Positions 1 through 64,000 of a DNA stretch of 64,000 nucleotides are shown here, piece by piece. How positions within the stretch are numbered: the stretch's first letter is position 1; every line of letters begins with the position of its first letter. The stretch comes from a virus (taxonomy: Duplodnaviria; Caudoviricetes): IMG/VR virus record IMGVR_UViG_3300025838_000035, positions 1 to 64,000 of that record. One strand, written 5' to 3'. The translations under genes were made by a program, and so were the position numbers. Below the pieces are notes generated by a model that was not told where the DNA came from, did no database searches, and saw only the letters and a list, made by a program, of their open reading frames with translations.

Positions 1-3
1 GCA

Positions 4-438
4 GTGGGTTTGTTGTTGGTTATATCAGGAGGTTACTATGTCTCAGATCATCACGGCTATGAAAGACGGGTTGCAGAAGATAAAGCAGAAATTGAGCGCC
101 TTAATGGAGAAGCTCGTGCAAAAGAAGCAGAGCTCGGACAAAAGCTTGCAAGAGCCACCGGCCAACTGAAAAAGGCTAAAGATGATATTAAGACCAAGCA
201 GGCTGACATTGGTGCTCGTATCGATGCTGGCGAGTTGCGCCTCCCCTCCACCTGTGGTGTACAAGCCAGTTCAGATGCCCCCAATGGAAATCAAACCAAT
301 GGAGCCGAATCTGACCGACAGGCTATTAAAGATATTGTCTCCATCGCTTCAGACGGAGACAAAGCAATCGTCAAGCTCAACGCCTGCATCAGTCAGTACA
401 ACGAAGTGATGCAGACAGTTAATGAGGGTGTGAAATGA
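4..438 (+). CDS. Rz-like inner-membrane spanin (5'-truncated at window edge)
   Basis: Hydrophobic N-terminus followed by coiled coil, directly upstream of endolysin with ATGA overlap; contains a nested lipoprotein ORF; near-copy of 43182..43754. Confidence 0.8.
   Translation: MGLLLVISGGYYVSDHHGYERRVAEDKAEIERLNGEARAKEAELGQKLARATGQLKKAKDDIKTKQADIGARIDAGELRLPSTCGVQASSDAPNGNQTNGAESDRQAIKDIVSIASDGDKAIVKLNACISQYNEVMQTVNEGVK
182..409 (+). CDS. Rz1-like outer-membrane spanin lipoprotein nested in Rz (alternate frame)
   Basis: Signal peptide with lipobox LASC followed by Pro-rich SPPPVVYKP; frame conserved in the second copy at 43211..43438. Confidence 0.8.
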   Translation: MILRPSRLTLVLVSMLASCASPPPVVYKPVQMPPMEIKPMEPNLTDRLLKILSPSLQTETKQSSSSTPASVSTTK

Positions 439-1028
439 TTACAGCAGAAAAACTTCATGCCCTACAAATCGGGCCAGAATGGGTGGAGCCACTAAATGCA
501 ACTATCCAAAAGTTTAGCATTTTTACCGTTAAAGAACAGGCCGCATTTATCGGACAGCTTTCACACGAGTGCAACCACTTCAAAGTCCTTTCAGAAAATC
601 TTAACTATAGAGCAGAAACCCTTCAAGCTCTCTTCCATACCCACTTTAAACCTGACGAGTACGCCCTTTTTGCTCACAAACCAGAAAAGATTGCCAACAG
701 AATCTATGCTAACCGAGGAGGTAATAGAAATGAAGCCAGCGGAGACGGTTGGCTATACCGAGGCAGAGGATGCATTCAGCTCACACTCCATGACAACTAT
801 TGGCATTGTGGGCAAGCCTTGGGTCAGGATTTTGTAAGAAACCCTGATCTTGTAGCAACACCTATGTGGGCAGTTATGAGTGCAGGATGGTTTTGGTCAA
901 CGCATGGTTGTAATCGACTGGCTGAATCAGGCAATGAAGAAGGACTATGCAAAGTTGTAAATGGAGGACTGATTGGTCTTGAAGACAGAAAGAACTTGAC
1001 CAGCAAAGCTTTTGCCATTCTGTCATAA
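435..1028 (+). CDS. Endolysin, glycoside hydrolase family 19 (chitinase-like)
   Basis: AAFIGQLSHEC, ENLNY, YRGRGCIQLT, SAGWFW, VNGGLIGLEDR motifs typical of phage GH19 lysins. Confidence 0.9.
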   Translation: MITAEKLHALQIGPEWVEPLNATIQKFSIFTVKEQAAFIGQLSHECNHFKVLSENLNYRAETLQALFHTHFKPDEYALFAHKPEKIANRIYANRGGNRNEASGDGWLYRGRGCIQLTLHDNYWHCGQALGQDFVRNPDLVATPMWAVMSAGWFWSTHGCNRLAESGNEEGLCKVVNGGLIGLEDRKNLTSKAFAILS

Positions 1029-1040
1029 TCCATTTATAAT
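1012..1040 (+). promoter_or_regulatory. Sigma70-like promoter upstream of the segment A tail module
   Basis: TTGCCA (1012-1017), 17-nt spacer, TATAAT (1035-1040); ATG at 1067. Confidence 0.6.
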
Positions 1041-1066
1041 CATCTCATTAGCAATCAGGGATAATC

Positions 1067-1699
1067 ATGACCGCTTCATTTGCTCTGACGTATGATAATC
1101 TAACCTCTACGGTCTTACAATATTTAGAGCGTAGCGATGCGGCAACTACAGCTCAGATACCTACATTCATTACTCTTTGTGAGTTCGAGATTGCTCAGCA
1201 AATTAAAACGCTAGGTCAACAGCAAGTTGTTGAGTCAGTAATGCAAGCCGGTAATGCAGTCATTGCTAAACCTGCTAGATGGCGTAAAACGGTATCAATG
1301 AATTTGACAAATAGTGGCACAATTCAGCCTGTGTACTTGAGGAAGTATGAGTATATACGATCATATGCATCAAGCGCAACATCTCAAGCAACACCCATTT
1401 ATTATGCCGATTATGATTATCAGCATTGGATTGTGGCTCCTACGCCTGATCAGGCTTATACATTCGAAGTCCTTTATTATGAGCGTATTCAGCCTTTATC
1501 ATCTGATAATCAAACAAATTGGCTAACTCAAAATGCGCCAAATGCAATGCTGTATGGGACACTCTTACAAGCAATGCCATTCTTAAAAAATGATCAGCGT
1601 CAAATATTTCAAGAGAAGTATAAAGAAGCGATGGATGCTTTGAAAGCAGAAGACTTGCTTCGTTTGGGTGATCGTCAAACTATTGCACAGGATTCTTAA
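1067..1699 (+). CDS. Head-tail adaptor / tail tubular protein A-like
   Basis: YDNLTSTVLQYLER...FITLCEFEI, PTPDQAYTFEVLYY, NWLTQNAPNAMLYGTLLQA; homologous to 53192..54097. Confidence 0.65.
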   Translation: MTASFALTYDNLTSTVLQYLERSDAATTAQIPTFITLCEFEIAQQIKTLGQQQVVESVMQAGNAVIAKPARWRKTVSMNLTNSGTIQPVYLRKYEYIRSYASSATSQATPIYYADYDYQHWIVAPTPDQAYTFEVLYYERIQPLSSDNQTNWLTQNAPNAMLYGTLLQAMPFLKNDQRQIFQEKYKEAMDALKAEDLLRLGDRQTIAQDS

Positions 1700-1701
1700 C
1701 C

Positions 1702-2928
1702 ATGACAGCATACACCAACCCATTTACTGGTCAATCCATTCAACCGTCGTCGGTTGGGTTTGAAGCTCTTACAATCTCGGCTAATACATCTCTTTCTTGG
1801 TCAATCAACGGCTTAGGCGGAAATGTTCCAGTTGCCGCACAGATTATGAATGTAAGTGCAACAGCTAATGGGTTCTCATTACTGATGCCGCCGGCTTATC
1901 AAGTATCAAACGGACAAGATGTACTAATTAATAACATTGGCTCATACCCATTTTCTGTTAAAGTTAATGATGGTACAACCACAATTTGTAATATTGCAGC
2001 AGGTGCTGTTGAGTATATTTATCTAATTGATAATACAACAAACAATGGTACATGGGATGCATTTACATTTGGGACAGGTACATCAGCTGCAAATGCAGGT
2101 ACTTTAGCAGGTTATGGACTAAATGCAATTGCAAACACATTAAATCAGTCATATCCCGTTACTATATATTACACAAGTACTTATTTAACTGCTGCAAATC
2201 AAGCAGCATTTGCAATATGGGAAGGTGGAGTAGGTACATTAACTCTACCTTCTTCATCAACAGTGGGTGCTAATTGGTTTGTCAATATAGGTAACTATGG
2301 CACAGGCATTCTCACACTTGCACCTGTTGGTACTGACACAATCAATGGTAATAGTAATCAACAATTACAATTAACTGAGTCATTAGTTCTTGTTTCAACT
2401 GGTAGTGGTTGGAATACTTTTGGTTATGGAAGATCAAATCAGTTTGCATATACACAATTGGCTTTATCAGTTAGTGGTGGAACAACTACACTAACATCAG
2501 TACAAGCGGCAAACACAATTCAAGAATATTCTGGTGTACTTACATCTAATCAAATCATTGTTGTGCCTTCAACTGTTCAGTTATATTCAGTAATCAATAA
2601 CACAACAGGCTCATATACACTTACTTTAAAAACAGCAGTATCAGGAGGTGCATCTGTTGTTGTACCACAAGGTGGTACATTAATTCTTGTATGCGATGGC
2701 ACAAACGTGTACAATGCAGCTTCTGGAACAGCTAGTAGCTTTAGCACTCTTACATTAGGTAATGGTTCGACTGCAGTCCCATCATTAAAGTTTTTAGGCG
2801 ATGCTACAACAGGCATTTATTTACCTTCATCAGGACAATTAGGCTTTGTCGTAAGTGGTTCACTTGCAGGTTTCTTTAATTCTTCAGGTTTTACAGCTTT
2901 TAATGGCATATCTGGAGGAACCTTCTAA
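1702..2928 (+). CDS. Tail structural protein
   Basis: Thr/Ser/Gly-rich beta-type sequence within tail operon; C-terminal GSTAVPSLKFLGDATTGIY motif common in phage tail proteins. Confidence 0.55.
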   Translation: MTAYTNPFTGQSIQPSSVGFEALTISANTSLSWSINGLGGNVPVAAQIMNVSATANGFSLLMPPAYQVSNGQDVLINNIGSYPFSVKVNDGTTTICNIAAGAVEYIYLIDNTTNNGTWDAFTFGTGTSAANAGTLAGYGLNAIANTLNQSYPVTIYYTSTYLTAANQAAFAIWEGGVGTLTLPSSSTVGANWFVNIGNYGTGILTLAPVGTDTINGNSNQQLQLTESLVLVSTGSGWNTFGYGRSNQFAYTQLALSVSGGTTTLTSVQAANTIQEYSGVLTSNQIIVVPSTVQLYSVINNTTGSYTLTLKTAVSGGASVVVPQGGTLILVCDGTNVYNAASGTASSFSTLTLGNGSTAVPSLKFLGDATTGIYLPSSGQLGFVVSGSLAGFFNSSGFTAFNGISGGTF

Positions 2929-4697
2929 TGACCGCTAAAGTTATATCATTAGCAATACAGCCGGGTATTCAGCGTGATGGTACGCAGTTTGACTCTGTTC
3001 GCTATGTTGATGGTATATGGACACGTTTTCAACGTGGCAGACCAAGAAAGATGGGTGGCTACAATGCCATGTTCTTGAATGCACCTGAAGTATCTCGTGG
3101 CATGGTTATGCAATCGCAAACAGGCATTAATTATGTGTATTCAGGGTCGCAAAGTAAAGTATCCGCTTGGCAAACTGACGATGATGATGCTACTGGTTCA
3201 GGCCCAACTGATGTTACTTTAAGCAACTTTACAGCTAGTGCAAACAATCTATGGCAGTGGGATGTTTCATATGACTCATATGGCAGTGGCGCATTTACAG
3301 TAATTGGCCACCCTGGACAAAATTTATCAAATATTGACAGTACTGTTAATACACCTGTCTTAATTGGCAATTTTCCTTATGGGTCAATGTCACAAGTTGG
3401 TGTGTTTACTGCAGTTGGTAATTTATCAAGCACAACAATCACAATTGCAGCAACTAACTATTTAATTGGTGTAGGACAAACAGTAACTGGCTCAGGAATT
3501 CCTTCAAACACTACAGTCACAGCTGTGACTGTAGTTACTTCACCTTCACCACAGACTACAGTCACTGTGTCAAACTCAATGACAACTAGTTCTGGTGTGA
3601 CAGTTACGTTTAATAATAATATTTCAGTGTCCGGTGGATGCTGTATGATTTACCCATATATGTTTGTGTATGGGAACAACGGTCTAATTCAGAATTCATC
3701 GGCAGGAAACTTCAATAACTGGGTAGCTGCGGATGCTAATGCTGCTAACCCAACAGCCACAAAAGTTGTTAAAGGCATGCCGGTTCGTGGTGGTACGACA
3801 TCACCTTCAGGGTTATTTTGGTCATTAGACTCACTGATTCGTGTGTCTTATGCACCACAGAATGTTGGAACATCCACAATTTATTGGCGTTATGACATTA
3901 TTAGCAGTCAATCATCAATTCTGTCATCACAATCTGTAATCGAATATGATGGTATTTACTATTGGGCAGGCGTAGATAGATTCTTGTCATACAACGGTGT
4001 TGTTCAAGAAGTACCTAATCAAACTAACTTAAACTGGTTCTATGATAATCTCAACTATTATGAACGTCAAAAGATCTGGTGTACAAAGATTCCTCGATGG
4101 GGCGAAATTTGGTGGTTTTATCCAAGAGGAAATGCTACTGAATGCACTGATGCTATTGTCTACAATGTAAGAGAACAAGTCTGGTATGATGCAGGACAAG
4201 CCTTAGGTGCCAGAAGATCGGCAGGTTTATTCTCTGAAGTGTTCCGCTATCCTATTTGGGCAGGCTGGGAAGCTAATTCAGCAGGTGGTTATACAATTTG
4301 GCAGCATGAGAGAGGTAAAGATAGCATTTATCTGACCACTGTTGATGCTGTACAAAGTACTATTGAAACTAATAACCTTGGATGGGTCACAGGAGGCCCT
4401 GGAAACCGTCAATTAGCAGGCGATAATAGATGGATTAGACTGGAAAGAGTTGAACCTGACTTTAAACAAGTAGGTTCTATGAATCTTTATGTCACAGGTA
4501 AAGGTTATGCAGATGATAATGATGTCACATCAAGCCCTTACTCATTTGATCCAACAACACTAAAAATTGATATGCGTGAACAAAGACGTGAAATGCGTCT
4601 TAGATTTGAAAGTAACACCTTTAATGGTGACTATGAAATGGGTAATATCTTGCTTAGTGCAGATATGGGTGATGAACGTTCTACAGGTAATCCGTAA
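2928..4697 (+). CDS. Tail tubular protein B / P22 gp10-like stabilisation protein
   Basis: N-terminal IQPGIQRDGTQF..RFQRGRPRKMGG and C-terminal RLRFESN; homologous to 40133..42580. Confidence 0.6.
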   Translation: MTAKVISLAIQPGIQRDGTQFDSVRYVDGIWTRFQRGRPRKMGGYNAMFLNAPEVSRGMVMQSQTGINYVYSGSQSKVSAWQTDDDDATGSGPTDVTLSNFTASANNLWQWDVSYDSYGSGAFTVIGHPGQNLSNIDSTVNTPVLIGNFPYGSMSQVGVFTAVGNLSSTTITIAATNYLIGVGQTVTGSGIPSNTTVTAVTVVTSPSPQTTVTVSNSMTTSSGVTVTFNNNISVSGGCCMIYPYMFVYGNNGLIQNSSAGNFNNWVAADANAANPTATKVVKGMPVRGGTTSPSGLFWSLDSLIRVSYAPQNVGTSTIYWRYDIISSQSSILSSQSVIEYDGIYYWAGVDRFLSYNGVVQEVPNQTNLNWFYDNLNYYERQKIWCTKIPRWGEIWWFYPRGNATECTDAIVYNVREQVWYDAGQALGARRSAGLFSEVFRYPIWAGWEANSAGGYTIWQHERGKDSIYLTTVDAVQSTIETNNLGWVTGGPGNRQLAGDNRWIRLERVEPDFKQVGSMNLYVTGKGYADDNDVTSSPYSFDPTTLKIDMREQRREMRLRFESNTFNGDYEMGNILLSADMGDERSTGNP

Positions 4698-4933
4698 TGG
4701 TTGTCTATGATCCTAGAGGTTTGACTTGGGCTAAGTGGTGTTCTCACATGGCAGAACTATTTGCGCCTAATCAACTAGGAACTGTGCCTGAAGATCAGTG
4801 GCGTCTTTGGGCAGATGGCATGCAAGGTATTGGCTATTTTGTAAATTCAGCTGTTCCTGATCAAAGAGGGTTTGCTACTTGGCAAGAGTGGGCACAGTCT
4901 TTGGTTGGCATTATGAGTATTAATCCACAATGA
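4697..4933 (+). CDS. Small Trp-rich hypothetical virion protein
   Basis: Overlapping stop/start with both neighbours in the tail operon. Confidence 0.55.
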   Translation: MVVYDPRGLTWAKWCSHMAELFAPNQLGTVPEDQWRLWADGMQGIGYFVNSAVPDQRGFATWQEWAQSLVGIMSINPQ

Positions 4934-7900
4934 CTATCGATCAAGCCACCGCAAACCAACTTGCAGCAGCTTATACTGCTGACCCTACAAACACAGGTGC
5001 ATTGCAAAGTCTTGTTAACAGCACTGGTGTTACGCAAGAAGATGTTGCACAATATTTTCCAACATTCAATATTGCAACATCAGGGCTAACCATACCCTCA
5101 AATGCAACAAATGCAGCACAGCAAAGTGGAAGTGCAGCAGGTGCGAGTGAAGCAGCCAGTGCCGCTGCAGCTAAAGCTGCACAAGATGCAGCAGCTGCTG
5201 CAAGTACAGCATCGCAAATTACTGATGTGAATGGAAATGTAATTCCAAACATTTCAAAGCCTTCAATTATTGGGTCTGATGGTACTCAAGGAATAAATGG
5301 AAATACAGTCTTATCTAGTAATCCAACATTAGCACAATTAGCAACGAAATATGCAAATGACCCAAGTGGATTTGTTGTTGCCGCTGGTATGGCAGGATTT
5401 TCCAATAGTGATATACAAAATGTATTAACAGATCCCAAATATGTAACAGGATTTACAACTGCAAATTATGCAGTTCCAAACTTTAATTCTGATACCACTG
5501 CACCTCTTGGATCTGCAAACAATTTAACACCTACAGGTGCGGCAGTAAGTACTGCAAGAACATTACAAAATCAGGCTGATGCACTATTAAGAAATGGATA
5601 TAGCACTGATTCTGTTCAGTCATTTATTGATGCTCAATTAGCAGGCAATCCAACACTTGCAAAACAAAATATTGGCGGTGTTAATTTAAAAGATTTTCTT
5701 GACCAAACAATTGTTTCTGACAGCACAGCATTCCAACAACAAGCACAACAAGGTAAATCTGAATATCTTACGCCCTACAGTAATTTAGTCATTGGTTCTA
5801 ATACGTCTATTGCAAATACAGGGGCAATAAATGCTGGTGTGACAAGTAAAACCGGTACAACAGGTTCCAGTACTACAGGGGCAGGAACAGGGACAGGAAC
5901 GACAACAAACACAAAATCAGCTGCTGATTTAGCGGTTGATGCATTGCCTCAAGTAAATCCGACTTATTTAAACTCCCAGATTCTTGATGTATATAATAAG
6001 ATCATTCAAGGCGGTGGAACAAATGCTGATGTTGCAAAAGCTTTAGATGCTTCAGGCGTAACAACTTCGCAACTAGCAACAATACTAGGCGTTAATCCTG
6101 CATATGCTCAAATTCAGTATAACATTGCAGATCCAACAGGCAGCCAACTTACACCTTATTCAAGTACGACAGCATCTGCAACTGCTAATGATTCAAACCA
6201 ACAGTTTAATACAATGTATGATCAGTTGCAATATGGCAACACAAAGATCAGCACAACTACATCAGTAGACCCTGATACTGGATCACCAACTACCACAACA
6301 GGTTTGTATGATTCAAAAGGCAATCTGCTAAATAGTCGAGTAACATCACTAGGTAATGGTGTCTATGATCTTCAAACACCATCGGCAGGTGGTATCATTC
6401 ATACATATGTTCAAGCTGATGCAAACGGAAATGTCTCGCCCATTACTGACTATACTAATCAGATTAGTTATCAAGGTGGTCAACATGGCGGGTTCATTAA
6501 TCAAACATTAAGTAGTCTTGGCCCTATCGGAAAAATTGCAGCTGTTGTTGCATTAAATGCACTACTTCCTGGCGCAGGTGAGATTGGTGCAGAGCTTACA
6601 GGTGCTGATGCTGCATCAACAACTGCTTTAACAGCAGGTGGTTCAGCAATCGGGGCTGTTAATGGCGGTGTAATTGCTGCTATGAATGGTCAAGATGTGA
6701 CTAAAGGTGTGCTTACAGGTGCGCTTGGTGGCGGATTAGGTGCAAATGCATCGAACTTAGCAACAAATGTGCTAGGTAAAGATACATTGTCATCAATATC
6801 AAGCACGTTAGGTGGGACATTTACGCCTACTCAAGTATCACAAATTGTTGGCAATGCTTTTACAAAGTCAGTTGTGGCTGCTGCAAATTCAGGTAATACA
6901 TCAAACTTACTTGGGACATTTGCATCAAACTTAGTCACATCAGGCTTAGGTACTACTGCATCAAATGCTATTTATGACCAATTTGAGGGTAAACTTAGTG
7001 ATGCCACACTTAGTTCACTTGCAAAAGCCGTTGGCAATATGACAAGTGCTACAACAGCTGCTGCAGTGTCATCAGGTGGTGATGCAAATGCAATGACAAA
7101 TGCATTAGTCACATCAGGAGCAACGTCATTAGGTAATTTTCTTGGTAGCACAACTGCAAATGCAGTTAAGTCAAGTACAACTTCAAACACAGGTACAACA
7201 AAAGTATCTGACACAGGGTCAACAGCATCTGGTTCAATTTCTAATATTGCCACAGACCCAGGATCATATTCGGATGCTAAACCTGGGACGATGACTACAA
7301 TGTCAAACGGTGAGCCTGGAATTGTATTGGATAATGGCAAAATTGCGTCATTGGTTGATTATAGAAATGCAGTAGCATCAGGCCAGTCTTTTTCTATTGA
7401 TGGAATAATGCAAACAGGGTCTGATGCAACTAGTCTGCTCAAAAATGCAGTTTCATCATCTTCAACAACCTCTGTTGATGTGAGTGGGACAGGTGCAGTT
7501 GTGAATGCTGAAAATGCATCAAAACTAGGTTTTGATACTTCACAGCTGCCTGATGGTTATCAGTTAGTTGATGCAGCAACTAGCGATGCTTATTATGCAG
7601 CGTATGGGCATAACCCACCAGTCACGCCATTACCTGATGGCACATATGTGACGATGTTGCCAACTTCAGAAATCGAAAGTTTAAATTCATCATCAACAGA
7701 TGCATCATCATCTGGTCTTGGAAAAGTAACCGTAACTGCACAAAGCCAAAACGGTACAAATGCTGATGGAACAACTGCACTTAATCCTGTCACTGTCGTA
7801 GGAAAGAAAGATAATACAGATAACACAACTACACTTAACCCTGTCACAATTGTAGGGAAGAATGACAATACAGACACTAGTGTGACACCTGTAACTCTTA

Positions 7901-8769
7901 ATCCTGTCACAATTGTTTCAAAAAAACCTCCTGTAGAACAACCTCAGATTATCGACCCAAAACCTCCTGTAGTTCAGCCGCCTGTACAGCCGCCTGTGGT
8001 TAAGCCGCCTGTTGTACCTGGGACAACAATTACAACGCCCGCCACTAAAACAACAACTACAACCGAACCTTCTGTTTCTCAAACAAGCTCATCTACTACA
8101 ACAGGTGCTTTACCTGCCAACTTAATCGGAACTATGCTGGCAAGTGCTGCACCAGCTGAAAGAGCAAAACTTATGCAAGACTTAAAACAAATCTACCCTG
8201 AACTAGCTCACTTAGACCCTAAAATTCTAAGTCTATTAAGCGGTGAAGCATCAAATAAACATGCCGAGAGCTTAATGCAAAATGGTGTGAATATGCTTCA
8301 AGCTCCTGCAGCTTCTGGCAGTGTTCCGTTATCCCCTATTTCTGGGTCATCCGGTCAAACAGGTTTAACACCATCTAGCATGACAAGCCCTCTGATGCAA
8401 GGTAATTACAATGCATTATCATCGGCTGGGTTACAAATGATGGCAGGACAGCAAGGGGCATTACCTTCCTTTAAGAAGGGTGGTACTGTTGAGCATGTGC
8501 CACAGTTTATTACTGGTGCAACAGGTCATTATGTTAAAGGAGAAGGTGATGGGCAATCTGATGATATTCCTGCCATGCTTGCTGATGGTGAGTATGTATT
8601 TGATGCTGACACTGTGGCAGCTTTAGGCAATGGCTCATCTGATGCAGGTGCTGAAGTCTTAGATAAGCTACGTGAAGCTATAAGAAAGCATAAGCGTTCT
8701 GCCCCTCCTGATAAAATTCCGCCTAAGGCAAAGTCTCCATTAGAATACTTGAAAGGTGTTAAACTATGA
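4930..8769 (+). CDS. Large low-complexity internal virion (ejection) protein, 1279 aa
   Basis: S/T/A/G-rich; C-terminal domain GEGDGQSDDIPAMLADGEYVFDADTVAALGNGSSDAGA homologous to C-terminus of 37829..38710. Confidence 0.65.
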   Translation: MTIDQATANQLAAAYTADPTNTGALQSLVNSTGVTQEDVAQYFPTFNIATSGLTIPSNATNAAQQSGSAAGASEAASAAAAKAAQDAAAAASTASQITDVNGNVIPNISKPSIIGSDGTQGINGNTVLSSNPTLAQLATKYANDPSGFVVAAGMAGFSNSDIQNVLTDPKYVTGFTTANYAVPNFNSDTTAPLGSANNLTPTGAAVSTARTLQNQADALLRNGYSTDSVQSFIDAQLAGNPTLAKQNIGGVNLKDFLDQTIVSDSTAFQQQAQQGKSEYLTPYSNLVIGSNTSIANTGAINAGVTSKTGTTGSSTTGAGTGTGTTTNTKSAADLAVDALPQVNPTYLNSQILDVYNKIIQGGGTNADVAKALDASGVTTSQLATILGVNPAYAQIQYNIADPTGSQLTPYSSTTASATANDSNQQFNTMYDQLQYGNTKISTTTSVDPDTGSPTTTTGLYDSKGNLLNSRVTSLGNGVYDLQTPSAGGIIHTYVQADANGNVSPITDYTNQISYQGGQHGGFINQTLSSLGPIGKIAAVVALNALLPGAGEIGAELTGADAASTTALTAGGSAIGAVNGGVIAAMNGQDVTKGVLTGALGGGLGANASNLATNVLGKDTLSSISSTLGGTFTPTQVSQIVGNAFTKSVVAAANSGNTSNLLGTFASNLVTSGLGTTASNAIYDQFEGKLSDATLSSLAKAVGNMTSATTAAAVSSGGDANAMTNALVTSGATSLGNFLGSTTANAVKSSTTSNTGTTKVSDTGSTASGSISNIATDPGSYSDAKPGTMTTMSNGEPGIVLDNGKIASLVDYRNAVASGQSFSIDGIMQTGSDATSLLKNAVSSSSTTSVDVSGTGAVVNAENASKLGFDTSQLPDGYQLVDAATSDAYYAAYGHNPPVTPLPDGTYVTMLPTSEIESLNSSSTDASSSGLGKVTVTAQSQNGTNADGTTALNPVTVVGKKDNTDNTTTLNPVTIVGKNDNTDTSVTPVTLNPVTIVSKKPPVEQPQIIDPKPPVVQPPVQPPVVKPPVVPGTTITTPATKTTTTTEPSVSQTSSSTTTGALPANLIGTMLASAAPAERAKLMQDLKQIYPELAHLDPKILSLLSGEASNKHAESLMQNGVNMLQAPAASGSVPLSPISGSSGQTGLTPSSMTSPLMQGNYNALSSAGLQMMAGQQGALPSFKKGGTVEHVPQFITGATGHYVKGEGDGQSDDIPAMLADGEYVFDADTVAALGNGSSDAGAEVLDKLREAIRKHKRSAPPDKIPPKAKSPLEYLKGVKL
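7721..7920 (+). repeat. In-frame tandem repeats LNPVT(V/I)V (TonB-box-like)
   Basis: CTTAA(T/C)CCTGTCAC at 7780, 7834 and 7897, preceded by GKVTVTA at 7721. Confidence 0.75.
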
Positions 8770-9995
8770 CAACCACGACCGGTGCGCTTTCATCGCTTTC
8801 ACCTTTGACTAGCAATCTTAGTTTGCCTACATCATCAACACCGATTACTGCAGGAAATCCTTCACTAGGAAATCCTACAATTACGCCCTATTCTTTTGCA
8901 CCTAATAGTTCGCTATTGGCATCAACAGGTTATACGCCTGCCCCTAATCTAGGAGTTACTCCAGGTTCTACATCGACAGGCTCATTTACTCAAGGTGCAC
9001 CTCTTCCAAATATTACAACATCACAAGAGCAAGTTACAGCAGCCCCATCGTTCTATACTGATTATTTGAATCAGTTGGCAACACAAGGTGCACAAGCTAA
9101 TCAAAACTCACAGTTTGTAGGTCCGACTAATCTACAAACAGCTGCATTTAATAATGTTGCATCAAATGTCGGAAACTATATTCCTACACTTAATGCAGCT
9201 ACAGGTTTAACACAATCTGCTGCAGGCGATTTGACAAGCAATATTAATAGCTTGATGAATAATTCAGCAACCACTGACTTAGTTAACTCTATTGGAAATC
9301 TAGGTCAAGCTAATATTGCACAGAACATAGCGCCGCAAGCAAATGCAGGTGTAGTAGGTTCAGGTGGCTTTGGTTCACAAAGAGGCACACAAGCTCTTGG
9401 TGAAGTACTTGCCAATGCCGGTTTAGGTATTACTGCTCAACAAGCAGCTGCTAAGCAAGCAGCATACAATACAGCCACACAAGCAGGTTTGCAAGAACAA
9501 GCAAATCAACTTGGGGCTGCTAACCAACTAGGCAATTTAGCATCAACCACGCAAAGTCTAGGTCTTGGCGATGTAAATGCACTTGCAACACTTGGTGGTC
9601 AGCAACAAACAATTGCACAGAACCAACAAAACTTTCCGATGCAAGGTCTTGCTAATGAGGCAGCACTTCTTAAAGGCTTTACAGTACCTACATCAGTGTC
9701 ATCAAGCTATACAGGACCAATTCCTGGCGCATATGCGGCTTCTCCATTACAGCAAATTGCCGGACTTGGTGCTTTGGCAGCAGGTATAAGTCAAACAAAC
9801 TTAGGTACTGCAATCGGAAATGGATTGTCTTCTGCAGTAAGCGGGTTGTTTAATAACAATACACCTACAGTGACTAATGGAAACCCATTAGGTTCATCAA
9901 ATATTGATACAAGCGGTTGGACTGAAGTTGGTCAGAACATATATCAAACAAGCACAGGTCAGTTGGTTGACGGTGAAGGTAATCCCATAAATTAA
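8766..9995 (+). CDS. DNA transfer / ejection protein
   Basis: Q/A/G/N-rich with GGFGSQRG motif; positional and sequence counterpart of 35065..36738 (GAFGGGR). Confidence 0.55.
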   Translation: MTTTTGALSSLSPLTSNLSLPTSSTPITAGNPSLGNPTITPYSFAPNSSLLASTGYTPAPNLGVTPGSTSTGSFTQGAPLPNITTSQEQVTAAPSFYTDYLNQLATQGAQANQNSQFVGPTNLQTAAFNNVASNVGNYIPTLNAATGLTQSAAGDLTSNINSLMNNSATTDLVNSIGNLGQANIAQNIAPQANAGVVGSGGFGSQRGTQALGEVLANAGLGITAQQAAAKQAAYNTATQAGLQEQANQLGAANQLGNLASTTQSLGLGDVNALATLGGQQQTIAQNQQNFPMQGLANEAALLKGFTVPTSVSSSYTGPIPGAYAASPLQQIAGLGALAAGISQTNLGTAIGNGLSSAVSGLFNNNTPTVTNGNPLGSSNIDTSGWTEVGQNIYQTSTGQLVDGEGNPIN

Positions 9996-10004
9996 GGATA
10001 GAAC

Positions 10005-11795
10005 ATGGCACTTCCAATCGTAGCAGGCGGAGATCCTGATGCAGCCGCCAAATACAATGAAGGCATCACTAATGCTATCAATGCATTAACAGCCAGATCT
10101 GAACCAAATTATTTTAGTCTTGCCGGTGCATTGTTTAATCCTGGACGAACAGGAAATGCTGGTGAAGCGCTAGGTAGTGCATCAGCTGAACTAGGCAGAC
10201 AACAAGAGCAAGAACAGCAAAGAGCACCGCAGCTTGCTATGCTAAAAGCTCAGTTACTTGGTCAGCAATATGAGGTTGCTAATAAAAATAAAGCGCTTGA
10301 AATGCTTGCGCCTTATATTGGTGCATCAACAGCTGCTGAAGCCGGCGATAAAGTAGCTAAGGGTGATATACCATCAAACTTAGTTGATTCACTTCCTGGC
10401 ACAATGATGCCTATTTTGGCAAGTCTTCATCCCACACTTGCTGATGGTCTTAACAAAGGCTTCATGCAAGATGTAGAAAAGAAAAAGTTAGGAATACAAG
10501 AAAAAGAATATGGTCTTCATGAGAAAGAAACTAGTCTTAAAGGTCAACAATTTGGGTTGGATACTGCTAAAATTCTATTGGAAAGCGGACCAAAAGCTCT
10601 TGAACTTATTAAGCCATTTATTAATCCACAGACAGATACTAACCCAAAGCCCGGTCCTTTGGCACTTCCTTCTGTTCCAATGCCTGTAGACAATGGCAGA
10701 ATCTCAAGTCCGTTTGGTCAAAGACCTAATCCTTTTGATTCTAGCAAACAAGAGTTTCATAGTGGCATTGATTTTGCAGCACCTGAAGGTTCACCTGTAA
10801 AAGCTGTGCTAGGTGGTACCGTTAAATCAGTAGCCCCCATGGGAGGTTACGGAAACCGCGTGGAGATTCAACACAAAGACGGAACCAGTTCTTATTATGC
10901 TCACTTAAAAGATGCTACAGTAAAGCTTGGTGATGTTATAGGCATAGGTCAGCAAATAGGTACAGTTGGAACAACTGGAAAAACCACAGGTCCTCATGTT
11001 GAGTTTGGCATTCATGATAATGGTAAGCCTTTAAACCCAACAGCTTATATGAACTTTGCAGGTCAACCTGCTGCACAACAAGCAGCCCCTGTTGCACCAC
11101 AAGTGGCTCCTGCTGCACAGCCTGAAGCTGCACCGCCTAGTGATCTTTCATCACTCCCACTTAATGTCCAAAATAAAGTAATGCAAGCACGCATTGAGAA
11201 GTCTGATAAAGATTGGGAAGACTACTCTGCTGATATTAAGAATGTGAAGCCATTTGTGCTTGAGAGACAGAACAAACAAATTGCTGAAGTCATGAAGATC
11301 GCCAAAGAAGATCCTACAGTCTTTAACATTCTTGGGTCAGGTACGTGGTGGAGTGCAGCCAAGCATGCTATGGATGAAGGTGCCAAAGTTGGTAAGTACC
11401 CTGTTAGTTTGCCTGCTCAGACATTTGCTGAATATGGCAACTTAACTGATACGCAATTAAAACATCTTAGAACTGTGCAACGTAATTTAGCTGACATCTA
11501 TTTGGCTAGTATTGCTGAACGCGGAAAAGTTCTTGGTTCTAATCCGACAAACTTTGAAGATCGTTTATACAAAGCCCCAATGGCAACAGAAAAAGATCCT
11601 GCATCGATTGTGGAAGAATGGGGCAAGAAACATTTGTTGTATAACCGTGCAAAGTTATCTTTGTTCAATGCATACAAACCTTATGCAGCTAGCCCTGAAC
11701 AAGGAATAGGTCGCTTCTTTACTGATAAGAAGTCACCTTACAATACAATTGTACAGAACTATGGCAAGTTCTATGATCAACTTAGCAATGAATAG
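10005..11795 (+). CDS. Internal virion protein with M23 family peptidase domain
   Basis: ISSPFGQR..HSGIDFAAPEG..GGYGNRVEIQH..YYAHL..TGPHVEF (~10680-11050). Confidence 0.8.
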   Translation: MALPIVAGGDPDAAAKYNEGITNAINALTARSEPNYFSLAGALFNPGRTGNAGEALGSASAELGRQQEQEQQRAPQLAMLKAQLLGQQYEVANKNKALEMLAPYIGASTAAEAGDKVAKGDIPSNLVDSLPGTMMPILASLHPTLADGLNKGFMQDVEKKKLGIQEKEYGLHEKETSLKGQQFGLDTAKILLESGPKALELIKPFINPQTDTNPKPGPLALPSVPMPVDNGRISSPFGQRPNPFDSSKQEFHSGIDFAAPEGSPVKAVLGGTVKSVAPMGGYGNRVEIQHKDGTSSYYAHLKDATVKLGDVIGIGQQIGTVGTTGKTTGPHVEFGIHDNGKPLNPTAYMNFAGQPAAQQAAPVAPQVAPAAQPEAAPPSDLSSLPLNVQNKVMQARIEKSDKDWEDYSADIKNVKPFVLERQNKQIAEVMKIAKEDPTVFNILGSGTWWSAAKHAMDEGAKVGKYPVSLPAQTFAEYGNLTDTQLKHLRTVQRNLADIYLASIAERGKVLGSNPTNFEDRLYKAPMATEKDPASIVEEWGKKHLLYNRAKLSLFNAYKPYAASPEQGIGRFFTDKKSPYNTIVQNYGKFYDQLSNE

Positions 11796-11802
11796 GTGAT
11801 AT

Positions 11803-13014
11803 ATGGCAACATCGGCACAACCGGCTCAACCTGATCCATTTTTAGCACCTACTGAACAACAAAGTGGACCACCTGCTGATCCATTTTTAAACCCTGATGC
11901 CAAGTTAGAAGATGTGCATCCTGCATTTGCAGGAAGTGGGTCAACTACAACATCACCCCCACCTCCGCCAGCGCCTAAACAGACAGGGTTGGTTGATCCT
12001 TCAATGGGTGCTATTTTAGGTGGTATAGCTGGTATTGGTGTGAATAAAGCATTGCCTTTACAACCGCCAACACCTCAGCCCTCGGTTGCAACTGCATCTG
12101 GTAATGTGGCAAACCAAAGTGCTGTTGCTCAACAAATGATGTCTGACTTAGTTAAACGTCAGCTAGCACATACCAACCAGTTGTCAGGTTTGCAGCAAGC
12201 AATACAGACAACGCAGTCAATGCATAATCAGAACATGGCTAACTTTGCACAAGCTAGTCAAAATGCACAATCAATGAATGCTGTTCCTAATCTTGATCTA
12301 AACCCAGGTGAATTAACTACAGGTGACAAATGGGCATTTGGAAACCCTGAAAAAGGTACAACCGGTGTAACTGGTGATATGGGCCCAGGCGGTAAAAGTG
12401 TAACTGAAGCTGCTAGAAACTATAAACTACAGCAAGGGTTGTCTCCATCAGAAGCTGCTAAGTTTAAAGTCAATCGTAGCGGCTTGATTGTGACAAATGA
12501 ATTGCCTGTAGAAACACCACTTACTCCTGCACAACAAGCTGCACAAGAAGCATACAAGGAAGCGCATAAAAGAATGACTGAATCTGAAGCAGCACTCAAA
12601 GAGTTGCATGATCGTCATTCTAAGCTCGTTAAAGAAGGGCCATACACTAAAGCGCATGAAGAAGCTGTGGCAAGACAACAAGCAAAAACTGCAGGTGCTG
12701 AAGCCGAACTAAAAACTTTGCTTGAAAGTGTTAAGCCTGAAAGCATGTTGGCTACTGCAGGTCGTGCAATGGGAAGAGTCGGTCCAATGGCAGGTGGAGC
12801 CACAGCCGGTGGTAGACTAATGGAGGCTTGGAATGAATTACAAAAACGTAATTATGGTCCTGCAGCTGTTCATACTATCTCTGGATTAGGCGGCCTTGCC
12901 ATGATGTACCCTAATCCTGCAGTTAGATCACTTGGTGCTCTTGCAGCTACACTTCCAGAAGCCGGCTTATCGGCTTATGAGGCTTCAAAAACTACTGCAT
13001 TACCCAGTAGATGA
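11803..13014 (+). CDS. Internal virion protein (hypothetical)
   Basis: Last + strand gene of the ejection cluster; coiled-coil and Gly/Ala-rich segments. Confidence 0.5.
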   Translation: MATSAQPAQPDPFLAPTEQQSGPPADPFLNPDAKLEDVHPAFAGSGSTTTSPPPPPAPKQTGLVDPSMGAILGGIAGIGVNKALPLQPPTPQPSVATASGNVANQSAVAQQMMSDLVKRQLAHTNQLSGLQQAIQTTQSMHNQNMANFAQASQNAQSMNAVPNLDLNPGELTTGDKWAFGNPEKGTTGVTGDMGPGGKSVTEAARNYKLQQGLSPSEAAKFKVNRSGLIVTNELPVETPLTPAQQAAQEAYKEAHKRMTESEAALKELHDRHSKLVKEGPYTKAHEEAVARQQAKTAGAEAELKTLLESVKPESMLATAGRAMGRVGPMAGGATAGGRLMEAWNELQKRNYGPAAVHTISGLGGLAMMYPNPAVRSLGALAATLPEAGLSAYEASKTTALPSR

Positions 13015-13173
13015 TAGGTCATTAGCACCTTGTGTAGTCACTATTGTGGCTACATGAAATGCTTCTACCCAAACAGCATAAGGGTCTTCTAATAAATCCT
13101 CATTGTGCGTTCTTTTAAGAAGCTCAACCCATTCATCATAAGTTTTTCTCATAAGTACTTGATCAACTAGCAT
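13000..13173 (-). CDS. Small hypothetical protein (57 aa, MLVDQVLMRKTYDEW...)
   Basis: Translated by hand; ATG preceded by GGAGAAAG, overlaps stop of 13163..13414. Confidence 0.45.
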   Translation of the reverse strand: MLVDQVLMRKTYDEWVELLKRTHNEDLLEDPYAVWVEAFHVATIVTTQGANDLSSTG

Positions 13174-13414
13174 TCTTTCTCCTTGCTATAAAGAAGCGAT
13201 AATGCCTAACACTACGGTTAAGCGCTTGCTTTCTGACATTGTAAGTTTTGCATACATCCACTTGACGCCATAAGCGCACAACCACGGCACTTAAAGCGTC
13301 AAATGTAGTAGGCGACCAGTTTGGATGAAGATCTTTAAACTCTCTAAACAATGCTTTTCTTTCGTATAGTTTGAGAGCCTTAAGACTATCATGAACTTCT
13401 TGCCATCGGATCAT
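13163..13414 (-). CDS. Hypothetical protein (possible small DNA-binding protein)
   Basis: Basic 83-aa ORF coupled to the ThyX-like gene by ATGA overlap. Confidence 0.5.
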   Translation of the reverse strand: MIRWQEVHDSLKALKLYERKALFREFKDLHPNWSPTTFDALSAVVVRLWRQVDVCKTYNVRKQALNRSVRHYRFFIARRKNAS

Positions 13415-14334
13415 ATATACTTCTTCTCAATAGAATCAATTTGATTAAGTAAGTCTTCACGTATTTTTAAGTACGTTTCACTACCTGCATATTCATCTCT
13501 ACCTTTATTGTGATAGAACTGCTCTTCACACCAGTCAAAGTTGTCATTCTTTGCATTAGGCGGAAAGATGTTTGTCTTGCCTTTGGCACATTGACGTTGA
13601 TAAAAAGCATCAGGCTTTCTAAAGTCAACCAACCCTTTAAGGAATGGATAGACCTTTAAGACTTCTAGCCATAACTTCATTGCGATGATGTTGTCGACCG
13701 TTGTTTGGATCTGTTCATCCCCACGCATAATGCAATAACCAATAAGGTCTTTAATCGTACAACGAACCATATAAAAATGCTCAAAATTACGAGGCATAAT
13801 TGTACGGGTATCAAGACCGTGAACAAGACCGCTATCAAGCATATCGATATAAAGTTGTCTAGCATCTTCAGTGATCCTTTTATAACGCTCAAAGAACTCA
13901 GGGTTAGCCATTATTGAAGGCTTAACCATCACACGGTCATCACGCATATCACGGTCACCATGCACTTGAGCTGCAAAACTAAACAGCCTATGTCTAATTA
14001 AGTGTGTAGTGTCAATCATATCCATGCCATTAACGGACCATGTGATGTTGATCGTTTCCATTGCAGTGGGTAGTAATTCATAGCGGAATAGTTCATCAAT
14101 GGTTTGATTAATATCCTCTTCAGGGAACTCCCATTGAATCTTGTCATTCCATGTATTCATTAGAAACACTGAAATAGTTTTTCTAAATTCAGGTATTGTT
14201 GGTGCATGGACTAACTGTACATCAATGTTCTCCAGTTGATTTACGAACTCTACGGGTCCGGGTTTTTGTCCGAACTTCAGTGTTGTGTGCATCTTCTGTA
14301 ATTGAGGCATCTGACTCTTGTTGACTTTGGGCAT
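13411..14334 (-). CDS. thyX: Divergent flavin-dependent thymidylate synthase (ThyX)-like protein
   Basis: HLIRHRLFSF (RHRxxS motif), DTRTIMP (ARxxLP equivalent), MRGDEQIQ; canonical Ser and folate-stacking His appear absent. Confidence 0.75.
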   Translation of the reverse strand: MPKVNKSQMPQLQKMHTTLKFGQKPGPVEFVNQLENIDVQLVHAPTIPEFRKTISVFLMNTWNDKIQWEFPEEDINQTIDELFRYELLPTAMETINITWSVNGMDMIDTTHLIRHRLFSFAAQVHGDRDMRDDRVMVKPSIMANPEFFERYKRITEDARQLYIDMLDSGLVHGLDTRTIMPRNFEHFYMVRCTIKDLIGYCIMRGDEQIQTTVDNIIAMKLWLEVLKVYPFLKGLVDFRKPDAFYQRQCAKGKTNIFPPNAKNDNFDWCEEQFYHNKGRDEYAGSETYLKIREDLLNQIDSIEKKYI

Positions 14335-14614
14335 CGTTTTCTCCTTGAAGTTGTGTTAAATGAATCTCTACTAACCTAGCATATCCGGCAATATCTGTCC
14401 AACTATCTATATGGTCAGGGCAAACTGACAATCTAGAAAGTTTCATTGCAATTTTCGAAAAGAATAAATAGAACTCAGGGGCCATAGCTTCGCCTGTTTC
14501 GAACTCGTGCCTCTCAGCTATCAATGAAAGGATTTGTGCTTCCAATGTTATTCCACCGAAAAAATTACCGTAAATTGCGCCTCGCTGCTCTAGAATTTGA
14601 TCTGTCGTTTTCAT
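14222..14614 (-). CDS. DUF6378-like phage protein
   Basis: ILEQRGAIYGNF...KLSRL..PDHIDSWTDIAGYARL signature; annotated 3' part overlaps the ThyX start. Confidence 0.65.
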   Translation of the reverse strand: MKTTDQILEQRGAIYGNFFGGITLEAQILSLIAERHEFETGEAMAPEFYLFFSKIAMKLSRLSVCPDHIDSWTDIAGYARLVEIHLTQLQGENDAQSQQESDASITEDAHNTEVRTKTRTRRVRKSTGEH

Positions 14615-14616
14615 GG

Positions 14617-15126
14617 TTATACCTTATAAGGTTGAAGTTTAGCCTCAAGTTCGTATAGTCTTTTACAACTATTCCTATAGACATCGGTCATATAACCTTG
14701 ATTGCCTAATTGGATCTCATTATCGGCATACTGTTTGCATTGTAGTGCATCGGCATAATGCACGGCCAATGCTTCAGGTGAGCCATCATTGTATGCTTGC
14801 ACATAATGGCTAAGCCTGAATGGAATCATGTCATCAGCAATTTGTTTTTCAGCTTCTTTTAATGCTTTGGCAACATTAGGAAACTGCTTTTTAACTAAAT
14901 GGTTGACATCTGAGATATACATCTCTGGAAGGTCATGGCATAAAGCTATTTTAAGGGCTTTGTCTAGGTCAAACCGATAATCAGCTCTAAGAAGCATAAC
15001 AGCAAGAGCCACAAAATAGCTATGTGTTGCTACGCTTTCTTGAAGTATGACAGGCTTCATGCTATACCGCTTGGTGTGTTCCAATGTATAGCTTTCCATG
15101 AAGAACTTCTCATTTGCTTCATTCAT
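14617..15126 (-). CDS. HD-domain phosphohydrolase (YfbR/DatZ-like deoxynucleotidase)
   Basis: KRY..ESVATHSY, ALCHDLPEMYISD, VHYADAL. Confidence 0.85.
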   Translation of the reverse strand: MNEANEKFFMESYTLEHTKRYSMKPVILQESVATHSYFVALAVMLLRADYRFDLDKALKIALCHDLPEMYISDVNHLVKKQFPNVAKALKEAEKQIADDMIPFRLSHYVQAYNDGSPEALAVHYADALQCKQYADNEIQLGNQGYMTDVYRNSCKRLYELEAKLQPYKV

Positions 15127-15323
15127 TTTTTCATGTTCCTTACAAATGCTGCAAATGATTGTGAGGTATTGCCAAACATCATTTTGTCAAACTCTTGTGC
15201 AACCTCTTCAAGCACTGCATTCCGTAATTCTTCTGATAAGAACTTCATGTCTGTGTTTATTCTTGTTTGTTGTTGAGCAATACGCTCAAACTCTTCATCT
15301 TCAGGGTCTTTAAAGTTACTCAT
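15123..15323 (-). CDS. Small hypothetical protein (MSNFKDPEDEEFERI...)
   Basis: C-terminal RNAVLEEVAQEF..AAFVRNMK motif common in phage small ORFs; start chosen downstream of the track start. Confidence 0.5.
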   Translation of the reverse strand: MSNFKDPEDEEFERIAQQQTRINTDMKFLSEELRNAVLEEVAQEFDKMMFGNTSQSFAAFVRNMKK

Positions 15324-15777
15324 AATCCATTGCCTCCTCCGACCAGTTTTTAGCCTCAAATGTACCTGATTGCTTGATTTCTTTTAGCGCTTGATCTAGT
15401 TGGTCATAAGACCGAACAACTGCGCCTGATGCGGCCAGCACTAAATTAAATTTCTGACCTTCTTTACCGCCAAGCCAATTGTAAATGATAGGTATGCCTT
15501 GAGCATAACACCAACCAGCTTCAAACAATGTTCCAGGGTCCTTACCGTCGGTTACACAAACCGTTAAGTCAGTGTTGTACAAAGCCTGTATATTCACCTT
15601 TAAAACATCGGCAGGTGTCATTGTGTGTGGGTCATATAGCATATCATCTTTTGGACTAAAGTAAGATAGGCCATTACGTTTTAGAACATCTTTGATGTTT
15701 TCTACGACTGTGACTTCACGTTCATTAAAGAACGGTGATGCAATATAAACAGATGGATTACGGTTAATGGATTTCAT
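15316..15777 (-). CDS. Nucleoside 2-deoxyribosyltransferase / nucleotide N-glycosidase-like protein
   Basis: VYIASPFFN, FSPKD, D..V, DPGTLFEAGWCYAQGIPI: NDT/Rcl/MilB superfamily motifs. Confidence 0.8.
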   Translation of the reverse strand: MKSINRNPSVYIASPFFNEREVTVVENIKDVLKRNGLSYFSPKDDMLYDPHTMTPADVLKVNIQALYNTDLTVCVTDGKDPGTLFEAGWCYAQGIPIIYNWLGGKEGQKFNLVLAASGAVVRSYDQLDQALKEIKQSGTFEAKNWSEEAMDYE

Positions 15778-15786
15778 GATTTCCTT

Positions 15787-16053
15787 TCAGTTGAGTTTAA
15801 GGCTTTCACATACGTTACATTTGCATGTATATGCCATTTTTATGATATTAAGAACACTTTCAATAGAATCTTCACCAAACATATGACTACAATCATCACC
15901 ATTGCCTTCACCAGGTCCATCAATACATTTACCAACCAATGTGATGATATAACCATTGCCATAGTTACGTTCATCTGACCAGTCTTCAATATGCTTGCTG
16001 TACTTTTTAGGAATGTACTTAGGAGTTGTTTTAGAAGTCTTATATGTTTGCAT
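15787..16053 (-). CDS. Hypothetical protein
   Basis: 88-aa ORF with terminal CxCxxC. Confidence 0.45.
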   Translation of the reverse strand: MQTYKTSKTTPKYIPKKYSKHIEDWSDERNYGNGYIITLVGKCIDGPGEGNGDDCSHMFGEDSIESVLNIIKMAYTCKCNVCESLKLN

Positions 16054-16104
16054 TTGAGTTCCTTTGAAGTTTAGAATTAAGTGTTTAACAAGTAAACAAT
16101 TACA

Positions 16105-17559
16105 TTATACCATGCTTTTGACATAAGTAAACAGTTTACTTAACTTATTTTCAGTCTCTGGGCTTTTATTTGCATAGTCTTTAATGGCATTCATCAAAGC
16201 TTGTTGAGTTTTGTCTTTGCTATGAATAGCTTTTACAATTGCTTCATCGATCGTGTCTTTAGCAATGATTTGATGCACAATGATATTGTTTCTTTGACCT
16301 TGGCGCCACAAACGTCTTATGAACTGTTCATAGATTTCCAATGACCATGTATTGCTAAACCAGATAACTGCATAGCCTGCACCTTGTAGGTTAAGACCGT
16401 GGCCTGCACTTTGTGGGTGTGCCAATAAAACAGGATGTTTGCCTTGGTTCCAATCATCAATGGTTGTTTGCATTTCTTTGCCGGTTATCCCTGAGCCAAT
16501 GTGCGGTGCATTAGGAAAAAGCTTTTGCAGTCGTGTTAAGTCATGCCTAAAATGATAGCCAATTAAGCATGGCTTACCATTTAACCCTTCAACAAGTTCC
16601 TCAACTGCATTTAACTTCTCATCATGCATAGGCTGAACATCTTTGTCTTCGCCATCAAGATAAATAGCACCATTGGCAATTTGTTGGCATTTACCAACTG
16701 CTACTGCAGCTGTTGATGCCGTTACTTTATTGTCATTGATGTCAAGCAACAACTTGTCTTCAAGCTCTTTGTACATCTTCTTTGCTTTACTTGGCAAGTT
16801 AATATACACTTTGTTTGTGATTAGCTCAGGCATGTCAAGATAGTCTTCAGCTTTCATGCGTAAAACTTTGTCAGATAACTTGTCATAAATGACTGTATCC
16901 ATACCTTGCTTAAGCTCCCATGAATAGCCGCCATAGCCAGTTGGGTAGAAGTATGTTGTTCTAAAATGAGTGATAAATCGTCCAAATGTAGCACCACGAT
17001 CAATTACTAACTGTGGACCAAATATATCCATTAAACTATTCGGAGCTGGTGAGCCTGTTAAGCCAAACCGACGTTTGAATAAGTCCAGCATAGGTGCAAG
17101 CGACTTAAATCTTTCTGTTCTTGTGTTTTTAAGGTAGCTAATCTCATCTACAATCAATGCATCATACGGAAAATGCTGTTTAAGCAATGGCACATTCTTG
17201 ATTAACCACTGTAAGCCTTCAAAGTTAATGACATGAATGAATGACTTGTCATTTAAGTATTTGTCTTTGTTTGGTCCGTGAAGCACACTGATGGTTAGGT
17301 CTTCAAAGTTTTCCCATTTAGAGACTTCTTGTGGCCATACAGCATAGCACGGCCTTAATGGTGCTAAGACAAGTACTTTGTTAATTGCTTTTGCCGACCG
17401 TAGAATCTTCAATGCTTGCAGTGTGATGCTGGTCTTCCCTAATCCGGGATCCAGCCAAAGTTGTCCTGAGCCGTTTTCTACTAGAAACTTTACGGCTTTT
17501 GTTTGGTAATTGTGTGGACTCCAATACATTTGTGATTTCCTCTTTAGTTCGTAAAACAA
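16105..17559 (-). CDS. SNF2-family DEAD/H helicase
   Basis: DPGLGKT, IVDEIS, LTGSP, HPQSAGHGLNLQ, QFIRRLWRQGQ; likely start at MYWSPHNYQ. Confidence 0.9.
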   Translation of the reverse strand: MFYELKRKSQMYWSPHNYQTKAVKFLVENGSGQLWLDPGLGKTSITLQALKILRSAKAINKVLVLAPLRPCYAVWPQEVSKWENFEDLTISVLHGPNKDKYLNDKSFIHVINFEGLQWLIKNVPLLKQHFPYDALIVDEISYLKNTRTERFKSLAPMLDLFKRRFGLTGSPAPNSLMDIFGPQLVIDRGATFGRFITHFRTTYFYPTGYGGYSWELKQGMDTVIYDKLSDKVLRMKAEDYLDMPELITNKVYINLPSKAKKMYKELEDKLLLDINDNKVTASTAAVAVGKCQQIANGAIYLDGEDKDVQPMHDEKLNAVEELVEGLNGKPCLIGYHFRHDLTRLQKLFPNAPHIGSGITGKEMQTTIDDWNQGKHPVLLAHPQSAGHGLNLQGAGYAVIWFSNTWSLEIYEQFIRRLWRQGQRNNIIVHQIIAKDTIDEAIVKAIHSKDKTQQALMNAIKDYANKSPETENKLSKLFTYVKSMV

Positions 17560-17788
17560 GAATTTTGTGATTTAAGCCTCTAAGTAACTCATGGACAGCT
17601 ATTTGTCTAGGACTAAGCACACCGGTTAATGTCTTTAGTTCTACCCATATAACTTTTTTATTAATAACTACAATCCGATCTGGCCAACCAGTGGAGAAAC
17701 GTAAGTGTAGTTTTAAAGATGTCACGCCAAGACGTTTGCATTCTTGACTAAAATGACGTTCTAATTGTTTTTCTAGCACTTTAGTCAT
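17381..17788 (-). CDS. VRR-NUC domain nuclease
   Basis: EKQLE..GWPDRIV..WVELK...LSPRQ; classical pairing with SNF2 helicase. Confidence 0.85.
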   Translation of the reverse strand: MTKVLEKQLERHFSQECKRLGVTSLKLHLRFSTGWPDRIVVINKKVIWVELKTLTGVLSPRQIAVHELLRGLNHKILVLRTKEEITNVLESTQLPNKSRKVSSRKRLRTTLAGSRIREDQHHTASIEDSTVGKSN

Positions 17789-17888
17789 TGTTCAATAGCA
17801 TGCATGCTAACCAGATAAATGTAAGTACTAATGCCGCATTGATCAATGCAGCTAAAAGCGCAAATGTGATCATCATTGTATCAATCAT
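17781..17888 (-). CDS. 35-aa single-TM membrane peptide
   Basis: MIDTMMITFALLAALINAALVLTFIWLACMLLNND, translated by hand; similar type to 19850..19963. Confidence 0.4.
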   Translation of the reverse strand: MIDTMMITFALLAALINAALVLTFIWLACMLLNND

Positions 17889-18156
17889 GTGTGTTCTTCT
17901 CCTTCAGCTTGGCTTCAATGTATTGAATAAGTTTGGAAGTCGGTATGCGACCACTACCTTCTTCTTTGAACTCTACCCAACGCTCAACTTCATCACAATC
18001 CTCATCAGTCAGCCCTACCCATTCTTGTTTTGTATAAAGCTGTATGACTGGCTGCTCCCAATCTTTTGCCATCTCTTCATGGGCAGTCAACACCACTTGC
18101 CATTCAAGCCCCTTTTGGGGAACGAGTTCTTTCATCCATGCTATTGGTTTTCTCAT
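17881..18156 (-). CDS. Modular small protein (..EWVGLTDED..IEAKLKEKNT)
   Basis: Shares peptide modules with neighbouring ORFs; ATGA overlaps. Confidence 0.6.
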   Translation of the reverse strand: MRKPIAWMKELVPQKGLEWQVVLTAHEEMAKDWEQPVIQLYTKQEWVGLTDEDCDEVERWVEFKEEGSGRIPTSKLIQYIEAKLKEKNTHD

Positions 18157-18410
18157 GTGTTCTTCTCCTTGAGGTATTTTTCGTAGTCGTTCATTAAAGA
18201 TACTGCCGTTTTTCTGTCCCAGTTTGATGGGTAATACGCAACAACAAATTGCGCTTTTTCCTCATCAGTCAGTCCTACCCATTCACGCTTGCCCATTGAG
18301 TTGACTGCCTTGTCTACACTTGATTGCATTTGCTTTTGCATACCGTCAATAAAGCCTTGCTCATATTCACTAGCGTCTTCACGCCATGCATTAGGATCAT
18401 ATACAGTCAT
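18153..18410 (-). CDS. Modular small protein (..REWVGLTDEE..LKEKNT)
   Basis: Shared modules; ATGA overlaps. Confidence 0.6.
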   Translation of the reverse strand: MTVYDPNAWREDASEYEQGFIDGMQKQMQSSVDKAVNSMGKREWVGLTDEEKAQFVVAYYPSNWDRKTAVSLMNDYEKYLKEKNT

Positions 18411-18967
18411 GTGTTCTTCTCCTTTAGTTTGGCTTCAATGTCTCTAGCAAAGTCGTCCATCCATGCACCATAAACAATTCGCCATTCAGCAGAAAGCAGT
18501 TTTAAATCTTCTTCTGTTAGTACCACCCATGTGCGTTGTGGTGTGGTGTAGAGAGGTGTTGTATATTCACCTTCTTCACGCTCATGTTCTTCAGGGCAGA
18601 TTACATCAAGGATAACACCGTCCTTTTCCATGCCCCATGCAACAAGATGGTTTGGCTTTGGAGCATATGCAAAAACATGAGGCCATGTTCTTGGATCAGG
18701 ATTGTGATTTGGATGCATGGCTTTTAGGTCAATAAACTCCCATAGCAAACGTTCTAATTTATCCGACACAGGCTCATCTTTTGTTTTTAGTTGTTCTTTG
18801 TAGGTAGATTTAGAGGCCATGTTTTGCATATCTTTTGTCATTCCTTCGTACTCAAGGATTGCTCTAGCAAACAATACAGGAAAGTCAGCCTTGCCAGTTG
18901 CTTCAACCAACCCTTCTGCTTTGCCACTCATGTGCAAATAAATGTTGTGTATTTCTTCGTCAGTCAT
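18407..18967 (-). CDS. Modular small protein (MTDEEI..PVA..TPLYT..WVVLTEED..IEAKLKEKNT)
   Basis: Shared modules; ATGA overlaps. Confidence 0.6.
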   Translation of the reverse strand: MTDEEIHNIYLHMSGKAEGLVEATGKADFPVLFARAILEYEGMTKDMQNMASKSTYKEQLKTKDEPVSDKLERLLWEFIDLKAMHPNHNPDPRTWPHVFAYAPKPNHLVAWGMEKDGVILDVICPEEHEREEGEYTTPLYTTPQRTWVVLTEEDLKLLSAEWRIVYGAWMDDFARDIEAKLKEKNT

Positions 18968-19146
18968 TCATGCCACCCTTTTTCTTTCAGCCAAGCTTCA
19001 ATCATTGCCCAGCATTCATCTTCTAGCGCCTCAGGTAAACTAAACTCAATCCATGTTGTTTCTACTGCGTTTGGATTGGGTACAAAGTCATGCCCAAAGA
19101 CTGGCTCACCCTCACCCTTTACTTCTGCCATTCCAAATTTATTCAT
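18964..19146 (-). CDS. Modular small protein (..IEAWLKEKGWHE)
   Basis: Variant of the same C-terminal module. Confidence 0.5.
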   Translation of the reverse strand: MNKFGMAEVKGEGEPVFGHDFVPNPNAVETTWIEFSLPEALEDECWAMIEAWLKEKGWHE

Positions 19147-19327
19147 TATTTCCCCTTGCTCGGATTTGTTCTGCTATTGCTTTAGGACTGCCTTGCCACG
19201 GTTCTTCTGCAATCTTTGCACATTCCTCACGTTCACGCTCTGCCACCATTCTGGCAAATACAATCAGTGAAAAAAGACCATTGAAGCCAGCCTTACTAGA
19301 CATCTCTATGATTTCGTCATCAGTCAT
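19139..19327 (-). CDS. Modular small protein (MTDDEII..AEREREECAKI..IRARG)
   Basis: Shares start and end modules with 19494..19751. Confidence 0.55.
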   Translation of the reverse strand: MTDDEIIEMSSKAGFNGLFSLIVFARMVAEREREECAKIAEEPWQGSPKAIAEQIRARGNNE

Positions 19328-19497
19328 TTTGCATCCTCCCAAATCCATCCCAACAATTCTGTTGTGTTTTTGATTTGTTCATTAGTAGGTTTTGCATACA
19401 TTGCAAATTTTGTTGTATGTCCACCTCCATACAAACACCAATAACCAACTGGTTTAGGTGGTTTATAAATAGTAAATCCTGTTTTTTGTTCAGTCAT
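19324..19497 (-). CDS. Small hypothetical protein (MTEQKTGF...)
   Basis: ATGA overlaps on both sides. Confidence 0.5.
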   Translation of the reverse strand: MTEQKTGFTIYKPPKPVGYWCLYGGGHTTKFAMYAKPTNEQIKNTTELLGWIWEDAK

Positions 19498-19751
19498 TCT
19501 TGTTCCCTTGCTCGGATTGCACCAGCACATTCGCTTGCTCCCTCACCCATGAATTCATATCTACCTTGTATGTCTATCCATGATAAGTAAAAACCATCAC
19601 AAATTTCAGCACACGCCTCACGTTCTTTCTCTGCTACCAGTTTGGCAAAAGATAAAAGCTCTTCTGTAAAACAAACCCAATCATCTGATGTCATTGGTAT
19701 TTTTTCAAAACCAGCTTGGCAAGCCATCTCTATGATTTCATTATTCGTCAT
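19494..19751 (-). CDS. Modular small protein (MTNNEII..AEKEREACAEI..IRAR)
   Basis: Shared modules. Confidence 0.55.
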   Translation of the reverse strand: MTNNEIIEMACQAGFEKIPMTSDDWVCFTEELLSFAKLVAEKEREACAEICDGFYLSWIDIQGRYEFMGEGASECAGAIRAREQE

Positions 19752-19857
19752 CGTTATTCCTTATAAAGACGGTGTAGCCACATCTCCAGCAGACCCAATG
19801 CATCCGAGCCTCTGTCAGCTCCATCTCGCCTAATTTACAAATAGGACAATCATTCAT
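19741..19857 (-). CDS. 38-aa zinc-ribbon peptide
   Basis: MNDCPICKLG...WVCWRCGY, two CxxC pairs; translated by hand. Confidence 0.5.
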   Translation of the reverse strand: MNDCPICKLGEMELTEARMHWVCWRCGYTVFIRNNDDE

Positions 19858-19963
19858 GTACCAACGCCCAGTAAGCTACCCACATACATGCCAATGCCAA
19901 TCCTGCACTCACCAAAGCACAGATCAACGCAATGGCAATCAGTACAAAATTGATCAGCTCCAT
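19850..19963 (-). CDS. 37-aa single-TM membrane peptide
   Basis: MELINFVLIAIALICALVSAGLALACMWVAYWALVHE; translated by hand. Confidence 0.45.
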   Translation of the reverse strand: MELINFVLIAIALICALVSAGLALACMWVAYWALVHE

Positions 19964-20160
19964 TAGGTCACCTCGGTCAATAGCTTATTTGCTGCCTGTC
20001 TAATCTCATTCAAAACCAAACTAGGATCACGACCAGATGTGATCGACTGATCAGCCTTGATCACAATGTGCTGCAAAAAGTGAGCTATCTTCTCAGCTCT
20101 ATGCGACACTTCAAACTTAACCTTGTCCCTTGGAAACTCAAACTCAAGCGTTATTTTCAT
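19963..20160 (-). CDS. Hypothetical protein
   Basis: MKITLEFEFPRD.., coupled to neighbours. Confidence 0.55.
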   Translation of the reverse strand: MKITLEFEFPRDKVKFEVSHRAEKIAHFLQHIVIKADQSITSGRDPSLVLNEIRQAANKLLTEVT

Positions 20161-20311
20161 TTAACCTACTCCTCTTTTCCTTCAACAACCAATTACTTCC
20201 CAACGCACGAATAGACCTGATCCATTTCCTCTGGTTAGCTCTGTTCTCCCAGTAGGGTATGTAGTCCACATTCCATAACCGTCTTGCCATCTTTAAATAA
20301 GTAACGTCCAT
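20144..20311 (-). CDS. Small basic hypothetical protein (55 aa)
   Basis: MDVTYLKMARRLWNVDYIP..NQRKWIRSIRALGSNWLL; AAGGAG RBS; translated by hand. Confidence 0.55.
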   Translation of the reverse strand: MDVTYLKMARRLWNVDYIPYWENRANQRKWIRSIRALGSNWLLKEKRSRLNENNA

Positions 20312-20334
20312 GTAATCTCCTTGTAAGAGCTTAC

Positions 20335-20343
20335 ATTATATCA
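20335..20343 (-). promoter_or_regulatory. Extended -10 promoter driving the leftward small-ORF array
   Basis: Minus strand TGA-TATAAT about 25 nt upstream of the ATG at 20311. Confidence 0.5.
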
Positions 20344-20658
20344 TAGTTTATTGTAGAGAAGTGTGTAGTATTACTACTTAATACAAAATAAGTAATGAAA
20401 GGACAATAGTATGCCCAAGGGTGATAAGCCCTGGCTTTCACTCCTCTCCCAGCTTTAGCTCACTTCTCGATACTAAGCCTAGAGTACGCATAACGCAGCG
20501 ATTTATCGACATGAGCTTGTCTCACCATGTAACTCATATCTTGTCTAGTCCCTCGCTGACAGGCTAGTCGGGTCTGTGGGGTGATATCACAGCCCTGTCT
20601 TTTCTTCCACGCAGCCGATGCAGGCTCTTTCTATCGTGTGGAGTACGACATTTATGGA

Positions 20659-20781
20659 CGAAAAAAAACCGCTTAGTGATGCATTCAAGGTGGCCGCCTT
20701 GCCTAATGACTCTCCCACGAAAGCATTAGGTAAAGCATGAATACATCGCTAAACGGTTTCTCATTACCGGCCACAGTAATG
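20659..20781 (-). ncRNA. c4-like antisense/attenuator RNA element (three-way junction plus target hairpin)
   Basis: 22-bp outer stem 20666-20687/20738-20759 followed by a U-run on the minus strand; inner stem CCTAATG/CATTAGG; loop GTGGCCG (20690-96) complementary to CGGCCAC in hairpin loop 20768-74. Confidence 0.55.
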
Positions 20782-20821
20782 TGATATCAGTATATCAAAT
20801 CTAATAATTTCTGCAATAGGT

Positions 20822-20906
20822 TGTTGGTGCTCACATAAAGCAGTGTCTTTAACTGGAGTAAATGTTTACCTTACCCTCAACGGCGCTAACCCGTTGCACA
20901 CCAACA
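20822..20906 (-). ncRNA. Candidate structured RNA element
   Basis: Closing stem TGTTGGTG/CACCAACA; internal hairpin CAACGG-7nt-CCGTTG; strand uncertain. Confidence 0.4.
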
Positions 20907-20909
20907 TGA

Positions 20910-20969
20910 ATGGAGACTGCACTTACAGTCGGAACTCGTCCCACGGCTATGCATCGCCTCAATCTCCAT
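20910..20969. ncRNA. Candidate multi-hairpin structured RNA element
   Basis: ATGGAGA/TCTCCAT closing stem enclosing GACTG/CAGTC, GGA/TCC and GGC/GCC hairpins. Confidence 0.35.
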
Positions 20970-21011
20970 ACATCTTGGTATGGTGAAGCCGCTTCATCAT
21001 ACTTTGAATGA

Positions 21012-21024
21012 TGAGTCCGACTCA
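21012..21024. promoter_or_regulatory. Palindromic site TGAGTCCGACTCA, copy 1 (intergenic)
   Basis: Exact 13-mer repeated at 28499, 39197 (reverse) and 62728. Confidence 0.6.
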
Positions 21025-21028
21025 ACAT

Positions 21029-21061
21029 AAAAAAAGGGAGAGACTTTTGATCTCTCCCTAA
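21029..21061 (-). terminator. Intrinsic terminator after the endonuclease gene
   Basis: Minus strand AGGGAGAGA-loop-TCTCTCCC followed by TTTTTTT. Confidence 0.7.
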
Positions 21062-21108
21062 GGCTTCTTTACAAGGAGGAAAAGAAAGCAACTATGGAGG
21101 CTATTTTA

Positions 21109-21393
21109 CTACACCTTGGCCAATATGTCCAATGCTTGCTCTACAGACTCCACAATAGCCAGTACGCCACCCGTCCAATCGTCAAAGAACTTCTGCTCCG
21201 CCTCGGTTAATTTCCTACCGCTAGGCGGTTTATTGCCATCTTTGACCTCAAATAACAACGTCTGCCCCAAGTAGCCTACCAATAAATCAGGTATCCCGTC
21301 CCCCTGAGAAATGATCCGAACCGTAGCCCCTTGCTTACGCAAAGCCTCTACGATCTCATTTTGATTGGCGTCAATTCTGTTGGCGTATCTCAT
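21109..21393 (-). CDS. PD-(D/E)XK (VRR-NUC-like) endonuclease
   Basis: RIDANQNEIVEALR..GIPDLLVGY..LFEVKDG..LTEAEQKF; start set at MRYANR. Confidence 0.8.
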   Translation of the reverse strand: MRYANRIDANQNEIVEALRKQGATVRIISQGDGIPDLLVGYLGQTLLFEVKDGNKPPSGRKLTEAEQKFFDDWTGGVLAIVESVEQALDILAKV

Positions 21394-21403
21394 ACCGTAT
21401 TTA

Positions 21404-21440
21404 TACCACAATTGCAAAACAATAATATATGTGGTACATT
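21404..21440. promoter_or_regulatory. Back-to-back divergent promoters
   Basis: Plus strand TTGCAA-17nt-TACATT with TG extension; minus strand TGTGG-TATAAA; inverted repeat TACCACA/TGTGGTA. Confidence 0.55.
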
Positions 21441-21469
21441 ACACTCCCACTCAACACATAGGAGGAAAC

Positions 21470-21703
21470 ATGACAAGGAAACAAATAGCTGAAGAGAATG
21501 TCATAGCTGGTAAAGAAAGGGCGGTAGAAATTACAAACTTTCTATTTGCGAATCAAACCGATGAATACATAACGGATGTTTTGGGTTTAGCCATTACTTA
21601 TGTTTCAATGGGATTAACCGCTGGTTTAACTGGTGTTCAATTGATAACCATCATAGGCGCTACGCTTGACGAGGCACACGAACCAAATGGGACGATGCAA
21701 TGA
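21470..21703 (+). CDS. Hypothetical protein
   Basis: AGGAGG RBS before ATG 21470 (shorter than the track ORF). Confidence 0.55.
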   Translation: MTRKQIAEENVIAGKERAVEITNFLFANQTDEYITDVLGLAITYVSMGLTAGLTGVQLITIIGATLDEAHEPNGTMQ

Positions 21704-21918
21704 ACAAAGAACAAAAAGAAGAAGTGGAGGCTAAATACAAAATAGCAGAAATGAACATGAAGTCTTACCAACTATGGGAAAACTATAGATGGGACAAGGC
21801 AAAGAATCCGTTTGAGGCTTGGCAAGAATTTAAGAGATGGCGTCCTAAACGCCACGTTGTTGTCAAAGAATACTTAGACGCAAAAGAGTTATTAATGAAA
21901 GCTAGAACCAAGGAGTAG
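21700..21918 (+). CDS. Hypothetical protein
   Basis: ATGA overlap. Confidence 0.5.
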   Translation: MNKEQKEEVEAKYKIAEMNMKSYQLWENYRWDKAKNPFEAWQEFKRWRPKRHVVVKEYLDAKELLMKARTKE

Positions 21919-21920
21919 AA

Positions 21921-22094
21921 ATGACAGAGACAGAATTTAGCAGATTACTTGTAGACGCATTCAGGTACAGATGGCTTAGAAAAGAATATGCTGCTGGTCG
22001 AGAAACAGATCTTGCAGAAGGATTGCCGACTGAAGAAGATCTCGATAACTATATAGACAGGAAAGCCATCAATGAAACTCACGAACAAGTTTAA
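21921..22094 (+). CDS. Small hypothetical protein (..DAFRYRWLR..)
   Basis: AAGGAG RBS; DAxRYRWLR motif common in phage ORFs; translated by hand. Confidence 0.5.
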   Translation: MTETEFSRLLVDAFRYRWLRKEYAAGRETDLAEGLPTEEDLDNYIDRKAINETHEQV

Positions 22095-22965
22095 TCTACC
22101 ACAGACGTTTGTTAATGTGATCAAACGTCCTACTTACTCAAAAGGTAAGTCACACATATCAGCTACTGAGCTGATTAACAGTCCCAAGATTGTTGCGCTT
22201 AAACGTGAGCATTGGGAAGAGCTAGAGCAAGATGCATCAGAGATGGTGTGGGCACTATTCGGCTCAGCCGTTCACGGCATATTGGAGCATGGCAAAGGGG
22301 ATAACCATATCGTTGAAGAGCGCTTGCACATCGAGGTAGATGGTTGGAAGTTATCAGGAGCTATTGATCTACAAGAAGTTGAAGATGAAGGCATTGTGAT
22401 CAAGGATTACAAAGTAACTGGCGCATGGGCGGTGATGAATGAGAAACAAGACTGGCACGATCAGCTCAACATATACGCTTGGTTGGTAGAAGCAGTAAAG
22501 AAGAAACCAGTTAAGAAGTGTGAGATTGTTGCCATCATCAGAGATTGGTCAGCTAGAGAGGCGCAGAACAAAGAGGGCTATCCTCAATCCCCAGTAGCGG
22601 TTATTGATATACCGATATGGGATTTTGAGAAGAGAGATACGTTTATCAAAAGCAGAATAGCAGCACATGCATCAGCACAGTTTGAACTTGATTCAAACGG
22701 GGAACTACCAAATTGCACAGAGTCCGAGATGTGGGAAAAGCCTACACGCTATGCAGTAAAGAAGAAAGGAGGAGTAAGAGCAAAGAGCGTACATGACACA
22801 GAAGAAGACGCACAACACATTCTCAATCAAATGGGCAAAGACTATTTTATTGAGATAAGACAGGGTGAGAGAACGAGGTGTGAAAGCTATTGCCAAGTAG
22901 CACCATTTTGTAAACAGTACAAGGAGTATAAAGATGCCAAGGAAACCAACCAATTGGAGAGCTGA
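22072..22965 (+). CDS. PD-(D/E)XK exonuclease (Cas4/RecB-like, recombination)
   Basis: ISATELINSP, GSAVHGILE, LSGAIDL, IKDYKV, QLNIYAW, C-terminal RCESYCQVAPFC. Confidence 0.8.
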   Translation: MKLTNKFNLPQTFVNVIKRPTYSKGKSHISATELINSPKIVALKREHWEELEQDASEMVWALFGSAVHGILEHGKGDNHIVEERLHIEVDGWKLSGAIDLQEVEDEGIVIKDYKVTGAWAVMNEKQDWHDQLNIYAWLVEAVKKKPVKKCEIVAIIRDWSAREAQNKEGYPQSPVAVIDIPIWDFEKRDTFIKSRIAAHASAQFELDSNGELPNCTESEMWEKPTRYAVKKKGGVRAKSVHDTEEDAQHILNQMGKDYFIEIRQGERTRCESYCQVAPFCKQYKEYKDAKETNQLES

Positions 22966-23176
22966 ATATATTGAGGCTAAAAAAATAGGCGAGCTACATA
23001 AGCAAGCCAACGATGCACTTCACCTTGAAATGGAGAAACAAATCAAGAACTACGACAAGATGATTGTTGATTCTAAACGCTTAAGAGAAATGCTTTACGA
23101 GCAAAGAGGCGTAATAGGATTTCTTGAGGCTAAGATTGAAAAGCTAGTGGAGAGTAAAAATGAACATAACGCTTAA
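22934..23176 (+). CDS. Coiled-coil hypothetical protein
   Basis: Heptad-rich ORF. Confidence 0.5.
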   Translation: MPRKPTNWRAEYIEAKKIGELHKQANDALHLEMEKQIKNYDKMIVDSKRLREMLYEQRGVIGFLEAKIEKLVESKNEHNA

Positions 23177-23603
23177 CTTTGAAAACCATAAAGAGCACGT
23201 TGATTATTGTTTGCTCATTGTAAGAAGTTTTTATAGTGGCCAATTGATTTCTATTGATGAATTCAAAAGGCTTGAAAGTTTATACAACGAACAAACTGCA
23301 TTACTTAATCAAGAAAAACAAAAGTTAATTCATTGGGAGAAACTTTACGGAAAACACAAAAAGACCATAGAAGAAATTGAAGAACGAATCAAAAATGCCA
23401 AAAAGATAGAGGATATGAATTTAACTTTAAGAACATTCAATTGTTTGAAGGCAGTAAAAGTCAATACAGTTGACGAACTGATAAATCATACTGAACAAGA
23501 ATTGTTAACCATACAAAACTTTGGCAGAAAATCACTTAACGAGGTTAAAGATAAATTAAGAGAAATGAATCTTTCTCTATTATCAAGAAGGGTAAATACA
23601 TGA
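23160..23603 (+). CDS. Protein with RNA polymerase alpha-subunit C-terminal-domain-like fold
   Basis: IEDMNLTLRTFNCLK..NTVDELI..ELLTIQNFGRKSLNEVKDKL, closely paralleling RpoA CTD LELTVRSANCLK..PNLGKKSLTEIKDVL. Confidence 0.8.
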   Translation: MNITLNFENHKEHVDYCLLIVRSFYSGQLISIDEFKRLESLYNEQTALLNQEKQKLIHWEKLYGKHKKTIEEIEERIKNAKKIEDMNLTLRTFNCLKAVKVNTVDELINHTEQELLTIQNFGRKSLNEVKDKLREMNLSLLSRRVNT

Positions 23604-24283
23604 CTGTACATAAAAAACTAATGCAAGCTAGAGTTAAATTACTCGACACAAAGCTTGAGAAGTCTGGCCACAACAAGTTTGCAGGCTATAAGTATTTTGA
23701 ATTGGGGGACTTCTTGCCTCCCACTACAAGGATATTTAACGAGCTTGGACTATGCGGTGTGATCACGTTCACAACAGAGTACGCTACGCTTAACATCACA
23801 GACGTTGACGATGGATCAATGATTGTCATCACTTCACCTATGGCCCATGCGGAGCTCAAAGGCGCACACGACATTCAAAATCTTGGTGCTTGCGAAACCT
23901 ACCAAAGAAGATACCTATGGTCTGCTGCGATGGAGCTCACAGAGAATGACCCTATTGATGCGACTGCTGGATCAGAACCACCACCTAAGCCAAAGGCAGA
24001 ACACAAACCCAAAGCTCCTCCTGTTATAGAAGGTAAACCTGGCGAATGGCAAATCAAGATCGAATCCAAGACAGACGATATTGACGTATGGGCAGACGTA
24101 GTGATCGAAGCTGCGGTCATGTTGGCGGAAACGGCTAAAGAACCCCAACATGTAACAAAGATCTATCAGGTCAACAAGACCATCATGGACGCCTTGAAAG
24201 AGGCTAAAAAAGATAGATTCGATCAACTCATGCTAGATTTCAAGAACATCAAAGACAAACTTACAGAGGCACAAAATGGCTAA
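23600..24283 (+). CDS. erf: ERF-family single-strand annealing protein
   Basis: KKLMQAR..KSGHNKFAGYKYFELGDFLP..QNLGACETYQRRYL. Confidence 0.8.
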   Translation: MTVHKKLMQARVKLLDTKLEKSGHNKFAGYKYFELGDFLPPTTRIFNELGLCGVITFTTEYATLNITDVDDGSMIVITSPMAHAELKGAHDIQNLGACETYQRRYLWSAAMELTENDPIDATAGSEPPPKPKAEHKPKAPPVIEGKPGEWQIKIESKTDDIDVWADVVIEAAVMLAETAKEPQHVTKIYQVNKTIMDALKEAKKDRFDQLMLDFKNIKDKLTEAQNG

Positions 24284-24566
24284 TCAATTTCCCAATAGCG
24301 GTAAACTTTCCCCAAACAAGTACAAAGACAATCCAAAGAAACCTGATATGACAGGTGAATTGGTAATGACCAAAGACGCCATCAAAGAGCTATTGGCAGA
24401 AAGCCCTGCTGATGAAGTCACCATCAAGCTAGGCGCATGGAAGATGCAAGGTGCTAATGGAGAATGGGTACGCTTATCATGGAATAACTACAAGCCCAAA
24501 GCACCAGTTAATCCATACGTTCAGCCCAAGCAAGACACATTAGATGACTCGGATATTCCCTTTTGA
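24276..24566 (+). CDS. Putative SSB-like protein
   Basis: KPDMTG..LGAWK; acidic C-terminal DDSDIPF tail. Confidence 0.55.
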   Translation: MANQFPNSGKLSPNKYKDNPKKPDMTGELVMTKDAIKELLAESPADEVTIKLGAWKMQGANGEWVRLSWNNYKPKAPVNPYVQPKQDTLDDSDIPF

Positions 24567-24979
24567 CCATGCAAACGATTCAATATGAGGCAATCAAGGT
24601 AGCATTAAAGCAAGATAAGACTGGCTTTATGCTCACCTTGAACATACACCCAGACGATATACCTGATGATCTTGTGCGTGACTTTGTAGGCGCAAGGTAT
24701 CAGGTAGTTATGGTTCGGCTTGACGCTGAAGACAAACCAATGGATAGAAAAGAGAACATGCGTGATCCAGTCAGACTGGCAGGCATACTCTGTAAAGATC
24801 CTCTGTTCCATGAATTCTTACATGAATCAGGAAACATCTTTGTGAAAGACGAAGACTCAGTAGTCAAATGGTTGAGAGAGGAACTAAAGATCCTTTCTCG
24901 CACCGAGCTCAAGCACAACATAGAAGCTGCAAAGCAACTATTTACAATCAATGAGGAATTCAAAGCATGGAAAAACTGA
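24563..24979 (+). CDS. Hypothetical phage protein
   Basis: Coupled ORF in early operon. Confidence 0.55.
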   Translation: MTMQTIQYEAIKVALKQDKTGFMLTLNIHPDDIPDDLVRDFVGARYQVVMVRLDAEDKPMDRKENMRDPVRLAGILCKDPLFHEFLHESGNIFVKDEDSVVKWLREELKILSRTELKHNIEAAKQLFTINEEFKAWKN

Positions 24980-25269
24980 TTCCGTATTCAGTCCATTTGC
25001 CTGAAGATATCTATATCCAAATGAAAGCCGCTGCTGGAGAACGAAAGGGCTCAGCATTGATCAGAGAGGCGCTAACGTCTTATCTGTCGGGCGGTTCAGA
25101 GCTTGAAGCTGGATATACAAAAGGCATTAACGACTGCATCAAGGTAATCCTGAAGGATCCTTTTCTTTCAGGATTGTCCATCAAGAACAAGGCAATGGAC
25201 TTGCACTTGGCATCACAACTCCAATCACTTCATAGGAAAAGCAATGGCAAGAAAAAAAGAGGGGATTGA
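24967..25269 (+). CDS. Ribbon-helix-helix (Arc/CopG-like) DNA-binding protein
   Basis: N-terminal YSVHLPEDIYIQMKAAA..SALIREAL pattern. Confidence 0.55.
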   Translation: MEKLIPYSVHLPEDIYIQMKAAAGERKGSALIREALTSYLSGGSELEAGYTKGINDCIKVILKDPFLSGLSIKNKAMDLHLASQLQSLHRKSNGKKKRGD

Positions 25270-25444
25270 ATTGCTACGCCCCAAGCAAGACCCTGTACCA
25301 ATAGAACAGATCACTCTATTGGATTGGTATGCAGCCTTTGGAGCTAACTGTATCAGCATGATACATGACGATCCAGAGCTGAACGCCAAAGCGGTGTTTG
25401 AATTTGCAGACGCTTGTTTGCGTGAACGAGCACTAAGAGTTTGA
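25244..25444 (+). CDS. Small hypothetical protein
   Basis: DWYAAF..AVFEFADACLRER motif seen in phage small ORFs. Confidence 0.5.
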   Translation: MARKKEGIELLRPKQDPVPIEQITLLDWYAAFGANCISMIHDDPELNAKAVFEFADACLRERALRV

Positions 25445-25719
25445 ACAATCAACTAAATGCCAAAGAGAGAGCGTACGTCAGGCTTGTTAAGAGTCTGCCG
25501 TGCTCTGTCTGCGATGCATCAGGCCCAAGTGATGCACACCACGTTAAGCAACATCGTCAATACACCGTTGTTGCCCTCTGTAAATCATGCCACCAAGGAG
25601 CCATCATGGGTTGGCATGGCCAGAAAAGAATGTGGGCTATTAAAAAAATGGACGAGATGGACGCCCTTGATATCACGATTCAACGTGCGATCAAGGAGCT
25701 TTCTTCAGCGATTTTCTAA
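25441..25719 (+). CDS. Zn-binding HNH/Ref-like (DUF968-type) nuclease
   Basis: LPCSVC..AHH..LCKSCHQG. Confidence 0.65.
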   Translation: MNNQLNAKERAYVRLVKSLPCSVCDASGPSDAHHVKQHRQYTVVALCKSCHQGAIMGWHGQKRMWAIKKMDEMDALDITIQRAIKELSSAIF

Positions 25720-28700
25720 TTTCCTCAGCATGTTGTGCAACCTGAGATATCAACAGATCTAAACGTTGAATCTCTTGTTGCTTCTGCTCCCCAGTCATTG
25801 ACCTGTTCTGTGGGTTAGCAATCTGTAACTTCTGCTTACGGATACTGGCAATATCCTTGGCAGTCTTATCGTATAGCTTAGCCAGAGCAATATCGTCTTT
25901 CTTCTCAGTCAATATCTCTTTGACCTTTTCCGATTGACCCAACTCGGCATAGTGCCTCATGTCAGCATAAGACTCAGATATCCTCTGATTGTTCTGATAG
26001 AAGTCAGTTACATAAGTAGACTGTGTTGCAGGCAACTTCTGAACAAAGCCCAAGCTCATGCGCTTAGTCCAGTCAGCATCAGGATATACACCATCGTTAA
26101 ACGGCATCATGGCGTATTGGGAAGTAGTCTCAATCGTACCGCCCAACCACCCCATGTATCCACGGATCATGTAGTCAATCTGTACTGGAGAAAGCTCCGT
26201 TCCCGCTATGGGAGCAAATACATGGGACACACCACCCAAAGCCTTAGCGATAGCACTTGTATCGTTGCTCACACGCTCTTGCTTGGATAGACGCTCCATA
26301 CCAGCAGTCTCGATAGGCGCATTGGTAAATGAATCCTTATTTGCATAAACGTCCACCAAAGGCTTGAAGAACTGAGGAGTAGGATTCATAGAGAATGTCT
26401 GGAAGACCATGCGCTGAATGCTATCTCCAAACACTTTACCCTCTACGCCCTTATCAACGATCTGCTCCAAGCTGCGCTCAGCCAATGTACCAAATGAGCC
26501 AAACTCGAAAGGCTTAGGAATGCGAAACACTTCATTTGTTCCTGGAATCTTGAACCACCAGAAGAAGTCACGATCCCATTGCTCACGTTTCTTGAAGTCT
26601 TCATCATCTTTGAACGCCATGTACAAAGCCATAGACGCCAAAGTAACTGCGCCTGCGACAGTAGAAAACGACTTGGCTTTCTGTATATCGTCCTGAATGA
26701 TTGGCTTACCTGTAGCGGTGTTGTAAAAAACACGAACAGTAGGGTTTATCCCGTCCCGACCAAGCTTGTACAAACCCTGTAGACGAGCATTCAAGAACGG
26801 AACGATCTGAGACAAGTAACGAATAGCGCCTGATGATCCACTCATGGAGAAGTCCATCAAGTCACGAGCTTCGAAACTAGCTTCCAAGTGTGTCTTGCCT
26901 TCAGCTCTGAGCTTCTTATACAAGGCTATGCGGTTGATGTTCTCTGAACGGTTACCAATCTCTTCATACTTGTGCCAAAGCTTCTTGAGGAAGTGTTCGA
27001 CCTTTTCTTTGGTATCGACAATGTTCTCACCGTTCACACCACTAGCAAGCAGTTTCTTAACCACTTGACTGCGATCACCCTCTAGCGTTGTTCCGTAGTT
27101 GAATACGCCACCACCAGCCAAAGCAGCGATATAAGTAGCGGAACCTGGCTTACTGTCAGCAAAACCATCATAGACATTCTTAACAAAGTTGTTGGACAAA
27201 CCAGACAAACCAGCAGACTGAATCGAATCCTTGATCAAGTTACTGGCTTTAAAGGCAGGAGATAAAGTGACGCCAAACCGCAAGTAGTTCTTGAAGTTCC
27301 TCATCACATCCAAGACCTTAGACTGTGGCCCAAGGTATGTAATAGCCCCAATAGACTCTAAGAGCATGGGATCATTCACATGGAAGTAGGCATCCTTACC
27401 ATTGATCAAAACCTTAACGGTATCCTTGCCTGAATCCGTCATGCTGACCAAATACTTTTTGCCGTCTTCATCTACACGCTCTTGGACAACATCACCGTTT
27501 CCTACGATTTTGCCACTTTCAGCAGAGTGAACTGCACCGTCAGCCCAGTAAAGACCAGGCTTCAAGTTAGGAGTAACTGCCCCTTGACCAGAGGCATCTT
27601 GGATAATCGTGACCGCTGCTTGATTCTTCATCGAGGCAGACAGAATGTGTGACCAGTTACGCATCACGTTTTCCATCAAATCCCCAAATGGCTTTTCATT
27701 CTGACCTTTGAGCATCTTAGAGAATTGCTGATTGGTCAACCTAGACGCAGCTCTAATGGACTCAATCTTTCCATCTTCCATCGCACGATAGAAAGGAATA
27801 TAGAAAGCGTCATTGGCAAAGCGCTCATAGGCTTCTTTATCAATCGTCCCTGTATCTAAGGCTACGTCCAGAACAGACTTGTTAATGGCCATCATGTCTT
27901 TGCGAGCTTGCTCATAAAGCTTAGCCCTAGACACACCATTCAAGTCACCCTTGATCAAGTCATTGCGCTGAGAAACCATGCTCGACAAGTTGGGAGAACG
28001 CTTTTCATCAGGCAGATTGGCTTCTCTGTTCAAAGCCATCCAGACTTGGAAACGATCTACTTCCTTACCAAGGGGAGCAAGAGCTTGCATCAAGCCCTTG
28101 TGATTGTCCCCAGTTTTAATATTCAAAGCGCCATCATCAAGGAACGCATGGCCATAATGCAAAATACCCTCCAAAGCTCCGTCAGTAGCCTTGGATAAAC
28201 GGGCTTGCATGTAGCCGATAGGCGAATAGTCTTTAACCGTCCTCAGCTCATCAACCATCTTCTGAGCCAATGTGTTCCAGAAGTTACCCTTCATACTTAC
28301 AACACGATCCAATATCGTCTTATTGGGAGCATAGAACGTACTCTGAATCTGTGACGTTAGCTTAGGATCAACGCCTGCAAAGGCATCTACATTCATGGGA
28401 GAACGCTTCTGTAGGGCTTGCTGAACCTTATCCCCCAAAACACGACCTGCTTCATGGGCGGTCATCATCTTAAGGTAGTCTTCCTCTTGATGGGATATTG
28501 AGTCCGACTCAACATACTTTTGGTAGGAAGGCATATTCATCAAACGATCCATCACACGATCTTGAGGATCCTGATGTTCGTATAACGCATCCATGATAGC
28601 CTGTGGCCTAGACTTGCCTTGAGCAACGCCATTCAGAATAGATGATCTAACCTGACTGGCATCAGCAGTTACATTTGTATCAGGAGACAACAACGCAACC

Positions 28701-31700
28701 GTATGGAGCAGAGGATTTAACTTTGTATCTGATGCAGCGCCCAAGAAGTGTATCGCTTTAGGCTTTACTTCTTTCAGGAACTGGTCGAGGTCAGCACGGG
28801 AAACGGCTTTCTCGTTGGAAGGTATTCCAACAATAAAATTATCCGTGCCTAAGGTTTTGACCAAATGCTTATAAACATCAGCCAAAGACATAGCGCCTTT
28901 TTGAATTGGAATAATTGGTCTGCTTATATTGAAATTAAGTTCAGCCTGAATCCAATTCTTATGCTTATCAATCAAGTCCAAAGAGGCTTTTTGATCGCCA
29001 ACAATGTCAGGCATCACAAATAAAGGTCTTGGATACTCTGATTCCTCTACATCATTTAATCTTTGAATTGCCTCTTCAATCGCATCATACTTTGCAAGAA
29101 TGGCATCAAAGTCTAAAGGCTTAGGCTTATTCCCTTTCAACTGTTGCCTGAAATTACTGAACGCACCAGAGTCAACAAATACTGGCGTCTTCATATTCAA
29201 AACAGTATGCGCTATTTGGTTAATCGCATTCTGAGAAATCAAGCCTACGTCCACGCCAATACCGTGATTGGTATGCCCACTTCTAGCCCGTGTAGCATTT
29301 TCAAGATCAGAAATACCACTCATACCAGACGCAAACCGAACTAAGTTTTCTTTGACATGGGCAAGATTCTTTTCTTCTTCAGTCTCACCAAATAAACTTT
29401 GTTGTTGCTTGGCCTGTTCTTTCTTACCAAACCCTTCTAATCTAGGTTGAGTAAATGCAGTAGTAGCTTTCTTGGCTTTACCCAAGGCATAGCTCTGCTT
29501 GATCATTCCATTTTTAAGATCAACCAAGTCGCTGCTCACAATAGAATCTGTGGTGCTAACCAACTTATCCAAGGCAGTCTCAAACGGCTTAGCAATGCCA
29601 AGCAACTCACGGATCAAGGAAACAATGTGATTGAATACAGTCTTTTCCCCGACTTTGATATCGTTCAAGAACTTCTGTACGCCCTCATCAGTCATACCCC
29701 AAGATACAAGCTCGTCCATATTGGACAACGCATTGTTCTTGCCACGCATGAACTCTTGGATAACCAAAGGCAGATCTGCACCTTTGTTCTTAGCAAACTC
29801 AGCGTTATAGTGCCTAACAACTTGGTTATACAAGGTAGCAAGCTCTTTGACCAACGGATCAGTAGACTTCAGGAATCTCAACTGACCACGGGTAGCAACG
29901 TGCAATAGCTCATGCATCACCACCTTGTAGCTCATGCCAGATGGATAGCCCAATTGATTTGCTACGACTGGATGACCATTGAGCAATATACGCATGTGCG
30001 TATGATCACCATTCTGCCCCCAGTAGAAAGTCGTTACCCCATTAGCATCAAACAACTGACTATTGCGCTGATCTCCGTCTTGGATCTCAAACTCATAAGT
30101 CACGCCTTCTTTAGCCAAAGCCTGAATCCTGTTCAGGACTTTCTGCATCACAAACTTTGTAAACTTATTGGGCGCATTGTTGATAGCCCATTGAGCTACC
30201 TGAACCATTGACTTGCCCGTCAACTCTTTCTGAATCTTTGCTTGCTCAGAAGTAGGCTTAGGCGCTTGCTCAATAGCTCCTGTCTTAGACTTTAACGTAC
30301 CCTCACCAGACTGAGACTTCAATGTCTCAACCCTATCGTGCAACTTGTCCCGAACAGCAGCCATCAAAGCATTATGTCCCTCACGCTGATAATCAGCTTC
30401 TTGAGGGTGTTGATAGCGTACTGCCGTCAATATAGGATCAGGATTGATGCCTAAAGTTTGAGCATTGTCATAGAGCTCAGGCAATGTCTGACTCTCAAAC
30501 CAATCCTCAGTAACTGGCCCACGCAAAGCCTTGTCAGCCTCAAACTGACGCTCTTCCTCTGCAACCTGTTGCTCTTTATAAGCACCACCAATCTTCTCAA
30601 TGTCTTCAGGTTTTACCGCATTAGTCGCAATGGCTTGTCTTGCTTCTGCTTGATCTTCATTCTGAATGTAACCAGCCTGATGCAAAGCTTCAGTAACCTG
30701 ATCCATCCTGAATCCGTTGGGTCTGAACAAAGGTCTGTTACCAACCTGTTCATTCTTGTCGTAATTCATGTTTGCCATTTCGTCTGTATGCAAACCACCA
30801 CGGCTTGCAACAAACGCCTTAGCACCAATGATAGGCTCACCAGATGCAGTCATGGGTAGACCAATTTGACTCTTTGCTTCACGATCAAGCTCAGCCTGTG
30901 TCTTAGGAGACAGCACAAACTTACCCGCAACCTTGATCATCTTCATGGTCGGATTAAGCTTCTGCGCTGCCTTAGCCTGAATAGGATTATCAAATGGCAC
31001 ACCGCCATCCTTGATCAGAACGTTATCTTTACCCACATTCAATGGGTGCTCAGAAGCTTTAAAGAACGGCCCTGGAGCTTTCTTTTCTTTAGGCTCAAAG
31101 CCTTGGGCTTGCCAGACTTCTTCAGGCGTCCTAGGCGCAATAAGGTTACCTTCCTTATCCACTTTGGGCTTGGTAGGCTTGCCCTCTTCTTGAGCTGCTG
31201 CTTCGTTGATCGCCTGTTGTTGCTCTAAATCATATTGAACAATGTATGCCTCTTTCTCTTCAGGAGACATAGATGCCCACTTTTCTTGGGTCATCCGCAC
31301 CTTTTGAGGAGCATATTTGGCTTCAAATTCCTGTTGCTCATTCAGCGCAACTTGACCGCTAGGCATTACTTTAGGAACACCAGCCAATGGAGAATAGCCT
31401 AACTGAGGAGGCGTAGCAGCTACTTCTGCTTTATTTAAATTGGGTTGTGGAGCATACTTAGCCTCGAACTGAGACTGGTTGTACGCATCAAGATCAGCCT
31501 GAGTAAGCGCTACCGATCCATCTGGCAAAGCTTGTGGAGTGAATGGCTTATTCATACCAAGAGCTAAAGGCGCAGCAGGAGGAGGAGCTTCAGGAGGAGC
31601 AATCTCTTGTTGTGGTACTTCCAATGGTACTTCAGCAGGAGCTTGGATAGCAGGAGCATTCATCCTAGTCCTGATACCGCCCACACCACCAGGTACTGCA

Positions 31701-32746
31701 CCCATGACAAATGCACCGCCTGCAGTATTGATGTACTCGTTAATAGCGTCTTTGTCATTAACCGACAAGCCTGCACCATAACGCTCTGCGGCCTGTTGCA
31801 ACTCTTCAGCAGGTACTTCCTTAGCACCAGTAGCCAACATACCTTTGCCTACATCAAGCAATAGGTTTCTAGTCGATTTGTTAGCAATGTTGCTTAGCCC
31901 ACCAAGACCAATCTTCTCACCCGCATAATCAGCAAGAGAGTGAACGGCTACGGCAGGAGCTAAACGACTCATGTCGATCTGCTCAGGATCATAACCAGCT
32001 TCTTGCAAAGCACGACTTGTCGTTTCACCTGTACCGTGAAATACCGCTTGTCCAGCCATGCCTAAGTTTTGACCATAAGCCGCTGCGCCAGACTTGGCCA
32101 GTTTGCTTAGCTCTTCACCATTCAAGCTATCAATAGCATGAGCAGCCACATAATCAGCCGTTGCTTTCTTGGCTTCTTCTTTAGTAGCACCACTAGCCAA
32201 TTGCTCTTGAAGTATTTTTTCCGCTGCTTCTTTGATGCCTTTTCTGACCAAAGAACGGTTAACTACACTTTCCATAGCACCCGCGGCAGTACCAGCTCCT
32301 GGAGCTACGGCAGATCCAAGTAGTCCACCAGCCAAAGCAAACGCACCAGTTTCCATGATGTTGGCCATACCCTGACCAACCTGATAAGGCAACCAATCGG
32401 TTACGACTGTACCGATGCCTTGCTTCCATGCCTCTTGCAAATCATCAGACTTCTTGGCTTCTCTCTGCTGAGCTTCATTGGCTTCATGGATATTCTTAGC
32501 GCCCTTACCCAATAGGTAATCGGATACCACGCCCTGACCAAGAACGTGCTTAGCACCAGCTCCAAGTAGCGTTTGCATACCACCAAGAACTTCTTTGTCT
32601 GAATCTGCAAGAGACTCAAAGCCACGGACAAAATCACCCTTATCAACACCCAGAAGACCTTGTACCGTTTTATCTATTACGCTATGGTCTGTACCATCTG
32701 GGAATTCAAGAATACGGCCGTCTGGGAGTTCTGCTTCGATGGTCAT
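25691..32746 (-). CDS. Large polyvalent virion protein (2351 aa): zincin metallopeptidase, TGT/DpdA-like domain, C-terminal LPD38-like domain
   Basis: HELLH at ~29900-29925; DSGAFS/PDIVGD/IHFLG/DAS at ~28650-29180; FRIPKPFEFG..KPLVDVYANKDSFT..LSPVQIDYMIRGYMGWLG at ~26130-26530. Confidence 0.8.
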   Translation of the reverse strand: MTIEAELPDGRILEFPDGTDHSVIDKTVQGLLGVDKGDFVRGFESLADSDKEVLGGMQTLLGAGAKHVLGQGVVSDYLLGKGAKNIHEANEAQQREAKKSDDLQEAWKQGIGTVVTDWLPYQVGQGMANIMETGAFALAGGLLGSAVAPGAGTAAGAMESVVNRSLVRKGIKEAAEKILQEQLASGATKEEAKKATADYVAAHAIDSLNGEELSKLAKSGAAAYGQNLGMAGQAVFHGTGETTSRALQEAGYDPEQIDMSRLAPAVAVHSLADYAGEKIGLGGLSNIANKSTRNLLLDVGKGMLATGAKEVPAEELQQAAERYGAGLSVNDKDAINEYINTAGGAFVMGAVPGGVGGIRTRMNAPAIQAPAEVPLEVPQQEIAPPEAPPPAAPLALGMNKPFTPQALPDGSVALTQADLDAYNQSQFEAKYAPQPNLNKAEVAATPPQLGYSPLAGVPKVMPSGQVALNEQQEFEAKYAPQKVRMTQEKWASMSPEEKEAYIVQYDLEQQQAINEAAAQEEGKPTKPKVDKEGNLIAPRTPEEVWQAQGFEPKEKKAPGPFFKASEHPLNVGKDNVLIKDGGVPFDNPIQAKAAQKLNPTMKMIKVAGKFVLSPKTQAELDREAKSQIGLPMTASGEPIIGAKAFVASRGGLHTDEMANMNYDKNEQVGNRPLFRPNGFRMDQVTEALHQAGYIQNEDQAEARQAIATNAVKPEDIEKIGGAYKEQQVAEEERQFEADKALRGPVTEDWFESQTLPELYDNAQTLGINPDPILTAVRYQHPQEADYQREGHNALMAAVRDKLHDRVETLKSQSGEGTLKSKTGAIEQAPKPTSEQAKIQKELTGKSMVQVAQWAINNAPNKFTKFVMQKVLNRIQALAKEGVTYEFEIQDGDQRNSQLFDANGVTTFYWGQNGDHTHMRILLNGHPVVANQLGYPSGMSYKVVMHELLHVATRGQLRFLKSTDPLVKELATLYNQVVRHYNAEFAKNKGADLPLVIQEFMRGKNNALSNMDELVSWGMTDEGVQKFLNDIKVGEKTVFNHIVSLIRELLGIAKPFETALDKLVSTTDSIVSSDLVDLKNGMIKQSYALGKAKKATTAFTQPRLEGFGKKEQAKQQQSLFGETEEEKNLAHVKENLVRFASGMSGISDLENATRARSGHTNHGIGVDVGLISQNAINQIAHTVLNMKTPVFVDSGAFSNFRQQLKGNKPKPLDFDAILAKYDAIEEAIQRLNDVEESEYPRPLFVMPDIVGDQKASLDLIDKHKNWIQAELNFNISRPIIPIQKGAMSLADVYKHLVKTLGTDNFIVGIPSNEKAVSRADLDQFLKEVKPKAIHFLGAASDTKLNPLLHTVALLSPDTNVTADASQVRSSILNGVAQGKSRPQAIMDALYEHQDPQDRVMDRLMNMPSYQKYVESDSISHQEEDYLKMMTAHEAGRVLGDKVQQALQKRSPMNVDAFAGVDPKLTSQIQSTFYAPNKTILDRVVSMKGNFWNTLAQKMVDELRTVKDYSPIGYMQARLSKATDGALEGILHYGHAFLDDGALNIKTGDNHKGLMQALAPLGKEVDRFQVWMALNREANLPDEKRSPNLSSMVSQRNDLIKGDLNGVSRAKLYEQARKDMMAINKSVLDVALDTGTIDKEAYERFANDAFYIPFYRAMEDGKIESIRAASRLTNQQFSKMLKGQNEKPFGDLMENVMRNWSHILSASMKNQAAVTIIQDASGQGAVTPNLKPGLYWADGAVHSAESGKIVGNGDVVQERVDEDGKKYLVSMTDSGKDTVKVLINGKDAYFHVNDPMLLESIGAITYLGPQSKVLDVMRNFKNYLRFGVTLSPAFKASNLIKDSIQSAGLSGLSNNFVKNVYDGFADSKPGSATYIAALAGGGVFNYGTTLEGDRSQVVKKLLASGVNGENIVDTKEKVEHFLKKLWHKYEEIGNRSENINRIALYKKLRAEGKTHLEASFEARDLMDFSMSGSSGAIRYLSQIVPFLNARLQGLYKLGRDGINPTVRVFYNTATGKPIIQDDIQKAKSFSTVAGAVTLASMALYMAFKDDEDFKKREQWDRDFFWWFKIPGTNEVFRIPKPFEFGSFGTLAERSLEQIVDKGVEGKVFGDSIQRMVFQTFSMNPTPQFFKPLVDVYANKDSFTNAPIETAGMERLSKQERVSNDTSAIAKALGGVSHVFAPIAGTELSPVQIDYMIRGYMGWLGGTIETTSQYAMMPFNDGVYPDADWTKRMSLGFVQKLPATQSTYVTDFYQNNQRISESYADMRHYAELGQSEKVKEILTEKKDDIALAKLYDKTAKDIASIRKQKLQIANPQNRSMTGEQKQQEIQRLDLLISQVAQHAEEIRKSLKKAP
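28499..28511. promoter_or_regulatory. Palindromic site TGAGTCCGACTCA, copy 2 (in CDS)
   Basis: 18-bp TGAGTCCGACTCAACATA identical to 21012-21029. Confidence 0.55.
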
Positions 32747-32749
32747 GTT

Positions 32750-35068
32750 TTATCCGATTTGTTTTCCGCTGCTATCGTATTTGATTCTGGTTGCGCCTGT
32801 GGTTGTAGGTTGCGTATTAGCAAAAGGATCAGGCAATCCTAATTTCTGATGAGCTTGTCTATAGTAAGCATTACCCATCAAAGCTTTACGTTTCATTTCA
32901 GCTCTTGCTTGCTCAAGTTGAGCAGGGTTCATATTCATTAATATATCACCCTTGGTATTCGCTACTGCATTTAACTCTGCATCTTTCTCTGCTTTAGAAA
33001 TGTAGTCCGACAAGTCTTTCTGTTGTCGCTCATTTAAAGACGCTTGCCTTTGAGCCAAGTTAGCCGCAGCACTTGTTGACTTACGCTCTGTCTCAGCCTT
33101 CTGAGCTTCTGAACGTTGAGCCAATGCATCTCTACGCATTTGATCGTAAAGCTCTGTCTTAGACAATCCAAGCTGAGCAGCCATGATCTGTTTCTGCTCA
33201 TCGCCACGTTGCTTGTTAGCAGTAGCCAAGTATTGCAGACCCTGTGCTCCGCCTTGACCAATGTTAGACATAGCATACTGTGAAGTACCACCCATCATAC
33301 CAAGACCTGCCTGTAAAACAGCAAGCCACATATCCTGCTCTTTAGACTTCTTGCTATCGAACTCCATGTCTTTAAGCTTCTGTCTAAAGTCAGAAATGTC
33401 TGAGCTCTCTTCAGGTTTAGTAGGCAACGCCTCAATTCCCGTAGGTCTTTTCTCGGGCTCACCAGTAGGTTCAAACTGATTAGCACCAAATCCAATATCC
33501 ATGTCACCCAAAGGAGGAGTAGTAGGCGTACTATTGTATGCCTCGACTTCACCGTACCCAGGTCCACCTTTTGTGCGATGACCGATAGTAGCCGCAGGCA
33601 ATGGCTTAGAAGGCGTTACATCAGCAGGAGCAGGTAACAAAGAAGTGATCGCAGTTGGAGCTTCATCTTTTCTAATTGGAACGTTCTGTGTAATACGCTT
33701 TTTACCCATATTAGGATAGATCAAAGCAGGGTGTTTTGCTGCTTCAATTTCTTCCAAAGTAGCTCCACCTGGGTTAGCACCCAAAGCGGTAGGAATGTCA
33801 GCATTGTTAGGGCCAGTCAAACCTTTATATGCCATTGTTGCAGCAATAGGAGCACCTAAACCTACAATGCCTGCTGGGGTTAAAAGCCCTGCTGCGCCAG
33901 CTTCTGCTGCGCCAGAGGCAAGAGGATACTTGGGGACAAAGTTGCTCGCTGCCTTTGCTCTTTGAACGCCAGCCGCTAATTCATCCGCAGTAAATGCATT
34001 AGACGGAGCACTGCTTGCAGCAGTAGAAGTACCGAGATTACCAATGCCACCCGAGGATTGAAATGCATTGTTAGCTCCTAAACTGTATGGTTCACCACCA
34101 GCAATATCACTAAACACAAGGCTACCACCTGCACCTTGATAGTGCTTTACTTCTCCGCCAGAAGCCAAACCAACAATGCCACCTCTAGCAAAGTTAATAC
34201 CCTTGATATAGTTCTGGGTTTCTTTCGGGAGCTTGGAGATATCTGCACCGTTAGCAAGCCATTTGTCAGCATTTCCAGTCCCCCAGTTATAAGCAATAGC
34301 TGCAAGTGTAGGATTCTGATACTTATGCAACAACGCATCAGCATACTGTTCGCCTACCCTTTTCAACTCATCAGGATTGTTAACATCTTTAGCAGGTGCA
34401 ATACCAAAACCTGGATCCTTGGCGGTTGCAGGCATGACTTGCATTTCACCCAAAGCGCCCTCAGAAGACTTCAGCAAGTGACCTTCTTTGTCATAACGCT
34501 TACCACCACTTTCTTTTCCAAGAATGTGGCGTCTTAATTTCTCACTCTCATCCAACTGAGCTATTCCTTGAGGAGCAGCTTGGGGCATAGCTTGAGGCGC
34601 AGGTTGTAATGCGGCAATAGCCTGATGCTGTGCTTGTGGTTGCTCAGGTTGCGTCATGTTGACGTCAATATCTTCATCTTCTTCACCAGAAACTGGAGCC
34701 TGAAGTCTTCCCAATAACGACTTAAACAGAGCAGAATCTTGACGCTCTTCTTCATCATCATCGTCATCTTCACTCAAACCGCCATCAGCAAAAGCAACGA
34801 TGCCACCGCCACTAGCACCTACTGGCATATTGCTAGGCAACGCAGTTACACCTTGACCAGCTTCAGACATGATGCCTTGAGCAATGGTCTGTTGCGGTTG
34901 GTTCTTAGCCGCCGCTAAACCTTGAGCAGTCTTTTGTTGGTTAACCTTGTCTTGCAACATAGGTACGCCAACATAAGCAGGAATAGTCCCGTCTTGAATT
35001 GCCTTTTGCAATTGCTCTACCGACAAATTCTCGGCAGTATATTCACGGCTTGCTAATGATCCAATCAT
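32750..35068 (-). CDS. Internal virion protein with lytic transglycosylase (SLT) domain
   Basis: GKESGG..GALGEMQVMPATA..AAIAYNWGTGN..ETQNYI. Confidence 0.8.
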   Translation of the reverse strand: MIGSLASREYTAENLSVEQLQKAIQDGTIPAYVGVPMLQDKVNQQKTAQGLAAAKNQPQQTIAQGIMSEAGQGVTALPSNMPVGASGGGIVAFADGGLSEDDDDDEEERQDSALFKSLLGRLQAPVSGEEDEDIDVNMTQPEQPQAQHQAIAALQPAPQAMPQAAPQGIAQLDESEKLRRHILGKESGGKRYDKEGHLLKSSEGALGEMQVMPATAKDPGFGIAPAKDVNNPDELKRVGEQYADALLHKYQNPTLAAIAYNWGTGNADKWLANGADISKLPKETQNYIKGINFARGGIVGLASGGEVKHYQGAGGSLVFSDIAGGEPYSLGANNAFQSSGGIGNLGTSTAASSAPSNAFTADELAAGVQRAKAASNFVPKYPLASGAAEAGAAGLLTPAGIVGLGAPIAATMAYKGLTGPNNADIPTALGANPGGATLEEIEAAKHPALIYPNMGKKRITQNVPIRKDEAPTAITSLLPAPADVTPSKPLPAATIGHRTKGGPGYGEVEAYNSTPTTPPLGDMDIGFGANQFEPTGEPEKRPTGIEALPTKPEESSDISDFRQKLKDMEFDSKKSKEQDMWLAVLQAGLGMMGGTSQYAMSNIGQGGAQGLQYLATANKQRGDEQKQIMAAQLGLSKTELYDQMRRDALAQRSEAQKAETERKSTSAAANLAQRQASLNERQQKDLSDYISKAEKDAELNAVANTKGDILMNMNPAQLEQARAEMKRKALMGNAYYRQAHQKLGLPDPFANTQPTTTGATRIKYDSSGKQIG

Positions 35069-36738
35069 TTTCTACCTTTCAGCGCATTGGCTATACCAAG
35101 GCACACAATTCCCCCACCAGCATATCTCGGCTCTTTGATCTTACCGCCCTTTTTCTTGGTCAGTTGATAAGCCGCTAAACCTGCAGTTCCCAATCCAGTC
35201 GCAGCAGATAGCGCTGAAGGAGGAGCTTGATAGGTTGTAGACGTAGTATTAGTAGGCGTATTACGAAGCAAGTTCATAACATTGGTAGCCTGCGTCATCG
35301 GGTAGTTTTGTGTATTACCGTAATTAGAAATGGCTTGGTTAAGAACATTCTGTTGCTGAGCTTGTTGCTGACCACCCAAAGTATTTTGGGTATTCATAAT
35401 GTTCATCTGTGCGGCTTGGCAAGCAGTACCAATATTGGATAAAGTACCAGCTGCTTGATTTGCTCCTGCATAACCTGCTTGAGCTCCTTGAACACCTTGC
35501 AAACCAACCTGTGCGCCTTGCATACCTTGAGCCGTACCAGCCAACTGAGTATTGACGCCTTGGAGTCCTGCTTGAGCACCTTGAATGCCTGTTTGATAAG
35601 CTCGGTTAGCAGCGCATACACCCTGAAGTCCTTGAGCATTTCCAGTCAAAGCAGTACCGATACCAGACAATCCTAGTTGTCCGCCACCCAAAGCAGTTCC
35701 TAAACCTGTTTGTGCTCCAGCCAAACCTTGCAATCCAAGCTGAGAGCCTTGCAACATATAGTTTGTAGCAGCGCAATAGGCTTTGTTGTAACCGCAAGCA
35801 ATCATTTTTTGATTTGCTAAGTTCTGGTTAAGCGTATTCTGTGCGGACAAAACTGCACAACGACCACCACCAAAAGCACCTGCCTGAGTAGCTGCGGCTT
35901 GTTGATTAGCCTGTTGTTGACCATATTGCTGATTCATCAAAGCCATTTGAGCTTTTAAAGAATCTTGCAAATATGGATTCATATTTGACTGAATCAATGC
36001 GGCACATTGAGCTTGCTTAGCAAAGTTAGCGCCTGCTGCGGCTTGCTGAGCTGCATAACACTTAGATCTTGCAGCAATACACGCACCTTGAGCTTGTGCA
36101 GCCAAACCCATCTGACCAATCTGAGAGCCTAAACTGCCATAACCTGTAGCACATTTAGCCAAGTTAGCACCTTGAGCGCCATAACCTGCACCCATTGATC
36201 CATAATAACCACCGCCTTGGACTCCTAGATTTTGACCCAACATGCCCGACTGATAACCTGCGTTACCATATCCAAGAGCTTGTGCTGCACTAGCCAAATC
36301 ACCTTGACCCGCTGCACTAGCTAAGTTAGTAGCCGCACCGAACTGACCAGGCATCTGCATATTTGCAGCTTCACTTTGTGCCTGTTGTTGCAAAGGAGAA
36401 AAGCCTGCTACTGCCTGTTGTGCCGCCGCCATTTGCTGAGCACCAAAGCCTGCTGGCCCCATAACGGGATTACCGCTTGAATCAAGTAAAGGTTGACCGT
36501 TGGCGTTGGTTTGAGGAACCATTTGACCAAAAGCCGTATAGCCTTTTTGACTTGTCGGAATGTAGTTTCCTGCCGCATCAGTAGCCAAAGAACCATCAGG
36601 ATTGGTCTGATAGTTGAATTGATTCATCATCTGTGAACCAAGCAACGTATTAGCTAACCCCTGAAATTGGGTTGGAATGCTACTCGTATTTACTGTTTGT
36701 GTTGCGGGTGCTGTAGACCCACCGCCTCCGCCACTCAT
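35065..36738 (-). CDS. DNA transfer / ejection protein, Cys-enriched
   Basis: G/Q/A-rich with MNPY and GAFGGGR motifs; 10 Cys. Confidence 0.6.
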   Translation of the reverse strand: MSGGGGGSTAPATQTVNTSSIPTQFQGLANTLLGSQMMNQFNYQTNPDGSLATDAAGNYIPTSQKGYTAFGQMVPQTNANGQPLLDSSGNPVMGPAGFGAQQMAAAQQAVAGFSPLQQQAQSEAANMQMPGQFGAATNLASAAGQGDLASAAQALGYGNAGYQSGMLGQNLGVQGGGYYGSMGAGYGAQGANLAKCATGYGSLGSQIGQMGLAAQAQGACIAARSKCYAAQQAAAGANFAKQAQCAALIQSNMNPYLQDSLKAQMALMNQQYGQQQANQQAAATQAGAFGGGRCAVLSAQNTLNQNLANQKMIACGYNKAYCAATNYMLQGSQLGLQGLAGAQTGLGTALGGGQLGLSGIGTALTGNAQGLQGVCAANRAYQTGIQGAQAGLQGVNTQLAGTAQGMQGAQVGLQGVQGAQAGYAGANQAAGTLSNIGTACQAAQMNIMNTQNTLGGQQQAQQQNVLNQAISNYGNTQNYPMTQATNVMNLLRNTPTNTTSTTYQAPPSALSAATGLGTAGLAAYQLTKKKGGKIKEPRYAGGGIVCLGIANALKGRK

Positions 36739-37415
36739 ACTTTACCTCCTTTGTACAAGTCTTGCGTGGTTTGACCGCTTGCAGGCGGAGTCAAATTGCC
36801 AGCTGCTTGATTGTAGTTAACCGCAGGCGCAGTAGTTGGCGCAGGAGCAGCAGTAGCCTGTTGTGGCCCTTGGTAATAATTCATCATAGTACCCATTGGA
36901 CTATATCCACCACCATAACCACCAAATGCACCAAAACTACCTAAACCGTTATAGCCTTGATTAAGACTATAAGGATTCGATGCAAACGGATTCTGCATTT
37001 GAGGAACAAAGTTAGATGCTTCTGATCCGTACAATCCACCTCCAAACTGACCAGAAAATCCACCGCCAGTTGGTTGTTGAGGCGTATAACCGCTTGGATT
37101 CATATTCGCAGATGCTTGGCTAGGAGTAAAATTACCACCGCCAATAGCCCCATAACCATAAGGATTGATATTTAAAAACCCTTGTGAATAGTTCTGTGGC
37201 ATACCAGCGCCTTGATTGGTAAAGTAAGTATTGGGAGGAGGAACATCATTGCCGTAGATGTTTCCATAAATAGTATTCGGCTGCATAGGCGCTTGAGTGT
37301 TGTAGCCTCCCCAGTTGCCAAGCGAAGAACCACCAAAATTTTGTGGGGTTGTGTTTTGTTGTTGTGGAGCATTCATGTTCCCAACTGCTGATCCCATATT
37401 TCCTAGTCCTGCCAT
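36735..37415 (-). CDS. Low-complexity G/N/Q/Y/P-rich virion-associated protein
   Basis: Ends YKGGKV; ATGA overlap with next gene. Confidence 0.5.
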   Translation of the reverse strand: MAGLGNMGSAVGNMNAPQQQNTTPQNFGGSSLGNWGGYNTQAPMQPNTIYGNIYGNDVPPPNTYFTNQGAGMPQNYSQGFLNINPYGYGAIGGGNFTPSQASANMNPSGYTPQQPTGGGFSGQFGGGLYGSEASNFVPQMQNPFASNPYSLNQGYNGLGSFGAFGGYGGGYSPMGTMMNYYQGPQQATAAPAPTTAPAVNYNQAAGNLTPPASGQTTQDLYKGGKV

Positions 37416-37424
37416 ATCGTTCTC

Positions 37425-37829
37425 CTAAAGCTTGGTTTCTACAAGCATTGATCGTTCTTCAAATCCGTACCGCTTCCACAAACGTGCAATAGACGGTCTT
37501 GCCATTCCCTGAATCTTTGTCGCACCATGCGCCTTGAATATGTCACCCATCTTCTTAAATGTATCTCGGTTTGAAATTAATCTACCGCCAATACAAGTAA
37601 TAAAAGCTACCCTGTCATTTGGATAGTTGATAAAAGAAACAGAGGCCGCCCCATGTATCTTTCCATCTTCTACCGCTACCAACAAGATCCATTGACCTTG
37701 TGATAAAAACATCCTAATCTGGTCGAGCGTGTAGTCACCATGACTATATTGCAACGCTGCTTCAAAATACTCCCGAACAGATTCCCAGATTTGATTAACA
37801 AAATTTTGTGGAATTTGTTGAATGATCAT
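37425..37829 (-). CDS. GNAT-like acetyltransferase in virion module
   Basis: ILLVAVEDGKIHGA..AFITCIGG..GATKIQG..RLWKRYGF. Confidence 0.55.
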   Translation of the reverse strand: MIIQQIPQNFVNQIWESVREYFEAALQYSHGDYTLDQIRMFLSQGQWILLVAVEDGKIHGAASVSFINYPNDRVAFITCIGGRLISNRDTFKKMGDIFKAHGATKIQGMARPSIARLWKRYGFEERSMLVETKL

Positions 37830-38710
37830 CAGGGTAAGAATTTTTCAGGTTTAATCTGTTTGCCTTGCTTAGGATTGCCTGTTCTAGCAGCCCTAACTCT
37901 GTCCATCATTTTATACAAATGCTTTGCTCCTGCATCAGTAGAACCATTACCCAAATGGGAAACTACGTCAGCAGGAACTACAAATTCTCCATCAGCTAAA
38001 CGAGCTTCTTGTTTGCCCGCAATCGTTGCTGGAATATCGTCACTCATGCCGTCACCTGGGCCTTTGAGCAAGTGACCGCCATCAGAATAAGATCCTAAGT
38101 TTGATTGATGATGCAAACCAGTAATACCACCATGAGCATAAGAAGCAAACAATCTATTGGGTGTAAAGTTTTGTGCATTGAATCCCACGGCATTCTTATT
38201 CATAGCTCCTGGATAATTAGGAGCACCAGGTATTGTGGGTCTAGGCATTAAGGCATAAGCTCCCAAAGCACCAGCTCCAAGAGCCCAAGGCATCACTTGA
38301 TTAGCCGTGTAAGTCGTACCTAATAAGTTATTAATGCCACTTGTAATGCTTGAACCAATCCCCGATCCTTCGGCAGCAGTTGGGCCTCCACCAATAGGCG
38401 TATATGGTTGACCTCCTGGCGCTGGAACATATGAGCTTTCAGTAGGAAACAATCCACTAGGTGTTAAACCTTGAGCTGGCAACGTTTCAGCTAAAGGAAT
38501 TGTTGCTTTATTAACAGCAGTATCTGCTATGGTAGGAGACAAGATAGATTGCGTAATTGGATCGGTATAAACGCCACTACCCAAAGTACCTGCTTGCGCC
38601 ATGCCAAGGTCAGTCAATCCACTCATGGCATCAGCGCTGCCTGAATCCATCAAAAGGCTTGGGCCTAAATCATCTAATCCAATAGTTGCCATTACATCAG
38701 CAAATGCCAT
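37829..38710 (-). CDS. Internal virion protein
   Basis: C-terminal GPGDGMSDDIPA..LADGEFVVPADVVSHLGNGSTDAGA, homologous to C-terminus of 4930..8769. Confidence 0.6.
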   Translation of the reverse strand: MAFADVMATIGLDDLGPSLLMDSGSADAMSGLTDLGMAQAGTLGSGVYTDPITQSILSPTIADTAVNKATIPLAETLPAQGLTPSGLFPTESSYVPAPGGQPYTPIGGGPTAAEGSGIGSSITSGINNLLGTTYTANQVMPWALGAGALGAYALMPRPTIPGAPNYPGAMNKNAVGFNAQNFTPNRLFASYAHGGITGLHHQSNLGSYSDGGHLLKGPGDGMSDDIPATIAGKQEARLADGEFVVPADVVSHLGNGSTDAGAKHLYKMMDRVRAARTGNPKQGKQIKPEKFLP

Positions 38711-38711
38711 G

Positions 38712-39116
38712 TCATTTCTCCTCTAGCAAAGGCGTTTCAATAAACATACTTTCCAATTTTTCTACATCAGTTTCATTGGTAGAAAATATGTTTTGGAACA
38801 CCACGGTTTCTAATATGTAAGCTACTTTTCTTCCTGGAGGAGCCATGAAAGTCATGGGCGCTTTTAGCTCTTTTCTGCTTCCATCAGGATTAACAATGAT
38901 CATGTGTCCTGATAGCATATTGCACAAATGATGCGTCTTATGTGGCTTACCAATCACCACAGCACCTTTAGGCATTACCAATTCTTTGATGTAAATATTG
39001 GGGCCAAAATAATGTCTTTCTTCTGGAACCAAAGCAGGTAGCTTTTTTACCTCTGCAATAAGATTCTCAACCTTATTTGCATATTGATTGGCAATTGAAT
39101 GCACTACTTCAGTCAT
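38712..39116 (-). CDS. Cupin-fold protein
   Basis: HYFGPNIYIKELVMPKG..GKPHKTHH. Confidence 0.6.
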   Translation of the reverse strand: MTEVVHSIANQYANKVENLIAEVKKLPALVPEERHYFGPNIYIKELVMPKGAVVIGKPHKTHHLCNMLSGHMIIVNPDGSRKELKAPMTFMAPPGRKVAYILETVVFQNIFSTNETDVEKLESMFIETPLLEEK

Positions 39117-39556
39117 ATCATTGCCTTGGTTTTATACTTAGGAATGTCAGAAGGAAGTATTCGTGCTCCCGACATTTGTAATGCTTTCGTTAATGATGAG
39201 TCGGACTCAGCATCATAAATTACTTTAATGCCCTTGCTACGCAAGAAATTTAGGAAGTGATGAACAGAAATATCAAAGTTATGTGGATTGTCTTCTGTGA
39301 AAAAATGAAACTGCGCTATGTTTTGACTTAGGATTTTATAAGCCATTACAGTATCTTTATAGCGCATAAGCTTTACGCCTTGCTGCAATCCAAGCAATAC
39401 CGCTTTCATTGCCTTTTGGACTGGGACATTATGGTCAGCAAAATACTTTTTGAGGATATATGCAGTAGAGTTTGTATCGGAAACGTTAGATCCACGGCTA
39501 CCCATTGCCGTTTGAAGTAAGTGCATTTCCCCAGTATCTATTCCACCACCAGCCAT
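39113..39556 (-). CDS. Hypothetical protein
   Basis: RBS-preceded ORF in virion operon. Confidence 0.5.
   Translation of the reverse strand: MAGGGIDTGEMHLLQTAMGSRGSNVSDTNSTAYILKKYFADHNVPVQKAMKAVLLGLQQGVKLMRYKDTVMAYKILSQNIAQFHFFTEDNPHNFDISVHHFLNFLRSKGIKVIYDAESDSSLTKALQMSGARILPSDIPKYKTKAMI
39197..39209. promoter_or_regulatory. Palindromic site TGAGTCGGACTCA, copy 3 (reverse orientation, in CDS)
   Basis: Exact reverse complement of copy 1 core. Confidence 0.55.
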
Positions 39557-39603
39557 AATTCACCTCGCAATTTTGTATATTATCGACTTAAAAACGTTAA
39601 GCA

Positions 39604-39948
39604 TCAAGTACCTTGACCACCACTAATTGTGATTGTCAAGCCCGTTGCAGAGGCTTTAAAGTAAATAGTTCCACCTGAATTCATAATCATTGTTCCAGTC
39701 CACTCTAGCGTAGCATTGGCCGCAACTGATGTGCCGTAATAAACTGCATTACCTGTTCCTGCCGTACCGCCAAATGGGACTAAATGAAGATTGAACGTGA
39801 TAGGGCTGCCAGTTGTATTGCAGATCATCATGTTCTTAACAAAGGTCAAAGTAGGCGGTGTACTTGGAACCGTATAGATCGTAGCTCCTGCTGTCGTAGA
39901 AGCTGCTTGAGCAAGCTGATAGCCAACGATGTTTTGAAAGTTAGCCAC
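39604..39948 (-). CDS. Small tail structural protein
   Basis: TIYTVP..MICNTTG..TISG beta-sandwich-type motif. Confidence 0.55.
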   Translation of the reverse strand: MANFQNIVGYQLAQAASTTAGATIYTVPSTPPTLTFVKNMMICNTTGSPITFNLHLVPFGGTAGTGNAVYYGTSVAANATLEWTGTMIMNSGGTIYFKASATGLTITISGGQGT

Positions 39949-40133
39949 TATATACCCCCAAGCCAGTTAATGGTTTGCTGACTGTTATCGTCAACAATCA
40001 ACAATTGAATGGCATTATCTACAGTTTTGAAATAAAGCCTAAGCGCATTCTCAATGACATTGATTGTATTGGGATCATATGTAACCGAGGGAGCAGGTAA
40101 GTTGGGGGCAATTGTGTTCTGAATATTAGACAT
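39948..40133 (-). CDS. Small structural protein
   Basis: APNLP..LRLYF motif; coupled ORF. Confidence 0.5.
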   Translation of the reverse strand: MSNIQNTIAPNLPAPSVTYDPNTINVIENALRLYFKTVDNAIQLLIVDDNSQQTINWLGGI

Positions 40134-42580
40134 TATCCACCCCTTCTACCGTCTGTTCTGATATCAATACGAGGAGCACCCAACTGCCATGCTGTTCCTA
40201 GCTGAGCATTCTCAATCTTAAATACGAGCTGACGTCCCCTAACTCGGGTGTATAAATACTGCGTAAACTGCTCGACTGGATAGGAAATAGTCTCTGTCAA
40301 TGTGCCTGAATTAGTACCGCCAACTGAAGCTGGATTGGTATAGCCTGCACCTGAACTGGCCAATGGATAAAGGAACATGGTAGCTTGAGGATTGGTAGCC
40401 GTAGAACCTGTAAAGGTAATATCAGGCAATATCCTCCAAACAAAACCAAACTGTTCGCCATCTTCAATGTCAAATTCAGAAGAGGTAATGTAGGCATCCA
40501 TAGGCTGAGGCGTACCCGTTGAATTGTCATCAAGACCAAATTCGTGGTTAAGCAACTTGCCTGTTTGTGTGACTGGATCGTAGATAGCTGCCGTAGGATA
40601 GGTGCTGATACCGCTATCAATCCAAGCAGTCCTAGACATTTGACCGTAGTACCAAATGTTATCTAAGTAGTTATAGACAACATAGCTATCGTTTTCCAAA
40701 GCATTAGCTGATGGATAGAACCACCAAACTTCATTAAACGCCTCATTGGTAGAAGCATAAACTTGGGTGCGTTGATTCTGATTGATGTTGGTAAATACAT
40801 ACCTTCTCAAGTCGCAATTAAGCGTATTAACTGCTCCGCCACTATAGACGTAGAACTTATCAAAGCCCATCCAGTAAACAGCTCCTGAAGCCAAAACTGC
40901 TGCGTTTTGCCCCATGATAGAAATGTTATCTGTAAGTAAGTATGTACCCCAGAAGTAAGGAGCTCCAACGTATTGGAGGGAATAAGTAGCCGAATCAGTA
41001 ATCACCAAAACCTCTTGGCGTGTCTGAATGGCGGTAACAATCTGTGAACCCCTAGATAGCAAAGAGCTACCCGCTTGATTGGTAATAGAAGGAGCCCAAG
41101 TGGTCAAACTGTTTTGATCCGCCCAACGAATCAGCATGGGATTTTGAACAGTCGTGCCATAGTCGTTGCATCCAAAAGCAAAGACAAAACGATAAATATC
41201 AGAAACAAAAGTAACGTTGTTAACTACAGGAGTGTCAACATCAGCATTAGCAAGATTGACGAGATTAATGCCTCGTGTGCTGATAGATTGAACACCAGAA
41301 CCGGCAGCATAAGTATTAACCCCACTTCCACCGACAGTAGTAGAAACGTTGCAAGTATTGCCAGATACGTTGATAACATAATAAATAGTTCCTAACTGAA
41401 GTCCAGCAGGCAACGCACCAGTCGTAGAAAACTGAATAGCCGTTCCAACTGTCAACGGATAAGTCAAAGTAATAATAGCAGGCGAACCTACTGAAATAGC
41501 CACTTGAAATCCAGTTAAAGGAACATTAGGATTCCAGTAATACATTCCGCCACCACGGACGCCAAAAACCAGTCCTGCGCCAAAGTTCTTCTGACTCCAA
41601 AGCTGAATGCTATTCGCAGTAGCCTGACCATTACCCCAAGAGCCAAAGCCCCAAGCACCAGTTCCCCAACCGCTATTGGAAATCACATAAGCTGGCCCAG
41701 TATTGATTTGGTACTCAGCTATCACACCTAGCCCCAACGTATACGTCAAACCAGTAGGTGTACCAGCAGTAGTTGTAACGGCAGTTCCTCCCCTAGTTGT
41801 TGATAACTGGAAAGTGGTTGAGCCGTTCGTGGCAATGATGTAATAAGTCGTTGGATTAGCATAGCCTGAAATACTTCCTGTTCCGCCAAACGTTCCGCTA
41901 ATGGTTATAGGCTGACCCACATAAAGCGTATTGGCAGGAGATGAGCAAGCAAAATCACCTGTCGTATCTGTGATCGTAATGCCAGTCAAAGTAGTTGTGT
42001 CTGAAGCTCCAGTACCAGTACCAATACCCCAAGTACCGCCACCCCAAGGCCCTGCACCCCAACCAACAACGCCAGTAGTAGATGCTTGAATAGTGTAGTT
42101 ATTGCTATCAATAACCGTTACCTGATATTCACCAGTAATCGTGACTCCATCAAAAGTAATGGTGTTGTAATAGGTTACAAAGTCACCTGTTATAGCTCCA
42201 TGCCCAGGATCATTGACCTTAACCGTATACGATCCGCCAGTTACCGTGAAGCTTGTTTCTGGTATGACACTTGTGTAGCGAATAGGCGTGATATCGTAAT
42301 AAGCAGCGCCTAGTTCAATGTAATACTTGAGATTTGTACCAACGCCAATTAAGTTTTCAGCGCTGATTAATGATGATTCATTGAATAAAGTAGACCAATT
42401 CCAAAGAGCTCTACAAACACCTTTAAAAGTGTTGTTGGAGATGATACTCCATCCTCCCAGTTTCTCAGGGCTACCTTGGCGAAACCGTATGTTATTACAG
42501 TCAAACCACCCGCCCTCAGTGGTATATCTTGTGTTCTCACGGTTGACGCCAGCTTTGAATAGAAGCTTCTTTAGTGGCAT
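40133..42580 (-). CDS. Tail tubular protein B / stabilisation protein with inserted beta domains
   Basis: GVNRENTRY..WFDCNNIRFRQGSPEKLGGW; C-terminal RVRGRQ..LGAPRIDIRTDGRR. Confidence 0.65.
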   Translation of the reverse strand: MPLKKLLFKAGVNRENTRYTTEGGWFDCNNIRFRQGSPEKLGGWSIISNNTFKGVCRALWNWSTLFNESSLISAENLIGVGTNLKYYIELGAAYYDITPIRYTSVIPETSFTVTGGSYTVKVNDPGHGAITGDFVTYYNTITFDGVTITGEYQVTVIDSNNYTIQASTTGVVGWGAGPWGGGTWGIGTGTGASDTTTLTGITITDTTGDFACSSPANTLYVGQPITISGTFGGTGSISGYANPTTYYIIATNGSTTFQLSTTRGGTAVTTTAGTPTGLTYTLGLGVIAEYQINTGPAYVISNSGWGTGAWGFGSWGNGQATANSIQLWSQKNFGAGLVFGVRGGGMYYWNPNVPLTGFQVAISVGSPAIITLTYPLTVGTAIQFSTTGALPAGLQLGTIYYVINVSGNTCNVSTTVGGSGVNTYAAGSGVQSISTRGINLVNLANADVDTPVVNNVTFVSDIYRFVFAFGCNDYGTTVQNPMLIRWADQNSLTTWAPSITNQAGSSLLSRGSQIVTAIQTRQEVLVITDSATYSLQYVGAPYFWGTYLLTDNISIMGQNAAVLASGAVYWMGFDKFYVYSGGAVNTLNCDLRRYVFTNINQNQRTQVYASTNEAFNEVWWFYPSANALENDSYVVYNYLDNIWYYGQMSRTAWIDSGISTYPTAAIYDPVTQTGKLLNHEFGLDDNSTGTPQPMDAYITSSEFDIEDGEQFGFVWRILPDITFTGSTATNPQATMFLYPLASSGAGYTNPASVGGTNSGTLTETISYPVEQFTQYLYTRVRGRQLVFKIENAQLGTAWQLGAPRIDIRTDGRRGG

Positions 42581-42594
42581 AACTTATTGTCCCA

Positions 42595-43185
42595 TTAGGC
42601 GCTTAAAACCGCAAGAGTTTTAGCAGTTAATTCCTTGCGTTCATTCAGTCCAAACAAACCACCATTGATTCTCTTACAAAGCGCTTCATCATTATCAACT
42701 AAGTTATTGCACCCGTGCGTAGCCCAAAACCAACCACCACTCATTGCTGCATACATAGGTGTTTTTACCAAGTCTGGATTCTTTACAAAGTCCTGACCAA
42801 GGGCTTGGCCACAATGCCAGTAGTTATCGTGAAAGGTGAGCTGGATCGTACCTCTTCCCCTGTACAAAAAACCGTCCCCACTTGCCTCATTCCTATTACC
42901 TCCACGATTAGCGTAAATGCGGTTGGCAATCTTTTGAGGTTGATGGGCAAAAAGGGCATACTCCTCTGGTTTAAAGTGAGTATGAAAGAGAGCTTGAAGG
43001 GTTTCAGCTCTATAGTTTAAGTTCTCTTCCAAAGTGCGGAAGTGATTGCATTCATGGGAAAGCTGACCAATAAAAGCCGCCTGCTCTTTAACGGTAAAGA
43101 TGTTGAACTTTGTGATCGTTGCATTAAGTGGCTCAACCCATTCTGGCCCAATCTGTAAGGCATGAAGCTTTTCAACTGTAATCAT
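42595..43185 (-). CDS. Endolysin, GH19 family (second copy)
   Basis: Same motifs as 435..1028, highly similar protein. Confidence 0.9.
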   Translation of the reverse strand: MITVEKLHALQIGPEWVEPLNATITKFNIFTVKEQAAFIGQLSHECNHFRTLEENLNYRAETLQALFHTHFKPEEYALFAHQPQKIANRIYANRGGNRNEASGDGFLYRGRGTIQLTFHDNYWHCGQALGQDFVKNPDLVKTPMYAAMSGGWFWATHGCNNLVDNDEALCKRINGGLFGLNERKELTAKTLAVLSA

Positions 43186-43754
43186 TTCACACCCTCATTC
43201 ACGGTCTTCATCACTTCGTTGTATTGGCTAATGCAGGCATTGAGCTTGACGATTGCTTTGTCTCCGTCTGCTGCGATGGAGACAATATCTTTAACAGTCT
43301 GTCTGTTAGATTCGGCTCCATTGGCTTGATCTCCATTGGGGGCATCTGCACTGGCTTGTACACCACAGGTGGAGGGGAGGCGCAACTCGCCAGCATCAAT
43401 GCGAGCATTAATACTAGCTTGCTTTGTTTTGATATCATTTTTAGCCTGCTTTAATTGACTGGTGGCTCTTGAGAGCTTTTGTCCGAGCTCTGCTTCTTTT
43501 GCCCGAGCATCTCCATTAAGGCGCTCAATTTCTGCTTTATCTTCTGCAACCCGTCTTTCATAGCCGTGATGATCTGAGACATAGTAACCTCCTAATATAA
43601 ACAAAACTGCTCCAGCAACTTTTATCAAAAGTGCATGAGCTTTTAACAACGGGAAAATGCCCGCAAAAAAACCAACTACAAAAATGGCCATACCGCCAAA
43701 CAAGGCGGCCAACGCCAAATAATACATGATGTTACCGAATAGCCAACTAATCAT
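43182..43754 (-). CDS. Rz-like i-spanin (second copy)
   Basis: N-terminal TM segments plus coiled coil; nested lipoprotein ORF. Confidence 0.8.
   Translation of the reverse strand: MISWLFGNIMYYLALAALFGGMAIFVVGFFAGIFPLLKAHALLIKVAGAVLFILGGYYVSDHHGYERRVAEDKAEIERLNGDARAKEAELGQKLSRATSQLKQAKNDIKTKQASINARIDAGELRLPSTCGVQASADAPNGDQANGAESNRQTVKDIVSIAADGDKAIVKLNACISQYNEVMKTVNEGVK
43211..43438 (-). CDS. Rz1-like o-spanin nested in Rz (second copy)
   Basis: Lipobox LASC plus Pro-rich region. Confidence 0.8.
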   Translation of the reverse strand: MISKQSKLVLMLALMLASCASPPPVVYKPVQMPPMEIKPMEPNLTDRLLKILSPSQQTETKQSSSSMPALANTTK

Positions 43755-44224
43755 ATTGCTTGTGCCCTAGCGTTAGCCATTCTTTCCCTCTCATGGTCAG
43801 GTTCTAAGTAAGGCGGTGTTTGAGGAGGAAAAGGTGGCGTCCAGTTGGGTGGTGTAGATGGGGCCATCATTACGACTGGAGCTGGTGGTGGGGGAGGCGG
43901 AGCAACATAGGCAGCAGTATTAGCTTTTGCTGCGTTCATCATGTTCGTAGCCTCATTGGTTACGCCCTTGGTCAATATTCCACCAATACCGCCAACAATC
44001 AAAAGCACAATATCGTTCAGCATCTTGGAGAAAGCTTGATCTATTGGGGCCATTTGTTTGATTGGTTGAGAAACAAACATAATGCTATAGATCAATGTGA
44101 CCACAATAAAGAACAGAATCAAGGTCACCATGATAATCACAAAAGCCCTTACACGGACTTCTATGTCATCGGCAGACAGGCGTTCCTTGGGACTGTTGAG
44201 GAATGCTAGAAGTAATTCCTTCAA
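43751..44224 (-). CDS. Two-TM membrane protein (holin candidate)
   Basis: Two hydrophobic helices, Pro-rich tail, within lysis cluster. Confidence 0.5.
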   Translation of the reverse strand: MKELLLAFLNSPKERLSADDIEVRVRAFVIIMVTLILFFIVVTLIYSIMFVSQPIKQMAPIDQAFSKMLNDIVLLIVGGIGGILTKGVTNEATNMMNAAKANTAAYVAPPPPPPAPVVMMAPSTPPNWTPPFPPQTPPYLEPDHERERMANARAQAI

Positions 44225-44426
44225 TTTTCTTCTCCAAAATGGGGGCTACTAAATATTCAGGGCAAGTTTGCGTAAACTCACACATCGGTTTTTGGCATTC
44301 TTGATCCTGAAAGTGTGCAGGGTCTTGGCATGTATAGCGATAAGAATCATGGCAACCTGTACACAAAAATGGAAAAAATATACATATTAGTATAGATGTG
44401 TATATAAAACTGGCTTTTTTAATCAT
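44166..44426 (-). CDS. Putative Cys-rich lipoprotein
   Basis: Hydrophobic N-terminus, CTGC lipobox-like, YRYTCQDP..CQKPMC..TC. Confidence 0.55.
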   Translation of the reverse strand: MIKKASFIYTSILICIFFPFLCTGCHDSYRYTCQDPAHFQDQECQKPMCEFTQTCPEYLVAPILEKKIEGITSSIPQQSQGTPVCR

Positions 44427-44665
44427 TTGCCTTCAATCCTTTGTAGGGCCTTGTTAACCCTCAGCTCCATCTGCCTTACATCCACATACATCCAAGCAAT
44501 CAACGGAATCAGTAAAAGCAAAACAACCAACAAAACAATGATCAATAAGATGGCGAGTGTGTCATGCTGAGAATCATTAGCCATGCCCACATTAGCATCA
44601 GCACTGTAATTGCTGAAGCCACCATTCTTCCCTTTATTAGATCCGCCTTTTGCTCCCGTTGCCAT
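44423..44665 (-). CDS. Single-TM membrane protein
   Basis: Long Leu/Ile-rich helix. Confidence 0.5.
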   Translation of the reverse strand: MATGAKGGSNKGKNGGFSNYSADANVGMANDSQHDTLAILLIIVLLVVLLLLIPLIAWMYVDVRQMELRVNKALQRIEGK

Positions 44666-45258
44666 TTTGCCCTACGCTCCTTCAGCATTTCCTCTCGTCT
44701 TGCAAGCGCCTGCACATTGGCAATGTGACCAATTTGCTGATTGACCCGAGTATACAAATCCTTCAATTCAAGAGGAACGTGGTACACCATGTAATCACTC
44801 AGCTCCGTATTCAATTTCTCCATCTGCAAATTGGCAATCGTTATGTTAATTGCAGCCTCTTGGCCTTCCTCGTTATTTGCATGAAGAGCAAACTCTTCCT
44901 GTTCTTTCGTATAGTTTTTTAGGGCGTTGTACGCTCTATAGAACTTGATGAGAGCATCACTGACCTGTTGGTAAATGAGGTTTTCATCAAACTCTGGAGG
45001 AGCCTCTTTCTTCTTTTTAGCCTTTTTAGTAGGTTGAGCAACTTGTGGTTGCTCTTCCTCTTTCTTACCAAATACGCTAGTTAAGAACCCAAGAAGCCCT
45101 TTGGCTTTTTTTTGTACTGCCTTAGCGTCTTTGACAACTCCATCAACTTCATGGGCAATATCAACAACAATTTGCCTACCCTCTTTGTACATCTCACAAG
45201 CATCTTTACAGAGCTTGAAAGCGCCAGAGGCAAGGGCAACAAGAGTGAATGGATCAAT
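44542..45258 (-). CDS. Membrane-anchored coiled-coil protein, probable ATT start
   Basis: Frame is open upstream of track ATG (45192) to ATT at 45258 giving IDPFTLVALASGAFK; TAAGGTG 5 nt upstream; in-frame stop at 45270. Confidence 0.55.
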   Translation of the reverse strand: MDPFTLVALASGAFKLCKDACEMYKEGRQIVVDIAHEVDGVVKDAKAVQKKAKGLLGFLTSVFGKKEEEQPQVAQPTKKAKKKKEAPPEFDENLIYQQVSDALIKFYRAYNALKNYTKEQEEFALHANNEEGQEAAINITIANLQMEKLNTELSDYMVYHVPLELKDLYTRVNQQIGHIANVQALARREEMLKERRAKWQREQKADLIKGRMVASAITVLMLMWAWLMILSMTHSPSY

Positions 45259-45268
45259 TTTGACACCT

Positions 45269-45291
45269 TAAAAAACCCCTCCAAAGAGGGG
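45269..45291 (-). terminator. Intrinsic terminator
   Basis: CCCCTC-TTTG-GAGGGG then TTTTT on minus strand. Confidence 0.7.
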
Positions 45292-45299
45292 CTTGGATT

Positions 45300-45554
45300 T
45301 TAGTTAGTTGCAGGAGCTGGAGTAGCGTCTGCGGGGGCAGCAGCAGGCTCAGCGGGGGCAGCAACCGCATCTGGCAAAGCATCGTGAGTAACGGTGTAAC
45401 CGTGGTCTGTGAGCAATGTGATTGCGTCTTGAATGTTTTGTTGCTCTTGTGTGAGGAAGTCAGCAAACTTAGAAGCAGCATCGTGCTCGGCAGAACCTTG
45501 AGAAAAACCCAACTTGGCAATGAAATCTTGAAGGGATTGGATAACGTTAATCAT
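45300..45554 (-). CDS. Hypothetical protein
   Basis: AAGGA RBS; Ala/Pro-rich tail; followed by terminator. Confidence 0.55.
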   Translation of the reverse strand: MINVIQSLQDFIAKLGFSQGSAEHDAASKFADFLTQEQQNIQDAITLLTDHGYTVTHDALPDAVAAPAEPAAAPADATPAPATN

Positions 45555-45622
45555 GTTTATTCCTTAAAAAATACAGTCAAGTGACTGCTCTTAAATTTTC
45601 TTATAAATGAATGAATAATCAA

Positions 45623-45820
45623 TTACAAACCAAAGATTTTCTTAAATATTTCAGCCGCTGCACCAGGTCCCATGAGCACAGCAATGATGACGGCATAAAG
45701 CAAATACTCAATCTTTGACATCCTCTTGGAACCATCCATCAAAGACTTGGAGATTGAGTTATATCGCTCTGTACAGACTGCTTCATGCACAGCTAAACGC
45801 TTATCTACATCGTCACTCAT
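45623..45820 (-). CDS. Holin-like single-TM protein
   Basis: RLAVHEAVCTERY..coiled coil..C-terminal TM helix. Confidence 0.5.
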   Translation of the reverse strand: MSDDVDKRLAVHEAVCTERYNSISKSLMDGSKRMSKIEYLLYAVIIAVLMGPGAAAEIFKKIFGL

Positions 45821-46032
45821 TTGTGCATGTGCTTTAAAGTTTCAGCTAGACGAGCTCTTTGACCAAGCTTGCCTGGAGCCTTAGCTGCTTTAGCCAGTTT
45901 CTTCGCAGGAATCTTTTTGCCTTCAGGAACATGCAACTGCTCTCTCAAAGCGCCTGCATGTTTAATTGCTTTCTGTATCCACTTCTCAGCCATGTCACTC
46001 TCCTTTGTTAATCGTTGCAGTTGACGTTGCAC
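45817..46032 (-). CDS. Small basic protein (MAEKWIQKAIKH...)
   Basis: Likely start at MAEKW; Lys/Ala-rich, possible DNA-condensing core protein. Confidence 0.55.
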   Translation of the reverse strand: MQRQLQRLTKESDMAEKWIQKAIKHAGALREQLHVPEGKKIPAKKLAKAAKAPGKLGQRARLAETLKHMHK

Positions 46033-46228
46033 GATCTATCGTCATAACGCCTTCGCACACCACATTCCAATCCTGTCCATTAGCCTCAATCTCGCTATTG
46101 CTTGGCACATTTAATATAAAATGTTTTAGCAAGTATTCTTTTTCCCCTTCGAATACTCGCCAAACATGCTCCATTGAACCTCTGCCTGCTTGACCTCTGG
46201 ACTTGTTAAACCGAATCCTGTACTTCAA
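45995..46228 (-). CDS. Hypothetical protein
   Basis: YRIRFNKSRGQAGRGS..WRVFE. Confidence 0.55.
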   Translation of the reverse strand: MKYRIRFNKSRGQAGRGSMEHVWRVFEGEKEYLLKHFILNVPSNSEIEANGQDWNVVCEGVMTIDRATSTATINKGE

Positions 46229-46923
46229 ACCACTTCTACTGGCGTAGTAGCAGGGGGAGCTACATTAGCCAGTTGAACACCAAGGTTAAAATGAATAAAC
46301 CGCATAGGCTTAGCCGATGCATGTCTAGTAAATGAATGAGCAAGCCAAGCATTGGTAAACATAAATGTTCCAGGCTCAGGCTTAAAGTTAATCATATTGC
46401 TTGCATAAGTAGCATTAGCAGGAACCAACTCATCAATGTTGATCATTATCTTTGCTGCTTTAGGATCATGGAATACAACATGAGATGAATCTGGAGGGCA
46501 GTCGATAAAGTAAAAACCTACAATCTGAGATCCAAATCCATGAACATGCTGCTCCATTGCAGAATGCTTGTGATGATGCTGACACCACATTTCGCTGAAA
46601 TAAGTTGTTTTATTGATCATGTTATATCCTTGTGACTCAAGAATATTCCATGCCGTCTGGCCAACAAATGTTGAAAACTCAAACATTCGTTCATCGGTAA
46701 ATAAATTTTCAGTCATTATGACTGGATAAATTGGATCAAGCTTTTTACCTTTTTTAACTTTGTTCAAATACTCAGTAGTAACTTGTCTAGTTAATTCCAA
46801 ATATTCTGGCCTATTTACCGTATAGACGGCAGTAGGAAAATAATAAAGAGCTTGCAATTGATTCTGCGGTGGAGCTTCCTCCTTAACCTCAGTTTCCCCA
46901 ATAACTTCAGCAGCAGAACACAT
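46225..46923 (-). CDS. 2OG-Fe(II) oxygenase (TIGR02466-like)
   Basis: W..HVH..GFYF..FHDP..PEPG..F..WL.H. Confidence 0.7.
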   Translation of the reverse strand: MCSAAEVIGETEVKEEAPPQNQLQALYYFPTAVYTVNRPEYLELTRQVTTEYLNKVKKGKKLDPIYPVIMTENLFTDERMFEFSTFVGQTAWNILESQGYNMINKTTYFSEMWCQHHHKHSAMEQHVHGFGSQIVGFYFIDCPPDSSHVVFHDPKAAKIMINIDELVPANATYASNMINFKPEPGTFMFTNAWLAHSFTRHASAKPMRFIHFNLGVQLANVAPPATTPVEVV

Positions 46924-46952
46924 TGTCTTTCCTTTGGTTGTAAAAAACTACA

Positions 46953-47444
46953 TTATGCACCAGGAGTAGGAGTAACTACAACCCACGTTGCTGTTGCAAT
47001 GTCTAATTTATAGTCTTTTCCATCACTTGGGTAAGGAGGTCTTATTTGCCATGTATTTGTTGTTCCTTGCCAAAAATACTGTTGTCCATCTGTTGGCATT
47101 GGAATAGGAGGAACGTAAGAACAAGTTACCTCATCAAATGTCCATGCGGTTAAATTTGGTCTGGGTTTTGAATTCCAAGCATCTTTCACAGATTGTTGTT
47201 TGGCTATTTTTTCTGCGTCTGTCATGTCACGCAAGGCCCAAACATCTGTCCAAACACCGTTAACCTTTTGATATGTCGGTTCTTGGCTATCAAGAACTTG
47301 ATATACCGTAGGTGTTGGAATTTCTACACGAGTGAATGGCTCCCAATTAGACGGAATTGAACCAAATGCTTGCAAAAGATTTTCTTCAAAAGCAGGATGG
47401 TTAATTGGATTTCCGTTGCTATCAGTTTCAATGTATAAATTCAT
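46953..47444 (-). CDS. Tail fibre-associated protein
   Basis: INHPAFEENL..WTFDEVTCSYVPPIPMPTDG..W motif typical next to fibres. Confidence 0.55.
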   Translation of the reverse strand: MNLYIETDSNGNPINHPAFEENLLQAFGSIPSNWEPFTRVEIPTPTVYQVLDSQEPTYQKVNGVWTDVWALRDMTDAEKIAKQQSVKDAWNSKPRPNLTAWTFDEVTCSYVPPIPMPTDGQQYFWQGTTNTWQIRPPYPSDGKDYKLDIATATWVVVTPTPGA

Positions 47445-47445
47445 A

Positions 47446-48573
47446 TTATGGAACTCCTACACAAGTTGATGGGAATGTTCTTGAGCATCCAGGCCACACA
47501 ATTCTCACAAATCCACCTCCACCATGTTGTGTAGTGCCTCCTCCTCTCCCAGAGCCACCAGCACCTCCTCCATAATTACCTCCCGAACCACCTTTATTTC
47601 CTAAAGAACAAACACCAGATCCACCAGAAGAACCACCAGCACCTCCAGAACCAACTCTTGAATTAGCAATTCCAGAAGAACCTTGTCCGTAAAAACCTAC
47701 ACCACCACCTCCACCAGCGCCAAGGCAAGCGGAAATTGCTCTTTGTCCACCAGCACCACCTCCACCAGAACCTGATGTGCTATTTGTACATCCATAGCCA
47801 CCAGCTCCACCAGTCCCTGAATAACCACCAGCCCCACCACCCCCTGAAGTACGGTTGTAATAATTTCCATTGCCTGAACCACCATTGCCACCACCACACC
47901 CACCATGATTTCCACCACACTCACCTTGTCCGCCACCACCTTTTACTATACCTGTGTTTGCAAAATAACTGCATCCACCAGATCGGCAGCCACCACCACC
48001 AGCACCAACAGTAATGCAATAAGAAGATCCAGGTGTAACTGCGTAATTATTTTTATAACCTAATCCACCTCCAGCGCCTCCGCCGCCCCCAAAAGGATTT
48101 CCACAACAACATCCGCCACAATTACCTGATCCACTGCCTCCACCAACAGCGACAATAGAAATTTTAGTTACTCCAGCAGGAGCTACCCATGTGAATGTGC
48201 CGGGTGTAGTATAAAGTTGTGAACCTTTAACAACTGGTGTAACGCTATTACTGTTTCCGCTATATGCACCATATCCTACCGAATTAGTTGCTCTAACTTT
48301 AAATGTATAAGCTGTACAGTTTGTAAGACCAGTAATTTGAATTGGAGAGCTAGAACCAGTTGCAGTATGAGTTCCTGTTGCTACGCATGTTGCTTGATAG
48401 CCAGTAATACCAGGAGGAATTCCTGTGCATGATGGGGCAGTAAATGCTACGCAAGCAAGTGCATTTCCAGCCGTAGCTGTTCCAATTGTTGGAGCTCCAG
48501 GTGCTTTACCTACAAAACCAGCAAAGCCAAAACCTTTAGCTGAAGCTGCACCTCTAGTTATAATTAGTGGCAT
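47446..48573 (-). CDS. Tail fibre/adhesin: FN3 domain plus glycine-rich domain, Cys-enriched
   Basis: APGAPTIGTATAG..GLTNCTAYTFKVRATN; YTTPGTFTWVAPAGVT..GGGGG; 18 Cys. Confidence 0.7.
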   Translation of the reverse strand: MPLIITRGAASAKGFGFAGFVGKAPGAPTIGTATAGNALACVAFTAPSCTGIPPGITGYQATCVATGTHTATGSSSPIQITGLTNCTAYTFKVRATNSVGYGAYSGNSNSVTPVVKGSQLYTTPGTFTWVAPAGVTKISIVAVGGGSGSGNCGGCCCGNPFGGGGGAGGGLGYKNNYAVTPGSSYCITVGAGGGGCRSGGCSYFANTGIVKGGGGQGECGGNHGGCGGGNGGSGNGNYYNRTSGGGGAGGYSGTGGAGGYGCTNSTSGSGGGGAGGQRAISACLGAGGGGGVGFYGQGSSGIANSRVGSGGAGGSSGGSGVCSLGNKGGSGGNYGGGAGGSGRGGGTTQHGGGGFVRIVWPGCSRTFPSTCVGVP

Positions 48574-48583
48574 TGTTTACCTC

Positions 48584-49720
48584 TTAAAATTGAACTAAAG
48601 ATCCCAACACGGTATATGTTGGAGTTGAAGAAGTTTTAATTATTGTATATGTATATACATCAATACCGTTTGCATTTCCAGATGTTGGAGCTGATCCACC
48701 CTGCCAAGAAACAGTTTGAGAATTACTATCCACAGTAACTGCCGTATTGTAATAAGCAGTAGATCCTTGAGTTACCAAAAATGCTACGCTGATTACATCG
48801 CCTACTGCCATAGCAGTATTCAATGTCGTTCCTGATGAGAAGGATAAATTAACTGTCCAATTAGAAGTTGCTGCTGCGGTTGAATAAATAACTGCACCGC
48901 TTGCTACATACAAATTGACTGCGCCAGCTATTCCTGTCCCCGTCAATACCGCAGATTCAGCAGCATTTAAAAGTTTAATAGCTTCTTTTGAGCTTGTGCC
49001 TGTAAAGTTTTGAGTGCCAGTCCATGTGTTGTTAGCTGCTAACTGTACGCCACAAGCGGGTTGGAAAGACAATACTCCAGAACCATTGGTCGCTATTACT
49101 TGCCCAGATGTTCCGTCTGCCGCAGGCAACTGCCATTGAATATTGGTTGATCCACAAGGAGCACCTTTGAATCCAACATAATGAGTATTTGCAGTATTAC
49201 CAAACTTGATACCACCACCCGATCCAACGTAAGCATTAGTACCGTCAAATGTAAAATTAGATGATGCACCTAAAGATCCAGAACAGTTAAATTGCAACTG
49301 TGAATTTGAACCAGCAGCATTGATACTAGCTCTTACAAAATCTGAACCATTCCAAACAACAACTGCATTTGAATTGGCTGCTATTACAACACCAGTTGTA
49401 GCAGATGCTTTAACAGTCACAGTAGAATTTGACTGATTAACAATAATGTATGTTTTGCTTTGAGCTGGAGCTATGATGTTTCTGTTTACACCAGGTGTAC
49501 CAGTAGGAATAAGGATAGCCTGTCTAGCTTGATTAGCTGCTCCTGAACCAGTTGTGGTCAGCGTCCAATCTGCTGAAGTGACGCTTTGAGTAGCTGAACC
49601 TGCTACTGCACATTCAACCAATTGCGTAATATTGTTATTTACTACAGTTCCCCAAGTGCCAGACAAGCACCCCGTAGTAGGTAACGCTAAGCCCAACAAT
49701 GACGTATAACTTGTTGACAT
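48584..49720 (-). CDS. Tail fibre protein
   Basis: N-terminal LGLALP..SGTWG; C-terminal module shared with 50385..52163. Confidence 0.65.
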   Translation of the reverse strand: MSTSYTSLLGLALPTTGCLSGTWGTVVNNNITQLVECAVAGSATQSVTSADWTLTTTGSGAANQARQAILIPTGTPGVNRNIIAPAQSKTYIIVNQSNSTVTVKASATTGVVIAANSNAVVVWNGSDFVRASINAAGSNSQLQFNCSGSLGASSNFTFDGTNAYVGSGGGIKFGNTANTHYVGFKGAPCGSTNIQWQLPAADGTSGQVIATNGSGVLSFQPACGVQLAANNTWTGTQNFTGTSSKEAIKLLNAAESAVLTGTGIAGAVNLYVASGAVIYSTAAATSNWTVNLSFSSGTTLNTAMAVGDVISVAFLVTQGSTAYYNTAVTVDSNSQTVSWQGGSAPTSGNANGIDVYTYTIIKTSSTPTYTVLGSLVQF

Positions 49721-49729
49721 TTTATTTCC

Positions 49730-50383
49730 TTACACCGTTTTTACTGCAATCCATGTTGCCGATTGAGTATCGTTAACATTTTCCCAAAAGTATCTACCAG
49801 CAAATGAATCAGTTGTTGAAATTGATTCTACTGTATTACCCACGAATTTACTATTGCCACCAACAACATCTGACAAAGTAACTGGCTCTGAAACCGCCCC
49901 AACAAATACACCTCGCATAGTAAAGTTGTCAGAGAAATTAATGGTTTCATTTACAGAACCATTTTGACCTCTAAATGCAGTTATGGCATCGCTTAAAGTA
50001 ACAGTTTCAGATACCGATCCTGAAAAAGCTATACCTCCAACTTGTAAAACAGTTAAAGTTATAGTATCTGCAATAGATCCTGCAAATGCACCTGCACCTG
50101 TATACGCATCAGAAAAGCTAAATGATTCAGGAACGGTTACATAAGAACCAAATCCACCTGTCTCAGCATCCGTAACTGTAATACTATCTGTTACAGTTTC
50201 ATAGAAAATGAACGTTGCGGGCTCTAAATCTGTTAAGCTGAACGACTCAACTGTAGCTCCAACAAGGTATGATGAAGCGGACTCAACATCCGATAGCGTT
50301 ACAGTTTCTGTAACCGCAACGGCATTGATAACAGTCGGATTCCCCGCAAAAGATGTTGCAGAAAATGATGTTATCCCAAACAT
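49730..50383 (-). CDS. Repeat-containing tail protein
   Basis: Multiple E(T/S)(V/I)T(L/F)SD repeats. Confidence 0.6.
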   Translation of the reverse strand: MFGITSFSATSFAGNPTVINAVAVTETVTLSDVESASSYLVGATVESFSLTDLEPATFIFYETVTDSITVTDAETGGFGSYVTVPESFSFSDAYTGAGAFAGSIADTITLTVLQVGGIAFSGSVSETVTLSDAITAFRGQNGSVNETINFSDNFTMRGVFVGAVSEPVTLSDVVGGNSKFVGNTVESISTTDSFAGRYFWENVNDTQSATWIAVKTV

Positions 50384-50384
50384 A

Positions 50385-52163
50385 TTAGAACTGGGTCTGT
50401 GAAGCTAATACGGTATAAGTAGCACTAGCTGTCTTAATGACCGTATAAGTATAAACATCAATGCCTGTTGCATAGCCTTTTGTAGGGGCTGAACCGCCTT
50501 GCCAATAAACAGTTACACCCGAAGCAGATCCATCCACGTTTACGGCAGTAGGATAATAGCTTGCGCCACTTGATCCTTGCGTCACAAGAATAGCAAATGT
50601 AGCAGCTTGGTTTGTAGACAAAGCACTATTCATTGTTGTGCCAGAGCTAAACGTCAAATTCTGCGTCCATGTTGCTGAGGCGGCAGTCGTGTAATAGCTT
50701 ACTGATCCAGTATTCAAATAAGCCGTAGCATTAGCATTTACTGTTCCTGCAACCGTATTTACTGTTTCTGCTGCGTTAGCTAAGACTTCACCCAATACAC
50801 TAGTTGATCCGCTAAACGTTTGTGTATTAGTCCAAGAATTAGCAGCGCTTAGAGAAACAGTAGACAATGTACCTGATGTAGGCAAAGTTACTGAAGTTGA
50901 ACCAGTAGCAGTCAATGTTATTGGATAGGCGCCAGAAGTAGCAAAGTTACCTGTTATTGTTATGGTGTTGGATCCATTATTGACGCCAGTTCCACCATAT
51001 GTACCAGTAATAACGTTAGCATTCCAAGTACCCGAAGTAACTGTTCCAACGGTAGTAATGCTTGCTGATCCAGCCAAAGGAGATGCGCCAATGGTGTTAT
51101 AGGATAAAGTAACTGCGCCTGACCCGTTGTAAGTTGTACCCGAACTAGCACCAGATCCGCTATTGTTCAAGGTCAAAGAATTGGTTACTGATCCTGCGCT
51201 ACCAGCAGTAGCAGCATTCAAGTTAGCCACTTGCGTTGTACTGGAAACCACGAATGGAGCAGTTCCTGTAGCAACTGTATTGGTCAATTGTCCAGACATA
51301 CTCAAGGTTGTAACACCCTGAAGATACTGACCAGACATATTTAAACCTGCAGTACCCCAAGTTAAGGGTGCAGTAGAGCTATTTCCTGGAGGCAATAAAT
51401 AGCCAGCCCAATTACCTGTAGCCGTGCTATTGGACAAAGAATAAATCCAACCAGCTCCACCAGGTATGGCAGTAGCTAAAGTATTTCCTGCGCTATCCTG
51501 AACTGTTACGTTTCCAGTTGAATCATTATCAACAATATATCCCATTGCAACGGGAATAGTTGTTTCATCTGGAAGTTTCAAAGTCTGTGTGCTTGTGCCA
51601 CTAAAGTGCTGATACCTTGTACCAGATGCGGTAATAGTAGTTGTTCCAGCTGCGGTAACTACGTTGGTATATCCAGGTGCTTCATTATTCCAAGTGATAT
51701 TGGAATTGGCATCTTTAGTCATTACACCACTTGCACCGTTAGCCGTATTGCCTAAAGCAGTAGCTACGCCAGTACCAAGCCCACTTACGCCAGTTGCAAT
51801 AGGCAAATTAGTCGCATTGGTCAAAGTGCCAGAGCTTGGTGTACCCAAGGGGCCACCTGACCACAAGGCATACTCTGATGGGTAAGTGATGAATACATTG
51901 ACCGTTCCACTGAACGTGACCGCACTACCCGAATTGCTAGACGAGTAGATGGTTGTTCTACTTAGTGTAGGCCCAGTAGTGGAATACGTTCCAAGACCCA
52001 CCTCCCAGTTACCAGCTCCGTCAAAAGCTGCGTAATAAGTGGTGTTGCCATTACCAACAACGGCAAACGACTGATACCCAGTTACTGATCCACTTAATGT
52101 GAAACTAACTGTGGTGTTAGCCGATGCCGTCTGCTGAACTCGATCATATATTGCAAAAGCCAT
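50385..52163 (-). CDS. Tail fibre protein
   Basis: DRVQQTA..WEVGLGTY..VFITYP N-terminus; C-terminal WQGGSAPT..DVYTY..KTAS.TYTVLASQTQF. Confidence 0.7.
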   Translation of the reverse strand: MAFAIYDRVQQTASANTTVSFTLSGSVTGYQSFAVVGNGNTTYYAAFDGAGNWEVGLGTYSTTGPTLSRTTIYSSSNSGSAVTFSGTVNVFITYPSEYALWSGGPLGTPSSGTLTNATNLPIATGVSGLGTGVATALGNTANGASGVMTKDANSNITWNNEAPGYTNVVTAAGTTTITASGTRYQHFSGTSTQTLKLPDETTIPVAMGYIVDNDSTGNVTVQDSAGNTLATAIPGGAGWIYSLSNSTATGNWAGYLLPPGNSSTAPLTWGTAGLNMSGQYLQGVTTLSMSGQLTNTVATGTAPFVVSSTTQVANLNAATAGSAGSVTNSLTLNNSGSGASSGTTYNGSGAVTLSYNTIGASPLAGSASITTVGTVTSGTWNANVITGTYGGTGVNNGSNTITITGNFATSGAYPITLTATGSTSVTLPTSGTLSTVSLSAANSWTNTQTFSGSTSVLGEVLANAAETVNTVAGTVNANATAYLNTGSVSYYTTAASATWTQNLTFSSGTTMNSALSTNQAATFAILVTQGSSGASYYPTAVNVDGSASGVTVYWQGGSAPTKGYATGIDVYTYTVIKTASATYTVLASQTQF

Positions 52164-52175
52164 CAGAGGCTCCTA

Positions 52176-52766
52176 TTAGCCTGCGGCTGATAATGTGTAG
52201 CTAACGTTGATTGTGTCACCATTACTGACTGTCTTTGATCCAGCAGTAAAGTTTCCAGCGCTGAACAATGTGCCTGTTGTGTTATCAATGGTTGATGAAC
52301 CAGAGGCATTAATGAACGCACCGTACACAGTACCCGAGCTAGTCATGTTGAACACAACTGATGCGCTAGTAGCCAATACAGCTGGATTAGCCGTAGTGGT
52401 TGTGGTAAAGCTAGGTGTCTTGCGTGTGCCAGAATAGGTAGGAGCATTCGTTCCGCCAACTTCCAACCAACCAGAATGGCTTGATTGTGTGTCTGTATAG
52501 GCAGGAGTAGATGAACCACCGCTTGCACCCATCAAACCCATCACAATTGCATTAGTTGAAGCAGGACTTACAAAGTAAAACTGCAATAAGTTCTGACGGC
52601 CAACGTTAGTGGTCAAGTTTTGAATCGTATCTTGCCACTTGATGTTTCCATCTTTGTCGTAACAAACCGCTTCATAGACTCCTTCTAAGCCCATGATCTC
52701 GGTTGTGCCTGCGCCACGAGTGACTGTAGCATCACAAGTATCTCCAAATTTTGCTATTTCGCTCAT
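52176..52766 (-). CDS. Structural protein
   Basis: KWQDTIQNLTTNVG..GTLFSAGNF..V.NGDTINVSY. Confidence 0.6.
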   Translation of the reverse strand: MSEIAKFGDTCDATVTRGAGTTEIMGLEGVYEAVCYDKDGNIKWQDTIQNLTTNVGRQNLLQFYFVSPASTNAIVMGLMGASGGSSTPAYTDTQSSHSGWLEVGGTNAPTYSGTRKTPSFTTTTTANPAVLATSASVVFNMTSSGTVYGAFINASGSSTIDNTTGTLFSAGNFTAGSKTVSNGDTINVSYTLSAAG

Positions 52767-52775
52767 AAAAACTCC

Positions 52776-53195
52776 TTAAGATATCCTTAATAATGCTGTC
52801 GTATTTGTGTTCGCAGGCATCGTTACAGTAAAGGAATTACTGCAAGTTTTGTCTGAACCAAAGTTTAACACAGCGATTGACGCATTGTTCTTTGACTTAT
52901 CATAGATCAATGCTCCTCTGCATGTAAACGCTGCTGGACTCCATACAACATTTGCCCAATTAATAAATACCGTGTTGCTCTGATTGTCAAAGCTCACCGA
53001 TATATTGGTCATCAACTGACCGCCTGCCGTATAGCCTGTTCCTACCACCTCATTGACTGAAGTGTAGACCGCAGTTGTATTATCTAAGGCCGCATTACCG
53101 TTGTAAAGTGCCATGTAGATTTGATCTGTCTGCAAATTGATATTGCCCAACAAAGCATTGTAGGTAAACGAAGTGGTGACGGTTTGAACTATCAT
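52776..53195 (-). CDS. Structural protein
   Basis: QTVTTSF..MALY..GYTAGG..RGALIY..AVLNFGSDK. Confidence 0.6.
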   Translation of the reverse strand: MIVQTVTTSFTYNALLGNINLQTDQIYMALYNGNAALDNTTAVYTSVNEVVGTGYTAGGQLMTNISVSFDNQSNTVFINWANVVWSPAAFTCRGALIYDKSKNNASIAVLNFGSDKTCSNSFTVTMPANTNTTALLRIS

Positions 53196-54097
53196 TTAAC
53201 TGGATACCTAACTTGACCATCTCTGTAAGCATCGCCACGGTCTTTGCCATCGCCCAATTGCTTGAGAAGAAGTAATGCCTCGTCATAACGTTTTGTATAT
53301 ACGGCCATGATATCCGCATCACCTTTCATAAAGGTGTAAGCCTCGATCAAAGAACCATATAGCAAAGACGATTCAAAATTGTTACCCAACCAAGATGTAC
53401 CAGATGGATTGGTTGTATTGGTCACACTAAACGTGCATCCTGAACCTTGTCCATTAATTGGAGAAATACTGCATACATCTCCAACCAAATACAATGAACC
53501 GCCTGCATCAATCGTGACATTGGTAACTGATCCGCCAACCACGGTTACCGTAGCCAAAGCTCCTGATCCTGCTCCACCAGTTACTGAAATGTTGTAGTAA
53601 GTGCCATTAGGATACCCAATTCCAGGTTGAGTAATGGACACCAAATACATACTTCCCTGAACAATAGAAGTAGGATAGTAGAAATAATGCAGTTCTACCT
53701 CATAGCTCTGATCTGGGGTTGGCCCCATCATAAAGGTAAGGAAATCTTCATTGTCTGATCTAGGCCCAAATATGGCGTAGTAGGCAGGAGTATTGTAGTA
53801 AGTTGGACTGGGGAAAGAAGCTCTGATGAAGTTAACATCCTTGTCTAGCAAGTAGTAATACTCACCAGTAGTAGGATTAATTACCGCAAAAGAAAAGACA
53901 GACAAGAAATCCAAAGGAGCTTGCAAATACGGATTCTGTGCTGACAAATATGCAGTCACATTCCTTCTCAAAGACGGCAATTGAACAGAGTTTAATATCC
54001 TCTGTTCTGCGCTGATGATGAATGTGTTCAGCTCTACCTGAGTAAATGTATTCTCAGTGTAGTCCTGAATAGCATTTGTAAGCTGAATGTAGTTCAA
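53192..54097 (-). CDS. Head-tail adaptor / tail tubular protein A-like with inserted beta domain
   Basis: MNYIQLTNAIQDYTEN..GPTPDQSYEVELHYFYYP..LLYGSLIEAYTFMKG; homologous to 1067..1699. Confidence 0.65.
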   Translation of the reverse strand: MNYIQLTNAIQDYTENTFTQVELNTFIISAEQRILNSVQLPSLRRNVTAYLSAQNPYLQAPLDFLSVFSFAVINPTTGEYYYLLDKDVNFIRASFPSPTYYNTPAYYAIFGPRSDNEDFLTFMMGPTPDQSYEVELHYFYYPTSIVQGSMYLVSITQPGIGYPNGTYYNISVTGGAGSGALATVTVVGGSVTNVTIDAGGSLYLVGDVCSISPINGQGSGCTFSVTNTTNPSGTSWLGNNFESSLLYGSLIEAYTFMKGDADIMAVYTKRYDEALLLLKQLGDGKDRGDAYRDGQVRYPVK

Positions 54098-54372
54098 GCC
54101 ATTGGCCCTCTGGACATAATGCCCTTAGTAGCTGCACCAGTTCCACGAATCTTGATACCGCTTGTTTTGGGATGCTGCTCGCCTACAGTCTTGCTTACAC
54201 CATTGACGGTCATGCTAAGATTCTCAAGCTTGCTGCGATCCACTCTGGAATCCAACTCAGGCATAGCCTCAATGTAACGACCTGCATATTCCTCAGCAGG
54301 GCCATTATCAGGATTCTTGCCTACCTTTAGAGCTGGACTATTTTTAGTCGTTGCTTTAATTTGAGTAGCCAT
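54094..54372 (-). CDS. Small basic virion protein
   Basis: C-terminal KTSGIKIRGTGAATKG..RGPMA. Confidence 0.6.
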   Translation of the reverse strand: MATQIKATTKNSPALKVGKNPDNGPAEEYAGRYIEAMPELDSRVDRSKLENLSMTVNGVSKTVGEQHPKTSGIKIRGTGAATKGIMSRGPMA

Positions 54373-54560
54373 TATTTGCTCCCAGGTTTCTGGTTATGTG
54401 CTCTAGCCAAGTTACGACCAACTGCTTTCATAGCTTTACTGGTCACACCGCCTTTAGCCATTTTAGTAGGCTTAGCACCTTTGTGCATGTGTTTTTCATG
54501 CTTGTGAACTTCTTTTGCAGCTTCTTTATCTGCAATCTTTGTTACTTGTTTCTTGTCCAT
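54372..54560 (-). CDS. Small basic virion protein
   Basis: KMAKGGV..GRNLARA. Confidence 0.55.
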   Translation of the reverse strand: MDKKQVTKIADKEAAKEVHKHEKHMHKGAKPTKMAKGGVTSKAMKAVGRNLARAHNQKPGSK

Positions 54561-54569
54561 TTCAAACTC

Positions 54570-54998
54570 CTACGTTGTCGTGATTGTTACTGTACCTACT
54601 GCCCATTTAGGATTGAGATCATTTGGTGTCAAACCATCATCAAAGTTTCTCGATCCGCCAATAGGTTGCCACCCCCATTGTATTTGCCTACTGCCGTCTT
54701 GTGGGAATCCTGACTGTTGCTTGCACGTTCCGCAACCAACTTGTGTCATTAAACCACTAACGCCAGACTGGTAATAGCTCTTGTCATTCCTTGGATCCCT
54801 GACCGCTTGTGGATCATTTACTGGATACAAACCTAACGACAACTGAGGCTGATCTGGATCCCAACATGTTGGACATACCTTGATGTTGAAAAGCCGAGTC
54901 TTGATGATCTCTTTTTTTAGCTCCTTGAGCATGTAGCGCTGACCACACCGATCACACTCCGCAATTGCATACTTGCCTGATGCAAACCTATTTGGCAT
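54570..54998 (-). CDS. Zn-finger structural/assembly protein
   Basis: ECDRCG..VCPTCWDPDQPQL. Confidence 0.6.
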   Translation of the reverse strand: MPNRFASGKYAIAECDRCGQRYMLKELKKEIIKTRLFNIKVCPTCWDPDQPQLSLGLYPVNDPQAVRDPRNDKSYYQSGVSGLMTQVGCGTCKQQSGFPQDGSRQIQWGWQPIGGSRNFDDGLTPNDLNPKWAVGTVTITTT

Positions 54999-55000
54999 GT

Positions 55001-55948
55001 CTATCTCACATAGAACATGTTGCGAGGTACAAATCGGACAGGAGCAGTCTCTCTATCCTCTTGAGCCGCTAGATCATACTGCTGTTCATAATCCGCCTTC
55101 AATCCCATGATTCTGTTTGGATCAGTACCAGGTATCTTCATTGATAGGTAATATGAAAGTCCTGCAACCATTGCAGGGATAAATCTGAACGGTATATCTT
55201 GTATCTCGATACCATTGCCCGAATCTTGGACTCTACGCATTCTCCAATATACGAATACATATCCACCCCCTGCATTTGGTGCTGGCCATACATTAATGTT
55301 TGGCAACCAATTCTGGTATACCAAAGTCCCCACACTATGGTCTGCGGCAGTTGTTCCGTTTTGTCCACGGAAACAGTTCTGCAACTGCGTACCATAGTTA
55401 ACATTGGAATAGTAAATAGTCTCATTGTCTAGGTTGATAAACCCTGATGAGGCTAAAGGAGTAGTCGTAGTGACGTTAATAACAGTATCTGTAGACAAGA
55501 CTGCACTAGAAACTGTTACCGATGTAGCGTTTACATTACCGCTTTGACGGTTAAACCATACCTGAATAGGACGTCCTTGCGTCAATTTATTAGGTAAAGT
55601 CGAGTATGTTGATTCAGAAATACGGCTGATATTGACGTCTGTTTGGTTGGACGTATTGCCCTGATACTGTCGAATCACATGATCCAACAAGTCAATCGTA
55701 TCAACTGGGACGGGATAAGCTACCTGTCCAGTTACCATTGGAATAGCGCCTTCTTCAACCGTCCACAAATTAATGCCTCGGTTAGCCCATTCAATGGTCA
55801 ATAGATTCAAACTGCGCCTTGCAGTCCTAAGATCATATCCAGTACGCAACTGAGAACCACAACGCTCAAAAGCCTCCTCAACTAAATCATTTACATTTAG
55901 ATTAAAGGAGGTCGTTCCAGTAGTCGTTGTGGATATTGGATAGCTCAT
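55001..55948 (-). CDS. Head completion / tail tubular-like protein
   Basis: EEAFERCG..GYDLRTARRSLNLL..EWANRGINLWT..DIPFRFIPAMVAGLSYY. Confidence 0.6.
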   Translation of the reverse strand: MSYPISTTTTGTTSFNLNVNDLVEEAFERCGSQLRTGYDLRTARRSLNLLTIEWANRGINLWTVEEGAIPMVTGQVAYPVPVDTIDLLDHVIRQYQGNTSNQTDVNISRISESTYSTLPNKLTQGRPIQVWFNRQSGNVNATSVTVSSAVLSTDTVINVTTTTPLASSGFINLDNETIYYSNVNYGTQLQNCFRGQNGTTAADHSVGTLVYQNWLPNINVWPAPNAGGGYVFVYWRMRRVQDSGNGIEIQDIPFRFIPAMVAGLSYYLSMKIPGTDPNRIMGLKADYEQQYDLAAQEDRETAPVRFVPRNMFYVR

Positions 55949-56196
55949 TTGCTTGCCATTCTCATGTTGTCAACCAAATTTGGATATCTTCTGCCAGCTT
56001 TCTTAGCAGCCTTTTTAGCAGCCGCTTTCTTTTCTGGACTAAGCTTTTTATGTTTTGTTTTGGGGTTGGGTTTATCCCAGACAGCGCCGCCTTCTTTGTA
56101 GACCTCTACATCGTTAGGATTATCCTTACGATGTATGATCTTCTTACCAGGCATTTTAGAGGGATTGATATCCCCCATGCCGCGGCTTGCCATCAT
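55945..56196 (-). CDS. Small basic virion protein
   Basis: SRGMGDINPSK..YKEGG..YPNLVDNM. Confidence 0.55.
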   Translation of the reverse strand: MMASRGMGDINPSKMPGKKIIHRKDNPNDVEVYKEGGAVWDKPNPKTKHKKLSPEKKAAAKKAAKKAGRRYPNLVDNMRMASK

Positions 56197-56720
56197 CAGC
56201 AGATTCTCCCTTTGGTACGGCCCTTCATGGCAATACCGTCTGCACGTTTAGATGCTGAGCTAACATGACCACCAGAAGCCATCTTCTTAACGTGATGATG
56301 CTTAACCTTACCACCCTTTTTCATGGGCATACCAAGCATACTCATGTCTTTAGGCTCATCTGTTGGAGGAGCTTTTCCTGCGTAGGTGAATCCCATAGAG
56401 TCATCATCAGGCATCGTAGGTTTTCTAGAAACATAGTTGGCCGTAGTCATTTCTTGACCTGCCTTGTTTCCAGCGTAATCAGATTGTGCTTTGTTCAAAT
56501 TACGAACAATAGCCTCTCTTTCTTCGCCTGAAGCTGCTGACTTCTTAGCCGCATCAAGTGCATTCTTGTAGAAAGCAATGTTCTTACCCTGAGTTTCTCT
56601 CTCAGTATCAGGCATTTCTTCCTTCATCTTAGTGGTGTAAGTTTTACCATTAAAGGTAAAAGTCTTATCACCTGCATCTCTTGCTGCTCTAAAAGCTTTA
56701 CCAAATGCACTTGTTGCCAT
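56196..56720 (-). CDS. Basic virion protein
   Basis: SAFGKAFRAAR..FTFNGKTYTT; C-terminal KKGGKV..ASKRADGIA.KGRTKGR. Confidence 0.6.
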   Translation of the reverse strand: MATSAFGKAFRAARDAGDKTFTFNGKTYTTKMKEEMPDTERETQGKNIAFYKNALDAAKKSAASGEEREAIVRNLNKAQSDYAGNKAGQEMTTANYVSRKPTMPDDDSMGFTYAGKAPPTDEPKDMSMLGMPMKKGGKVKHHHVKKMASGGHVSSASKRADGIAMKGRTKGRIC

Positions 56721-56729
56721 GATAGCTCC

Positions 56730-56933
56730 TTACTTGTGACTCATGCCACCGTAGCACATAGCTTTAACGTGCTCGTGGTGCATCTTGTGACCATGACTAT
56801 GCTCATGGTACATGTGCTTTACTTTGTGTTGCTCATGCATATGATCATGTCCATGACCGTAGTGGTGCTCAACGTGATCCACATTGTGCTTGTGGTGTGG
56901 AGCTGCTTCGTGCATTTCTTTGTGGTGTTTCAT
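56730..56933 (-). CDS. Histidine-rich small protein (23 of 67 residues His)
   Basis: Counted from translation; GGAG RBS upstream. Confidence 0.55.
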   Translation of the reverse strand: MKHHKEMHEAAPHHKHNVDHVEHHYGHGHDHMHEQHKVKHMYHEHSHGHKMHHEHVKAMCYGGMSHK

Positions 56934-57613
56934 TAGATCATCCTACCTTTCATCTTAGGTTGCATTGCCTTTGTGTGGCCCTTCTTTTGAACAGGGTGCT
57001 CACCATGTTTCAAATGACCGCCAGCTTCAACGTGCTTCATGTGTGTTTCTTTAACATGACCGCCAGTAGCCATTTTCTTCACATGAGCTTTACCGCCATG
57101 CTTATAGTTACCAACGTCATTGCCCTTCATCTTTTCTTCCAAAGCACGGGTATGACCACGCTTTTGAACAGCATGTTCACCATGCTTAAGATGCTTTTCA
57201 CCTGCTTCAATTTCAGGATCCTCAACTGGGCCACCGTGAGCCATCTTCTTCGTGCCACCTTTGTGCATATGGAGATGATGCTCTGCCATAGCCAAGTGAT
57301 GATGAGCTAATGTCTTATGGTGTTCTTTGCTCAAGCCACCATGCTTCATGCCCATAGGAGCAGCACCAGGCATTTGAGCTCCCATCATAGGAGTAGCAGC
57401 TACCGTAGGAGCTGGACGTCTTGCGGCCATCTTCATGGCTCTAACTGCGTTAGGATTGATTGGCATATCTCCACCTTTTCTAAAATGTTTGCCTTTATCG
57501 GCTTCTACAAAGTCCTTACCCACGGATTGCGGTATTCCTACCTTCTTGGCCATCTTTGGATTGTGGGCAACCATTTCCATAAGACGGTGTTGCTTAGCTG
57601 ATTTACTTGGCAT
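56933..57613 (-). CDS. Basic His-rich virion protein with repeated xxGG motifs
   Basis: MPSKSAKQHRLM..KKVGIPQSVGKDF; MAHGG, MATGG, KHGG; HAVQKRGHT/HPVQKKGHT repeat. Confidence 0.6.
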   Translation of the reverse strand: MPSKSAKQHRLMEMVAHNPKMAKKVGIPQSVGKDFVEADKGKHFRKGGDMPINPNAVRAMKMAARRPAPTVAATPMMGAQMPGAAPMGMKHGGLSKEHHKTLAHHHLAMAEHHLHMHKGGTKKMAHGGPVEDPEIEAGEKHLKHGEHAVQKRGHTRALEEKMKGNDVGNYKHGGKAHVKKMATGGHVKETHMKHVEAGGHLKHGEHPVQKKGHTKAMQPKMKGRMI

Positions 57614-57614
57614 A

Positions 57615-57860
57615 TCAACAGTTCCAAGCTCTCAAAGACTTGTTGATCCTACTATTAGGATCTTTTGCAGTCTTTGTTGAAGTTAATTCTCTCTTCATGC
57701 CTTCCATTCTGGCGCAGAAAGAATCCCTACGCTTACCGCCTTTTGGCTGGGGAGGTTTTAAATTCATCCCCTGTTTCTTAGCGGAAGCACGACCCTTTGC
57801 GTTTAAACCGCCGTTCGGGTTCTTACCCTCTTTGCGTTGCCAAGCTGGGGTCGTTGCCAT
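57615..57860 (-). CDS. Small basic conserved phage protein (DUF6321-like)
   Basis: AWQRKEGKNPNGGLNAKGRAS..SFCARM..SRINKSLRAWNC; start set at MATTP. Confidence 0.6.
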   Translation of the reverse strand: MATTPAWQRKEGKNPNGGLNAKGRASAKKQGMNLKPPQPKGGKRRDSFCARMEGMKRELTSTKTAKDPNSRINKSLRAWNC

Positions 57861-57861
57861 G

Positions 57862-58644
57862 TTATGCGCTTCCAGAGTCCGAGTTGAAAACCTGATATCC
57901 CTCAACAACAATACCAGCACCAACTGTTCCTGTGCCAATCTTTAGCTGATACTGAATATCAGTCTTAGGGCCAAACTGGAATGGAATACTTTTGGTCACA
58001 ATAAAGTTATTGACGAAAGGCTCTTGCAACACACTTAACTGAGCACCAGAAATACTGTTATAAGATACAGCTTGATATACAAGTGTAGATGTTCCTGATG
58101 CCGTGTAAGCGTTGTTAGTGTTAATTGTTACTTGAGTAAAGTAAAAATTACAGTTGTTTGGAACGGTATAAACCGCCATCTGACTCTTGCCAATACCAGC
58201 ATTAATGTACGCATAAACATTGGTGTTTGTTGCTGTACAAGTAATCTGACCAATATTGGTTTTTTGTGATCCAGCTGGGGTGTTTAAAACCAATCCCTGA
58301 ATTCTTAGATAGTTATTTACAGTAGTAGCAGTAGCTCCAGAGCCACCACTAGCCATAATAACAATCTCAGAAATAGGATTAAAGTTCTTGTCCAAACCAT
58401 TAACAATAATAGTTGCACCAACATCTGATGCGCTATTACTGCCAATCGTCATTACAGAAGGACTGGTCAAATAAGCTGGATATGTAGCAGCAGTTTCCCA
58501 AATTGGAATGAATGAAGTTCCAACTGATGCTTGATATCCAAAAATATTAATAGCACTGTGTTGTGCTATCTGACCACGAGCTACTTGTAGGGCAAACGGT
58601 TCCGTCTTCCCGTTACGGGTGATGGAAGAAGTTTGTGCAGACAT
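57862..58644 (-). CDS. Structural protein
   Basis: EPFALQVARGQI..IFGY..IWE..GKSQMAVYTVP. Confidence 0.6.
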   Translation of the reverse strand: MSAQTSSITRNGKTEPFALQVARGQIAQHSAINIFGYQASVGTSFIPIWETAATYPAYLTSPSVMTIGSNSASDVGATIIVNGLDKNFNPISEIVIMASGGSGATATTVNNYLRIQGLVLNTPAGSQKTNIGQITCTATNTNVYAYINAGIGKSQMAVYTVPNNCNFYFTQVTINTNNAYTASGTSTLVYQAVSYNSISGAQLSVLQEPFVNNFIVTKSIPFQFGPKTDIQYQLKIGTGTVGAGIVVEGYQVFNSDSGSA

Positions 58645-58656
58645 AATTAATCTCCT

Positions 58657-58680
58657 TTAAAGAGGGGGCCGAAGCCCCCG
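58657..58680 (-). terminator. Probable terminator hairpin
   Basis: GGGGGC-TTCG-GCCCCC then TCTTT. Confidence 0.55.
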
Positions 58681-58685
58681 ATTAA

Positions 58686-59399
58686 TTAGTCAAAGTTACC
58701 GTAGGGGTAAGTTGTAGAGTTACCGATGTTCATGTCATTCTGGTTGTAACGAATTGTTACTTCAACTTGACCAGAAGAAAGACCAGCTACTGAAGTAGTC
58801 ATCTTCAATGTAACAACAACTTGAGAGAACCATGAAGGTTGTTGACCAGGCTGCAAGTTTTGGAAATCTTGCAATGTGGCGTTGCTGTTTGTTAACTGTG
58901 AGCCAACATAAGTACCTGTGTATCTTTGAGCAGCAGGGCTAGAGATATTGGCAAATGTTGCATACACGCCAGTAGATGTTGCAAAGTTATTTGAAACATA
59001 AGGCTGGATAGCGGTCACAGCCAAAGGTGTGCCAGCACTATCTTTAGGTATTGTACCAATGTCAAGGATAACATCGGTAATGTTACAGCTATAGGGCAAA
59101 TAGAATACTACGCCACGATAAACTGTAGTTGTAGCATCAGCCGTAGGAGCCGTAGCTACCGTTGGGCCTGTTGCGCTATACACGCCAGATTGAGGCGTAT
59201 AAATAACACCATTGCTATTTGGAATGTTGTTCGAAGCTACAAACTGACCAGAACCACCACCATAGTTAGCGGTATTAGCCGTTGTAACTGAAAAATCCAA
59301 TAGAGCTGTTTGAACTAAATCTGTATAGCCAATATCTCTAACGGGGCCAAATCTATTGTCACCCGATAGGATTGGGCCTTCAAAGGTACTGCGTCCCAT
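58686..59399 (-). CDS. Capsid-associated / decoration-like protein
   Basis: MGRSTFEGPILSG N-terminus; directly downstream of MCP. Confidence 0.55.
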   Translation of the reverse strand: MGRSTFEGPILSGDNRFGPVRDIGYTDLVQTALLDFSVTTANTANYGGGSGQFVASNNIPNSNGVIYTPQSGVYSATGPTVATAPTADATTTVYRGVVFYLPYSCNITDVILDIGTIPKDSAGTPLAVTAIQPYVSNNFATSTGVYATFANISSPAAQRYTGTYVGSQLTNSNATLQDFQNLQPGQQPSWFSQVVVTLKMTTSVAGLSSGQVEVTIRYNQNDMNIGNSTTYPYGNFD

Positions 59400-59417
59400 A
59401 ATAATTCCTTATGCAAA

Positions 59418-59482
59418 AGTCTCTTGTTAATCGTTGCATCGTCTGCTGGGCCAGTAGCAACAAGAGGAAAACTCCCAGATGC
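59418..59482 (-). promoter_or_regulatory. Structured 5' leader (H-type pseudoknot candidate)
   Basis: GCATC/GATGC and CTGGG/CCCAG interleaved with CTCTTGTT/AACAAGAG; putative promoter TTGCAT-16-TAATAT just upstream. Confidence 0.4.
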
Positions 59483-59527
59483 TTAATATTACTACTTTTT
59501 AAAATTAATGCAAATGTTTTTTACAAT

Positions 59528-59577
59528 AAAAAAGCCCCACTTTTTGGGTGGGGCCAAAAGCTCAGGGGGGAGCTTTT
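59528..59577 (-). terminator. Double-hairpin terminator after major capsid gene
   Basis: AAAAGCTC/GAGCTTTT hairpin, then GCCCCAC/GTGGGGC followed by TTTTTT. Confidence 0.7.
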
Positions 59578-59579
59578 AA

Positions 59580-60482
59580 TTAATAGGAACCGTAGATTCC
59601 CAATGGATCAGACCATCCGAAGCTATAACGCTCACGAGACTTGTAACGAACGTTACCAGTATCGAAGTCACCATCCATGCTATTTTGCAAGGGGGTGCGA
59701 ACGAAGTGCTTCATACCGTTAGGTACATCAGTAGTCAAGAACCAAGCATTGGTAGCTGTCAAGAAGTGGTTAATGGTGTAACCCTCTGGAACAGAACCGT
59801 TGTTCTTGATAGCGTTGATGTCGTTGTTGTTTGTACCAACACGCAATTCAGTATCGAGCAAACGAGTTGCAACGAACTGGAGAGCAGGAGGAACAATCAA
59901 CTTCTGGGGACGGGCAGCGATCAATAAGCCACGCTCATCTGTCCATGCAGCGATTTGAATAACTGCATTTTCCAATGCGGTTTCATTCAAGTCAGCAGGA
60001 GTAGAAGGAGTGTTAGCGTTAGTACCACCAGACACCAAGGGGTGAGCTGTATTGAACAGAGACACGCCATCACCACCAACGTAGGCAGAGTTGAAACCGT
60101 TGTTCAAAACGGCAGCAGCTTTAACCTGTTTGGTGTATGCCATCGCACGAGCCAAGCCTTTGGTATAGCGAGCAGACAAAGAATCGTAGAGGTTATCTTC
60201 GATAGCTTCTTCTGTTAAGCTAAAGCCAAGGGCAATAGTTTCGTGGTTGTAGCGAGCAGTCCATGCTTCTTGTGCATTGTCATAGCTGATGGCAGTACCT
60301 TCAGGCTTGACTGGTGCAGCAGAAAAACCAGACAGTTTTGTCTCTTCTTCAAAAGAACGCTCAGAGGTTTCTGTTTCATAGATCTCTTTGTGTTCTTCAC
60401 CATAACGTGCATACTCTAAACCGAACAAAGCGTTCAAGCCTGGGAGCAGCTCTTTCAATAGTTGTGCGCGTGAAATAGCCAT
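59580..60482 (-). CDS. Major capsid protein
   Basis: MAISRAQLLKELLPGLNALFG..ERSFEEE..LIVPPALQF..GDFDTGNVRYKSRERYSFGWSD; position after scaffold. Confidence 0.85.
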   Translation of the reverse strand: MAISRAQLLKELLPGLNALFGLEYARYGEEHKEIYETETSERSFEEETKLSGFSAAPVKPEGTAISYDNAQEAWTARYNHETIALGFSLTEEAIEDNLYDSLSARYTKGLARAMAYTKQVKAAAVLNNGFNSAYVGGDGVSLFNTAHPLVSGGTNANTPSTPADLNETALENAVIQIAAWTDERGLLIAARPQKLIVPPALQFVATRLLDTELRVGTNNNDINAIKNNGSVPEGYTINHFLTATNAWFLTTDVPNGMKHFVRTPLQNSMDGDFDTGNVRYKSRERYSFGWSDPLGIYGSY

Positions 60483-60497
60483 TTGTTAGCTCCTTAA

Positions 60498-61397
60498 TTA
60501 AACGCCAGTAGCATTAAAGTATGAATGGTAACCAAAGTTCCATTGTACTAATGCTTCAGGGAAACCGACAAAACTGTATGTCGAACCAGACGCTGTTGTA
60601 CCGATAGCGTTAGCTACAGTGACAGACGTACCACTTACTTGAGTTACATAGTTGTAATTACCTTGAGCACTGTTAGTCGCTCCAGATGCAGTACAAATGA
60701 CTTGCATACCAGGTTGAATAGCAGAGTTGGCAGATGACAACGTAATGGTAGAGCTCGATGATGAACCAGTTGCTTGAACCACAACTTGTGTATCAGTTAC
60801 TGTTTGGATGATGCGGAAAGCGCCACCGCTAGTATTGCGAGTATTACCTTGAGTTGTACCACCAGCAAGGAAAGTACCAGTCAAACCCATACCAGAGTCA
60901 CCAGTAGTAGTGTTGCCAGAAGCAGAACCACCATTAGAACCATTGGTAATCAAGAGAGCATTTGTACCCACGAAAGCTTCACTGATATAACCAACGGCCG
61001 TACCAGGTGTGTTGCTAACTGAGCTAGTGCTTTGAGTTTGGAATGCTGCTTTGAAGACAACTTGAGGATCATCAACGATGTAAGCAACTGCATAGTTCGA
61101 CACTGTACTGGCAGGCCAGTATTGTGAACGAATAATTTGGCCTGAAGAGTTGGTGTATTCACAACCAACAAACACGCCAATAGTACCGTTAACAGGAGAA
61201 GTTGCTGCGCCCAAAGTAGTTACTGCAAGAGTACCACCTGAGAGCTGAACTACGTCACCGTTAAAAAAGTTGTAACCATAACCAGAAGAAATAGGAACCA
61301 TACGAGTAGAACCCGCAAACACCCTACCTCCAGTTAAGCTTACTGGTTTTAAGCCGTACACGGCTGAAACGACAGGATAAGCCATTTTGAACTCCAA
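60498..61397 (-). CDS. Head decoration-like protein
   Basis: YGLKPV..GYGYNFFNGDVV..GVFVGCEYT..AYIVDDP; immediately upstream of MCP. Confidence 0.55.
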   Translation of the reverse strand: MEFKMAYPVVSAVYGLKPVSLTGGRVFAGSTRMVPISSGYGYNFFNGDVVQLSGGTLAVTTLGAATSPVNGTIGVFVGCEYTNSSGQIIRSQYWPASTVSNYAVAYIVDDPQVVFKAAFQTQSTSSVSNTPGTAVGYISEAFVGTNALLITNGSNGGSASGNTTTGDSGMGLTGTFLAGGTTQGNTRNTSGGAFRIIQTVTDTQVVVQATGSSSSSTITLSSANSAIQPGMQVICTASGATNSAQGNYNYVTQVSGTSVTVANAIGTTASGSTYSFVGFPEALVQWNFGYHSYFNATGV

Positions 61398-61402
61398 AAG
61401 TT

Positions 61403-61855
61403 TTAGACAGAACCTCTGCCAAATGTAGTCGTAGACTTCCTCTCATTGAAGATCGGCATTCTAGGATCACTCTGGCGCATAAGATTGTTATCTACTGCAT
61501 CTGTTTGTTGACGGGTAACATTGGCATAGTATGCCTTTTCTTGTTGCCCCATCTCCTCTGGACGCTTGCAAAGTAACAATCCGCCAATCAAGATGTTGTC
61601 TTTATAACGTCCATCAGGATCAGCTAACAATTTCATATGCGGCTGCTCTTCAATTCTGACTGCCTCCCAACCTTCTCTGTATGAGGAAGAAATATTCCTC
61701 TGGTCAGGTTCATTCAAAATCGAAACCCGCTTCCAGTGATATTCATAACCAGCTTCCTTGATCGGCTCTGGAAGAGTTTCAGGCGGCCTCCATTGTTGGG
61801 GACGGGCGCTTTTCTCTCTATTACTTAATTCACGGGGTACTCTGTTCTCAGCCAT
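61403..61855 (-). CDS. Head assembly protein (hypothetical)
   Basis: WRPPETLP..GYEYHWKR..REGWE..GGLLLCK. Confidence 0.55.
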   Translation of the reverse strand: MAENRVPRELSNREKSARPQQWRPPETLPEPIKEAGYEYHWKRVSILNEPDQRNISSSYREGWEAVRIEEQPHMKLLADPDGRYKDNILIGGLLLCKRPEEMGQQEKAYYANVTRQQTDAVDNNLMRQSDPRMPIFNERKSTTTFGRGSV

Positions 61856-62811
61856 TATTGATTCTCCAAGTTACGTTTAGCATCAGCATATTGTTGTGGG
61901 GTTAAACCTAGTTTCTTGGCTATTGCCATTTCACTCTGTTTCATTTTGACCACTTTCGAAGCGGTGCTTCTAGTCGCGGGGGCCACAACAGTGCTCGGTT
62001 TTGTACGAGTTTCGCTTTTCTCTTCAACTGGTTCATCAAAACTTTCTGGGAACCGCCTACGCATTGTCTTGTCTAACGTTGAGTAGTATGCTTCAGAGCC
62101 AACTGCCACACCTTGCCTCTCTAGTTTCCTATGAAGGCCAAGAGCTGCTGCTGTCATTTCCTCGTCTTGTCCGAACCAAGGATTTCGTTCCTGCCATTCC
62201 TGCGCTTTTCTGTCAGCACGGGGAGCTTGAACTTGCTCTTGTTGCGTTTGTACCTCAAATTTTTCCTCCTGTAAAGGGGGCATTTTGAAGCTTTGCGCTT
62301 GCAAAAGGCGCAAATTCGCTTGTTGCATCTTGTTTTGAGCTTCAACAATAGCGTCTGTATCACCAGACTCATATGCCTGTTTATAGGCATTTTTTGCCAT
62401 CTGAAGCTCAAGATTTGCTGCATTATTGAGGGTATTTGCGTACTCTTGACCCCCAGATTGCAACATTCCCTTGATGCGTTTGTTCTCTTCTAGCAAACGT
62501 TGCGCTAAAGTGACGGCCTGCTGTTGCTCTCGCTGTGCGGCTTCCTTCTCTCTACGCTCGTCATGCCACACTCGCTTCATTTGAATGAGCTTGTCTTTGG
62601 CATCTTTGCTATATTTGTCGAGATCATCTGTCTCGACTTCAAGATTCTTGACAAATTCTTGCGGAACGGGCTTGCGGCCACGGTCTTCTGGAGGAGTATC
62701 GTCCTCAATTTCAATTTCAACGGATGATGAGTCCGACTCATCATTCACTTTAGTATTACTTTCTTCAAGTTCATCTGGAAACTTGAAGTCAAATTTATCA
62801 TTTTCAGCCAT
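61855..62811 (-). CDS. Capsid scaffolding protein
   Basis: Acidic N-terminus, long coiled coil, NPWFG, C-terminal AKKLGLTPQQYA. Confidence 0.65.
   Translation of the reverse strand: MAENDKFDFKFPDELEESNTKVNDESDSSSVEIEIEDDTPPEDRGRKPVPQEFVKNLEVETDDLDKYSKDAKDKLIQMKRVWHDERREKEAAQREQQQAVTLAQRLLEENKRIKGMLQSGGQEYANTLNNAANLELQMAKNAYKQAYESGDTDAIVEAQNKMQQANLRLLQAQSFKMPPLQEEKFEVQTQQEQVQAPRADRKAQEWQERNPWFGQDEEMTAAALGLHRKLERQGVAVGSEAYYSTLDKTMRRRFPESFDEPVEEKSETRTKPSTVVAPATRSTASKVVKMKQSEMAIAKKLGLTPQQYADAKRNLENQ
62724..62744. promoter_or_regulatory. Palindromic site, copy 4 (21-bp ATGATGAGTCCGACTCATCAT)
   Basis: Perfect 10-bp arms around a central C; core identical to copy 1. Confidence 0.55.
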
Positions 62812-62821
62812 GTTCAGCTCC

Positions 62822-63226
62822 TTAGTTTGAACGCTTGATGCCGCGTGGATCGTCTACCACCGCTTCAACCGTGTCATCGTTGATCATTCTGAATTCTCTA
62901 CCATGAATCAGCAATCGTGAGCCCGAATTCGGTCTAACAATCACAAAATCACCCTTTTTACACCACGGACCACTAGGGAAACGTGCAGTATCGGAGTAAC
63001 AATCAGGGCCAAGATCGACAACGAAAAGGACTGTAGCCAGTTTCTCTTCAAAGTTGACTGTCGAATCGGCTTTAACAATGCCGCTTTCGAACTCTTTTTC
63101 AACCTCAGGGATAGCGCAAAGAATGCGATAACCACTTGGCTTGGGTAGTTGTGTAGCCTTCTCTTCAGCAGGTACATTTAATAGTGCGGATAAGTCCACC
63201 GCTTGGGTTAAATCAACATCATTCAT
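62822..63226 (-). CDS. GroES-like co-chaperonin
   Basis: PSGYRIL..ESGIV..VVDLGPDCY..GDFVI..GREFRMINDDTVEAVV. Confidence 0.75.
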   Translation of the reverse strand: MNDVDLTQAVDLSALLNVPAEEKATQLPKPSGYRILCAIPEVEKEFESGIVKADSTVNFEEKLATVLFVVDLGPDCYSDTARFPSGPWCKKGDFVIVRPNSGSRLLIHGREFRMINDDTVEAVVDDPRGIKRSN

Positions 63227-63413
63227 CGTCCGAATGCTCCATTTTCTTTTTCAAGTCTAATATGTTTTGTCGTGCGACCAGCAGACCTCGTATCTCGCCG
63301 CACAAATTTAAATACTCAGAATAGTCTTTGGCTTGCCCGCTAGCTAACCAATCCTTGAGCATTACTACATTTGATTCCAGTTGTTGTACCAGAACATCTG
63401 ATGCATCCATCAC
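63219..63413 (-). CDS. Small hypothetical head-module protein
   Basis: LASGQAKDYSEY..CGEIRGL. Confidence 0.55.
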   Translation of the reverse strand: MMDASDVLVQQLESNVVMLKDWLASGQAKDYSEYLNLCGEIRGLLVARQNILDLKKKMEHSDDE

Positions 63414-64000
63414 TCTCCTTTAGGTTTCTTACTTGCCATTCGCTCTTGATGTTTGACCTGCATGATTGACTTCATGCCGTCTGCAACAAGCTCGTCCTTA
63501 GCCCGAGTATCAGCAGTTCTGTCTGCTAAATACTGCTTGGCCATCTCAACACCATGAGCAACCGAATCGGAATGCTTTTTGGTCTTGATCTCTGCCACCT
63601 TGGAAGCTGCTTCCATGTGTATCTTTTTCTCACCTATTTCATTAGCTTGTTGTCCAAGCATATGTTTAGATGCCGTTTGCGCCATTGCAATTTGTTGCTT
63701 AGATTGGTTTTGCGCCATAGCCACTTGTTGTTGTGACTGAATACGCATCTGCTCAATCTGCAACTGCTGCTGCTTGATCTGCAACTGCATTGCATCCATC
63801 TGGGCTTTCTGCTGTTGGGCTTGAGCCTTAAGCTGCAACTCTTGTTGTTGCATCTGAATAATTGGATCTTGCGCTTGTTGTTGAGCTTGTTGTTGTGCTG
63901 CTTGACCTTGAGATTGTTGTAACAATCTTTGAGCCGCCTGAGCAAGCAACGGAGCCAATTGAGCTTCCACCTTGGGATCCATCTTTTCCTGTTCGCCAGA
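63410..64000 (-). CDS. Portal protein C-terminal region (5'-truncated at window edge)
   Basis: Gln-rich coiled coil with DPIIQMQQQEL motif, upstream of the GroES/scaffold/MCP block. Confidence 0.55.
   Translation of the reverse strand, partial: SGEQEKMDPKVEAQLAPLLAQAAQRLLQQSQGQAAQQQAQQQAQDPIIQMQQQELQLKAQAQQQKAQMDAMQLQIKQQQLQIEQMRIQSQQQVAMAQNQSKQQIAMAQTASKHMLGQQANEIGEKKIHMEAASKVAEIKTKKHSDSVAHGVEMAKQYLADRTADTRAKDELVADGMKSIMQVKHQERMASKKPKGE

Follow-up and report, generated by a model that had tools for sequence, protein, structure and literature searches.

To our knowledge, all characterised thymine-replacement pathways begin with a ThyA-type hydroxymethylase, and nucleoside 2-deoxyribosyltransferases (NDT) have not been described as components of the hmU or 5-hmdU pathways. 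In the hmU pathway of SPO1, SP8 and phi-e and in 5-hmdU hypermodification, a ThyA-type dUMP hydroxymethylase is accompanied by a dCMP deaminase, a dTTPase/dUTPase and a dNMP kinase (PMC8989533, PMC13458397). The phages SP-15, YerA41 and Carin-5 all contain hypermodified thymidine (PMC5977210, PMC12686479; the latter for YerA41 and Carin-5), and the divergent Thy1 protein gp130 of SP-15 was proposed, without proof, as hydroxymethyl-dUMP synthase (PMC5977210). Related by fold are ThyX/FDTS (EC 2.1.1.148; TM0449, Rv2754c; PF02511) and PolB, a neofunctionalised ThyX paralogue of polyoxin biosynthesis (PDB 4p5a/4p5b; PMC5954106). In the DatZ/PurZ/MazZ system, which concerns purines, an HD hydrolase gene adjoins the maker of the replacement nucleotide.

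The locus compared here with these systems belongs to an uncultured freshwater phage and lies in a stretch of 64,000 nt (hereafter the window), which corresponds to positions 1 to 64,000 of the record IMGVR_UViG_3300025838_000035. This record of 78.8 kb is composite. Most of the window is filled by a phage of 60.6 kb to which the gene cluster does not belong, and the cluster sits in the part of a second phage of roughly 56-58 kb (phage A), which has about 39-43% G+C in the window. A DpdA-like module and a C5-cytosine methylase were rejected as parts of the pathway, both being located in the other phage of the record. The features of the locus are as follows.

12992..13010, minus strand: terminator-like hairpin with T-run, closing the leftward unit (consensus match only)
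13163..13414, minus strand: 83-aa ORF, overlapping the stop codon of the Thy1-like gene by 4 nt
13411..14334, minus strand: remodelled ThyX-fold (Thy1) flavoenzyme, 307 aa (PF02511; fold and flavin use predicted)
14222..14614, minus strand: DUF6378 protein (PF19905 family), separated by a 2-nt gap from the preceding HD gene
14617..15126, minus strand: HD-domain phosphohydrolase of the YfbR/HDDC2 type, 169 aa (PF13023, PF12917)
15123..15359, minus strand: 78-aa ORF, overlapping the NDT gene by 44 nt and the start of the HD gene by ATGA
15316..15777, minus strand: nucleoside 2-deoxyribosyltransferase-family protein (NDT), 153 aa (PF05014)
15787..16053, minus strand: 88-aa Cys-rich ORF, the first gene after the promoter candidate
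16104..16131, minus strand: candidate promoter of the sigma-70 type (TTTACT-16-TATAAT, extended -10 TG) in the interval that separates the module from the SNF2 helicase gene

A reading made from the sequence only had reported four coupled nucleotide-handling genes at 13411-15777. The coupling stands, and the number is to be corrected to five translationally coupled ORFs (NDT, 78-aa ORF, HD, DUF6378 and ThyX-fold genes), the start of the Thy1-like gene being located 113 nt within the DUF6378 ORF. No match in Pfam or PHROG was found for the 78-aa and 88-aa ORFs. The 83-aa ORF is kept in the relative G004 (27% identity to its 79-aa ORF, E 2e-5). The promoter candidate shows 10 of 12 consensus matches and is the best site within 12800-18300; since the total number of promoter-like sites in this region is not above the shuffle expectation, it is regarded as a candidate only.

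The Thy1-like protein reaches 43 bits against the Pfam model Thy1 (PF02511, cut-off 24.8) and 28.6 bits against the NCBIfam thyX equivalog TIGR02170, which is 59 bits short of the cut-off of 87.9. None of the PHROG families matches it. The best Foldseek matches of its AF2 model (pLDDT 94.9) are the ThyX proteins of M. tuberculosis (Mtb) and T. maritima (Tm) and PolB, with E 1e-10 to 1e-8 and 16-17% identity, and the TM values against ThyX structures are 0.65-0.73 on target. Thus the comparison with ThyX structures including that of T. maritima, which had been proposed as a check, retrieved the ThyX fold (E 1e-10). ThyX lacks the extensions of about 35 residues at the N-terminus and 70 at the C-terminus, which include an invariant Pro259.

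For the active site, residues were mapped by alignment to M. tuberculosis ThyX (Mtb numbering), with their roles taken from PMC6514825. The FAD-binding motif RHR is present (R114-H115-R116), and among the other FAD-binding residues Glu74 is kept, while Ser71 and Arg190 are conservatively exchanged for Thr and Lys, respectively. The nucleotide/uracil-binding residues Arg172 and Arg199 are kept as Arg177 and Arg204, and therefore a uracil-type nucleotide stacked on the flavin is still the likely substrate. Three of the five dUMP-contact residues are lost: Arg87, which contacts dUMP from the neighbouring subunit, corresponds to Met106, Ser105 to Val124 and Arg107 to Gly126. In addition, Tyr108, which covers uracil C5 and flavin N5 as a lid, is replaced by Asp127, and the motif HxSxxEH reads LPTAMET, so that both histidines are gone (His69 is Leu88, His75 is Thr94). 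The substrate-closing loop of the enzyme is thus rebuilt. One of the two histidines (Tm His53) stacks on folate in the folate complex of T. maritima ThyX, and in the ThyX structures of T. maritima and M. tuberculosis Arg87, Ser105 and Arg107 probably provide three of the four ligands of the phosphate. The sequence-only reading had given the two motifs exactly (RHRLFSFAAQVHGDR and LPTAMET); it was also right that RHR and the downstream arginines are kept and that the conserved Ser and the folate-stacking His are absent.

The active-site changes mark an entire clade (signature LPTxxET ... RHRxxSFSAxC-T-G-D-[RK]), of which Geobacillus phage GR1 is one cultured member. A residue census of 23 clade representatives and 59 canonical viral ThyX representatives (37-52% identity among themselves) revealed Arg87 in none of the clade proteins and in all 59 canonical ones, and His75 in 0/23 and 58/59, respectively. 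The position of Ser105, which is Ser in 59/59 canonical proteins, is occupied by Cys in 22 of the 23; the window lineage has Val, the near-invariant Cys of the clade being swapped for Val-His. Gly is found at the position of Arg107 in 21/23, Leu at that of His69 in 23/23, and Asp at that of Tyr108 in 23/23, followed by an invariant Arg/Lys two residues after the lost Arg107. By contrast with these replaced positions, Arg95, Arg97, Arg172, Arg199 and Glu74 are retained in all 23 representatives; in the RHR motif both Arg are found in 23/23 and the His in 16/23. Two points go beyond the sequence-only reading, namely the composite nature of the record and the clade-wide distribution of the changes, which are not peculiar to the window protein.

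The window lineage is abundant in freshwater (hundreds of contigs), and DnaE-encoding phages are also among the carriers of this enzyme type. The Thy1-like gene is under strong purifying selection (dN/dS about 0.03; pN 0.05-0.12, pS 0.67-0.79), and the signature residues are invariant across 80 window-lineage loci. Strong purifying selection on the signature argues for catalysis. This bears on the possibility that the protein has no role in DNA precursor synthesis and is either a flavoprotein whose substrates are ribonucleotides or some other small molecule, or a subunit that binds nucleotides without catalysis. Such a role would be in line with the extensions described above and with the presence of PolB, which methylates UMP, among the fold matches. 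PolB matches the clade profile with E 3e-7, weaker than Mtb ThyX with E 4e-12, and is a UMP/dUMP C5-methylase of Streptomyces antibiotic biosynthesis, whereas the window protein is encoded in a phage replication module. The clade gene is always found within replication and nucleotide modules (DNA polymerases, dUTPase, dCMP deaminase), near a deoxyribose-specific transferase. Together with the selection on the active site, this makes a function outside DNA precursors very improbable.

Evidence for a specialised role also comes from the NDT. The protein matches PF05014 with 48.7 bits (cut-off 28.8, E 1e-12) and phrog_7995. Its stretch D-P-G-T-L-F-E-A-G still contains the catalytic Glu, and in alignments with 6evs and 7m5h Glu86 falls in the region of their catalytic Glu. 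An NDT gene adjoins the Thy1-like gene in 23/23 dereplicated IMG/VR lineages of the clade, but in only 1/47 canonical ThyX clusters, where it was found once in 80 loci (Fisher p = 2.5e-10); this is the outcome of the comparison of neighbourhoods proposed earlier. In 74 of 80 diverse clade loci both genes are on the same strand with a median gap of 572 nt. The Pfam NDT model gave zero matches in five whole phage records with canonical ThyX. The association with the clade is therefore near-obligate, although co-inheritance as a mobile cassette could inflate it. An enzyme type that is constantly accompanied by an NDT may make a product other than ordinary thymidylate.

In the HD protein, H...HDxxE...D is intact and C-H-D-L-P-E is present. 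The best Pfam models are HD_3 (PF13023, E 3e-16) and YfbR-like (PF12917, E 5e-15; 56 bits, cut-off 25.9), while the NCBIfam YfbR equivalog is matched with 30.3 bits only (cut-off 122). Further matches are phrog_7076, annotated as dATP triphosphohydrolase (E 1e-13), and, in structural databases, PDB 2cqz, 1xx7 and HDDC2. YfbR/HDDC2-type 5'-deoxynucleotidases match the protein as well as or better than DatZ-type enzymes, and its sequence is nearer to dNMP salvage enzymes than to DatZ. It shows 28% identity (E 2e-5) to the HD protein that, in Salmonella phage PMBT28, takes the place of DatZ after PurZ/MazZ. In EP_H11, a phage predicted to be T-modified, an HD homologue directly follows a ThyA-like synthase. 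The 2-aminoadenine (DatZ) system itself was rejected: the arrangement of the locus resembles it, but the pathway here concerns pyrimidines, and no PurZ gene (PF00709) was detected in the record or in four relatives, with 14/14 control genomes positive.

Other partners of the clade enzyme recur. HD genes were found in 14 and MazG/dimeric-dUTPase-like genes in 15 of the 23 lineages, a Tmk/dNK-like kinase near the clade enzyme in 7/9 clusters, and the dCMP deaminase is also recurrent. In the PDB, the kinase matches SPbeta YorR best, and thymidylate and deoxynucleoside kinases come next. Taken together, these partners would also suit a pathway at the nucleoside level, in which the Thy1-like enzyme acts on deoxyuridine instead of dUMP and modifies C5 of the nucleoside, the HD protein converts dNMPs to deoxynucleosides, the NDT places uracil onto deoxyribose, and the dNK/Tmk-like kinase (in this phage that of the host) re-phosphorylates the product. 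All four recurrent partners would then have a role. The loss of Arg87, Ser105 and Arg107 with Arg199 kept fits, as do the 5'-deoxynucleotidase type of the HD protein and the fact that the solved structures nearest to the NDT (6evs, 7o62, 7m5h, 1s2d) are true NDTs acting on nucleosides. Still, we judge this pathway improbable. Arg172 and the new invariant Arg/Lys may still form a phosphate site, the lost residues are presumed phosphate ligands by reference to ThyX of T. maritima and M. tuberculosis, and we know of no ThyX-family enzyme that accepts nucleosides.

In complete relatives, the Thy1-like gene is the sole thymidylate-synthase-like gene, and a dCMP deaminase is present; no ThyA-family gene was found. 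This raises the question whether the clade still makes ordinary dTMP by a differently built substrate loop, with Ser replaced by Cys or His and the Arg/Lys moved by two residues, while its partners rebalance the host pools towards dTTP in an AT-rich phage. In line with this, RHR, Arg172, Arg199 and Glu74 are retained, dUTPase and a Tmk-like kinase are nearby in other lineages, a nitroreductase-type flavin reductase gene lies beside the Thy1-like gene in GR1, the phage A part has the G+C content of about 39-43% given above, and the DNA sequences normally across many metagenomes. On the other hand, the clade has lost Arg87, Ser105 and His75 of canonical ThyX together with the Tyr lid, and misses the thyX equivalog cut-off by a wide score difference. 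Furthermore, NDT, HD and kinase genes are near-absent beside canonical ThyX (1, 0 and 0 of 80 loci), and thus generic salvage fails to explain the linkage. Ordinary dTMP synthesis is a serious rival, although the less likely reading in our view.

We favour, with a probability of about 0.5, the view that a conserved phage module for thymidine-pool replacement or remodelling, built around a rewired ThyX-fold flavoenzyme, is present here in a local form. More specifically, and tentatively, the clade may be a flavin-dependent dUMP C5-hydroxymethylase or a related one-carbon transferase, with NDT and HD recycling the deoxyribose of host thymidine. An open lid and an acid/base group over C5/N5 would make capture of the exocyclic methylene by water more likely than its reduction, and the product would carry a one-carbon group at C5, as 5-hydroxymethyl-dUMP does, and would not be dTMP. 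The dCMP deaminase of the lineage would supply dUMP, the HD protein would dephosphorylate thymidine nucleotides, and the NDT would transfer the deoxyribose of thymidine to uracil or a different base. In this way, T from the host would be taken apart and its sugar reused in the new nucleotide. As in the hmU pathways, a deaminase, a MazG/dUTPase-like protein, a nucleotidase and a kinase surround a C5 one-carbon transferase; there, however, the hydroxymethylase is a ThyA homologue, whereas the clade candidate is predicted to be flavin-dependent. A literature search on ThyX-like phage enzymes and on a flavin-dependent dUMP hydroxymethylase retrieved no experimental report. Any DNA modification must be small, since short-read metagenomes readily yield assemblies of the lineage.

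Several observations speak against pool remodelling. The window lineage lacks the dedicated kinase, the MazG-like gene and any DNA glycosyltransferase of the kind carried by other clade members, and has exchanged the Cys for Val-His. A sole synthase with dCMP deaminase, dUTPase and Tmk-like kinase corresponds exactly to the needs of plain dTMP supply, and the flavin reductase of GR1 suits a net redox turnover in which a methyl group is formed by reduction. Both NDT and HD are nearest to ordinary salvage enzymes (the NDT sequence is nearer to nucleoside salvage enzymes than to the 5'-nucleotide enzyme Rcl/DNPH1), and Enterococcus phage nattely has an NDT gene together with a deoxynucleoside kinase gene in a plain salvage setting. 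The proposal of the sequence-only reading, a non-canonical pyrimidine and a purge of the normal one, is thus upheld in part: clade remodelling and NDT linkage agree with a specialised role, but the window lineage lacks the kinase and glycosyltransferase of other clade members, HD and NDT have salvage-type relatives, and the product may be ordinary dTMP made by an unusual route. A specialised, non-housekeeping role of the module is supported at the level of sequence by the remodelled active site, the equivalog shortfall, the NDT linkage and the relatives of HD and NDT in phages with modified bases.

The NDT matches only 10 phage records, including GR1, YerA41 and Carin-5. The closest cultured-phage homologues of NDT and HD are found in phages with thymine-hypermodified DNA, near Thy1 proteins of the SP-15 gp130 type, or in the DatZ slot of a PurZ phage. 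In Streptococcus phage GXN1, an NDT-HD pair flanks a more derived Thy1 protein of the gp130 type. An NDT gene is also near the gp130-type gene in SP-15 and YerA41, and 12 kb away from it in Carin-5. Like the clade enzyme, SP-15 gp130, YerA41 gp081 and the GXN1 'thymidylate synthetase' are divergent Thy1 proteins encoded near NDT, but they are longer or shorter variants around 390-430 aa in which the RHR motif kept by the clade is missing, and their phages carry sugar-modification blocks and resist standard sequencing, neither of which applies to the window lineage. Membership in this family was rejected (hhalign probability 2-8%; the A1 profile misses gp130), the clade being detectably no closer to gp130/gp081 than any ThyX is (probability below 10%). 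DNA glycosyltransferase genes adjoin the clade enzyme in GR1 and L087 (in the latter a TET-associated glycosyltransferase), and neither TET nor a ThyA-type hydroxymethylase was seen near them.

The DUF6378 protein consists of a core of about 92 aa and a low-complexity tail overlapping the next gene. The window copy reaches 26.9 bits (cut-off 27.1) and the 92-aa orthologue of G004 32.2 bits; the ESM Atlas places the window protein in DUF6378 clusters, and PF19905 was found in 57/57 homologues. The gene is present in 80/80 window-lineage loci and in 1/80 other clade loci, and its slot is held by the Tmk/dNK-like kinase in a 41%-identical relative. Its AF2 model (pLDDT 85) is a predicted four-helix bundle. 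An identity as MazG/MazZ-like pyrophosphatase is not supported: the profile gave zero matches in PDB, Foldseek no match at E < 1, and VIA-align only generic helical bundles with Z < 7.

In comparison with ThyX/FDTS, the window protein shares the fold, RHR, Glu74, Arg172 and Arg199, but in its clade Arg87, Ser105, Arg107, Tyr108, His69 and His75 are all replaced, and the linkage to NDT, constant here, is as a rule absent from canonical ThyX. If the favoured reading is true, flavin-based thymine replacement would be new enzymology, with the methylene intermediate of ThyX captured by water, and phages would have a second, ThyA-independent route to thymine replacement in their DNA. Modified pyrimidines would then exist in many uncultured phages whose enzymes are now annotated as 'thymidylate synthase', among them an abundant freshwater lineage and DnaE-encoding phages, and the strict linkage to NDT would point to an undescribed role of deoxyribosyltransferases in phage nucleotide replacement. 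If, instead, the product is dTMP, the clade would represent a ThyX working without residues held to be essential, which would bear on the ThyX mechanism and on inhibitor design.

The cluster at 13411-15777 consists of five overlapping or abutting ORFs on the minus strand:

15316-15777, minus strand, nucleoside 2-deoxyribosyltransferase (NDT)-family protein (Pfam Nuc_deoxyrib_tr, E 1e-12)
15123-15359, minus strand, 78-aa ORF
14617-15126, minus strand, HD phosphohydrolase (Pfam HD_3, E 3e-16; YfbR-like, E 5e-15)
14222-14614, minus strand, DUF6378 protein (26.9 bits against the Pfam cut-off of 27.1)
13411-14334, minus strand, Thy1/ThyX-domain protein (Pfam Thy1, 43 bits against the cut-off of 24.8 bits)

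The four coupled nucleotide-handling genes of the sequence-only reading are thus all present, and the 78-aa ORF has to be added to them. The DUF6378 orthologue of a relative (92 aa) scores 32.2 bits, which is above the cut-off of 27.1. The DUF6378 ORF overlaps the Thy1-like ORF by 113 nt (14222-14334) via a low-complexity tail; in the related genome G004 the 92-aa orthologue ends at the Thy1 start, and 130-144 aa forms are found repeatedly in a sub-lineage. Upstream, the unit extends to an 88-aa ORF and a candidate sigma-70-like site (16131-16104), and downstream to an 83-aa ORF and a candidate terminator-like hairpin (13010-12992), both sites being consensus matches only. Genes for an SNF2 helicase and a VRR-NUC nuclease lie upstream of the module.

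The IMG/VR record is 78,777 bp long, and the window covers its first 64 kb. Positions 17900-18129 repeat the last 230 nt of the record (78548-78777) with 97.4% identity, and therefore 18130-78777 closes into a circle of approximately 60.6 kb. The first 17.9 kb are collinear with another phage (76-91% nucleotide identity to G001), and the related genomes G003 and G004, of 56-58 kb, are complete as judged by terminal repeats. Since this segment matches a different phage, the cluster belongs to that part of the record, here called phage A; the record itself is either a cointegrate or a chimeric assembly. An inverted structural-gene segment (12-914 versus 43607-42706, 85% identical) is common to both phage parts. 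A giant DpdA-like virion protein and a C5-cytosine methylase were considered as pathway members and rejected, because they are encoded by the other phage of the record. In this other phage, a C5-cytosine DNA methyltransferase gene (PF00145, E 2e-55) is located outside the window at 75124-76431 of the record, corresponding to 13125-14432 of the locus L003.

The Thy1-like protein is a ThyX-fold enzyme under selection, which retains the FAD site and in which the loop closing over the substrate was rebuilt. Its AlphaFold model (pLDDT 94.9, 40 family members as input) matches best the ThyX proteins of M. tuberculosis (Mtb) and T. maritima and the paralogue PolB (E 1e-10 to 1e-8, TM 0.63-0.73 on the target, 16-17% identity). 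At the sequence level the protein is remote: phmmer against the PDB gave E 0.1, the score for the NCBIfam thyX equivalog was 28.6 bits (cut-off 87.9), no PHROG family was found in PHROGs, and matches at E < 0.001 are limited to 189 clusters among 1.84 billion representatives. According to a review, FAD is held in Mtb ThyX by the RHR motif 95-97, Ser71 and Arg190, and dUMP by Arg95, Arg199, Arg87, Ser105 and Arg107, while Tyr108 covers uracil C5 and flavin N5 as a lid (PMC6514825). The window protein was mapped to Mtb ThyX by profile alignment, and residues were counted with one common profile in 23 dereplicated members of the remodelled clade and 59 dereplicated canonical viral ThyX proteins.

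Table. Active-site positions (Mtb numbering) in the window protein and, where counted, in the clade and in canonical viral ThyX.
RHR 95-97: R114-H115-R116 in the window, kept
Arg199: Arg204, kept
Arg172: Arg177, kept
Glu74: Glu93, kept
Ser71: Thr90, conservative
Arg190: Lys195, conservative
Arg87: Met106, lost; clade, Arg in 0/23; canonical, Arg in 59/59
Ser105: Val124, lost; clade, Cys in 22/23; canonical, Ser in 59/59
Arg107: Gly126, lost; clade, Gly in 21/23; canonical, mostly Arg
Tyr108: Asp127, lost; clade, Asp in 23/23; canonical, mostly Tyr
Residue after Tyr108: clade, Arg or Lys in 23/23; canonical, mostly Val
His69: Leu88, lost; clade, Leu in 23/23; canonical, not reliably aligned (gap in 38/59; His in 3)
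His75: Thr94, lost; clade, His in 0/23; canonical, His in 58/59

The profile alignment bears out exactly the altered ThyX motifs that had been read from the sequence. The window lineage is the sole exception at the Cys position of the clade, where it has Val-His, invariant in 80 loci of the lineage. Further, members of the clade are extended at the N-terminus and, by approximately 70 residues that include an invariant Pro, at the C-terminus. With pN of 0.05-0.12 versus pS of 0.67-0.79, and dN/dS of approximately 0.03 where computable, the Thy1-like gene is under strong purifying selection. As judged from the alignment, the active-site changes are a signature of the clade rather than decay. A second remodelled Thy1 group was seen among distant matches (e.g. 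P0205, P0211 and P0224), in which R[ATN]R replaces RHR and the loop SQQC[TS]GD is unchanged.

Three of the lost residues are presumably phosphate ligands. Their loss would be explained by a pathway working at the level of nucleosides, in which also every partner gets a role; nevertheless, we regard this alternative as improbable.

The remodelled Thy1 gene is genetically tied to a deoxyribosyltransferase gene, and often to genes for an HD nucleotidase, a MazG-like pyrophosphatase, a nucleotide kinase and a dCMP deaminase. Comparison of ten independent lineages by precomputed Pfam annotation revealed that NDT, a YfbR-like HD and the Thy1-like gene are common to all, while their replication machineries vary (family A, DnaE-type or family B polymerase). 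For the census in IMG/VR, 8-kb flanks and custom HMMs for NDT, HD and the kinase were used. NDT was found in 74 of 80 diverse clade loci, always on the same strand and with a median gap of 572 nt; the other six loci are truncated. Of the 23 lineages left after dereplication at 75% identity, all (23/23) have NDT, 14/23 an HD-family gene, 15/23 a MazG/dimeric-dUTPase-like gene and 16/23 DnaE, and genes for primase, RecA and dCMP deaminase recur as well. At 80 loci of canonical viral ThyX (47 clusters) with the same flank lengths, NDT was detected once and HD and kinase not at all (Fisher's exact test for NDT in clade versus canonical clusters, p = 2.5e-10). The custom NDT model gives held-out NDTs 58-119 bits, and Pfam's own model found no NDT in five whole records of phages with canonical ThyX. 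The link of the remodelled clade to NDT is genuine and clade-specific, co-inheritance as a cassette and functional coupling being not fully separable. The gene immediately upstream of the Thy1-like gene in one lineage (L103:8991-10001) encodes a fusion of an NDT domain with a GIY-YIG nuclease domain.

The fourth partner is a P-loop protein of approximately 140-230 aa with the motifs G-x-D-K-x-G-K-[ST] and D-R-G-P, found in seven lineages including that of Geobacillus phage GR1. In the PDB, SPbeta YorR is its best match, followed by thymidylate and deoxynucleoside kinases. This Tmk/dNK-like family, with no Pfam hit on record, adjoins the remodelled Thy1 gene at L084:7517-7942, L102:11032-11475, L103:11438-12118, L090:1386-1856, L087:7421-8011, L101:11765-12181 and L001:6370-6807. 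In L084, a 41%-identical relative, the kinase gene is located between HD and the Thy1-like gene, i.e. in the slot of the DUF6378 gene of the window; in the window lineage the kinase was not found.

The HD protein has an intact H...HDxxE...D set, and its closest matches are HD proteins of archaea, human HDDC2 and 5'-deoxynucleotidases of the YfbR type; its score is far under the YfbR equivalog cut-off. The NDT protein keeps the catalytic Glu, and its nearest relatives are true nucleoside 2-deoxyribosyltransferases. DUF6378, a predicted four-helix bundle (pLDDT 85), is essentially limited to the window lineage, and fold and sequence searches returned no informative relatives for it.

Several links lead to phages with modified DNA. 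The only cultured phage found with a clade member is GR1 (38% identity), in which the neighbouring genes encode NDT, thioredoxin, HD, a 459-aa glycosyltransferase, the Tmk-like P-loop protein, RNase H and a nitroreductase. L087, a metagenomic phage, has a TET-associated glycosyltransferase gene (PF20691) 0.9 kb from the clade gene, and its 17-kb locus was negative for TET and ThyA-type genes. In both lineages, the glycosyltransferase would fit a base that carries a hydroxyl handle. Among 50,697 phage records, only ten match the window NDT, including GR1, YerA41, its relative GN1, Carin-5, LIS04 and Streptococcus phage GXN1. In YerA41, Carin-5 and SP-15, thymidine was experimentally found to be hypermodified (PMC12686479, PMC13697223). 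In SP-15 the NDT gene gp127 is three genes upstream of the Thy1-derived gp130, in YerA41 the NDT gene gp086 is five genes downstream of gp081, and in GXN1 NDT, HD and a gp130 homologue are consecutive. The SP-15 genome paper proposed gp130, without a test, as hydroxymethyl-dUMP synthase (PMC5977210). The gp130 type is much more derived than the clade and lacks the RHR motif, and the hhalign probability between them is below 10%; the two are therefore linked by common partners and fold, not by family. The window HD also matches an HD of Salmonella phage PMBT28 that takes the DatZ position behind PurZ and MazZ, and the HD directly after a ThyA-like synthase (PF00303, 44 bits) in E. coli phage EP_H11, which is predicted to be T-modified (PMC13697223).

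The main rival reading is an unconventional dTMP synthase inside a thymidylate-supply module, which we consider less probable but serious. The early region of the complete relative G004 encodes primase-helicase, DUF932, a DenV-like glycosylase, dCMP deaminase, family A DNA polymerase, a PD-(D/E)XK nuclease, SNF2 helicase, NDT, HD, DUF6378, the Thy1-like protein and a small phosphoribosyltransferase-domain protein; the genome contains no ThyA and no second Thy1 gene, and PurZ was not found in it. The phosphoribosyltransferase-domain protein (PF00156, 145 aa, L094:14688-15125) could belong to base salvage.

Within the clade, the case is weakest for the window lineage: kinase, MazG-like gene and glycosyltransferases are all missing from it, and Val-His stands in place of the clade's Cys-Thr. 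The searchable literature yielded no experimental characterisation of the clade or of a flavin-dependent dUMP hydroxymethylase of any kind.

In the ThyX reaction, a methylene from folate reaches uracil C5 by way of flavin N5, after which the flavin reduces the exocyclic methylene (PMC8989533). Replacement of the solvent-shielding Tyr by an invariant Asp, together with the altered folate-side histidines, would be expected if water instead of hydride captured the methylene intermediate, and the product would then be 5-hydroxymethyl-dUMP. HD and NDT could dismantle thymidine nucleotides and recycle the deoxyribose, and the enzyme roles around the clade gene match those of the classical hmU replacement set. 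While hmdUMP as the specific product is a tentative proposal, we estimate at about 50% the probability that the clade enzyme makes or serves a non-thymine pyrimidine.

What the first reader, a model, noticed from the sequence alone, without database searches (positions are those of the whole stretch)
28600..29345. TGT/DpdA-like transglycosylase domain embedded in a virion polyvalent protein
Seen: within the 2351-aa ORF, between the HExxH metallopeptidase and the LPD38-like C-terminus, lies a ~240-aa segment with VFVDSGAFS, MPDIVGD, PIIPIQKG, IVGIP, IHFLG and ADASQ, in the order of TGT-fold motifs. Parts of it look more AT-rich than the flanks. Established: tRNA-guanine transglycosylases and phage DpdA use DSG, a second Asp and a late nucleophilic Asp to swap guanine for 7-deazaguanines, and polyvalent proteins are thought to be delivered with incoming DNA. 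Inference: this could be an ejected base-exchange or glycosylase enzyme that modifies phage DNA on entry using host preQ0/preQ1, or attacks host tRNA or DNA. No folE/queD/queE/queC genes are visible in the window. I do not recall this fusion being described.
Basis: partly seen in the sequence, partly recalled or inferred. Interest (0 to 1): 0.88.

Follow-up and report, generated by a model that had tools for sequence, protein, structure and literature searches.

The report
DpdA-like base-swapping module in ejected phage protein
A giant multi-enzyme virion protein of a podovirus carries a movable, uncatalogued relative of the enzymes that swap guanine in DNA or tRNA for 7-deazaguanine, but neither this phage nor related viruses encode the genes that make that base, so what it swaps and on what target is still unknown.

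Summary
With a 48-sequence alignment AlphaFold gives an eight-stranded TIM barrel (pLDDT 93.5).

- **Fold matches:** Cap10, archaeosine TGT, DpdA and bacterial TGT (Z 13.4-14.6), tied with class II aldolases.
- **Profile comparison breaks the tie:** 96% probability, E 2e-9 to phage DpdA; reversed and shuffled controls score nothing.
- **Active site:** the three catalytic Asp, the Phe/Leu base sandwich and the Gln/His base-edge reader align with DpdA. The three Asp are invariant in about 150 family representatives.

It is still not a catalogued TGT or DpdA:
- no Pfam match
- no zinc site
- a different beta6 loop
- no QueC in this complete genome or in 31 related viral records

The family is large (685 clusters) and unnamed. 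It sits in phage and plasmid polyvalent proteins beside DNA methylases, pyrophosphatase and ADP-ribosyltransferase domains, and also occurs alone.

My best reading (about 0.45) is a delivered DNA guanine-exchange enzyme used against restriction. Substrate and incoming base are unknown.

Earlier notes of this scan describe similar modules on other DNA. I rate it a new variant of a known kind.

The parts
25691..32746 (-). 2351-aa polyvalent virion protein gene (P0001).
   Evidence: ORF list and translation. Pfam LPD38 at E 3.6e-32. The C-terminal 600 aa match virion, 'portal' and polyvalent proteins of 72 GenBank phages. Neighbouring genes are virion and lysozyme-type proteins.
28565..29413 (-). 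TGT/DpdA-like module as a transferable cassette (residues 1112-1394).
   Evidence: BLASTP of P0001 against the 3136-aa protein P0003 gives 68% identity over exactly 1112-1394, with no other significant similarity. There are 685 homologous clusters.
28622..29341 (-). Eight-stranded beta/alpha (TIM) barrel core (residues about 1136-1375).
   Evidence: AlphaFold2 with alignment A1: pLDDT 93.5, pTM 0.91, eight alternating strand-helix units. Structure matches to Cap10, ArcTGT, DpdA and TGT at Z 13.4-14.6.
29156..29182 (-). VFVDSGAFS at the end of beta3. D1192 (29171-29173) is the predicted general acid/base. F1196 is the predicted base-stacking gate.
   Evidence: Aligns with DSGAF of phage DpdA, which equals Asp95/Phe99 of Salmonella DpdA. 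Asp is present in 143 of 143 family instances.
28994..29014 (-). MPDIVGD at the end of beta4. [quoted passage not shown]
   Evidence: Aligns with LDvIGD of phage DpdA, which equals Asp130 of DpdA. Asp is present in 149 of 149 instances.
28895..28918 (-). PIIPIQKG at the end of beta5. Q1282 is the predicted second base-edge reader.
   Evidence: The Gln aligns with the His of phage DpdA FHxG, which equals His181 of DpdA. From memory, bacterial TGT has Gln here. Family counts are Q 133, H 7, P 9 of 149.
28820..28834 (-). IVGIP(SN) at beta6. This is a family-specific loop that replaces the Gly-rich loop which reads the 7-substituent in TGT/DpdA.
   Evidence: Pro is present in 149 of 149 instances and Ser in 123 of 149. 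The DpdA loop is G206/G207.
28739..28753 (-). IHFLG at beta7. H1333 is invariant. L1335 is the predicted second face of the base sandwich.
   Evidence: Aligns with HGxG of phage DpdA. Leu236 is the sandwich residue in DpdA. H, L and G are each present in 148 of 148 instances.
28652..28666 (-). ADASQ at the end of beta8. D1362 (28661-28663) is the predicted nucleophile that forms the covalent ribosyl intermediate.
   Evidence: Aligns with S.DSS of phage DpdA, which equals Asp256 of DpdA. Asp is present in 146 of 146 instances. The following Arg1367 is present in 139 of 146.
29900..29914 (-). HELLH motif of the upstream putative zincin-like region (residues about 830-1080).
   Evidence: The motif is seen in the sequence. 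There is no Pfam match. Language-model features resemble LPD23 and LPD1 polyvalent-protein domains (score 0.96, a lead only). Peptidase activity was not tested.
26117..26605 (-). LPD38 domain (residues 2048-2210) within the conserved C-terminal virion part.
   Evidence: Pfam PF18857 at E 3.6e-32. PHROG 18222 and 9854 cover residues 1599-2342.

Best explanation
Residues 1112-1394 are a catalytically intact, zinc-less, minimal TIM-barrel enzyme. It belongs to a new, unnamed clade of the TGT/DpdA (deazaguanine transglycosylase) superfamily and is inserted as a mobile cassette into a virion polyvalent protein. I put the superfamily assignment at about 0.9.

**Proposed mechanism (inferred, about 0.45).** The giant protein is packaged and ejected with the genome, possibly after processing. 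The module then acts on DNA. It flips out a guanine into a pocket formed by F1196 and L1335 and read by D1247 and Q1282. D1362 attacks C1' to form a covalent deoxyribosyl-enzyme intermediate while D1192 protonates the leaving base. A free base from the host pool then resolves the intermediate; the most obvious candidates are preQ0 or preQ1. The result would be marking of incoming DNA against restriction, working in parallel with the DNA methylase modules that sit beside this domain in other polyvalent proteins.

**Shown:** the fold, homology to DpdA, conservation of the catalytic set, the cassette nature, the fusion and neighbour context, and the absence of deazaguanine synthesis genes.

**Inferred:** delivery into the cell, DNA as the target, the identity of the incoming base, and the anti-restriction role.
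For: **Fold.** AlphaFold2 pLDDT 93.5 with eight beta/alpha units.

**Structure matches.**
- VIA-align, one chain per PDB cluster: Cap10 9ntn_B Z 14.6, ArcTGT 1iq8 14.4, DpdA 7ui4 14.1, TGT 3unt 13.4.
- Foldseek PDB: many Z. mobilis TGT entries at E 3e-6 to 3e-5.
- BFVD: annotated phage queuine tRNA-ribosyltransferases are among the best named hits.
- ESM Atlas shape: TGT TM 0.65 against aldolase 0.62.
- ESM features: the nearest named clusters carry PF23859 DpdA.

**Homology.** hhalign of the family (A1) against 11 GenBank phage DpdAs (A2) gives 96.3% probability, E 1.9e-9 over 142 columns. All motifs stay in register. The reversed control gives E 0.2 and ten column shuffles give E >= 0.32.

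**Active site.** The aligned residues are the ones shown by mutagenesis and structure to be the DpdA active site: Asp95, Phe99, Asp130, His181, Leu236 and Asp256 (PMC10164549). The three Asp, H1333, L1335, G1336 and P1309 are 100% conserved in about 150 representatives.

**DNA and anti-restriction context.**
- Fused or flanking C5 and N6 DNA methylases, helicases, DarA_C, ddrB-ParB and FtsK-gamma.
- Fusion to DUF6884, a YaaA/DUF328 relative (PMC11701544). DpdC is DUF328. One example is a Cupriavidus plasmid protein near the relaxase gene.
- Stand-alone copies sit next to DarB-like methylase-helicase and ParB genes.
- The domain is present in 47 plasmids, 18 of them conjugative.

**Base supply.** All 10 bacterial genomes checked that carry a stand-alone copy have canonical Tgt, so 7-deazaguanine pools are plausible in such hosts.
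Against: - **No enzymology.** Nothing here tests activity, and the host is unknown.
- **Structure alone is not decisive.** Class II aldolases tie with TGTs (Z 14.1-14.4) and TM scores to TGT are modest (0.45-0.65).
- **No HMM-level match.** PF01702, PF23859, PF20314 and PF14350 all miss it. Against a bacterial Tgt profile only the DSG motif aligns. The authentic phage DpdA profile fails those same two tests.
- **Missing or altered parts.** There is no Cys, so no zinc subdomain. No C-terminal hairpin appears in the model. The Gly-rich beta6 loop that reads the 7-substituent is replaced by G-I-P-S-N.
- **No deazaguanine genes.** The phage genome has none and QueC is over cut-off in 0 of 31 related viral records. 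In contrast, every canonical phage dpdA locus fetched lies beside FolE, QueC or ParB genes.
- **No DpdB-type partner.** Bacterial DpdA needs the DpdB ATPase, and no such partner is seen in this protein.
- **Unexplained partner.** The commonest fusion partner is an inorganic pyrophosphatase domain, which a base-exchange reaction does not explain.
Confidence: 0.45

Rival explanations
1. It is the same TGT-type enzyme, but the target is host RNA. It would exchange or remove a guanine or queuosine-family base in tRNA (or rRNA) to reprogramme or cripple host translation early in infection.
For: The best-studied members of the superfamily act on tRNA (TGT and ArcTGT hits). Polyvalent proteins often carry RNA-targeting toxins (PMC5512222). 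The module needs no phage-made base if it only exchanges with free guanine or host preQ1. All 10 host genomes checked have the Q pathway enzyme Tgt.
Against: The zinc subdomain and C-terminal parts are absent. From memory, TGT and ArcTGT use those parts to hold tRNA. The closest sequence relatives are DNA-acting phage DpdAs, not tRNA enzymes. Fusion partners and neighbours are mostly DNA enzymes: methylases, helicases, ParB and a DUF6884 base-flipping domain.
Confidence: 0.15
2. It is a hydrolytic N-glycosidase rather than a transglycosylase. Water would resolve the Asp-ribosyl intermediate. The module would then strip guanine from host DNA or RNA, or from guanine-containing nucleotides such as alarmones or cyclic-nucleotide immune signals. 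It might do so in concert with the frequently fused pyrophosphatase-type domain.
For: InPase is the commonest partner: 9 of 42 proteins and 3 of 43 flanks. This includes complete two-domain genes and a protein with an AcrIF11-like anti-CRISPR ADP-ribosyltransferase. Iyer et al. propose that polyvalent InPase domains process nucleotide-like substrates. No supply of a replacement base is encoded. The altered beta6 loop argues against a 7-substituted incoming base.
Against: From memory, no hydrolytic member of the TGT superfamily is known. The pocket residues that bind an incoming base are kept. InPase is a generally common module of phage polyvalent proteins, so co-occurrence may be incidental.
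Confidence: 0.15
3. It is a protein-modifying enzyme like CBASS Cap10. It would attach a deazaguanine-type base to a host or phage protein, for example a defence enzyme, to switch that protein off or on.
For: Cap10 in complex with CdnD (9ntn_B) is nominally the top structural match, Z 14.6. A recent preprint proposes regulatory nucleobase transfer for another TGT-like family, TIM-B.
Against: The Cap10 score is tied within 1 Z unit with ArcTGT, DpdA and aldolases. No QueC-like partner (Cap9 analogue) is found in the genome or in 31 related records. The family gives no PF14350 match. The context is dominated by DNA enzymes.
Confidence: 0.05
4. It is not a TGT relative in function. It would be a TIM-barrel enzyme of another chemistry, such as an aldolase-like or sugar-phosphate enzyme, whose motifs resemble TGT motifs by convergence.
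For: Class II fructose-bisphosphate aldolases score as well as TGTs in both structure searches. No curated HMM for TGT or DpdA matches.
Against: Profile-profile homology to phage DpdA is significant with clean controls, and five motifs align in register. From memory, class II aldolases need three zinc-binding His, and this family has only one invariant His. Authentic phage DpdAs also miss the Pfam TGT model. A PHROG DpdA family gives the only hinted functional match (E 0.06), and one member gives a weak DUF6610 = DpdA4 hit.
Confidence: 0.07

Closest known systems
Phage DpdA (DpdA1/DpdA2 type, e.g. Enterobacteria phage 9g gp03; Hutinet et al. 2019 PMC6884629; Cui et al. 2023 PMC10516641)
   Same: It is the closest family by sequence profile (hhalign 96%, E 1.9e-9). 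The two share DSGAF, D-[VI]-[IV]-G-D, a Gln/His-x-Gly, H-x-x-G and S-x-D motifs on beta3, 4, 5, 7 and 8. Both are phage-borne and neither has a Pfam TGT match.
   Different: DpdA genes are stand-alone replication-module genes beside FolE, QueC, QueD, QueE or ParB. This module is embedded in a virion polyvalent protein, and QueC was not found over cut-off in any related virus searched. It has G-I-P-S-N where DpdA has L-G-G-x-V-G, and Gln where DpdA has His. It lacks the segment that follows beta8 in DpdA. tblastn finds no copy in 50,697 GenBank phage records.
Bacterial DpdA of the Dpd restriction-modification system (Salmonella Montevideo, PDB 7ui4; PMC10164549)
   Same: TIM-barrel match at Z 14.1, rmsd 3.7 over 223 residues. 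Counterparts exist for Asp95, Phe99, Asp130, His181, Leu236 and Asp256. Some family members are fused to a YaaA/DpdC-like DUF6884 domain or lie near ParB-type genes, which echoes DpdA-DpdC and DpdA-DpdB.
   Different: The module has about 260 residues against 413. It has no Cys, so no Cys-based zinc site is possible (from memory, TGT-type enzymes have one); the DpdA-specific insertions were not compared. There is no Gly-rich beta6 loop and no PF23859 match. No DpdB-type ATPase partner is seen in this protein. It belongs to an invading element, not to a host defence island.
tRNA-guanine transglycosylases (bacterial TGT, archaeosine TGT; Pfam PF01702)
   Same: Same barrel and the same placement of catalytic residues on the strand ends. 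Structure matches are Z 13.4-14.4. The DSGxF motif aligns. From memory, the Gln-x-Gly on beta5 matches bacterial TGT.
   Different: There is no PF01702 match. There is no zinc subdomain and no PUA or C-terminal tRNA-binding domains. The profile match does not extend beyond the DSG motif.
Other TGT-like conflict-system barrels: Cap10 of type IV CBASS (PDB 9ntn), TIM-B / phage P4 Beta protein (PF14350; preprint 10.64898/2026.10.19.760177), DpdA4 (DUF6610)
   Same: These are stripped-down deazaguanine-transglycosylase-like barrels recruited into phage-host conflict. Cap10 is the nominal top structure match, Z 14.6. A 'T4 beta protein family' Atlas cluster matches at TM 0.74. One family member gives a weak DUF6610 hit.
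   Different: There is no HMM match to PF14350 or PF20314. Those families are host-defence or regulatory components with their own partners (QueC-like Cap9, Gop toxin). This one is an offensive, delivered module of phages and plasmids.
Polyvalent proteins of phages and conjugative elements (Iyer et al. 2017, PMC5512222)
   Same: The carrier protein fits the definition: giant, multi-domain, HExxH region, LPD38, in a virion module. The module's partners are the classic polyvalent set: InPase, ART-PolyVal, LPD1, RadC, methylase-helicase, ddrB-ParB and DarA_C.
   Different: The main text of that paper does not mention TGT, queuine or a barrel domain. Whether this module equals one of its unnamed LPD domains that never reached Pfam (for example LPD19 or LPD21, called 'potentially enzymatic') could not be checked, because the supplement is not held.

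Membership tests
TGT/DpdA (deazaguanine transglycosylase) superfamily | (beta/alpha)8 TIM-barrel catalytic domain. | tested here: met
   AlphaFold2 pLDDT 93.5 with eight strand-helix units. Z 13.4-14.6 to Cap10, ArcTGT, DpdA and TGT. The fold alone does not discriminate, since aldolases tie.
TGT/DpdA (deazaguanine transglycosylase) superfamily | Three invariant active-site Asp: general acid/base in DSG on beta3, base-binding Asp on beta4, nucleophile on beta8. | tested here: met
   D1192, D1247 and D1362 align with the DpdA Asp columns (residue roles). They are conserved in 143/143, 149/149 and 146/146 instances.
TGT/DpdA (deazaguanine transglycosylase) superfamily | Hydrophobic sandwich and Watson-Crick-edge reader for the base (Phe99/Leu236 and His181 in DpdA; from memory Tyr106/Met260 and Gln203 in Z. 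mobilis TGT). | tested here: met
   F1196 is F in 129 and Y in 12 of 143. L1335 is present in 148/148. Q1282 is Q in 133 and H in 7 of 149. All sit in the aligned columns.
TGT/DpdA (deazaguanine transglycosylase) superfamily | Significant sequence-profile relationship to an accepted member. | tested here: met
   hhalign against the phage DpdA alignment gives 96.3% probability, E 1.9e-9. Reversed and shuffled controls give E >= 0.2.
TGT/DpdA (deazaguanine transglycosylase) superfamily | Zinc-binding subdomain (CxCxxC...H) and C-terminal hairpin/helix extension that positions the macromolecular substrate. | tested here: not met
   There is no Cys in residues 1116-1402. Only three short helices follow beta8 in the model. 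A subset of stand-alone relatives has a different 125-aa C-terminal extension, which is absent here.
TGT/DpdA (deazaguanine transglycosylase) superfamily | Gly-rich beta6-alpha6 loop that reads the 7-substituent of the deazaguanine. | tested here: not met
   The loop is G-[ILV]-P-S-N, with Pro in 149/149, where DpdA has G206/G207.
Pfam TGT (PF01702), DpdA (PF23859), DUF6610/DpdA4 (PF20314), Beta_protein/TIM-B (PF14350) | Match to the curated HMM above its gathering score. | tested here: not met
   There is no match at E<=10 in the segment or the genome. None of 48 relatives matches, apart from one weak DUF6610 hit at E 0.0026. As calibration, 0 of 11 authentic phage DpdAs matched any Pfam model either.
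Phage/bacterial DpdA (DNA 7-deazaguanine insertase) as a functional class | Genomic linkage to 7-deazaguanine synthesis (FolE, QueD, QueE, QueC) or to the Dpd partners DpdB and DpdC. | tested here: not met
   The phage's own complete genome has none. QueC is over cut-off in 0 of 31 related viral records. There are partial echoes only: a DUF6884 (YaaA/DpdC-like) fusion in 2 of 42 proteins and ParB-type neighbours.
Phage/bacterial DpdA (DNA 7-deazaguanine insertase) as a functional class | Demonstrated guanine to 7-deazaguanine exchange in DNA. | not testable with these tools
   This needs enzymology and nucleoside mass spectrometry.
Polyvalent proteins (Iyer et al. 2017) | Very large multidomain protein of a phage or conjugative element that combines disparate enzymatic domains with virion or transfer context. 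| tested here: met
   The protein is 2351 aa, with an HExxH region, the TGT-like barrel and LPD38. It lies in a virion gene block. Relatives of the module sit in 2-7 kaa proteins with InPase, ART-PolyVal, LPD1, methylases and helicases.
Class II (metal-dependent) aldolases | Three zinc-ligand His and the aldolase catalytic Asp/Glu/Asn set (from memory). | tested here: inconclusive
   Structural scores tie with TGTs (Z 14.1-14.4). The family has a single invariant His, H1333. No profile comparison with an aldolase alignment was run.

The most novel reading that the evidence does not exclude
Phages and conjugative plasmids deliver, together with their DNA, a minimal zinc-less transglycosylase. 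It would rewrite guanines of the incoming DNA within minutes of entry, using a base scavenged from the host: preQ0 or preQ1, which would counterfeit the self-mark of Dpd-type systems, or an as yet unknown base suited to the altered beta6 loop. This would be a new anti-restriction strategy, base exchange in place of methylation, that needs no biosynthetic genes in the invader.
Probability: 0.3. Interest if true: 0.85.

Novelty: new variant of a known kind. Interest (0 to 1): 0.66.

Why it matters
7-Deazaguanine DNA modification is currently tied to DpdA genes that travel with preQ0 synthesis genes. DpdA has even been proposed as the signature of such modification (PMC10516641).

Here a large, unnamed sister family keeps the full catalytic set but travels without any synthesis genes. 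It has 685 clusters at 50% identity, in viral metagenomes, prophages and 47 plasmids. It sits inside proteins thought to be injected or transferred with the DNA.

If it is active, one of two things follows:
- Many more mobile elements modify guanines than gene content suggests, using host pools.
- The TGT fold has been turned to a new substrate or chemistry in the entry phase of infection.

It also gives polyvalent proteins a new enzymatic class. Small stand-alone homologues make it directly testable, for example the pKF715B and Cupriavidus plasmid proteins.

Tried and rejected
- **Direct family searches on the segment gave nothing usable.** Pfam at E<=10 found nothing. NCBIfam gave only sub-threshold noise (HAD-type). 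PADLOC found nothing. PDB by sequence and by profile gave only chance SSB hits. PHROG gave only a hint to the DpdA family phrog_887 at E 0.06.
- **Single-sequence AlphaFold failed** (pLDDT 44). That model was not used.
- **A direct link to bacterial TGT was not seen.** hhalign against E. coli Tgt alone, and against a 10-sequence Tgt profile, aligned only the DSG motif. I reject this as evidence against membership, because the authentic phage DpdA profile behaves the same way.
- **TIM-B (P4 Beta protein), DpdA4 and the Pfam DpdA models do not match**. I do not file the module under them.
- **The GC dip is not a horizontal-transfer signal.** It is real relative to the ORF but unremarkable for the genome. 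The cassette nature rests on the P0001/P0003 comparison.
- **Technical limits.** The search for related loci with the 48-sequence alignment failed for lack of a conserved stretch, so a 10-sequence alignment was used. The supplement of Iyer et al. 2017 is not held, so identity with one of their unnamed LPD domains is unresolved. Model coordinates are not exposed, so I could not measure the geometry of the three Asp.
- **The neighbourhood of the stand-alone P0074 was uninformative**. That of P0063 showed a phage context (Rad52, RuvC, SLT, Mom) with no que genes.

Full report
**1. The observation**

The window holds a 2351-aa ORF on the minus strand, 25691-32746. They lie between HELLH (945-949) and the only Pfam match of the protein, LPD38 at 2048-2210 (E 3.6e-32).

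The GC dip is real within the ORF: 0.413 for the module against 0.463 for the rest. It is ordinary for this 43% GC genome, at the 27th percentile of same-size windows.

The window is part of a 78,777-bp IMG/VR virus record that CheckV rates complete. Two SU10-adaptor genes, capsid genes and lysozyme-bearing virion proteins around the ORF place it in the structural block of an SU10/phiEco32-like podovirus.

**2. The segment is a widespread, unnamed domain**

Curated libraries see nothing in the segment (Pfam, NCBIfam, PADLOC, PDB sequences). The only hint is a sub-threshold match to the PHROG family of phage queuine tRNA-ribosyltransferases (E 0.06).

An exhaustive phmmer search finds 685 clusters at E<=1e-3 and 317 at E<=1e-10. 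The domain sits inside proteins of 1,000-7,200 aa and also occurs as stand-alone proteins of 250-400 aa. None of 48 stand-alone relatives has a credible Pfam match. The source names sampled are 'hypothetical protein' or refer to another domain.

tblastn finds no copy in 50,697 GenBank phage records. It does find copies in:
- 47 plasmids, mainly Pseudomonas megaplasmids and Cupriavidus, 18 of them conjugative
- 31 IMG/VR contigs
- 21 bacterial genomes, where it is mostly stand-alone

**3. It is a cassette**

The closest relative is the 3136-aa protein P0003. It shares 68% identity with the window's protein over exactly residues 1112-1394 and nothing significant elsewhere. This sets the module boundaries at window 28565-29413. 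It also shows that the module moves between otherwise unrelated giant proteins.

Cultured phages whose proteins share the LPD38-type C-terminus lack the module.

**4. Fold**

Without an alignment AlphaFold fails (pLDDT 44). With the 48-sequence alignment it gives pLDDT 93.5 and pTM 0.91, with eight alternating strands and helices. Every invariant residue of the family lies at the C-terminal end of a strand, the classical TIM-barrel active-site face.

| Search | Result |
|---|---|
| Foldseek, PDB | Dozens of Z. mobilis TGT entries, E 3e-6 to 3e-5, TM about 0.48; class II aldolases at the same level |
| VIA-align, one chain per PDB cluster | Cap10 (9ntn) Z 14.6, ArcTGT (1iq8) 14.4, DpdA (7ui4) 14.1, TGT (3unt) 13.4; three class II aldolases at 14.1-14.4 |
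| BFVD | After a family member fused to ART-PolyVal, the best named hits include phage queuine tRNA-ribosyltransferases |
| ESM Atlas, by shape | Unnamed relatives TM 0.77-0.78, a 'T4 beta protein family' cluster 0.74, TGT 0.65, aldolase 0.62 |
| ESM Atlas, by features | Nearest named clusters carry PF23859 DpdA on 17% of members |

Structure therefore says 'TGT-like or aldolase-like barrel'. It cannot settle the question alone.

**5. Homology and active site**

I fetched eleven annotated phage DpdAs (9g, Seurat, a Vibrio jumbo phage, two cyanophages and six actinophages) and aligned them. Profile-profile comparison with the new family gives 96.3% probability and E 1.9e-9 over 142 columns. Reversing the DpdA alignment gives E 0.2, and ten column shuffles give E >= 0.32.

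The alignment keeps five motifs in register:

| This family | Phage DpdA |
|---|---|
| DSGAF | DSGAF |
| PDvVGDQ | LDvIGDp |
| Q-x-G | H-x-G |
| H-x-L-G | H-G-x-G |
| S-x-D-A | S-x-D-S |

The Salmonella DpdA structure paper assigns roles to exactly these positions (PMC10164549):
- Asp95 is the general acid/base.
- Phe99 and Leu236 sandwich the base.
- Asp130 and His181 read its Watson-Crick edge.
- Asp256 is the nucleophile.
- The three Asp are invariant in TGTs and DpdAs.

The counterparts here are D1192, F1196, L1335, D1247, Q1282 and D1362. Across 155 domain instances from 151 representative clusters the three Asp, H1333, L1335, G1336 and P1309 never vary. This is the conservation pattern of an active enzyme.

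The failure to match Pfam TGT, or a bacterial Tgt profile beyond the DSG motif, is not informative. Authentic phage DpdAs fail the same tests.

**6. How it differs from catalogued TGTs and DpdAs**

- It has no cysteine, hence no zinc subdomain.
- No hairpin follows beta8 in the model. A recent preprint calls that extension diagnostic for positioning the macromolecule.
- The Gly-rich beta6 loop, which reads the 7-substituent in TGT/DpdA, is replaced by an invariant G-x-P-S-N.
- The complete phage genome has no QueC, QueD, FolE, canonical TGT, Pfam DpdA, DpdA4 or TIM-B.
- None of 31 related viral records, 18 of them at least 90% complete, has QueC over cut-off. By contrast every canonical dpdA locus I fetched lies beside FolE, QueC or ParB genes.

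**7. Context**

Fusion partners in 42 medium-sized relatives:

| Partner | Count |
|---|---|
| InPase | 9 |
| ART-PolyVal | 5 |
| LPD1 | 3 |
| N6 DNA methylase | 2 |
| C5 DNA methylase | 1 |
| DUF6884 | 2 |
| Helicases, RadC | also present |

Within 600 aa of the module in 24 viral loci the flanks hold C5 methylase (4), InPase (3), RadC, ART-PolyVal, FtsK-gamma, ddrB-ParB, DarA_C, Zeta toxin and helicases.

DUF6884 is a distant YaaA/DUF328 relative predicted to flip bases in DNA (PMC11701544), and DpdC is DUF328. A Cupriavidus plasmid encodes a 582-aa barrel-DUF6884 fusion near its relaxase gene.

Stand-alone copies lie directly beside DarB-like methylase-helicase genes and a ParB gene. One protein joins the barrel to InPase and an AcrIF11-like anti-CRISPR ADP-ribosyltransferase.

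The setting is thus the entry-phase, anti-defence toolkit of phages and plasmids, with a bias towards DNA-modifying partners. All ten bacterial genomes checked that carry a copy also have canonical Tgt, so 7-deazaguanine bases are plausibly available in such hosts.

**8. Reading**

I am confident (about 0.9) that this is a new clade of the TGT/DpdA superfamily with an intact catalytic apparatus.

The most economical mechanism is the superfamily's double-displacement base exchange on a flipped guanine. Because of the partners, the target is most likely DNA of the entering element, with a host-supplied base, and the purpose is protection from restriction (about 0.45).

The main uncertainties are these:
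- the missing substrate-positioning parts
- the altered 7-substituent loop, so the incoming base may not be preQ0 or preQ1
- the lack of a DpdB-type ATPase
- the unexplained, recurrent pairing with a pyrophosphatase-type domain, which keeps a nucleotide-directed or hydrolytic role alive

Attack on host tRNA, and Cap10-like protein modification, are less supported but not excluded.

**9. Novelty**

The papers held here do not describe this domain. Iyer et al. 2017 do not mention TGT or queuine. Their unnamed 'potentially enzymatic' LPD domains could not be compared. The DpdA classification papers list bDpdA and DpdA1-4, all as separate genes. The 2026 TIM-B preprint concerns a different family.

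Earlier notes of this same scan report similar DpdA-like modules in giant phage proteins of other genomes, one next to a C5 methylase and one with a second Dpd-like domain. My independent counts agree with both associations. I did not verify that those modules belong to the same sequence family.

I rate it a new variant of a known kind, of solid interest.

Noticed in passing
window 435-1028 (+) and 42595-43185 (-): Two GH19 (chitinase class I / endolysin-type) genes of 196-197 aa, 83% identical at protein level. They lie on opposite strands about 41 kb apart in one phage genome.
   Followed up: partly
window 15316-15777 (-), match at 15484-15750: A nucleoside 2-deoxyribosyltransferase gene (PF05014, E 4.5e-14), another base-swapping enzyme. 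The window also encodes ThyX, a YfbR-like HD 5'-deoxynucleotidase and a 2OG-Fe(II) oxygenase (positions not mapped). This nucleotide-metabolism set could point to DNA hypermodification.
   Followed up: partly
window 32750-35068 (-): The 772-aa gene directly upstream of the polyvalent gene matches virion structural proteins and has a lysozyme/endolysin-like part (residues about 123-290). This is consistent with an ejected cell-wall-breaching protein.
   Followed up: no
window 29507-30259 (-), residues 830-1080 of the ORF: The HELLH region has no Pfam match. By language-model features it resembles LPD23 and LPD1 domains of polyvalent proteins (score 0.96). Whether it is a working zincin peptidase was not tested.
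   Followed up: partly
window about 31300-31470 (-), residues about 427-480 of the ORF: The peptide FEAKYAPQ occurs twice about 46 residues apart, in a Pro/Ala-rich linker after a Gly/Ala-rich N-terminal region (seen in the translation).
   Followed up: no
L071:1089-2702 and L073:5001-7766 (metagenome contigs): There are complete genes that join the TGT-like barrel to an inorganic-pyrophosphatase-type domain. In L073 an AcrIF11-like anti-CRISPR ADP-ribosyltransferase domain is added. Both sit next to giant polyvalent or DarB-like genes. The barrel-InPase pairing recurs and is unexplained.
   Followed up: partly
stand-alone relatives such as P0063, P0074, P0090 (residues about 265-392): A subfamily carries a conserved extension of about 125 aa after the barrel, absent from the window's protein. 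An ESM Atlas cluster of 415-aa viral proteins that matches the barrel carries Pfam ScoMcrA_N on all members. That domain may be this extension, but I did not check.
   Followed up: partly
L008-L013 (actinophage dpdA loci): In five of the six actinophage loci fetched (not Rhinoforte), canonical dpdA has a ParB-like nuclease-domain gene just upstream (immediately adjacent in three). In five of the six (not Cracklewink) a QueC-like gene follows. This mirrors the bacterial DpdA-DpdB pairing.
   Followed up: no
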